Virus record (IMG/VR): IMGVR_UViG_3300017700_000412
Coordinates: 1 to 24,227 of that record
Reading direction: 5' to 3' (one strand)
Length of the DNA stretch: 24,227 nucleotides
Source: a virus
Taxonomy: Duplodnaviria; Caudoviricetes
Shown: piece by piece, positions 1 to 24,227 of the stretch
Layout of the letters: every line of letters begins with the position of its first letter
Numbering within the stretch: the stretch's first letter is position 1
Notes under the pieces: model-generated
The model's database searches: none
What the model was told of the DNA's origin: nothing
What the model saw: only the letters and a program-made list of their open reading frames with translations
Translations under genes and position numbers: made by a program

Positions 1-290
1 CGCTTCGGCACCTGGGCCCATGCCTCATCGGCCGACAGCCATTGCAGCGGGCGGCGGCGCTCGATCTGGCTGGCAATGTCGGCCGGCGTCGGAGTGAAGC
101 GGCCCCGGTCCGGGTCCATGCGATGCGCGGACAGCGATTGCTCGACCAGTTCCAGCGGGTAGCGCTTCAGGTCGTTGAAGAAAATAGCCTTGGCGGCCGG
201 GCTGATGATCTTGGCTGCCGCGCTCTTGCCGATGACGTCGAATGTATCATCCAGCATCTTGAAAAATGCGGGGCTGTCGCTAGGCTTCAT
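1..290 (-). CDS. Phage replication protein, DUF6475-like or helicase-loader (P-like) position; runs off the window edge
   Basis: Own translation from ATG at 290: MKPSDSPAFFKMLDDTFDVIGKSAAAKIISPAAKAIFFNDLKRYPLELVEQSLSAHRMDPDRGRFTPTPADIASQIERRRPLQWLSADEAWAQVPK. The H..D..RGRF.P.PAD...ADEAW pattern is typical of these proteins. Overlaps the stop of the upstream gene. Confidence 0.7.
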   Translation of the reverse strand, partial: MKPSDSPAFFKMLDDTFDVIGKSAAAKIISPAAKAIFFNDLKRYPLELVEQSLSAHRMDPDRGRFTPTPADIASQIERRRPLQWLSADEAWAQVPK

Positions 291-636
291 TTTCGAATGT
301 CCTTTCATCGTCATAGCCAGTGATCAGCCTGCTGGCCGCTTCACTGTTCGCCCGCTGAACGTCCACCAGCGCCAGTTGTGGCGCGCCGTGGTAGCGCTGC
401 AAGGCTGGCTGCTCGACCTTCACCGGGTAGATGTTCGTCCAGCTGTTCATGATGGACTGGTTCAGCACGTCGGCTGGATCCTGGTGGTGTTCCATGCAGA
501 TCTTGGCCAGGCGCGTCAGCATCAGCCCCTTGGCATGCTCGGTCATCGGGGCTTTGCGCACCTTGCGCATGTGGATGAATTCCGCCCATTCGACAGGGGG
601 CGGAAAGTCCGGCGTGATCAGTTCGAGCTGGCTCAC
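280..636 (-). CDS. Small replication protein resembling the C-terminal helical domain of phage replication initiators
   Basis: Motif WAEFIHMRK..KAPMTEHA..LML..L....P..VLNQSIMNSW..IYPVK. GTG start overlaps the upstream TGA. Sits directly before the DUF6475-like gene. Confidence 0.65.
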   Translation of the reverse strand: MSQLELITPDFPPPVEWAEFIHMRKVRKAPMTEHAKGLMLTRLAKICMEHHQDPADVLNQSIMNSWTNIYPVKVEQPALQRYHGAPQLALVDVQRANSEAASRLITGYDDERTFENEA

Positions 637-848
637 GGTTTCACCTTTGTGTTCAGGCCAAGCAGGCGCATCCAGATCGTGCGGCGTGGCTCCCAGAGGT
701 TCATTTGCGGCACGCCCTTCTCCGGTCCTGCGCAGCGCCCGCCATATTTCATTTCGAGGTCGCAGAAAGTGCCGGCGCGGTCACAAGTCATGTAATCCCT
801 CACCACGCCGCGCTGATGGGCACAGTTGAAGCATGTCTTGGTGGTCAT
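633..848 (-). CDS. Hypothetical Cys-rich phage protein
   Basis: 71 aa with CxxC and further Cys residues. 4-bp overlaps with both neighbours. Confidence 0.65.
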   Translation of the reverse strand: MTTKTCFNCAHQRGVVRDYMTCDRAGTFCDLEMKYGGRCAGPEKGVPQMNLWEPRRTIWMRLLGLNTKVKP

Positions 849-1060
849 GGTCGCGCCTTGCAGATTTGCTTGCCATCGGCGCCCATGCGTGGAGTTAGCC
901 CTTCAGCGCCCAATACGGTGGCAACATACTGGCACCCGGTTCCGGTGTCCGTGTACACGTAAACCCGGCTTTTCGTCAGTTCTTTTGTCTGCATTTGCCC
1001 GTCATCATTTGACGAGCAGCCAGCAAGGAACAGCATGCAAATTATCGTTGCGGTTTTCAT
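845..1060 (-). CDS. Small lipoprotein, DUF6440-like
   Basis: Start reassigned to ATG at 1060: MKTATIICMLFLAG-C lipobox, then YTDTGTGCQY...GLTPRMGADGKQIC. ATGA overlaps. Confidence 0.75.
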   Translation of the reverse strand: MKTATIICMLFLAGCSSNDDGQMQTKELTKSRVYVYTDTGTGCQYVATVLGAEGLTPRMGADGKQICKARP

Positions 1061-1398
1061 TCTGGATCCTTCAGTGCCTCGATGGCGCGTACCGCTTCGC
1101 TGCTGGTGCACTCGTACGGGATGGACACCTCCCAGACAGCGGCCTTTGCCTCTTCCAGGATCGCATTGCGCGATAGGGCCGGGCCTTCGGACTTCAGGCG
1201 CTCGGCAAGCATGGCGTCGGCAACCCGGTAGGCATGGCACGCAAAGTCAACAGGTTCCCAGATAGCGATGTCTTCCTTTTCGTAGCCGAGCGACGTTGTT
1301 AGCGCATGCGCGGCAAAGTAGTCGCGCAGGGTCATGCCGCTGTCACGCTTCCAGTCTTCTGGCGCTGGAAATGCTGGGCCGCCATCGTTGGTGCTCAT
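1057..1398 (-). CDS. Conserved phage hypothetical protein (GGPAFP...GMTLRDYFAA family)
   Basis: MSTNDGGPAFP...GMTLRDYFAAHAL...AYRVADAMLAER is a widespread phage small-protein motif. It has a C-terminal RNAILEEA...AIEALK extension. Confidence 0.8.
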   Translation of the reverse strand: MSTNDGGPAFPAPEDWKRDSGMTLRDYFAAHALTTSLGYEKEDIAIWEPVDFACHAYRVADAMLAERLKSEGPALSRNAILEEAKAAVWEVSIPYECTSSEAVRAIEALKDPE

Positions 1399-1904
1399 GC
1401 TGTCACCTCTTCGCACTTAGCGCACAGTTCCCGCAAGCGCTTTTCTTGGGCGGCCCTGGCGGCGTCACTGGCGGCGGCCCTGGCGGCGGCCCAGGCGGCC
1501 CAGGCGGCGTCACTGGCGGCGGCCCAGGCGGCGGCCCAGGCGGCGTCACTGGCGGCGGCCCTGGCGGCGGCCCTGGCGGCGTCACTGGCGGCGGCCAATT
1601 CATTCTGACTCGCTTCGCCGTTTGCAAAGCGCTCGGCAACATCGAGTGCTTCAGTGCTGCGCTTGTCGGTCATCAGGTGTTGCACCTGGCGAGCGCACCA
1701 GACCGCGTACAGCCGGATTTCTTTATCGCGTCCCTTCACTGCGCGCAGGCACCACAGCGCGTCATCCAAGCCGTTGCTGTCGAGGACTTGCACGATGCTG
1801 ACCGGCTCGTCGTCGGCCTTCGTCTTACCCAGCGTGCGCAGCAACTTCTCCCAGCCTTCATGACATGGCGAGTGTGCGCGGATTTCGTTTAGTGTCGTTT
1901 TCAT
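1395..1904 (-). CDS. Phage hypothetical protein with Ala/Trp/Arg low-complexity repeat (AAWAAA family)
   Basis: N-terminal TTLNEIRAHSPC.EGW.KLL..LGKTKADDEP..., RLYAVWCARQV, followed by ASDAARAA/AAWAAA repeats. Confidence 0.85.
   Translation of the reverse strand: MKTTLNEIRAHSPCHEGWEKLLRTLGKTKADDEPVSIVQVLDSNGLDDALWCLRAVKGRDKEIRLYAVWCARQVQHLMTDKRSTEALDVAERFANGEASQNELAAASDAARAAARAAASDAAWAAAWAAASDAAWAAWAAARAAASDAARAAQEKRLRELCAKCEEVTA
1450..1597. repeat. Coding tandem repeat built from ~12-nt GC-rich units (GGCGGCGGCCC[T/A], GGCGGCGTCACT)
   Basis: Direct inspection. The units encode AARA, AAWA and ASDA. Confidence 0.9.
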
Positions 1905-1924
1905 GTGTTGTGCCCGTTATGGTT

Positions 1925-2325
1925 TTGGTTGTAGCAAGGGCAAGAAGGGTTGGAATCCCACCCCACTGAGCCATTGCTTTCTATTACTTCCTGAAAGAAC
2001 TACTCCCGCCTGAAGCTGAACATTCTATTTCCGGGCCCCCATTACGCATGAGCTAAGCGCCAATTCCATCCCTATTTGCCCGTTCCTGGGGTGCCTGTTC
2101 AAAGCCCCTCGCGCCGCCCTTGCTAGTCAAGCGCATCGTCTTTTCTCCCGTGCCGGCAACAACATGGCCGCTTTCAATGACGCTCGGGGTGCGGTCGATG
2201 TGCGGGCCAGAAACGCAAAAAGCCGCTTTGGTTTTCTGCATTCAACTTGTGCGGGCAAGTTTGGCCGAGGCCGTGAACACAGAAACCGAAGCGGCTTCTC
2301 TTCGTCAATGCCCGCACATCAACAG
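1925..2325 (-). ncRNA. Putative large structured leader or non-coding RNA with C4/CI-like 5' domain
   Basis: Only large gap in a tightly overlapped operon. Nested inverted repeats: 2197-2207/2310-2320, 2220-2244/2274-2297, 2244-2249/2256-2261 and 1932-1941/2116-2125. Candidate promoter upstream. Confidence 0.5.
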
Positions 2326-2332
2326 GACAGAT

Positions 2333-2360
2333 ATTCCCACGGTAAATTGATCGTCGTCAA
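2333..2360 (-). promoter_or_regulatory. Candidate sigma70 promoter for the structured RNA and replication operon
   Basis: Minus-strand TTGACG (2355-2360), 16 nt spacer, weak -10 GGGAAT, with an AT-rich upstream stretch. Confidence 0.35.
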
Positions 2361-2378
2361 GCACTTTCTTGAAATAAA

Positions 2379-2807
2379 TCAAGCCGACTCGCCATCAACC
2401 ACCCGAACAGCCACCACAACGCACGGCGCCAGCGAATACAACTTGCGCACACGTAGCTCAACAACCTGGCTGTCGTCCACCCACACGATACCGTTGCACG
2501 CATCCTTGACGCCCTTCAGTACGTTGTCCGCGTCGGGCTTCTTCGTGGCGCGCACGGTGCCGGCCGCTGCGGCTGCGCGCTTTGCTTTCGACCAGCTGGA
2601 CGGGATTGGCATGCGCAGTTCCAGCAGGATTTCTATGGGGCTGGCGCTGGGCGGCAGGTGGCGCATAGCGGCCTTGGCATAGCCGGCTACGCGGGCCTCG
2701 TAATCGGCGGTCTTTTTCGGCGTGTAGGCGCGGGCAAAGCCGCCTACCATCGTGACGCGGGCGCGGGCCTTGGCCACAGGGGCGCCGGGTATGGTGAATT
2801 GAATCAT
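2379..2807 (-). CDS. rusA: RusA-family Holliday junction resolvase
   Basis: IPG.PVAK.R.R...YTP.KT..YE, KPDADN..K...DA.NG....DDSQVV catalytic motifs. Confidence 0.9.
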   Translation of the reverse strand: MIQFTIPGAPVAKARARVTMVGGFARAYTPKKTADYEARVAGYAKAAMRHLPPSASPIEILLELRMPIPSSWSKAKRAAAAAGTVRATKKPDADNVLKGVKDACNGIVWVDDSQVVELRVRKLYSLAPCVVVAVRVVDGESA

Positions 2808-3211
2808 GGCATGAGTCCCATCGTTTTTAGAATCTGTTGGCTCTCAGCGCGGGCCAGGTCAAAGTACGTGTCGAGCAGCGAACGCGGCATGCGGCCAGCG
2901 TAGCCACCATCCAGGAAGGCGTGGCAGGCAAAGCACCCGTAGCAACCCTCTTCATCCCGAGCCTTCAGCCCCATGCCCTTGCCGTCCGAGTAGCTGTTGC
3001 TGTGGCACCACACGGTTGTCGCTGGGTCGAAATTGCACACCGGAAGGCGCAGCGTGCACGGCTGACCCTTGGCAGATTTCTGAATCTTGGTCAAGGGCTT
3101 GCGTTTCGCTTTCAGGCGTTTTGGTGCCGAATCCGGCACCTTCTGTTTCGCTTTGAAGCCATTTCGCGCCAGTTGGGACGTGCTGCGTTTCAGTTCGGTG
3201 CGGCGCATCAT
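2804..3211 (-). CDS. DUF1364/YbcO-like Zn-binding nuclease-domain protein
   Basis: SAKGQPCTLRLPVCNFDPATTVWCH...GKGMGLKA.D....GCFACH..LDG. Start overlaps the upstream TGA. Confidence 0.85.
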   Translation of the reverse strand: MMRRTELKRSTSQLARNGFKAKQKVPDSAPKRLKAKRKPLTKIQKSAKGQPCTLRLPVCNFDPATTVWCHSNSYSDGKGMGLKARDEEGCYGCFACHAFLDGGYAGRMPRSLLDTYFDLARAESQQILKTMGLMP

Positions 3212-3837
3212 CACAGGCACCCCCACTGCTCTGCAAATGCGGCGGCAACAACAGCATGGGTTCGGCTACGCTCTTTTTCTCGGTCGGGGCCTGGGCCCAT
3301 CCGCCAGCAGCTTTGATGTATTTTTTCGTAGTCGTCTTCTGTATGCGATGGCACAAGCAAGGGTAGATTTTTCAACCACAGGCAAGCGGCTTTCGATTCC
3401 GGGCACCCGAACATCCAAGGTTGAACTTTCTGTGTGTACTTCCCAAGGCGCGACATGGCCAGCCCGTGCGGCTGCGAATTTTCGATTGCAGAGCGCTTCA
3501 CGTTCGCCTCTTGGAATGCCTTGAAAAATCTGATTCCCTCTTCGAAGTCATCAAGCCTGTTAGGGTAACGTGGGTGCCGGCGCCGCTGCTCAAATGGCAG
3601 TTTGCTGTCCTCTGGATGGGAAAGCCACTGCACGCCCGACAGCGTATTGAAAGTGCAGTAGGGGTGAGCAATCATCAAATCCCACTGCCTGTCGAGAAGC
3701 CGCAGTACATCTCCCTGCACATGCCAGCCGTGTGGCGATTCCGTTGGGCGCAGATCGCAGGAAACTGCCGTGTGCCCACGGCAGGCAAAGGCGTCACGCA
3801 CACGCCCTGAGTACTCGCATGCCACAAGCACCCTCAT
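3211..3837 (-). CDS. Phage DNA cytosine methyltransferase-like protein (short SAM-dependent type)
   Basis: MRVLVACEYSG.VRDAF...GH...SCD, WDLMIAHP.CT, IEN, QPW.FG..E.K..CLWL..LP.L, RS.T....A.A.A.QW. Confidence 0.75.
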   Translation of the reverse strand: MRVLVACEYSGRVRDAFACRGHTAVSCDLRPTESPHGWHVQGDVLRLLDRQWDLMIAHPYCTFNTLSGVQWLSHPEDSKLPFEQRRRHPRYPNRLDDFEEGIRFFKAFQEANVKRSAIENSQPHGLAMSRLGKYTQKVQPWMFGCPESKAACLWLKNLPLLVPSHTEDDYEKIHQSCWRMGPGPDREKERSRTHAVVAAAFAEQWGCL

Positions 3838-4289
3838 GCAGGCACCAGTCCAAACAGGTGCTCCAGGATCGGATCGTGCACCACCTTTCCCGGCGTCCAG
3901 CGATTGGAGAATGTGCGGTTCGGTGCATCGCCCTTGGCCGGCTTTTCGATACGCTTATCCTTCGGCAGCAAACCGGCGCCCAGCAGCTTGATGAAGGCGG
4001 CGACTTTGGCCGCGTCCTTCGTGATGCCGTAGACTTCGATGCCCTGGCTGTGGTCGCGCACCTGGCGATATGGCTTTTCCTCGACGCGCAGCACCAGCAT
4101 GACCTCGGCCGCCTTCAGGTCCAAGATGTATTTCCTGATGCCTGATTCCGAAAAGTGGAACAGGTCCTGCATTTCCTCGCGGCGCAGTTCGCCCAGCTTC
4201 AGGCGCTCCACCATCTTGAGCAGGTTTTCAGTGCGGCGCCGCGTGGCAGCGGTACAGCGCACGCGCTCGGTTGCAATTGGCCTTGTCAT
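3834..4289 (-). CDS. Hypothetical protein, possible winged-helix DNA-binding domain
   Basis: LRREEMQDLFHFSESGIRKYILDL resembles an HTH. ATGA overlaps on both sides. Confidence 0.6.
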   Translation of the reverse strand: MTRPIATERVRCTAATRRRTENLLKMVERLKLGELRREEMQDLFHFSESGIRKYILDLKAAEVMLVLRVEEKPYRQVRDHSQGIEVYGITKDAAKVAAFIKLLGAGLLPKDKRIEKPAKGDAPNRTFSNRWTPGKVVHDPILEHLFGLVPA

Positions 4290-4816
4290 TGTCTTTTCCT
4301 TTCAAATGGTTCGATGATGGATTCCATGCCCTGCTCTGCCACTTGCGGCGACAGGCTTGGCCAGAGATATTTCTGTGCGTGCTCGGTGCGCAGGAACTTG
4401 ACCACACCTTCGTGGAAGTACCGCATTTCGTCCTCTTCGCACTGGTCGTAGCTGATCGATTTCGGCACCGGAAACACGCCACCTTTCGGGCCGGGCATCC
4501 ATGTCACGTAGCCGCTTCCAACCTTCAGCCACAGCCTGAACTGGTCGAAATTATCGATGCGTTCCTGGGCCTTGAACACCTTCGACACCAGGGCCATGTG
4601 CTTGCGATGAAACCAGCCTTCGCGGGGCCGTTGCGTCTTGATGGAAAAGAACTCGCCCGATCCGGCCTCATTGAGCGCACGGCAGAAGCGATACCAGCCC
4701 CGCGTGTCCTTCGGCGTGGCCCCGCTCAAGTGCTCGAACAGGAACCGGCGCACTACCGCTGCATCAGCCTCGTTCAGGCGCGCATCGGTCTGCTTGACCA
4801 GGACGATTTCCATCAA
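4286..4816 (-). CDS. DUF1367-family (NinB/Orf-like) protein
   Basis: R...FHRK..AL....F..Q, F..FR.WL...SG, PKSISY.....DE.... Confidence 0.75.
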   Translation of the reverse strand: MMEIVLVKQTDARLNEADAAVVRRFLFEHLSGATPKDTRGWYRFCRALNEAGSGEFFSIKTQRPREGWFHRKHMALVSKVFKAQERIDNFDQFRLWLKVGSGYVTWMPGPKGGVFPVPKSISYDQCEEDEMRYFHEGVVKFLRTEHAQKYLWPSLSPQVAEQGMESIIEPFERKRQ

Positions 4817-5037
4817 TCGTCCTGAGGTGGCGCCAATTCGTCAACGCGCTTGAGCGACCATTTGCAGCTACGCATAACCGCAATTCGCACCGAGTCGCTA
4901 ACCTCGATAACGCCATTGCGAATTTTGCTGATATTGGCGCGCTGCACGCCAATCAATTCAGACAGACCAGAATCACGCTTGATGTTATTTTCCGCCATGA
5001 TCGCGTCTAACAGAGGGTGTGGTTTCTTCATTTTCAT
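4813..5037 (-). CDS. Cro-like XRE-family HTH regulator
   Basis: LLDAIM....IKRDSGLSELIGVQRANISKIRNG. First gene after the leftward promoters, with RBS AAAGGA. Confidence 0.8.
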   Translation of the reverse strand: MKMKKPHPLLDAIMAENNIKRDSGLSELIGVQRANISKIRNGVIEVSDSVRIAVMRSCKWSLKRVDELAPPQDD

Positions 5038-5069
5038 TCCTTTCGATTTGGTATCAAAGTTCCAAATTA

Positions 5070-5116
5070 ATTCTACTTTGAGCGCGGATTATAAGCAACA
5101 AAAATAAATGAACCAA
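5070..5116 (-). promoter_or_regulatory. Two overlapping leftward sigma70 promoters
   Basis: TTGCTT(5093-5098)-17nt-TAGAAT(5070-5075) and TTGGTT(5111-5116)-17nt-TATAAT(5088-5093), both on the minus strand. Confidence 0.65.
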
Positions 5117-5117
5117 A

Positions 5118-5160
5118 GACTCAAATAGTTGTTGACCGGACTCAAATAGCCGCGTATCGT
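5118..5160 (+). promoter_or_regulatory. Rightward sigma70 promoter with repeated operator-like boxes
   Basis: TTGACC(5132-5137)-17nt-TATCGT(5155-5160). GACTCAAATAG occurs at 5118-5128 and 5139-5149. Confidence 0.7.
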
Positions 5161-5198
5161 TACATACATCGGATCAGCAAACAACCAAGGGGAACAAA

Positions 5199-5426
5199 AT
5201 GAATTCACAGAAATTTGAAGCAGTCCAAGCATGCGGCGAATCTTTCTACCGCGCCTACCTGAATGGCACCGTCGTGATGACCGCGAACGTGAAAGCCGCT
5301 GATGAATTCGGCTTCATCGCTGTTTCGCCAATCTGGACGAATGGCGCAAAGTCTGGGAGTGCTGACCATAACGCGATGGTAGAAGCCATCCGATCCCGCG
5401 TAATCGCTGGCCCAATCGCCGCCTAA
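5199..5426 (+). CDS. Hypothetical early protein
   Basis: 75 aa ORF with RBS AAGGGG, first gene after the rightward promoter. Confidence 0.7.
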   Translation: MNSQKFEAVQACGESFYRAYLNGTVVMTANVKAADEFGFIAVSPIWTNGAKSGSADHNAMVEAIRSRVIAGPIAA

Positions 5427-5468
5427 ACCCACCCCGCGCCAGTCACCCGGCTGGCGCATTACTGAAAG

Positions 5469-5687
5469 ATGATCATGAAATCGAAAACCATAATTCGACT
5501 TTCCGGCCAGATTGACGCCCGCTGCGAAGACCGCCGCTTCTATCGCCACGGCAGCGCGGCACTTGTCGGACCGCTTAATGCCGAGCGTTTTGATAGCGAC
5601 GACCAGGCGCAGGGCGTAATTGATTCCATGGTGAAATCCGGCAACTGGAAGGCCTGTCAGTACTGCCCTTTTACTCTGCACCTCTAG
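5469..5687 (+). CDS. Hypothetical early protein
   Basis: 72 aa ORF in operon orientation between two hairpins. Confidence 0.55.
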   Translation: MIMKSKTIIRLSGQIDARCEDRRFYRHGSAALVGPLNAERFDSDDQAQGVIDSMVKSGNWKACQYCPFTLHL

Positions 5688-5758
5688 CGCTGCCCCGCCC
5701 AGCATCACGCAGGCCGCCCATGAGGCGGCTTTGTCAGTACCAAACCAGGGAGAACCAC

Positions 5759-5908
5759 ATGATCCAGCGTATCAAAACCAAGCCGACCATTTACGAGCGC
5801 CTCTCGCGCTGCGATGCATTCGTAGCCTGCGCTATCGTGCTGATGCTGTGCGCTGCATGCGGCATCGCTGAAGTGCTTTGCATCCTGATCGGCGTGGGCG
5901 CGAAATGA
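5759..5908 (+). CDS. Small membrane protein
   Basis: ATG at 5759 after GGGAGA. Basic N-terminus, then a hydrophobic Cys-rich segment. ATGA overlap with the nuclease gene. Confidence 0.6.
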   Translation: MIQRIKTKPTIYERLSRCDAFVACAIVLMLCAACGIAEVLCILIGVGAK

Positions 5909-6711
5909 AGAAGAAAATCAGGGTCCGGGCTTCGTCGTTCGGGACGCTGTTTGACTGCGCGCACCGCTTCGAAGGTGAGCAGCTTCTAAAGCTGTACAGG
6001 GCCAGCAGCCTGCGCGCATGGCTGGGCACGTCGATCCACGCCAGCACGGCCGCATTCGACCAGGCGCGCATCGAAGGCAAGGCGATCACTGCCAACGATG
6101 CGGCCGATGTGTTTGTTTCGTCGTTCTGGAATCCGTCCGAAGAGGTCGATTTTAAGGATGCGAAATTGACGCGCCAGCAGGCGGAACTTATCGGCCTGAA
6201 GCTGCACGCGAAATACTGCGCTGAGATTGCGCCTGCGATGCACTACGAGTCGGTGGAAATGGCGCTGCGTCCGCTGGAAATCGACTGCGGCGGCGATCTT
6301 ACCATCGTGCTGACTGGCACCATGGACCGGGCCCGCGTGGCGCGCATGGCCAGCGGCAAGGTAATCAGCGACGTGAAGACAGGCGGCCGGCTGATTGACC
6401 AGGAAGGAATCGTGACCACGAAGGGCCGCGCCGCGCAGCTGGGAACCTACCAGTTGCTGAGCGAGCACACGGATGGTGAGGAAACCAGCGGCGGCCAGAT
6501 CATCGCCTTGCAGACCACCACAGCCGCCCCTGTCGGGGTGAGCAAGGTATTCGACGCCAAGCGCGTGATGGTGGGCGACGAGAACCAGGAAGGGCTGATT
6601 TCCATGGCAGCCAAAATATTCAAGATCGGGCTTTTCACGCCCAACCCGATGAGCCAGCTTTGCGATAAGAAGTACTGCGCCCGTTGGGGTACTTGTGCTT
6701 ACAAAGGATGA
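5905..6711 (+). CDS. PD-(D/E)XK exonuclease, Cas4/AddB-like with probable Fe-S cluster
   Basis: R.SS.....DC (N-terminal Cys), GT..H, VE..L, GT.D, ISDVKTG, QL..Y, and C-terminal PNP...LC..KYC..W..C. Confidence 0.85.
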   Translation: MKKKIRVRASSFGTLFDCAHRFEGEQLLKLYRASSLRAWLGTSIHASTAAFDQARIEGKAITANDAADVFVSSFWNPSEEVDFKDAKLTRQQAELIGLKLHAKYCAEIAPAMHYESVEMALRPLEIDCGGDLTIVLTGTMDRARVARMASGKVISDVKTGGRLIDQEGIVTTKGRAAQLGTYQLLSEHTDGEETSGGQIIALQTTTAAPVGVSKVFDAKRVMVGDENQEGLISMAAKIFKIGLFTPNPMSQLCDKKYCARWGTCAYKG

Positions 6712-6713
6712 TC

Positions 6714-7205
6714 ATGATTGATGCAATTCTTGCGCTATACGCCCAGGGGAAAACCTGCGCACAAATAGCAAAATTAACTGGCAAGTCAACTATGACTGTT
6801 CATAGGATGATTAAGAAATCAGGTATTGAGATGCGCAAGTATGGTGATTTGCATCGTGGCCGCGAATGGTCCGAAGCTCGCCGCGCACACCACCCAGCAA
6901 AGCCTGTTCGTGCTGTTGATGCTCCGCGTGGGTATGACATATTGACGCAACGGGCCCTTGGGAATAAAAGCGTTTCGAAGCACGGATATGTGGTTATCCG
7001 GACAGGACGTAAGAAACGCCAGTACGAACATATTTTAGTGGCAGAAAAAGCATTGGGGCGCCCTTTGGAAAAGGGGATGGTCGTACACCATATCAACTGC
7101 AACAGACAGGACAACCGGCCGGAAAATTTGCTGGTGTGCAGTACCGGCTACCACCTGGCATTACATGCGCGCATGCGGCGCGATCCATATTGGAAGCAGT
7201 TCTAA
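6714..7205 (+). CDS. Freestanding HNH homing endonuclease with N-terminal HTH
   Basis: GY.......YEH.LVAE..LGR.L....VVHHIN.NR.DNR.ENL. Lower GC than flanks. An alternative start exists at 6708. Confidence 0.9.
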   Translation: MIDAILALYAQGKTCAQIAKLTGKSTMTVHRMIKKSGIEMRKYGDLHRGREWSEARRAHHPAKPVRAVDAPRGYDILTQRALGNKSVSKHGYVVIRTGRKKRQYEHILVAEKALGRPLEKGMVVHHINCNRQDNRPENLLVCSTGYHLALHARMRRDPYWKQF

Positions 7206-7226
7206 ATCAACCAGAAGGGGAAACAC

Positions 7227-8444
7227 ATGCAAGATGAAGCACAACCGGTGAAGCTTGCCGACATCAACAAAGCGCCTGCGCTGGTCAACCAGGACCAGAA
7301 AATCGACATGTTCTCATCGCGTGGTTTCGACCTGGCCCAGCGCATCGCCCGCGCCTTTTCGACCAGTGACGCGGTGCCGGCCTGCTTCCAGGCGCAGATC
7401 GCGAAGAAGGTCAAGGGGGTCGTGGTCGAATGGCTGGACAACCCGTCCGCGCTGGGTAACTGCCTGATCGCCATCGAGACGGCGCAGGCTGTCGGCATGT
7501 CCATTACGGCAGTGATGCAGAACGCCAATATCATCGAAGGCAAGCTGTCCTGGTCCGGCAAGTTCGTGATCGCGGCCGTCAACGCCTCGCGCCGGTTCAC
7601 GCCGCTGCGTTTCGACGTGCTGGAGCAAGGCACCATCAAGGCCAGCTACAAGGAAAAGGACGGCTGGAACGATGCCAAGAAAAAGTTCGACATGATCACC
7701 CACACCATCGAACTGGAAAACATCGTGTGCCGGGCCTGGGCGCTGCCGCATGGCATGGCCTTCCCGCCGAACGTCAACACGCTGGCGCAGGCAATTGCGG
7801 CCGGCCTGCCGGTCATCCAGGGTCCACCCGTGAGCATGAAGATGGCCGTGGAAGAAGGTTGGTACGCCAAGCCCGGCAGCAAGTGGCAGACCGAAATGAA
7901 ATACCTGATGCTCATGTACCGCTCTGGTGCCTACTTCGGCAATATCCACGCGCCTGACGTTGTCATGGGCATGGGCCGCACCACCGAGGAACACGAAGAC
8001 ACCACCATCGAAGTTTCGCGCCAAGCTGACGGCGTGTATGCGGCCACCAACCTGGACGAACTGCGCAGCACCCAGCCGCAGCAGGAACGTCACAAGGATG
8101 CCGAAACCGTGGTGGTTAAGGACATGCAGCCGGAAGTAGTCGAGCCGGAAGCCGAAGCCACGCCAGCCGCAGACAAGCCGAAGAACGAGATTGTTTCGCA
8201 GGAAGTGCACGCCGCATACGAAAGCGTGGCCGCGCAAATCCAGAAGGCGCTGAGCTTGGACGCCTTGGCCGAAGCCGCGGACCTGATCCAGACGGTTGGC
8301 TCTGCCGCTCTGCGCGCCGAACTGGGCTCCATGTACAAAGCCAACCTCGAAAGCCTGAGCGATCCAAAGCCAGCGCAGGCCGAAGAGAAAGCAGCGCCGG
8401 CCAAGCGCCGGCTAAGGTCAGGGGCCGTCCTGGCACCAGAATAA
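7227..8444 (+). CDS. Single-strand annealing recombinase, RecT-like, with long acidic C-terminal tail
   Basis: VP..F...NCLIA...A...GM....VMQN...I.GK.SW, MA..EGW..K.GSKW.T....ML.YR...FG....PDV.MG. Follows the exonuclease. Confidence 0.75.
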   Translation: MQDEAQPVKLADINKAPALVNQDQKIDMFSSRGFDLAQRIARAFSTSDAVPACFQAQIAKKVKGVVVEWLDNPSALGNCLIAIETAQAVGMSITAVMQNANIIEGKLSWSGKFVIAAVNASRRFTPLRFDVLEQGTIKASYKEKDGWNDAKKKFDMITHTIELENIVCRAWALPHGMAFPPNVNTLAQAIAAGLPVIQGPPVSMKMAVEEGWYAKPGSKWQTEMKYLMLMYRSGAYFGNIHAPDVVMGMGRTTEEHEDTTIEVSRQADGVYAATNLDELRSTQPQQERHKDAETVVVKDMQPEVVEPEAEATPAADKPKNEIVSQEVHAAYESVAAQIQKALSLDALAEAADLIQTVGSAALRAELGSMYKANLESLSDPKPAQAEEKAAPAKRRLRSGAVLAPE

Positions 8445-8474
8445 GTTTTACCCACCCACCCAAGAAAGGCACCT

Positions 8475-9191
8475 ATGTCCCTCGACATTTTCCAACTGGT
8501 GAAGGAGCGCTGCTTGCTCTCAAACCTGAACGTGCGCACCGAAATGCACGGCGATGAGCGCGAGCCGGCCGTTGATCTGAATTTCGAATTCAGCGGCGCC
8601 AACAACCTGCTCCTGAAGTTGCACCCGGACCTGCGCGGCGCGTTCTACCGCGCCGACGATACCAAAGACCTGGCCACGCCGGACCACATGCCGCACCTGC
8701 GCTTCCCGCTGCTGGGCACGATTTCCTGGGACTTGGAAATTCCGCGCACCCGGCTGCGCATCCATGACGTGGACGATCCTGCCAATGACGTGGTGCTGGG
8801 CGGCGGCAAAACCAACAAGTTCAAGCTGACCATGCTTGACGGCGGCACGGTGAAGTGGCATTTTCGCTGCCAGTTCTCGAAGCCCGACGAAGACAGCATC
8901 GCCAAGCTCATGCGCGTGCTGAACCAGGCGGTGCCGGTCAGCCTGGAATGCGCCGACGAAGAAGTAAAGCCGGATAACTTCGAGCAGGCAGAGCAGGCCG
9001 GCAAGGCGCCGATGAGCGAAGCACGCGAGAAGGCGGAAAGCCTGTTCGACGCACCGGCCAGCACGCTGGAATTGTCGCCTGATGATGTTGTTGACGCCAC
9101 CTATATCCCGGAGCCTGCAACCAACGTCGAGCCGATCACCAAAGCCAAGCGCGGCGGCCGTAAGGTTGCCGGCGCCCTGGCAATCGAATAA
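8475..9191 (+). CDS. Conserved phage hypothetical protein
   Basis: LNVRTE.HGDE.EPAVDL motif, RBS AAAGG, strongly biased codons. Confidence 0.75.
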   Translation: MSLDIFQLVKERCLLSNLNVRTEMHGDEREPAVDLNFEFSGANNLLLKLHPDLRGAFYRADDTKDLATPDHMPHLRFPLLGTISWDLEIPRTRLRIHDVDDPANDVVLGGGKTNKFKLTMLDGGTVKWHFRCQFSKPDEDSIAKLMRVLNQAVPVSLECADEEVKPDNFEQAEQAGKAPMSEAREKAESLFDAPASTLELSPDDVVDATYIPEPATNVEPITKAKRGGRKVAGALAIE

Positions 9192-9679
9192 TGGGAACGC
9201 CTATTCCCATTTCCGTTAGGTTCTGGCCGAAGGTCGAAAAAACGCCGACTTGCTGGAACTGGACGGCCTTTAAAGACAAGAATGGTTATGGGCAAATCGG
9301 GAGCGGGGATAGGTCAAAACATGAATATTCTCACCGTGTCTCATATGTTCTTGCCTACGGCGAAATACCAAAAGGTATGCATGTGTTGCACAAATGCGAT
9401 AACCCATCATGCGTGCGCCCAGATCATTTGTTTCTAGGCACCCATGTGGACAACATGCAAGATATGACGAAAAAGGGCCGAGGAAAGCAAATTGCGGCGG
9501 GTAGAAAAGGCGAAACAAACGGCAACCACCGCCTGACTACCGATCAAGTAGTGGAGATTAAGAAGGGGCTTGCCAAAGGCGAATCGCAACGAGAAATGGC
9601 AAGGAAATTTGGCGTTTCAAAAACTTTGATTTATTACATCAAGCTCGGAAAAACCTGGGCCCATATAACGGGAGAATGA
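9191..9679 (+). CDS. Freestanding HNH homing endonuclease with C-terminal HTH
   Basis: RFW.KV.K...CW.W......GYG, HR.SY....G.IP.G..VLH.CDNP.CV.P.HLFLGT..DN..D, then LT...V..I...Q...A..FGVS. Low GC. Confidence 0.92.
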   Translation: MGTPIPISVRFWPKVEKTPTCWNWTAFKDKNGYGQIGSGDRSKHEYSHRVSYVLAYGEIPKGMHVLHKCDNPSCVRPDHLFLGTHVDNMQDMTKKGRGKQIAAGRKGETNGNHRLTTDQVVEIKKGLAKGESQREMARKFGVSKTLIYYIKLGKTWAHITGE

Positions 9680-9680
9680 A

Positions 9681-11459
9681 TTGAAAATCACGCGGATACA
9701 AATTGATAATGTGCTTGGCGTCAAAAGCGTTGACGTAAAACTGGGAACCGGCATCACGCTGTTTTGTGGCCGGAATGGATCATCGAAAAGTAGTATTCAG
9801 GAGGCCGTGCGCATGGCCATCACACAAGACTGCGTGCGCGATGTGAACCTGAAGAAAGAATTCGCCGCCCTGGTGCACGAAGGCGAAAAGGCGGGCGGCG
9901 CCCAGATCATCATCGACGGCGATCTTGACAAGTCATTCGCGTTCAACATGCCCAAGGGCGACTTTACCGGTCCCGAGATTACCGAATCGATGCGGGTGGC
10001 CCTGTACGGCCAGCGCTTCGCCAAGATGAAGCCGGACGAGCGCCGCACCTTCCTGTTCGGCCTGACCAAGCTCAAGCCCACGGCCGAAGGCGTCAAGGCG
10101 CGCATGCTCGAACAGAAATGGGGCTGCGAGGAAGCCAAGGTTGACGCCGTGCTGCCGCTGCTGCGCACTGGCTTTCCCAGTGTGTGCGAGCATGCCAAGG
10201 CCAAGGCCACGGAAGCCAAGGGCGCATGGCGTGCGCTGACCGGCGAAACCTACGGCGCGGTCAAGGCACCGGCATGGGAAGCCCAATTACCGGAACTGGT
10301 CGAAGGCGACAGCGCCGCGCTGGCCGCCAAGGTGGCCGCGCTCGACAAGAATATCGCTACCATGAACGAGTCGCTGGGCAGCATCAAGTCCACGGCGCGG
10401 GCGGCGGTGGAAGCGGCTACCAAGCGCTCTGCTCTGGAAGTGAGCGCATCGAAGGTTGCCGACCTGGTCGCGCAGCTGGACAAGGCTAAGGGCGACCTGG
10501 CGGAATATGAGCCCACCGTGGTGGCGCTGCGCGGGCGCGCCGCTGGAACTGCTCGCGTCGGGCTGGTGCATGACATGGCGAGTTTTCTTGCCGAATTGAG
10601 TTGCGGAGTATCAACAACTTCGCTTGATCGTGATGCCCTGATCCAGCGCTACACGAAAGAATACGGCGCGCTGGGCAACAAGGTGGACACCGAAGCACAG
10701 GCCAGCCTACCCGAGCACGAAAAAGGCTTGCTGGTGATGCAGAACCGCGCCAAGAACCTCCAGCGCGATCTGGACGCAGCCACGCAGGCCAAGGCCCAAT
10801 ACGACGCTCTGGCGCCCGCTGGCGAAGCCGTGGACGCATCGGCAGAGCTTTCCGAGGTCGAGCAGATGCTGTCCACGGCCAAAGCAGACCGCCAGGCAGC
10901 CGAGAATGCGCGGTTGAACATCGAAGCGGCAATCCGGAACAGCAAGCAGGCAGCGGATAAGACCAAGGCCGCGCTGGCGCACCACAACGATGTTGCCGCC
11001 TGGACCAAGGTTGCCGATGCGCTGGCGCCGGACGGCATCCCAGCTGAAATGCTGCTGGCTGCGCTGGCTCCTGTCAACGCCGCGCTGGAACAGGCCGCCA
11101 TTGATACCGACTGGATGCAGGTGAAGATCGGCGCGGACATGGCCATCACCGCGGCAGGGCGCCCGTATGCGCTGCTGAGCGAGTCGGAGCAATGGCGCGT
11201 CGATGCGATGGTGGCCCAGGTCGTTGCCGAAATCTCGGGCCTGAAAATCCTGATGCTGGACCGGGTGGACGTGCTGGACCTTCCGGGGCGCGTGGAACTG
11301 TTCGGCTGGATGGACGCGCTGGCCTTCAATAACGTGCTGGACACCGCGCTGCTGTTCGCCACCTTGAAGGCGCCACCGGAAGGCCTGGCCGATACTGTCA
11401 CGTCCTACTGGGTTGAGAACGGCACCATTGCCGGGCAGCGCCAGCAAGCCGTAGCATGA
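9681..11459 (+). CDS. SMC/Rad50/SbcC-like ABC-ATPase with coiled coil
   Basis: Walker A GRNGSSKSS, central coiled coil, signature LLSESEQWR, Walker B-like ILMLDRVDVLD. TTG start after GGAG. Confidence 0.85.
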   Translation: MKITRIQIDNVLGVKSVDVKLGTGITLFCGRNGSSKSSIQEAVRMAITQDCVRDVNLKKEFAALVHEGEKAGGAQIIIDGDLDKSFAFNMPKGDFTGPEITESMRVALYGQRFAKMKPDERRTFLFGLTKLKPTAEGVKARMLEQKWGCEEAKVDAVLPLLRTGFPSVCEHAKAKATEAKGAWRALTGETYGAVKAPAWEAQLPELVEGDSAALAAKVAALDKNIATMNESLGSIKSTARAAVEAATKRSALEVSASKVADLVAQLDKAKGDLAEYEPTVVALRGRAAGTARVGLVHDMASFLAELSCGVSTTSLDRDALIQRYTKEYGALGNKVDTEAQASLPEHEKGLLVMQNRAKNLQRDLDAATQAKAQYDALAPAGEAVDASAELSEVEQMLSTAKADRQAAENARLNIEAAIRNSKQAADKTKAALAHHNDVAAWTKVADALAPDGIPAEMLLAALAPVNAALEQAAIDTDWMQVKIGADMAITAAGRPYALLSESEQWRVDAMVAQVVAEISGLKILMLDRVDVLDLPGRVELFGWMDALAFNNVLDTALLFATLKAPPEGLADTVTSYWVENGTIAGQRQQAVA

Positions 11460-11686
11460 AGTGCCACGGAATACGGCGCCTGACTGCTGCCGAGCGTGCA
11501 GCGCGTGACGAAGCCTATGCCCTGCGTTATGACGCTGTGTATGCGCAGGCGGAAGCGGAAGAGCGCGAAGAGTACGAAAAACAGTTCGGTCCTACCTATC
11601 GAGCCAAGTATCCTTTCAAGACCGATGGTGTGCGGTTGCACGAAAAGGTCATTGCAAGGATCAAGGCAGAGCAGGCAATGGAATAA
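11456..11686 (+). CDS. Hypothetical protein
   Basis: 76 aa, ATGA overlap with the ATPase gene. Confidence 0.65.
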   Translation: MKCHGIRRLTAAERAARDEAYALRYDAVYAQAEAEEREEYEKQFGPTYRAKYPFKTDGVRLHEKVIARIKAEQAME

Positions 11687-11729
11687 ATCAACGGCGCCGG
11701 CCACTTGCTGGCGCCCAAAGGCGATACAC

Positions 11730-12971
11730 ATGGAAGACAAAAATAAACAGGAGGCCGCCACTGCCCCCGCCCTGCAAGTAGAAGCGCAACCAGCGAGCGA
11801 CCGCATGCGCGAACTGGAATGCGTTATTGCGGACCTGACCGCCGAATGCAAAGAGCTTCGTGCCGCCCGCCCTGCACCAGAAGTAGAGGTGAGCGAGAGC
11901 GTGGCAAGCAATGAATTCCTTGGCAAGTTGCTTGCATGGATTAATGTCCGGCACGACAGGACTAAGGATGAAGCTGCCTATAACGCCATCATCGACCACA
12001 TCCACGAATGGCACGCTGCACTCGCCGCCCGCCAGCCGGTTGCTGCGGTAGAGGTGGGCGATAGCATCGACACGCCAGCTTTTCGCAACATGCTGGCCAC
12101 ATGGTCCGCGCATAACGAAGACTGGCGCATTCGCCACGCTTCGGAGTCGATGGATCACATCATCGACCACATCCACGTATGGCACACCTGCAAGGTTTTA
12201 CCCTTCGAAGCCAAGATAGAAAAACTTGAGCGCGACTGCTGTAACTGGGATTTAACCTGCTCCACCCAGGCGCTGGAAATCGACTACCTCAAGGAGCAGG
12301 CCCGCACTCCCGCGCCAGCAAGCGACAGCGCAGTGGATGTGCCTGTGGAACATTATGCCGACCATTACTATGACCCGCTACACTTGCTTGAGTACTTGCA
12401 CTCAAACATCGGGTGGCAAGGAACAGTCGGCCTGCACATACAGGTTAACGATGGACTTCTCGCACGCTTCATGGCGGTATTCAAGCGGGACCGCGCCGCC
12501 CGCCAATCCCCTGCTGCGCCAGCCGAGGTGAAAAACGCTTCTCGTTCAAGCCGTGATGGAATCGAAACAAAATGGCTGATCGAGCGCAAAGCGGCGCGCA
12601 CAAAAGACGCGATGTGGTGGAAAGGTGGCGGCAGCTTTGCTGATTTGCGTAGCGATATCGGCTGGACTTCAAATGCCGATGAAGCAATCAAATTCGATGA
12701 TGCTCCAAGCGCTACAACGGGCATGGACAAACAGTTGATTATCGATGGATTTCGCACCAGCAAATCGCGGGAATACATCATTGAAGAAATAACAATCACA
12801 GAACACATGTGGCTTGCCCCTGCCGCGCCAGTTGGCAGTATCGAACCGACCGACGAGCAACTTATGCGCCTTGCGGGTGACATGAAGCAACGCAACGCTG
12901 GTGTGTGGCCAGGTGATGTTGCCTTCGCACGCGCCTGCATCGACCTTGCCATGAAAGGGCAGACACCATGA
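11730..12971 (+). CDS. Modular mosaic phage protein with internal duplication
   Basis: Start reassigned to ATG at 11730 (RBS AAAGG). Short modules separated by AARPAP/ARTPAP/AAPA linkers. Confidence 0.7.
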   Translation: MEDKNKQEAATAPALQVEAQPASDRMRELECVIADLTAECKELRAARPAPEVEVSESVASNEFLGKLLAWINVRHDRTKDEAAYNAIIDHIHEWHAALAARQPVAAVEVGDSIDTPAFRNMLATWSAHNEDWRIRHASESMDHIIDHIHVWHTCKVLPFEAKIEKLERDCCNWDLTCSTQALEIDYLKEQARTPAPASDSAVDVPVEHYADHYYDPLHLLEYLHSNIGWQGTVGLHIQVNDGLLARFMAVFKRDRAARQSPAAPAEVKNASRSSRDGIETKWLIERKAARTKDAMWWKGGGSFADLRSDIGWTSNADEAIKFDDAPSATTGMDKQLIIDGFRTSKSREYIIEEITITEHMWLAPAAPVGSIEPTDEQLMRLAGDMKQRNAGVWPGDVAFARACIDLAMKGQTP

Positions 12972-13534
12972 GCGCCCTTACCACCCTGAAAGCGCTGGCA
13001 CTGGCTGCCACGCCAGGAAAATGGGAAGCCAAGCCGCATGGCCGAATTATTGGCGGGCCGATGCGGCACTACGTCAATGGGAGTGCGCAAGCGCAAATAG
13101 CCGCGTGTAGCGTCACATTTCACGATCAGGCACCAGACGATGAGCCTGAGCGGCAGCAGTGCAATGCCGATTTTATTGCGGCGTGCTCGCCCGAAACGAT
13201 CATCTCGCTGATCGCCACTATCGAAGCGCTCACCGCTCACCCCACTCAGCCAACTACCAGCAGCGTGCCGATGAGCGTCAAGCAGTTTGATGGCTACGCT
13301 TGTGCAGGAGTAGCCCGATCACTCGTCGCTCCCTCTGCGCCCGACCTGACCGAGCGTGCGGCTGACCTGGGCGTGCGGGATGCGGCGCTGGAAGAGGCGG
13401 CGCAATACCATGAAAAGAAGAAGCGCGAAACGAGTGGAAGCCGGTATTGTTGGGTGCATCATGAAAGTGCTGACGCTATCCGCGCCCTTCGCTCCCAGCC
13501 TGTATCAGAACCGAAAGGAACTGACAATGCCTAA
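12968..13534 (+). CDS. Ead/Ea22-like protein
   Basis: LKALALAATPGKW...NADFIAACSPETIISLI hallmark, and C-terminal RDAALEEAA...ADAIRAL. Confidence 0.8.
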   Translation: MSALTTLKALALAATPGKWEAKPHGRIIGGPMRHYVNGSAQAQIAACSVTFHDQAPDDEPERQQCNADFIAACSPETIISLIATIEALTAHPTQPTTSSVPMSVKQFDGYACAGVARSLVAPSAPDLTERAADLGVRDAALEEAAQYHEKKKRETSGSRYCWVHHESADAIRALRSQPVSEPKGTDNA

Positions 13535-13742
13535 CATTCACAAATTCACCATCTACAACAGCGGCGCGCCGATCATCATCAATCTCGACAAGGCGCTGAC
13601 CATCGAGCCTACAGAGTACAAAGAAGCGCGCTGCATTATCCGGCTCGGCACGAACGGCTGCGGCGAAGACTTGGACTACTACGTGCGCGAAAGCTTCGAC
13701 TACGTTTCAAGTTTGATTGCACCGAAAGGAGAGCAGCAATGA
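13527..13742 (+). CDS. Small protein resembling the FlbD/SwrD fold
   Basis: ATG at 13527 after AAAGGA. KFT....G.PI.INLD....IE.......I.L.......Y.VRES...V..LI. Confidence 0.55.
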   Translation: MPNIHKFTIYNSGAPIIINLDKALTIEPTEYKEARCIIRLGTNGCGEDLDYYVRESFDYVSSLIAPKGEQQ

Positions 13743-14119
13743 GAAACGTCACTCAGGACTACTTTCGCCGCAAACTGGGAATTATTCTCCGTGACCTGTC
13801 GAGTTATGATCCACAGGAAATGGCCCGCGCCTTAGTCCGGCTGGCGAAAACTGCCGACGAAGCCGAAGCCATCAAAGAAGCCGCCCCCACCATCGCGCCA
13901 GATACCGGCGAACTGGAGAAGCTGCGCGAGGCGCTGACGGGCGCACTGGCAGTGATCGAGGATTATCTCGACTACGAACACAACGGCGACCCGTGGACGG
14001 AAGATGCGCGAGCCATGGGCGAAATGGATATCAACGACTACAAGCACGATGGCCGATTGGATGCTGCACGCGCTGCCCTTGCCCCTATCGCGCAACAGAA
14101 GGAGCAAGGCAATGGCTGA
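13739..14119 (+). CDS. Hypothetical protein
   Basis: 126 aa, RBS GGAG, overlapped start and stop. Confidence 0.7.
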   Translation: MRNVTQDYFRRKLGIILRDLSSYDPQEMARALVRLAKTADEAEAIKEAAPTIAPDTGELEKLREALTGALAVIEDYLDYEHNGDPWTEDARAMGEMDINDYKHDGRLDAARAALAPIAQQKEQGNG

Positions 14120-14441
14120 CCGCGAACTGCTGGAACTGGCGGCGAAGGCTGCGGGCATGGGTGACGGCGAATATTGTGAGCCAAACCATGAGCCTGCGAT
14201 TTATTTCAAGCCGTGCATCTTCTGGAGCCCGCTCACCGACGACGGCGATGCGCTGCGGCTGGCGGTGAAGTTGCAACTGGTGATCATGCATGCAATCAAC
14301 TGCGCCGCCGTTACCCGCGATGACCTGCTTGACCAGATCGAGCGTTACAACGGTGATCCTTGCGCTGCTACGCGCCGCGCCATCGTCCGCGCTGCTGCCG
14401 CTATTGGCAGGTCAGAGAGCCAAGCGGGAGGGGTGGCGTGA
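14112..14441 (+). CDS. Conserved phage hypothetical protein (DRELLELAAKAAG family)
   Basis: MADRELLELAAKAAG...W.PLTDDGDALRLAVKL...ATRRAIVRAAA.IG. Confidence 0.85.
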   Translation: MADRELLELAAKAAGMGDGEYCEPNHEPAIYFKPCIFWSPLTDDGDALRLAVKLQLVIMHAINCAAVTRDDLLDQIERYNGDPCAATRRAIVRAAAAIGRSESQAGGVA

Positions 14442-14656
14442 TGCTCGACATTTTACGGGTACTTCGCGCCCACGTGGCACGCAAGTATGGCAAGCAGATA
14501 CGTGCAGCCGAGGCATGGGGAGTAAGCCCGGTATTCGTCTCCCGCGTGCTGTCCGGCCAAAAACAACCAACCGAGGCAATTCTTGCTGATGCTGGTATTC
14601 AGCGGAATATCACATACACATACGTTTTCAAGGACGATCATGACCCATCCCGCTAA
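14441..14656 (+). CDS. Small HTH DNA-binding protein
   Basis: GKQIRAAEAWGVSPVFVSRVLSG.K.P. TGATG overlap. Confidence 0.75.
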   Translation: MLDILRVLRAHVARKYGKQIRAAEAWGVSPVFVSRVLSGQKQPTEAILADAGIQRNITYTYVFKDDHDPSR

Positions 14657-14846
14657 CAAAGCACCAGAGAGCCGAGCAAGCCGTGAAGGCGCGTACTTCG
14701 GTAAGTATCGCCGCCGTCATCGTCGCTGTAATTCCAGTGCGTGGATCGATTCAAAGACCAGCGCCGACTTCATGGCAACCCGCAAAGAACAGCGCCAGCA
14801 CAAGCTGAATCAGAGCTTCATCAAGAGAATACGGAGGACGGCATGA
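14640..14846 (+). CDS. Small basic hypothetical protein
   Basis: ATG at 14640 after AAGGA, Arg/Lys-rich. Confidence 0.5.
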   Translation: MTHPANKAPESRASREGAYFGKYRRRHRRCNSSAWIDSKTSADFMATRKEQRQHKLNQSFIKRIRRTA

Positions 14847-14875
14847 TCGACAAAGCACCAGAGGCAGAGCGTTTG

Positions 14876-14905
14876 GTGCGCAAACAGAAATAGTTGCTGT
14901 AGAAT
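14876..14905 (+). promoter_or_regulatory. Candidate promoter of the moron gene
   Basis: TAGAAT at 14900-14905 with a weak -35 GTGCGC 18 nt upstream. Confidence 0.4.
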
Positions 14906-14957
14906 CACCGCACGGGCCGGATGCCCGACAACCTGAAATACTCAAGGAGCATCAAAA

Positions 14958-15395
14958 ATGAAATCCATCAAAACCACCATCCTGTTTCTGTTCACCTGCC
15001 TGTTCTCCCTGTCGGCCGCTGCTGCTGACCATCCGTGCAGCTTCGTGTCCGACACCGTTACCGGCGACAGCGGCAGCAACAAGGTCTACAACCTCGAAAC
15101 AAAACTGCAAGTGCAATTCGTTCCTGGCTACGTAAAGGTCACGATGCCGAACACCTACACCGTCGAACAGTTCCCCGACGTGACCGGTGCTACGGCCATC
15201 AAGATCAAGGCATCGCAATGCTTCCAGCAGCGCTATGCCCAGGTTACTACGTCGCTGTTCTTCAACGTCACCGGCGATTCGACCACGGTCAACTGTCACA
15301 CGTCGGGCACGGTGGTGGGCGTATCGACCGGCAGCGGCCTGAACTATGCAGACGGTTGCGCGGGTCACGCCAGCGCGAAGGCGAAGGCCAACTGA
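14958..15395 (+). CDS. Secreted beta-rich protein of unknown function (moron)
   Basis: RBS AAGGAG. Sec signal MKSIKTTILFLFTCLFSLSAAAA. Four Cys in the mature part. Own terminator. Confidence 0.85.
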   Translation: MKSIKTTILFLFTCLFSLSAAAADHPCSFVSDTVTGDSGSNKVYNLETKLQVQFVPGYVKVTMPNTYTVEQFPDVTGATAIKIKASQCFQQRYAQVTTSLFFNVTGDSTTVNCHTSGTVVGVSTGSGLNYADGCAGHASAKAKAN

Positions 15396-15415
15396 CAGGC
15401 CGACTTCCCGAAAGG

Positions 15416-15443
15416 AAAAGCCCGCGCAGTGCGGGCTTTTTTT
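15416..15443. terminator. Bidirectional intrinsic terminator
   Basis: AAAAGCCCGC-GCAGT-GCGGGCTTTTTTT between convergent genes. Confidence 0.9.
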
Positions 15444-15444
15444 A

Positions 15445-15864
15445 TCAGTCGGCCGTTTCTTCCGGCTCAGGGTCTGTATGCAGCAAGGGTGTTCCCTGCC
15501 CCCAATGCCTGCCGCCGAACAGGCGAACCCCGAGCCACATCGGCCCCCGGCGCCAAGCCGCCACGCCCAGCACCTTGGATGCCTCCGCGAACACTTCATC
15601 GGCCTGCTTGCGGCTCACGCCCTTGACGTTATTGGTATACAGCCAGTCGTGGATAACGGCCGCCTCATCTGCGGCATTCCCGAATAGCCAGTAGGCCAGC
15701 GGCAGGCGCGGGACGCTGGCAAAGTCGGTGCAGAAGCCTGCCGGGACGATCACCACGGCTTTCAACAGCAGCGAGTCGTAGACAAGCGCATGCGTCAATT
15801 CCCAGCCGTCACCAGCGCGCCGCACCTGCAAGGTGGTCATGAAGCGTGGGGCGTCGGCTTTCAT
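15445..15864 (-). CDS. DUF1353 domain protein
   Basis: VPAGF.TDFASVPR, AAVIHDWLY, SRKQAD.VF, MW.GVRLFG. Confidence 0.9.
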   Translation of the reverse strand: MKADAPRFMTTLQVRRAGDGWELTHALVYDSLLLKAVVIVPAGFCTDFASVPRLPLAYWLFGNAADEAAVIHDWLYTNNVKGVSRKQADEVFAEASKVLGVAAWRRGPMWLGVRLFGGRHWGQGTPLLHTDPEPEETAD

Positions 15865-16055
15865 GGCTGGATGCTCCGCCACACCTCCGCCGATTTGCGC
15901 GTGTCCGCGGCACGGTCCAGGGCCTCTTGCGCGACAGCGCGGCGCTTTGCCCGAAGCTCATCTGTCTGGTAGGTGGCGCTCAACTGCCATTCAACGTCAA
16001 GGCCGGCGCAGCCAGACACCGCTAGCAGTGACGCCAGCAACAATGATTTCTTCAT
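15861..16055 (-). CDS. Small lipoprotein in the lysis cassette (possible spanin-like)
   Basis: MKKSLLLASLLAVSG-C lipobox. ATGA overlaps with the lysozyme and DUF1353 genes. Confidence 0.7.
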   Translation of the reverse strand: MKKSLLLASLLAVSGCAGLDVEWQLSATYQTDELRAKRRAVAQEALDRAADTRKSAEVWRSIQP

Positions 16056-16474
16056 TTCAGATACTCCCCGGTTCGCATCATTGCCGCCAAGCGGACGGCG
16101 CGCTGTTTTACTTGCTTGGCCCAGAGCGAGTCGAGCATACCCATGGCCGCGGCGTCGTAGCGGCCTGCACGCATAAATGTCAGCGTGTTCTTGAATGCAA
16201 GCAGGCGCTTGATGCCGAGGTTGAACGCCATGTTCGCCAACACGTTTTGCCGCGCTTCGGACATGTCTCGCCACCAGGGCAGCGCCTTGTCGAGTTCGCG
16301 CTCGACAATGTCGATATCGTTTTTCAGCATCAGCGCAATTTCATCTTCCGAAAACTCACGATCCGACAGGTTGCGCCCCACGCCGGCAGTCCACTTTCCC
16401 ACGGTGTCCTGGTACATCTTCGAGCGCTTGCCTTCGTCAATTTCCAACTGGGCGGCCAGCTTTTCGCGGTTCAT
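16052..16474 (-). CDS. Endolysin, T4-lysozyme-like (GH24)
   Basis: True start at 16474: DEG.R...Y.DT.G..T.GVGRNL (E-D-T triad), NMAFNLG, DS.WAKQV..RA.RL...MRTG. Confidence 0.93.
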   Translation of the reverse strand: MNREKLAAQLEIDEGKRSKMYQDTVGKWTAGVGRNLSDREFSEDEIALMLKNDIDIVERELDKALPWWRDMSEARQNVLANMAFNLGIKRLLAFKNTLTFMRAGRYDAAAMGMLDSLWAKQVKQRAVRLAAMMRTGEYLK

Positions 16475-16683
16475 TTGTGCCACCCTGCGCCGATCAGCGC
16501 CAGATAGACCAACCCGGCGAACGCCGCCGCCATAACGCCCCAGAACGTGTAGCGCCCGAAGGTGGCAAACTGCTCGTTCATCCATTCCTTGATGGCCTCT
16601 TTTACTGCCTCTTTTTGGGCGGCGCGGTCGATTGGTGGCGGCATGGCTCTTCTCCTTTCGTGTGGTGGTCGGTTGTTGGTCAT
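16471..16683 (-). CDS. Holin-like small membrane protein
   Basis: One C-terminal TM segment, directly upstream of the endolysin. KEAVKEAIKEW motif. Two plausible starts (16683 and 16644). Confidence 0.65.
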   Translation of the reverse strand: MTNNRPPHERRRAMPPPIDRAAQKEAVKEAIKEWMNEQFATFGRYTFWGVMAAAFAGLVYLALIGAGWHK

Positions 16684-18143
16684 GCGATACCCCATATACG
16701 CGTAATGGCGTCTGCGCCAGCGCCGGAAGCCGTACCGGTCTGCGTTGCGCCGCCGCCACCGCCTGGCACTGTTCCCGCGGTACCGTTGGACGCAATGGAC
16801 GCCGCGCCGCCAGCGCCGCCGCGCTTCGATGTCCCAGGGGCACGAATGACGCCGGAGGCCGTAACGGACCCGCCACAGCCGCCGCCGTTGACGGTCGCTG
16901 TGTTTCCGTTTGAGGATGTGTCACTTGATGGATTGGTGCCGCCCCAAACATGCGGCCTCGTGCCGGTAGACGCGGCGACAGACTCAAACCCGCTCGCAAT
17001 TGCAGCGCTGCTAATTCCCTTGAATCCAGCCACAGCGCCGCCGACAAGGTGGCTGGCACCAGTGATGGTGAGCAGCGCTCCAATTGTCGTATCGCCGCCC
17101 GCATTGCCAGCAGCCACGGTCGTAACCGCCACGCCGCCGGCACCGTTGGTGATGGTTTCGGTTGCCCCCATGGAGCTCGCCAGGAAGCGGAACGGGTAGC
17201 AGCCACCGCCCGCGCCTCCCCTCGATTGTGTACCGACATCATTTGTGCGCTCACCGCTGGCGGCTGCGCTCCATGCCTCGCCTTCGTGAACCACGTAGCC
17301 GGGTGGCTTCGTCCAAGTATTGGCGCCCACCGTCGCGAATTCCTTGAAATACGGGCTGATCACAACCGATGTAAAGCCGGTACCGTCACAAGTGATCAGG
17401 CGGCATTCCTGCGGGTACATGACGTAGCTTGCAAGCCCGTCGATCAGTTCCGCGCCGCTTGGGTCCAGCGTGATATCGCCTGTTCCGCTGTTGCGCAGCA
17501 TGACGGACCAGCCATTCCCCAGCGTTGCTGCCGCCGTGAATGTTTGTGAAAACGTTCCGCTTGTGATATCGACCAAATGCAGGTTGTCGGCAATGCCGAG
17601 AATCGTGTTTGCTGTGCGAGCATCGCGGCGCCGATGGTAGCCCCAGGATGCGCTGGCGCCGTCCGTGACGATCTCGCGCCCAGCGTTACCGCTTTGTCCC
17701 GGCAAGATTCCAGCAAGACCAGCGGCCACCACAAAAGCGGTGGAAGCTGCATCTGGGCCGTTGTCGCCAGGCGTACGGGTTGGCACTGTCACTGATGTGG
17801 CGCCATCGAGGTCAACCACCCCTGTGATGGTCATGCCGCCCGAACCAGTCATGCCGCCTGAGTACGTGACGCCTCCGGTCCAGCTTGGCGCCACAAACAC
17901 CTGTGCAAAATTGACCGCGTCCGTTCCAACGGACCCGGCCGCCAGCCCGGTGATTTTATTCTCCCCCATCGGGATATCGTTCGTTGCAGGGCTTTGACCG
18001 TCCCGCGTGATGCAGTTCGACAAGCCGTCCGCGATATCGTTGCTGTCGGTGTCGGTGCGCGTGGCATCGACAAAAAGACCGTTTGCTTCGTCGTTGACCC
18101 ACTGGTAAATGCGCTCAAAGAGCCCTGTCCCATTGAAAGGCAA
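16680..18143 (-). CDS. Tail fibre or receptor-binding protein with Gly-rich C-terminus
   Basis: TTG start after AAGGAG. N-terminal attachment segment (DIADGLSNCITRDGQ), DN...AASTAFV tail-fibre motif, GGAGG repeats. Confidence 0.8.
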   Translation of the reverse strand: MPFNGTGLFERIYQWVNDEANGLFVDATRTDTDSNDIADGLSNCITRDGQSPATNDIPMGENKITGLAAGSVGTDAVNFAQVFVAPSWTGGVTYSGGMTGSGGMTITGVVDLDGATSVTVPTRTPGDNGPDAASTAFVVAAGLAGILPGQSGNAGREIVTDGASASWGYHRRRDARTANTILGIADNLHLVDITSGTFSQTFTAAATLGNGWSVMLRNSGTGDITLDPSGAELIDGLASYVMYPQECRLITCDGTGFTSVVISPYFKEFATVGANTWTKPPGYVVHEGEAWSAAASGERTNDVGTQSRGGAGGGCYPFRFLASSMGATETITNGAGGVAVTTVAAGNAGGDTTIGALLTITGASHLVGGAVAGFKGISSAAIASGFESVAASTGTRPHVWGGTNPSSDTSSNGNTATVNGGGCGGSVTASGVIRAPGTSKRGGAGGAASIASNGTAGTVPGGGGGATQTGTASGAGADAITRIWGIA

Positions 18144-18159
18144 AATATTCTCCTTATGC

Positions 18160-20079
18160 CTAGTCGGCGTTGGTGGTTGAATTGGCCGTGCCTACTGCCC
18201 CAGCTTGCGCTGCGGCCTTCATGACCTCGGCGTACTTTGACGGCGGCACCCCGGCGCGCTGCATAGCCTGGGCCGCCTTGGACGGGTCCTTCAGGATGTC
18301 GGCGAGCAGGTGCCTCATGGTTTCGTCGTTCTTGGTATAGAGGATGTCGCCCACGGTCTTGGCCATGCCGCCAACCGAGCGCAGCGGCGCCAGGTTCTGC
18401 ACCCAGGACGGCAGGCCAGATTCCGCGATCATGTTCGACATGGCCATTTTCTGGACCGTGTCAGAGCCCACGCCGCGCCCTGCATTCTCTGCCGTGGCCT
18501 TCATCTGAGAATCGGATACCACGCCCTGCAACAGCTTCATCTGGTCCGGGTCCATAATTTTCTCAAGTTCAGCATTTTTCAGGCCGGTTACATTTTTTGC
18601 CAACTTGTCGCCGTTGCGTAACGCCTTTGCATAAGAATCGGCGGTAGCCTTGAATGGGACATCAGCACCATCAGCCAAAGAGGGTACGAAGCGCTTATAC
18701 AATTCGGTACCGATATCCATTTGATTCACTGGCTTGTTCATTTCGATGTGGCCAAGCCTCGCCTGCTGATAGCTTTCCGGAAGCTCATTCAACAGTTTGT
18801 TGCGGGTCGCCATAATGGCGGCAGCCTCACGCTTGGCAATGCCCTGCGTAGGGTCTGAAAGCATCGCATCCATGCCCATTTTCAGGGTATGCATGTCCCG
18901 AACAGGAACTGAATCAACTGGTGGCAATTCAAAAGATCCACTCCCGGGTATCTGCTCGCCAGGGACGCTGATTTCTGGCCTTGGTCGTGGCTCTATGCTT
19001 GCGTAAGGGTTGTACCGTTCTGCGGGCCCGAGGACAACAGAGGGCTGTGCTGTACGTGGTGGTACTGGAATCGTCTGCGGATTCATATCTTTTAGACGGG
19101 CTTGATATGGCATGCTCATTTCGTCAGCTAAGGAAAGCGCCCTTTTTTCCGCTTTCTGCATCGATGGCCTTTTCGCCAATTTAGAAAGCGTTGGCGTTAC
19201 TGGCGTACTTTCTTTGAACGCCTCCCCATATAGCCGTTTAGCCTGTTTTTCTACCTGCTCGACTGCTGCGGCCCTATCCTCTGGCGTCTTCGCCACACTG
19301 CGCAGCGCATTGACCAGTGCGGCGCGCTGGCTCTTGTCGATATCACCGAATCCGGCCGGGTCGATGGCGCGGGCAGCGCGCTCGATAGAGGCGATACCGG
19401 CATCGTCCGAAGACTGGCCGGCCGTTGGCAGGAAATCCGGCGTGGCGCCCTGGCGGCTCAGCATGTTGGCCTGTGCCAGGGCTTTGTCGGACGCGGCGCG
19501 GTTCAGGGTGCCGCCGACAATGCGCTGCCGGCCGGCGTCGGTAAAGGGGTCGATCAGGGCGGATTTCGCCACCTTGGCGCCGCGTACCAGAGCAGGGACG
19601 GCCGCACCGGCAACCCCGCCGATGGCCGCATTCTGGCCGCGGCTCTCGTCCGATCCGACAGGCTGAACGGCACCGCTCAGCGCGCCAATGAGCGCACCGC
19701 CGCCGATGGTGTTGGCGCCCGGGATCATAGCCGTAGGCGCGAAGGCGGCGACACCTCCAGCGATATTTCCGCCGATTCCCCAGCCGGTATTCATCAGTGC
19801 CTTGCTGCGGTCCTTCAGGTCATCAACGCTTTCCTGTGTCGGCAGGCCCAGCCGATCGCCCAGTTTGTCGCCTACCACGCCACGGGCAAGCTGGCCGGCG
19901 CCCTGTCCAACATCATAGAAAGCCTTGCCGGCGCCAGCGCCGAATTTTTCAAGGCGCGTCATGTCCGCCGTGGCGTCCGGCACGCTGTTGCGCTGGATGG
20001 CGGCGACAATCTCCGGGTCTGTCATGCTGTCCGGGAACTCGACGCGCCCCTGTCCAGGGACATCGATAATTTTTGGCAT
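18160..20079 (-). CDS. Internal virion / DNA ejection protein
   Basis: EFPD.M....I..AI N-terminal motif, Gly/Ala-rich hydrophobic segments, GSDT..K motif near the C-terminus, and position in the operon. Confidence 0.65.
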   Translation of the reverse strand: MPKIIDVPGQGRVEFPDSMTDPEIVAAIQRNSVPDATADMTRLEKFGAGAGKAFYDVGQGAGQLARGVVGDKLGDRLGLPTQESVDDLKDRSKALMNTGWGIGGNIAGGVAAFAPTAMIPGANTIGGGALIGALSGAVQPVGSDESRGQNAAIGGVAGAAVPALVRGAKVAKSALIDPFTDAGRQRIVGGTLNRAASDKALAQANMLSRQGATPDFLPTAGQSSDDAGIASIERAARAIDPAGFGDIDKSQRAALVNALRSVAKTPEDRAAAVEQVEKQAKRLYGEAFKESTPVTPTLSKLAKRPSMQKAEKRALSLADEMSMPYQARLKDMNPQTIPVPPRTAQPSVVLGPAERYNPYASIEPRPRPEISVPGEQIPGSGSFELPPVDSVPVRDMHTLKMGMDAMLSDPTQGIAKREAAAIMATRNKLLNELPESYQQARLGHIEMNKPVNQMDIGTELYKRFVPSLADGADVPFKATADSYAKALRNGDKLAKNVTGLKNAELEKIMDPDQMKLLQGVVSDSQMKATAENAGRGVGSDTVQKMAMSNMIAESGLPSWVQNLAPLRSVGGMAKTVGDILYTKNDETMRHLLADILKDPSKAAQAMQRAGVPPSKYAEVMKAAAQAGAVGTANSTTNAD

Positions 20080-21653
20080 TATTCGATCCTCCCGGTAGCT
20101 GGGTTGTATTTCCTCACTGCACCAGAATCCTTATTGGCGCTAACAGTTTTCGCCGCAGTGCCGCCCTGCGCATCATCAAGAATTGCCTGATTGATGCGCA
20201 TGATAGTCTTGGCTGCTTCGCGCTTCTGCCCAGCTGGAATAGTTGGGTCTCCCAGATTGCCTGCCGCCTCTTTGTAAAGCGCCATGTCCTTATCGGATGT
20301 TGGCCCCGGCTGTTTTTCAATGCGCGAGGTAAGCCCAGCACCAATAACAGCAAGCTGTGCGGCAGCTTGGGACGATTTGCTGCTGTGGCCAACCATATTC
20401 CCGGCCTTATCGCGCAAGGAACCTACCGTGCTACCGGTGGCAATATCGAGCAACGGCTCTGCCATTTTCAACAGTTCAACCGTTGTCTTTGCCCCTTTGA
20501 TTTTTGCCAGCTCTTCAGGTGCCTGTGCAGCCAACAAGCGGGCTTGCTCGACCGCGTAAGCAGTCCGAACGGCGGATGTTTCTGCCTCTCTTTGGGCATC
20601 GGTTTGCAGCTTAATACCCGGCGTTGTCTGCTGTCCTGGGCCAATCTCGCGCCGGATGGCCGCCAGGTCGCCTGCCTTGCGCGGGTCGCTGTCGGGCCGC
20701 GCCATGATGGCCGCCATTTCCTGCTGAAGGATTTCGCTACGCGGCTGCACGCCTGGCGTTGGCGCCGGCATCTGCGTGCCTGCCGGGAAGCCCTGCGCGC
20801 CCTGTTGCTGGGCCGCTGGTGCTTGTTGCGGCTGTCCGCCTGCCATGGCTGCCGCCTGCTGGCGCGTCATCATCTGCGGGCCTTGTGGCGTGTTCACCGT
20901 GACCATGTCGAACCCGGCTTGCGCGCCGGCTTCCGCTGCCTTGACCTGGCCGGCCTGTTGCGCAATGACTTCGCTTCCAGGAATGGCTGCCATGGTCGGC
21001 TGGCCGTTCGGCCCGAAGCCACCGGCAAAGCCGCTCTTGAAGTCCGGCGCCGTCACCATCGGTTTCATGTCGCCATCGTAAATTGTCGTACCAGGAGTGG
21101 CCTCGGTGCGGCCTTTCTTGAGCGCTTCGGCAAATTTGGCAGCACCCATCTTCTGCGGGTCGATGCCCTGGGCGCGCATGTTCTTCTGTTCGTCGGTTTG
21201 CGTGAGGATGTTCTTCATCAGGTCCGCGCCCAGCGTCGGGTTGAATTCATAGGCCGCCGTGGCCTGCTCCCATCGCCTGTTCATTTCAGGATCGGCAGGC
21301 GCGTCACCAGCCATGGACGCCTGTGGCGTAGCGCCCAGCGTGGCCTGCTCGCTGTTCGGGTTCATCTTTGCCAGAACTGCCGCCATGCGCTCGCGCTTCT
21401 GTGCGCCAATGTCGGCTTGCTTCTCATCGACTTTCTTCTGCCCGTAAGCGCTGGCCGCAATCTGCGCCAGCTGCGAGAACATGCCGAGCTTCCCTTGCGG
21501 GATGGCGCGCCCTGACACAATCTGTGTTTCCTGCGGCGTGGATGCGTTCCGGCGCAAGGCGTCGATCATCGCCTGGCGGCGCTGCAATTCCATCTGCTGG
21601 GCTTCCAGGTCGCCGTTGCCGGTACCGAAGCTGATTGTTTTTACGCTAGGCAT
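20079..21653 (-). CDS. Internal virion / DNA ejection protein
   Basis: LQRRQAM.DAL...QIVSGR N-terminus, G..SDKD...Y..AAG C-terminus, ends KYNPATGRIE. Confidence 0.65.
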   Translation of the reverse strand: MPSVKTISFGTGNGDLEAQQMELQRRQAMIDALRRNASTPQETQIVSGRAIPQGKLGMFSQLAQIAASAYGQKKVDEKQADIGAQKRERMAAVLAKMNPNSEQATLGATPQASMAGDAPADPEMNRRWEQATAAYEFNPTLGADLMKNILTQTDEQKNMRAQGIDPQKMGAAKFAEALKKGRTEATPGTTIYDGDMKPMVTAPDFKSGFAGGFGPNGQPTMAAIPGSEVIAQQAGQVKAAEAGAQAGFDMVTVNTPQGPQMMTRQQAAAMAGGQPQQAPAAQQQGAQGFPAGTQMPAPTPGVQPRSEILQQEMAAIMARPDSDPRKAGDLAAIRREIGPGQQTTPGIKLQTDAQREAETSAVRTAYAVEQARLLAAQAPEELAKIKGAKTTVELLKMAEPLLDIATGSTVGSLRDKAGNMVGHSSKSSQAAAQLAVIGAGLTSRIEKQPGPTSDKDMALYKEAAGNLGDPTIPAGQKREAAKTIMRINQAILDDAQGGTAAKTVSANKDSGAVRKYNPATGRIE

Positions 21654-22371
21654 CGCAAACCCCCATGTGCTGCAAATCGTTCATGATTTCTTGTCGGATC
21701 AGGATCAAGCGCCGCTGCACTTCGGCGCCCTTCTCTGGGTGGTGCTTCTTCAGGTACGGCAGTTTCCACTGGTTCTCTTGCAGGTAGGCCGTGCAGGACC
21801 AGCAGTCCAGCGAGGTGTTCGCGTCGGCGTAGTGCGCCGGCAGCAGGGCGCTACCCTTGATGTAGCCCATCACCTGGGCGTCGGTCCAGCCTTCCAGTGG
21901 GAACCAGTATTCGGCGCCGGCCATCGTGTCGCCGCTCTTGACCGGGCTCTTGTGGTGGTCCGCAGCCTTCTGGCCCCGGATAATCAGCGTGGCGCCGGCC
22001 GCCAATGTCGCTTCGTGCATCGGCTGCATCAGATTGGCGTAGCAGCAGGCCAGGAAGCCCTGTAGCGGCACGCGCTGCTGTTGGGTGAGGAACTGGGTTT
22101 CGCGGTGGTTGCGCACCGGCAGAACGTCAACAGGGTAGCCGTTGGCCTCAACCTGTTCCGGCTGGCGCCCGGCCACTTCCACGAAGTTCGGGCACATGGC
22201 GCGCACCAGTTCCATCTGGGCCAGCGTTTCCGGCAGCGCGGCGCCCGTGTTCATCCACAGAACAGTGATGCGGTGCAGGTGCTCCCGCAGCAGCAGCAGG
22301 CAGCAAATGCTGTCCTTGCCGCCCGAGAACTGAAGCACGATATTGTCATGCCGGTCGAGAGGGCTGCTCAT
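21646..22371 (-). CDS. PAPS/APS reductase family PP-loop protein, probable Fe-S
   Basis: LQFSGGKDS PP-loop, NTG, CC pair, RGQK..D, PL..WT..QV..Y, SLDCWSCT. Confidence 0.88.
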   Translation of the reverse strand: MSSPLDRHDNIVLQFSGGKDSICCLLLLREHLHRITVLWMNTGAALPETLAQMELVRAMCPNFVEVAGRQPEQVEANGYPVDVLPVRNHRETQFLTQQQRVPLQGFLACCYANLMQPMHEATLAAGATLIIRGQKAADHHKSPVKSGDTMAGAEYWFPLEGWTDAQVMGYIKGSALLPAHYADANTSLDCWSCTAYLQENQWKLPYLKKHHPEKGAEVQRRLILIRQEIMNDLQHMGVCDA

Positions 22372-24146
22372 CAGTACGCCGCCGCTGCCGCCGCCGCCAG
22401 GCCGACTAGCCCCTGTTGGTTGCTGTTGTTGGTGGCGATTTCACCGTTGTACTGGGCCAGCCCAGCCTGATACTGCTGGTTGTACAGCCCGGCAATGTCG
22501 GTCGGAGCGACGTTCGACCCAGGCGCATTGCCGAACTGCGGTGCCGTCACCTGGGACCCGCTGCGCAGCGCGTTCAGGATATTGATAGGGTTCTGCTGCG
22601 CCTGGTATGCCTCGTTCAGTTGGTTGCTGCGCATGGCGCTGTCGTTGGCGAACTGCTGCGCGCCGGCCTGGTTGTTGAGCTGGGCGCCAGCCAGTCCCTG
22701 AGAATACAGGTTGCTGGAAACCTGGTTGTTCATGGCGGCATTGCTCTGCGCCTGTCCGAAGCCCTGAGCCTGCGCCGCGTTGTTGGCCTGCATGCCGGCC
22801 AGGTTCTGGCCGAACTGCGTGCTTTGCGCGTTGTTCGCAAAATTGCCTTGCGCCAGATTCTGCCCGAACTGCTGCGCCTGCGCGGCGTTCGCCCGGTCCA
22901 TGCTGGCGCCGCCCTGGGCAAATTGCTGGGCCTGCGCGTCGTTGGCGAAATTCCCCTGCGTGACGCCCTGGCCAAACTGCTGCTGCTGGCCCAGGTTGTT
23001 GAATGCCGCATCGTTGGCGTTCTGCGTGTATTGCTGGCTCTGGGCAGCGTTCCCGGCCAGCATCTGCTGCATGCGCTGGTCGCTAAGCTGGCTCGATACC
23101 GAGTTGTTCAACTGGGCGTTCTGCATGTTCTGCCCGAAGCTCTGGGCCTGGGCCGCGTTTGCGAACTGCCCGTTGTTGAGCGCCTGTCCGTAGGCATTCT
23201 GATTGCTGGCCAGGCCCTGGTTGTACAGTTGCCCCTGGGCGCTCATGCCCTTGTCGAAGCTGTTGTTGAAGGCGTTGTTGTAGTCGAACGTGCGCTGCTG
23301 GCCCAGGTTCTGCATTTCCCGGTTCCACGCATCCGATCCTTGCAGCACGCCCTGTTGGATCAGCTTGTTTTCCATGTCACGCTCACGCTGCTGGTAACTG
23401 GTGTCCAGGTACTGCGATTGCATGTTGTAGGCCGCCTTCTGGGAGTCCTGCATGGTGCCGCGCAGGGCATCGCCACCAACCATGCCGGGGACATTCGCCA
23501 TATCGACCTGGCGCTGCAATTCGCCGCCGCTGACGCCACGCGTGTAATCCTCGGTACCGGTCTTGTTGATGCCGCTCTGGATATTCCCGGCGCTGTTGAT
23601 GCTCGTGCGGATAGGGCCGCCAGCGGTGACACTACCTTGAATCTGGCCGCTGTCTGCCATCTGCCCCTGAATCTGGCCCCCGCTCGCAACTTGCGATTGC
23701 TGGCGGCCGGCACCGTTCATCTGGTTCTGGATTTGGCCGTATGCCGCCCCCGTCTGCATTTGCGGAATACCGGACATGTCCACAGCCGATTGCGGGGGCG
23801 TGTTGCGCACCTGCTGCATGCCGCTCGTGTTGATGGGATTGTTCACCGCATCCTGAACGCGCCCGATTTGCGCCTGGCCCAGGTCGGCCATGCTCTGGCT
23901 GGTAGCGTTGCTCGAATCGAGCAGGCGCTGCTGTGCCGGGTCCAGCGATACAGTGCTGGTCCACTGCCGCGTGCCGTCGCCGTTGTCGGCGCCCTGGGTG
24001 TAGGTCTGCGAGCCCCACGGCGTGACCTGGTTGACGCGGTTCAGGTTCGCTTGCGCGTTGGCCGTGTCGATATTGCCCTGCGTCTGCGCATTGGCAACGA
24101 CAACCGGGTCCGGTGCTTTCGGTGCTGCTGGCGTACTTTTACCCAT
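22371..24146 (-). CDS. Q/N/G-rich ejection (pilot) protein with 10-aa and 18-aa repeats
   Basis: MGKS.P.AP.APDP...A.AQ...N....NRVNQ.TPWG N-terminus. Follows the GNAT gene, as in the P22 gp14-gp7 order. Confidence 0.75.
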   Translation of the reverse strand: MGKSTPAAPKAPDPVVVANAQTQGNIDTANAQANLNRVNQVTPWGSQTYTQGADNGDGTRQWTSTVSLDPAQQRLLDSSNATSQSMADLGQAQIGRVQDAVNNPINTSGMQQVRNTPPQSAVDMSGIPQMQTGAAYGQIQNQMNGAGRQQSQVASGGQIQGQMADSGQIQGSVTAGGPIRTSINSAGNIQSGINKTGTEDYTRGVSGGELQRQVDMANVPGMVGGDALRGTMQDSQKAAYNMQSQYLDTSYQQRERDMENKLIQQGVLQGSDAWNREMQNLGQQRTFDYNNAFNNSFDKGMSAQGQLYNQGLASNQNAYGQALNNGQFANAAQAQSFGQNMQNAQLNNSVSSQLSDQRMQQMLAGNAAQSQQYTQNANDAAFNNLGQQQQFGQGVTQGNFANDAQAQQFAQGGASMDRANAAQAQQFGQNLAQGNFANNAQSTQFGQNLAGMQANNAAQAQGFGQAQSNAAMNNQVSSNLYSQGLAGAQLNNQAGAQQFANDSAMRSNQLNEAYQAQQNPINILNALRSGSQVTAPQFGNAPGSNVAPTDIAGLYNQQYQAGLAQYNGEIATNNSNQQGLVGLAAAAAAAY

Positions 24147-24227
24147 GATTTACCCCTTCGATCCATTTACATTCCTGGCGCAGCATGCCGTAGATAACGC
24201 AGTCGTCCGACTCGAAACCACGGCGCA
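24139..24227 (-). CDS. C-terminal end of a GNAT-fold virion assembly protein (partial)
   Basis: Own translation ...RRGFESDDCVIYGMLRQECKWIEGVNHG*, matching the D..IYGML..EC.W GNAT terminus. Confidence 0.65.
   Translation of the reverse strand, partial: RRGFESDDCVIYGMLRQECKWIEGVNHG

Follow-up and report, generated by a model that had tools for sequence, protein, structure and literature searches.

A widespread, uncatalogued two-part RNA of uncultured tailed phages couples a probable C4/CI-like attenuator with a large knotted module and is a probable replication-initiation element

Initiators of the lambda type carry an N-terminal domain that binds iterons inside their own gene, and a phage that loses both the domain and the iterons needs another origin. 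This problem is raised by the tailed-phage sequence IMGVR_UViG_3300017700_000412, analysed here over a stretch of 24,227 nt (the window; the contig stops at base 1, and the window is all that is seen of this genome). One of its arms reads, in the direction of transcription, HTH, NinB-like, unknown, methyltransferase, YbcO and RusA genes, a gap at 1905..2378, four small genes, a 118-aa ORF (636-280) and a truncated loader-like gene. The 118-aa ORF matches only positions 220-292 of a 346-position O-like initiator profile and its nine best relatives have 107-140 aa, while no iteron array was found in positions 1-5200, which hold only a coding repeat (1437-1616); the original prediction for this locus had likewise seen neither an N-terminal domain nor iterons. 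A full HMMER search recovered both short and full-length forms of the initiator, where a word search for longer proteins had found none, and repeat arrays were present in all three full-length initiator genes checked. Foldseek gave no match to the model of the mini-initiator, nor did Pfam to the loader-like fragment (1..290). The gap had rightly been singled out as exceptional in an arm whose neighbouring genes abut or overlap; its placing at the head of a replication operon holds in so far as the initiator lies downstream, but the two do not directly adjoin, four small genes standing between them. We asked what this gap encodes, and whether it could supply the origin that the initiator appears to lack.

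Judged from folding and sequence comparison, the gap encodes a structured RNA of ~390 nt on the minus strand, composed of two modules and absent from the catalogued RNA families (Table 1; we introduced the labels a1, a', a'', P0-P5 and PK1-3 for this element, taking a1 and a' over from work on c4). The minus-strand fold has z = -3.0, better than 100 of 100 shuffles, compared with z = -1.7 for the plus strand. This signal comes from the 5' domain (2323-2194, z = -9.2); taken by itself, the 3' domain (2195-1930) does not exceed its shuffles in stability (z = +0.44), and its structure therefore rests on covariation. All three stems originally proposed are present at their positions, the outer one extending over 14 bp rather than 11 (P0, 2323-2310 with 2207-2194) and the inner one (2297-2274/2244-2220) containing G-U pairs, one mismatch and one bulge before a U run. 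Rfam had no match in the window and, in 34 related loci, nothing matching this core; ARAGORN called no tRNA or tmRNA, and a literature search found no description of this RNA. The three core motifs are absent from the searched part of the supplements to PMC10690425, where pieces of the RNA may be listed as unnamed candidates. The forecast of an undescribed phage ncRNA of ~400 nt thus agrees with the length, the covariation and the lack of both an Rfam match and a conserved ORF. The discrete RNA it implied was not seen in seven RNA or possible-RNA sequencing runs and one unlabelled run for the relative L177: the contigs are short and of low depth, and they fall on parts of the flanking genes just as on parts of the element. 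One run (X4, record 11), possibly an RNA library, contains a 2,277-base high-depth contig matching L177:2315-2351, with a partial core, a changed P1 and unlike flanks.

Table 1. Features of the gap and of its neighbouring genes, in window coordinates
Feature	Coordinates	Strand	Details
RusA resolvase	2379..2807	(-)	upstream neighbour of the gap
sigma70-like promoter	2331..2360	(-)	-35 2360-2355, -10 2336-2331, 18-nt spacer, 8/12 consensus bases; predicted start near 2323
leader with key a1	2309..2323	(-)	a1 at 2318-2309; leader forms the 5' side of P0, the outer helix
C4-like long stem with two capping hairpins	2220..2297	(-)	hairpins 2272-2263 and 2260-2245; a', complement of a1, in 2260-2245
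U run 3' of the stem, predicted intrinsic terminator	2214..2224	(-)	stem and U run in 91/101 loci
a'', second complement of a1	2194..2207	(-)	3' strand of P0; made on read-through only
conserved double-pseudoknot core, 60 nt	2135..2193	(-)	P1 2193-2181; P2 2171-2152; PK1 partner 2151-2145; A-rich linker; PK2 partner 2140-2135
subfamily-specific distal domain	1932..2136	(-)	P3; PK3, P3 loop 2125-2116 with 3' end 1941-1932; P4 2108-2088; P5 2082-2078/2036-2032; helix 2006-1968; hairpin 1959-1947
first downstream gene, 169 aa, unknown function	1395..1904	(-)	Ala-rich repeats; start codon 28 nt past the RNA
O-like initiator, 118 aa	280..636	(-)	C-terminal domain only; predicted three-helix fold
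probable helicase-loader gene	1..290	(-)	cut by contig end; PHROG common to a DUF6475-carrying relative

Several further observations concern the genes of the window. The 169-aa gene (1395-1904) has a 12-nt Ala-rich repeat and 391 relatives in phages, and often lies near the element in the window subfamily. In the recombination arm two HNH-HTH endonuclease genes (6684-7205 and 9191-9679) stand on either side of a RecT-like gene, and a gene with a PAPS-reductase domain (21646-22371) lies among the structural genes.

Among 147 loci obtained by other means, only 2 matched the gap over its whole length. Patterns drawn from these two led to 8 more loci and thence to at least 119, with about 200 estimated (L225 was dropped as false); removal of duplicates left 92 distinct cores, and the element occurs in more than a hundred sequences from uncultured phages. 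A pattern taken from the leader loops retrieved 61 loci, none with the element, because these loops are variable. Isolated phages and 72,556 plasmids yielded chance matches only. A scan of species genomes gave 53 matches, of which 5 were real; all 5 lie on metagenome-assembled contigs (the window-subfamily match among them is binned as Noviherbaspirillum), and the betaproteobacterial labels of three of these suggest that the host is probably a betaproteobacterium. A tyrosine integrase was detected in none of 42 carriers, compared with 5 of 7 non-carriers, and a weak serine-recombinase match in 1 of 30 near-complete carriers; ParA was absent from all 30, and the S24 repressor from 49 genomes, controls included.

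Module 1 comprises a sigma70-like promoter followed by a ~130-nt C4/CI-like leader with a terminator. A promoter scan of both strands of the window found none over threshold, the site at 2331..2360 included; among relatives, a promoter with at least 9 of the 12 consensus bases lies upstream in 40/101 loci, against 5% of shuffles, the window's scoring 8. The key a1 can pair with a' over at least 7 bp in 72/91 loci (11% when the strands are taken across loci, 8.5% when shuffled), and the two co-change in relatives; by the same measure the complementarity of a'' to a1 is weaker (57/91 against 39%). Folding of the window predicts a succession of structures: a1:a' is best before the terminator is complete (-33.2 kcal/mol), at the U run the terminator prevails (-47.9 against -41.8 kcal/mol), and later a'' closes P0 (-73.1 kcal/mol). 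Of the 67 loci passing spacing filters, 57 recover the early a1:a' fold, 63 have the terminator as the most stable structure once the U run is reached, and 60 form P0. A forced a1:a' fold lies at a median of 19 kcal/mol above the terminator fold; according to the models the common spacing could also let a1:a' clamp the finished terminator hairpin, and the switch may run in either direction. The original suggestion that the element gates the replication genes gains support from the conserved promoter, terminator and alternative pairing, and we consider module 1 likely to be an attenuator whichever reading of module 2 holds.

Two other notions about this region were abandoned. An attenuator working through a leader peptide, or a conserved leader ORF, is rejected: an ORF (2241-2053) crosses the window's terminator, and across the loci ORFs through the terminator are not enriched (25/60 against 21.5 expected), so that no conserved protein ORF spans the gap. 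The weight originally laid on the repeat of TGCCCGTT (at 1911 and 2077) is likewise misplaced: its copies do not covary, and the 2077 copy, inside a conserved helix, stays constant while the leader loop (a') changes in relatives, which shows that the repeat is not a target pair. As a separate matter, five loci (L221, L223, L229, L257 and L265) share a motif within an additional hairpin of ~90 nt, which is inserted between the module 1 terminator and the core.

The leader invites comparison with the P1/P7 c4 antisense RNA (RF01695) and the P4 CI RNA, with which it shares a long stem with two apical hairpins in the window (many relatives have only one) and, in the 72/91 loci given above, an upstream target complementary to the loop. 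It differs from c4 in several respects: 1) the Rfam score is under the gathering threshold, the best relative reaching 31.4 against 45 bits. 2) The element is without a downstream a2/b2 target covarying with the loop. 3) No icd/ant (antirepressor) genes occur in the window or are recognised among the neighbour clusters of the family. 4) The stem of the element is itself a U-run terminator, and it is followed by a strand complementary to a1 and by the large knotted module 2. Membership in C4 is ruled out by the Rfam score and the absent downstream targets.

Module 2 is a ~265-nt RNA with three covarying pseudoknots. Its most conserved part, the double-pseudoknot core (2193-2135), had been missed in the original prediction. 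In this core the P1 loop pairs with a strand past hairpin P2 (PK1), and the strand after an A-rich linker pairs with the P2 loop (PK2). Over 92 distinct sequences 92.3% of the cells are paired, against 74.0% in shuffled ones, with 289 double changes against 96, and slid controls reach at most 52%; some of the invariant columns were imposed by the search pattern, P2 and PK2 not being among those imposed, and in L056, found by a covariance model rather than by pattern, PK1 is changed on both sides. The 10-bp stem 2116-2125/1932-1941, formerly read as a nested closing stem, begins in the loop of hairpin P3 and is hence a third pseudoknot joining loop to tail (PK3). In the window PK3 is perfect and encloses 174 nt, 103 of them purines, close to the ~175 purine-rich nt first described; it has 8-10 bp in 15/15 window-subfamily sequences, in five sequence versions. 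Across the nine helices of these 15 sequences 98.8% is paired against 88.7%, with double changes in 18/44 pairs, a test that leans in favour of the distal helices because these come from a consensus fold of the same alignment; conserved G-U pairs are also present in it. The distal domains of 99 loci are rich in runs of at least four G (285, against 88 such runs of C), which occur in 86/99 loci and are missing from 5/11 window-subfamily loci. The family-wide surplus of G runs on the transcript strand speaks for an RNA-specified origin, their weakness in the window subfamily against it. The ColE1 origin transcript has a G-tract.

One and the same core is joined to at least three different distal domains, in groups of 55, 35, that of the window and several small ones. 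Two relatives (L171 and L173) have insertions of 130-140 nt past the core, forming a long hairpin within the first distal stem, with intact flanks; three others (L460:3219-3480, L463 and L480) combine a divergent core, with a short P2 and a different PK2, with a distal domain of the window type, upstream of a ~315-aa initiator-loader fusion.

What kind of molecule might module 2 be? A self-contained fold closed by PK3, and a core shared by at least three distal domains, are features of a stand-alone large RNA in the manner of GOLLD, ROOL or raiA, which would be cut from the leader and act in trans, its neighbours being merely co-transcribed; we find this improbable, given that no terminator or second promoter lies behind module 2, that the link to replication and recombination genes is tight, and that no discrete RNA was seen. 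It is yet harder to credit that the leader is processed or switched by the core acting as a self-cleaving ribozyme or a ligand-binding aptamer: the compact double pseudoknot, the invariant unpaired bases and the position directly after P0 speak for it, but Rfam gave no ribozyme or riboswitch match, the invariance is partly imposed by the search pattern, and no metabolite theme is common to the downstream genes. The structure might also act as single-stranded DNA, as a priming or loading signal, an idea to which the replication context lends itself and which recalls that comparative methods also find ssDNA motifs (in the consulted part of PMC5737381); the conserved G-U pairs, the upstream promoter and the U-run terminator make it highly improbable.

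The genes around the element bear on its function. Across the family, RusA- or VRR-NUC-like genes are common upstream, and downstream there are usually short initiators, primase-helicases or SF2 helicases, with a start codon usually close after the RNA and a second promoter rare (0/24, 2/15 and 0/11), an arrangement that a plain 5' leader would also show. In the 30 near-complete carriers, headless initiators belong to phrog_678 (7 genomes) or phrog_270 (5 genomes, one of the matches running across stops); a primase-helicase is found in 8 others and a full-length initiator in 2, and no member of these three families in the last 8. The two with full-length initiators, G002 and G027, are both complete and carry the initiator away from the RNA, that of G002 with its own repeat array; in G012, which has a headless initiator, the sole RNA copy detected is on the other arm. 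Five near-complete carriers (G022, G036, G037, G013 and G024) match neither of the two initiator profiles nor DnaB_C, and the early arms of G022 and G036 have RecE- or RecT-like genes, which suggests host-run replication. DnaA boxes (2 against 0 in 63 loci) are not a general feature, and the GC-skew extremes of 16 genomes do not track the element.

The association with initiators was gauged on 80 initiator loci collected independently of the RNA, of which 28 were headless, that is, without the N-terminal domain, 42 full-length, and 10 ambiguous or at an edge and set aside; requiring 2 kb upstream left 23 headless and 34 full-length loci. The RNA family of the window lies upstream of 9/23 headless and 0/34 full-length initiators (Fisher p = 9e-5, uncorrected for kinship; 3 of the 9 positives share contigs with the models). 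Eight more headless loci have an RNA like Betaproteobacteria-1 (RF02932), which brings the count to 17/23 against 0/34 (p = 7e-10, uncorrected for kinship, and 4 of these 8 built their own profile or query); the remaining 6/23 headless initiators have no RNA detected upstream. In the three such loci scanned the second RNA is Betaproteobacteria-1 itself; the RF02932 gathering score was passed in 3/7 loci scanned, the count of 8/23 being from the profile. This orphan RNA occupies the same slot as the element, following a module of promoter, leader and terminator and preceding headless O-like initiators; it differs in sequence and fold, and its covariance model matches neither the window nor the carriers of the core, the loci that pass its gathering score serving as positive control. 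Where it precedes headless initiators in L446:3477-3596, L454:3606-3726 and L457:3769-3889, the conserved stretch reaches ~100 nt beyond the Rfam model.

It is this association that speaks for the originally proposed role in replication initiation. A headless initiator beside the RNA suggests that the RNA likely both switches on the replication genes and marks the start of DNA copying, and the same pairing of two unrelated RNAs with two initiator families points to the RNA as the missing origin. We give about even chances to a two-part RNA in which an attenuator gates read-through and module 2, once transcribed, sets the origin, probably by forming an R-loop. Its working could be pictured as follows: 1) the leader key a1 would pair with a' before the terminator is complete, and the metastable fold modelled here would delay the terminator and allow read-through. 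2) On read-through, a'' would capture a1 and free the a' loop. 3) By analogy with P4 CI and P1 c4, released leader RNA may pair in trans with new transcripts and favour termination, and would thereby limit replication and exclude phages with the same key; the a1/a' covariation needs only pairing in cis, and it is the analogy that suggests action in trans. 4) After read-through, module 2 would fold beside the polymerase and either hold the DNA open as an R-loop or tether the headless initiator. 5) The helicase would then be loaded without iterons, while the same transcript would continue into the replication genes.

Precedents for such an origin come from plasmids. The initiation of ColE1 replication by RNA II involves a hybrid, RNase H, Pol I and PriA (in the part of PMC3640518 consulted), and, as predicted for the element, a folded transcript there sets initiation under RNA control. 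The element differs in that it has no plasmid sequence match, its control RNA is on the same strand, its locus encodes a mini-initiator and a loader, and its transcript runs on into genes. The consulted part of PMC5737381 describes ARRPOF, GEBRO and PAGEV, structured plasmid motifs of 223-349 nt tied to replication regions, and an ARRPOF plasmid that replicates without its rep gene; the element has no Rfam match, and these motifs belong to plasmids rather than phages and to other hosts. A bolder version, which we put forward as a tentative proposal, is that the knotted nascent RNA binds the headless initiator and tethers it to the transcribed DNA. The two would form an RNA-guided origin-recognition particle that replaces the DNA-binding half and the iterons in widespread non-integrating phages; an immunity switch made of RNA alone would precede it, and RNA families could substitute for one another in the slot.

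The principal rival is a pure transcription regulator, in which module 1 attenuates, module 2 with its 60-nt core is an antiterminator like put, and the co-occurrence with headless initiators comes from common descent. The element heads replication and recombination operons (in 6/11 window-subfamily loci with context it heads the recombination arm) and in G027 a structural one; full-length initiators are present in the carriers G002 and G027, and genes follow it without a second promoter. In G003, G040 and L456 one copy lies on each divergent arm, which would be expected of an arm regulator and equally fits two divergent origins. On the other hand, 40/42 carriers have only one strong copy, and a pure regulator leaves unexplained the 17/23 against 0/34, a pattern to which two families of RNA and two of initiator contribute. 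The put RNA of HK022, a temperate phage with a full initiator, is a nascent RNA that heads early operons on both arms, and in this it resembles the element; at ~70 nt with two stems it is much smaller and simpler than module 2. A purely regulatory element is, in our judgement, a doubtful but serious possibility. The structural operon of G027 merits separate mention: there, at C1:26155-26210 (L214), as in L163, L217 and L224, the element lies between a terminase gene and an HNH gene, and G027 also has a serine recombinase and a full-length initiator; RNA and HNH gene in loci of this type are possibly a mobile unit.

The element is a real, uncatalogued and widespread phage RNA whose first module has the build of a C4/CI attenuator and whose second is large and knotted; it belongs to neither C4 nor Betaproteobacteria-1, and its probable role is in starting replication. 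Even as a mere regulator it would be a new and common RNA with three pseudoknots, whose compact 60-nt core lends itself to structural study, and a switch working without a repressor in phages where no integrase, S24 repressor or ParA was detected. If the RNA does specify the origin, it would explain the replication of many environmental tailed phages whose initiator has lost its DNA-binding domain, suggest what the orphan Betaproteobacteria-1 RNA may do, and show that origins specified by RNA occur in lambda-like phages as well as in small plasmids.

What the first reader, a model, noticed from the sequence alone, without database searches (positions are those of the whole stretch)
21646..22371. 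Fe-S PP-loop (PAPS-reductase-like) enzyme embedded in the DNA-ejection operon: candidate virion protein modification system
Seen: the gene is translationally coupled between two ejection proteins (TGATG overlap upstream, 8-nt overlap downstream), two genes after a GNAT. It keeps SGGKDS, CC and CxxC but lacks the C-terminal ECGLH motif. No sulfur-assimilation or dnd genes are nearby. The upstream protein ends abruptly in GLVGLAAAAAAAY. Established: ECG(L/I)H is catalytic in CysH, and PP-loop enzymes adenylate substrates for amide or sulfur transfer. Recalled, not checked: similar pilot proteins often continue at this point into a self-cleaving S74 domain. Inference: this is not a metabolic AMG but a maturase that activates or ligates the pilot protein C-terminus, or modifies DNA during packaging or entry.
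Basis: partly seen in the sequence, partly recalled or inferred. Interest (0 to 1): 0.8.

Follow-up and report, generated by a model that had tools for sequence, protein, structure and literature searches.

The report
Enzyme capping a phage injection protein
A phage gene labelled as a sulfur-metabolism enzyme lacks that enzyme's catalytic cysteine and sits directly behind a virion protein's greasy tail, where related phages carry a self-cutting domain instead, so it likely uses ATP to chemically cap that tail, which is predicted to pierce the host membrane during DNA injection.

Summary
Window 21646-22371(-) encodes a 241-aa PAPS-reductase-fold protein with an intact PP-loop (SGGKDS) and the CC-X79-CxxC Fe-S motif. 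It has no ECGLH catalytic cysteine (0 of 349 homologues), so it is not a CysH.

In 178 of 187 scorable loci the gene lies directly behind a pilot-type virion gene that stops on a Gly/Ala-rich hydrophobic tail. Related pilots without the enzyme mostly continue at that point into a self-cleaving S74 domain. In two pilot-centred samples, 0 of 69 S74 pilots had the enzyme, against 46 of 68 free-tailed pilots; 13 cultured S74 phages lack it. One locus has both.

One homologue sits in a bacterial RiPP cluster behind a precursor peptide with a similar tail. 95 of 101 long homologues are methyltransferase fusions.

Best reading (about 0.5): a non-packaged maturase that adenylates and caps the pilot's C-terminal carboxylate. 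The target is well supported by genomics; the chemistry is inferred only. Many pilots, including P22 gp7, have neither module. The GNAT is not a specific partner.

The parts
21646..22371 (-). PAPS-reductase-fold PP-loop enzyme, 241 aa: SGGKDS 16-21, C109/C110, R132-G133, C190/C193; no C-terminal ECGLH
   Evidence: PF01507 48 bits; phrog_424; below CysH and APS-reductase cut-offs; AF2 pLDDT 96; best fold matches APR-B Z 15.5, PAPS reductase 14.6, CysD 14.5, FAD synthase 13.8; motif conservation
22371..24146 (-). Pilot-type virion protein, 591 aa, starting MGK and ending on a free hydrophobic tail; proposed substrate
   Evidence: phrog_6121 virion structural protein, E 8e-39; tblastn relatives in Mx8 and RHph_I3_18 carry S74; the gene at the same position in JC1 (gp64) is in the virion MS list
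22374..22415 (-). Last 14 codons of the pilot (QGLVGLAAAAAAAY): hydrophobic tail that ends where S74-bearing relatives have their predicted self-cleavage site
24139..24227 (-). 3' end of a GNAT acyltransferase gene, cut by the window edge and overlapping the pilot start; general partner of these pilots, not specific to the enzyme
20079..21653 (-). 524-aa protein coupled by an 8-nt overlap; likely second ejection protein (inferred from position)
   Evidence: phrog_33352, unknown function
18160..20079 (-). 639-aa protein; likely third ejection protein (inferred from position only)
   Evidence: no Pfam or PHROG family

Best explanation
This is a PAPS-reductase-fold PP-loop protein without the reductase's catalytic cysteine, encoded directly behind a virion protein that ends on a hydrophobic tail, and it likely works as a maturation enzyme that uses ATP to activate and cap that tail's C-terminal carboxylate before the protein is packaged. 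Shown by sequence and calls: the fold, the intact PP-loop and four cysteines, the loss of ECGLH, the position behind the pilot, and the swap with S74 at the same junction. Inferred: (1) the pilot tail is the substrate (about 0.75); (2) it binds the groove that takes the enzyme's own C-terminal peptide in true reductases; (3) an acyl-adenylate forms and is resolved by an unknown nucleophile (amine, ammonia, sulfide, lipid or another virion protein), which the often-fused SAM methyltransferase may tailor further; (4) the cap helps the tail insert into the outer membrane during ejection. A four-cysteine [4Fe-4S] cluster is predicted by analogy with APS reductase.
For: Position: 178 of 187 scorable loci (174 by rule, 4 by eye; 30 of 38 at 50% dereplication), from viral, genome, metagenome and plasmid collections. 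Tail ends: 140 of 140 distinct rule-scored tails end in F/L/M/Y/I/V, against 509 of 1389 background reading-frame ends. Exclusivity: enzyme behind 0 of 50 S74 pilots and 9 of 19 free pilots, and 0 of 19 S74 and 37 of 49 free pilots in a second pilot family. Cultured phages: Bcep22 ends GAGIMAF-stop and has the enzyme; Parlo and SopranoGao read GMGLMAF into S74 and lack it. Repeated swapping: at least 9 enzyme/S74 changes on a quick tree of 58 pilots. One homologue (P0335) is fused to a C-terminal S74. One homologue, nested among phage enzymes, lies between an NHLP precursor whose core ends GIAMTGAALIF and a YcaO gene in a Congregibacter RiPP cluster. PP-loop residues are 91-98% conserved and the four Cys 99-100% in 349 homologues. 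E. coli CysH has a degenerate loop, while the adenylyltransferase CysD has SIGKDS. JC1 virion MS lists the pilot-position protein but not the enzyme. In P22, the C-terminal helices of gp7, including F229, lie in the outer membrane (bioRxiv 2026.09.03.749273; analogy only).
Against: No biochemical or structural evidence for binding or chemistry. The module is dispensable across the group: 10 of 19 and 12 of 49 free-tailed pilots have no enzyme within 1.5 kb; P22 gp7 ends GLLGSLF with neither module; L001 (enzyme) and L097 (none) have 97% identical pilots. L196 has an S74 pilot with the Ser-Lys dyad and the enzyme. Four homologues lie away from pilots (L045, L182, L192, L284) and three lie one or two small genes downstream. 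The RiPP case is a single genome: 1 of 151 in its family, 0 further among 80 metagenome loci. The nearest folds with an intact PP-loop, CysD and FAD synthase, adenylate sulfate or phosphate rather than carboxylates (recalled). The tail rule used for scoring is itself hydrophobicity-based, so the last-residue count is partly circular.
Confidence: 0.5

Rival explanations
1. It acts on the pilot tail as a chaperone in trans: it binds and shields the hydrophobic helix, perhaps with ATP turnover, doing the folding or solubility job of the S74 intramolecular chaperone with no lasting covalent change.
For: It replaces a domain known as an intramolecular chaperone (PMC8326128) at the same junction. 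After S74 cleavage by water both routes would leave the same free terminus.
Against: PP-loop, Arg132 and four Cys are conserved like a catalytic site. Methyltransferase fusions (95 of 101) and the place in a RiPP cluster fit tailoring chemistry better.
Confidence: 0.15
2. It modifies the ejection machinery by other chemistry or at another site: stable AMP transfer, sulfonyl transfer from APS/PAPS, or modification of the downstream ejection protein or of a small molecule later attached to it.
For: Closest folds are sulfonucleotide reductases, CysD and FAD synthase. The fused methyltransferase resembles small-molecule enzymes such as TleD, SpnF, RebM and phosphoethanolamine N-methyltransferase. 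Three loci have the gene further down the operon.
Against: The constraint on the pilot's last residue and the exact stop at the S74 junction point to the C-terminus.
Confidence: 0.15
3. It is a moron with an unrelated job that entered at the pilot/S74 junction and is simply inherited there; loss of S74 is a by-product of insertion.
For: P0335 looks like an insertion relic. Near-identical phages have or lack the gene. Four homologues lie elsewhere, three of them in or beside replication genes.
Against: The position holds across pilots that are barely alignable and enzymes about 30-60% identical, with repeated swaps. A passenger would be expected to scatter.
Confidence: 0.1
4. It modifies packaged DNA or DNA ends, in the manner of DndC/SspD.
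For: Weak matches to SspD (E 2e-5) and BrxP (E 1.5e-4); same fold family.
Against: No Dnd/Ssp partner among 32 window ORFs scanned. It would not explain the S74 swap or the tail constraint.
Confidence: 0.07
5. It is an auxiliary metabolic APS/PAPS reductase, as annotated.
For: PF01507 and phrog_424 hits; CC...CxxC motif; proposed in PMC9144972.
Against: The C-terminal cysteine is essential in all sulfonucleotide reductases (PMC1175818). ECG[LIM]H is found in 0 of 349 homologues and any Cys in the last 25 residues in only 56. 38 bits against a 154-bit cut-off.
Confidence: 0.03

Closest known systems
APS/PAPS reductase (CysH)
   Same: Fold (VIA Z 13.6-15.5, rmsd 2.7-3.3 A, 168-182 residues); CC-X~80-CxxC cluster motif of APS reductases.
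   Different: No C-terminal catalytic Cys; a long C-terminal helix instead; intact SGGKDS where CysH is degenerate; sits in a virion operon.
CysD (ATP sulfurylase) and FAD synthase
   Same: Same fold (Z 14.5 and 13.8); intact PP-loop in CysD; ATP-dependent adenylyl transfer (recalled).
   Different: No CysN partner among the ORFs scanned; four-Cys motif present; proposed substrate is a protein terminus.
Cap9 (QueC-like, type IV CBASS)
   Same: PP-loop enzyme repurposed to conjugate a group to a partner protein's terminus (abstract of bioRxiv 2025.04.06.647259); Z 10.2.
   Different: QueC branch, N-terminus, host defence. Here: PAPS-reductase branch, C-terminus proposed, phage virion assembly.
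S74 intramolecular chaperone / autoprotease
   Same: Occupies the same junction on related pilots; Ser-Lys dyad spacing seen at the junction.
   Different: Unrelated family; works in cis by cleavage. Whether the two give the same mature terminus is unknown.
Bcep22-like 'PAPS reductase moron' (Bcep22 gp73, JC1 gp65, Ralstonia phage cysH)
   Same: Same protein family, 40-46% identical, same gene order.
   Different: Described as a sulfate-reduction moron; this report argues for a virion-maturation role.
DndC / SspD phosphorothioation enzymes
   Same: Weak profile match to SspD, E 2e-5.
   Different: No partner genes among the ORFs scanned; context points to a protein substrate.

Membership tests
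APS/PAPS reductase (CysH) | PAPS-reductase fold / PF01507 | tested here: met
APS/PAPS reductase (CysH) | C-terminal catalytic cysteine (ECG[L/I]H) | tested here: not met
   0 of 349 homologues; present in E. coli CysH; essential per PMC1175818
APS/PAPS reductase (CysH) | CC-X~80-CxxC Fe-S motif (APS type) | tested here: met
   C109, C110, C190, C193 at 99-100%; cluster binding itself not shown
APS/PAPS reductase (CysH) | NCBIfam equivalog cut-off | tested here: not met
   PRK02090 38.4 vs 154; TIGR02055 26.4 vs 235.3; TIGR00434 16.9 vs 165.1
APS/PAPS reductase (CysH) | Thioredoxin-dependent sulfite release / cysH complementation | not testable with these tools
   bench assay
PP-loop ATP pyrophosphatases (adenylating) | Intact SGGKDS PP-loop on a HUP fold | tested here: met
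   91-98% per residue; fold
PP-loop ATP pyrophosphatases (adenylating) | ATP to AMP + PPi with substrate adenylation | not testable with these tools
   bench assay
CysD | Profile cut-off and CysN partner | tested here: not met
   PRK05253 16.7 vs 195; no CysN among 32 ORFs scanned in a partial genome
Dnd/Ssp phosphorothioation | Partner genes beside the PP-loop gene | tested here: not met
   neighbours are virion-type genes; only weak SspD match
QueC-like protein-conjugating enzymes (Cap9/QatC) | QueC family membership | tested here: not met
   PF06508 13.6 bits vs 22 cut-off
P22 gp7-type pilot (upstream gene) | Sequence homology to P22 gp7 (PF25688) | tested here: not met
   no Pfam hit; tail profile vs gp7 probability 0.1; the likeness is positional and compositional

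The most novel reading that the evidence does not exclude
Many podophage-type pilot proteins need their membrane-inserting C-terminus chemically capped, and phages have found two interchangeable ways to activate the very same carbonyl: S74 self-cleavage through a serine ester, or this enzyme through an acyl-adenylate. Each would be resolved by a non-water nucleophile such as an amine, lipid or neighbouring virion protein. That would be a RiPP-like tailoring step in virion assembly, would recast S74 as a Hedgehog-like transacylase (analogy recalled), and would explain why a bacterial RiPP cluster recruited the phage enzyme.
Probability: 0.2. Interest if true: 0.93.

Novelty: new variant of a known kind. 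Interest (0 to 1): 0.76.

Why it matters
cysH is called the most abundant viral organosulfur auxiliary gene in bioRxiv 2021.01.05.425418, whose motif check lists CC...CxxC for CysH (passages). This family passes that check yet lacks the catalytic cysteine. It is large: 362 clusters at 50% identity with E <= 1e-30. How much of the published viral 'cysH' count it makes up was not measured. If the best reading holds, it is a covalent maturation step of the DNA-ejection apparatus and a new peptide C-terminal tailoring enzyme. It can be tested directly with cultured phage pairs that differ in S74 versus enzyme.

Tried and rejected
A direct pilot-enzyme fusion, first suspected from long ORFs, proved to be methyltransferase or CxxCxxCC fusions. 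GNAT as a dedicated partner: rejected. 'Pilots with neither module carry a basic tail instead': held in one family (6 of 8 vs 0 of 7 distinct tails, p 0.007) but not in the second (0 of 5), so rejected as a rule. More RiPP-linked homologues: none in 150 other family genomes or 80 metagenome loci. Enzyme elsewhere in the genome: no match in 5 S74 records, 4 of them at least 90% complete, or in 5 incomplete 'neither' records, which is uninformative. The Fisher test for exclusivity in the first sample weakens with dereplication (p 0.0004 at 90%, 0.04 at 70%, 0.21 at 50%). The methyltransferase fold did not identify a substrate. The ESM Atlas added only viral PF01507 clusters. Earlier scan notes: nothing returned. 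The original Bcep22 paper is not held, so its discussion of this gene was not seen.

Full report
OBSERVATION. The window is a 24,227-base virus record. ORF 21646..22371(-) encodes 241 aa. It overlaps the 591-aa upstream ORF by 1 nt (TGATG) and the 524-aa downstream ORF by 8 nt. The upstream protein ends GLVGLAAAAAAAY. Only the last 28 residues of the gene before it are in the window; they match an acyl-CoA N-acyltransferase family. Of 32 window ORFs scanned against PHROGs, none other is a sulfur-assimilation or dnd gene; the record is partial.

THE PROTEIN. It matches PF01507 (48 bits) and phrog_424 but is far below every NCBIfam CysH, APS-reductase and CysD cut-off. The AF2 model (pLDDT 96) aligns best with APR-B (Z 15.5, rmsd 3.3, 175 residues), PAPS reductase (14.6), CysD (14.5) and FAD synthase (13.8); Foldseek also ranks the reductases first. 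Among 349 full-length homologues (of 361 proteins held), SGGKDS residues are 91-98% conserved, the four cysteines 99-100% and R132 93%. ECG[LIM]H occurs in 0 of 349. E. coli CysH has a degenerate loop (SSSFGIQA) and ECGLH, while CysD has SIGKDS. PMC1175818 (passages) states that the C-terminal cysteine is essential in all sulfonucleotide reductases and that CC-X~80-CXXC ligates the cluster. So this is not a CysH; it keeps the ATP-binding loop and, by inference, a cluster.

THE FAMILY. There are 608 homologues of similar length and 362 clusters at E <= 1e-30. Cultured members number 43 records: 31 Ralstonia, 10 Burkholderia, 2 others. Bcep22 has the order acyltransferase, virion protein gp70, this gene, virion protein gp74. 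The JC1 paper (PMC9144972; passages and section 3.8) calls it a sulfate-reduction moron. Its virion MS list includes gp64 (upstream) and gp67 but not gp65 or the acetyltransferase gp63; absence from such a list is weak evidence. Of 101 homologues of 442 aa or more, 95 carry methyltransferase Pfam hits (limited to 8000 scored candidates). A model of one fusion matches small-molecule methyltransferases. Others are fused to a CxxCxxCC domain, and one to a C-terminal S74.

CONTEXT, ENZYME-CENTRED. I fetched the best 80 of 285 viral loci, 33 genome loci, the best 80 of 295 metagenome loci (query biased to one clade), and a few phage and plasmid records. Of 195 loci with a profile hit above 60 bits (the window included), 8 were too short upstream and were dropped. 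Of the remaining 187, 178 have the gene directly behind an ORF ending in a hydrophobic Gly/Ala-rich tail (174 by a fixed rule, 10 of them with a methyltransferase between or fused; 4 added by eye). Three lie one or two small genes further down, 1 is behind an S74 pilot (L196), 1 is in a RiPP cluster and 4 are elsewhere. At 90, 70 and 50% dereplication the figures are 124 of 132, 75 of 83 and 30 of 38. All 140 distinct rule-scored tails end in F, L, M, Y, I or V, against 509 of 1389 background frame ends. The rule favours hydrophobic tails, and one by-eye case (L076) ends in Gln.

CONTEXT, PILOT-CENTRED. Both queries were seeded from enzyme-bearing pilots, which inflates the enzyme's share but not the exclusivity. 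Family 1 (best 80 of 424; 6 truncated and 5 with under 300 nt downstream dropped): 0 of 50 S74 pilots and 9 of 19 free pilots have the enzyme. Family 2 (best 80 of 161; 8 truncated and 4 short dropped): 0 of 19 and 37 of 49. In the examples compared, the free tail stops where relatives enter S74, for example GAGIMAF|SD against STAIMAF-stop. For cultured phages I picked 12 of the 60 listed (127 found) by a GNAT query, leaving out Ralstonia, Burkholderia and Brucella phages. Ten have S74 above the Pfam cut-off, one has a weak hit and one has another module. Mx8 and RHph_I3_18 also have S74. None of these 14 is in the enzyme's tblastn list. On a quick tree of 58 dereplicated pilot cores, the three states change at least 18 times and enzyme versus S74 at least 9 times (long branches, no shuffled null). 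The GNAT is present in all three states.

RIPP CASE. In Congregibacter variabilis the homologue lies between an NHLP precursor (core after GG: LCCLPLGIAMTGAALIF) and YcaO and ThcOx-type genes. On a quick tree it nests among phage enzymes (SH-aLRT 94; enclosing clade 96). This is suggestive of a peptide substrate but is one genome.

MECHANISM. Shown: the anatomy and distribution above. From papers: S74/ICA domains cleave by a Ser-Lys dyad (PMC8326128, passages); P22 gp7's C-terminal helices, including F229, embed in the outer membrane (bioRxiv 2026.09.03.749273, abstract and passages); a QueC-like PP-loop enzyme conjugates a group to a protein terminus (bioRxiv 2025.04.06.647259, abstract only). 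The link to gp7 is by position and composition only. Inferred: the enzyme binds the pilot tail, adenylates its carboxylate and passes it to an unknown nucleophile, capping the membrane-inserting end. I put the tail as target at about 0.75 and covalent C-terminal activation overall at 0.5. Recalled and not checked by any search: the substrates of CysD and FAD synthase, DndC chemistry, and the Hedgehog analogy.

AGAINST. 22 of 68 free-tailed pilots have no enzyme nearby, P22 gp7 has neither module, and near-identical phages differ in having the gene. So any cap is not universally required. L196 has both modules. The basic-tail compensation idea failed in family 2. The first-sample Fisher test loses significance at 50% dereplication.

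NOVELTY. The gene family is known by annotation. Six searches aimed at this link listed no paper whose title or abstract start describes it; I opened four of the listed papers in passages and none of the passages seen did. The library covers only CC-licensed PMC and bioRxiv, the original Bcep22 paper was not held, and no supplements were read. I rate it a new variant of a known kind: it would work like PP-loop protein-terminus ligases but is not a member of CysH, CysD, QueC or Dnd/Ssp by the tests above. Interest 0.76.

Noticed in passing
L173:3764-9508 (Congregibacter variabilis chromosome): NHLP/YcaO/ThcOx RiPP cluster with an ABC transporter, two precursors and a phage-type PP-loop gene between precursor 2 and YcaO; a candidate new RiPP tailoring enzyme.
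   Followed up: partly
L288:2417-3505 (Rhizobium phage RHph_TM27A): The pilot continues into a third kind of C-terminal module (LASGG...GEFVIP) with no Pfam hit; possibly another processing domain at the same junction.
   Followed up: no
P0335: PP-loop enzyme fused to a C-terminal S74 domain with SDIRLK junction; may record insertion between a pilot and its S74.
   Followed up: partly
L069:6620-7744; P0252, P0269, P0304, P0320: CxxCxxCC (PF03692) domain fused N-terminally to the enzyme, as an alternative to the SAM methyltransferase.
   Followed up: partly
P0125, P0127, P0205, P0207, P0219: Fusions with an N-terminal HEAGH metalloprotease-like motif; weak Peptidase_M41 hit for P0205; genomic context unknown.
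   Followed up: no
window 24139-24227; A GNAT precedes nearly all pilots of the first family, which start MG(K) or carry a leader ending before a GGKGG-like stretch; N-terminal glycine acylation is an untested idea.
   Followed up: no
L045, L182, L192, L284: Homologues away from pilots: before a terminase gene (in two pieces), or after DnaB-like helicase or PriCT-2 primase genes.
   Followed up: partly
L001 vs L097: Phages with 97% identical pilots differ by presence of the enzyme gene; the pilot's last residue is Met with it and Ala without it.
   Followed up: partly
window 6684-7205, 9191-9679, 2804-3226: Three HNH-type endonuclease genes, plus RecT-like, SbcC-like, RusA and a DNA methyltransferase-family gene in the early region; ordinary phage content.
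   Followed up: no
window 14958-15395: 145-aa ORF with a signal-peptide-like N-terminus, on the strand opposite the lysis genes; no PHROG hit; possible moron.
   Followed up: no
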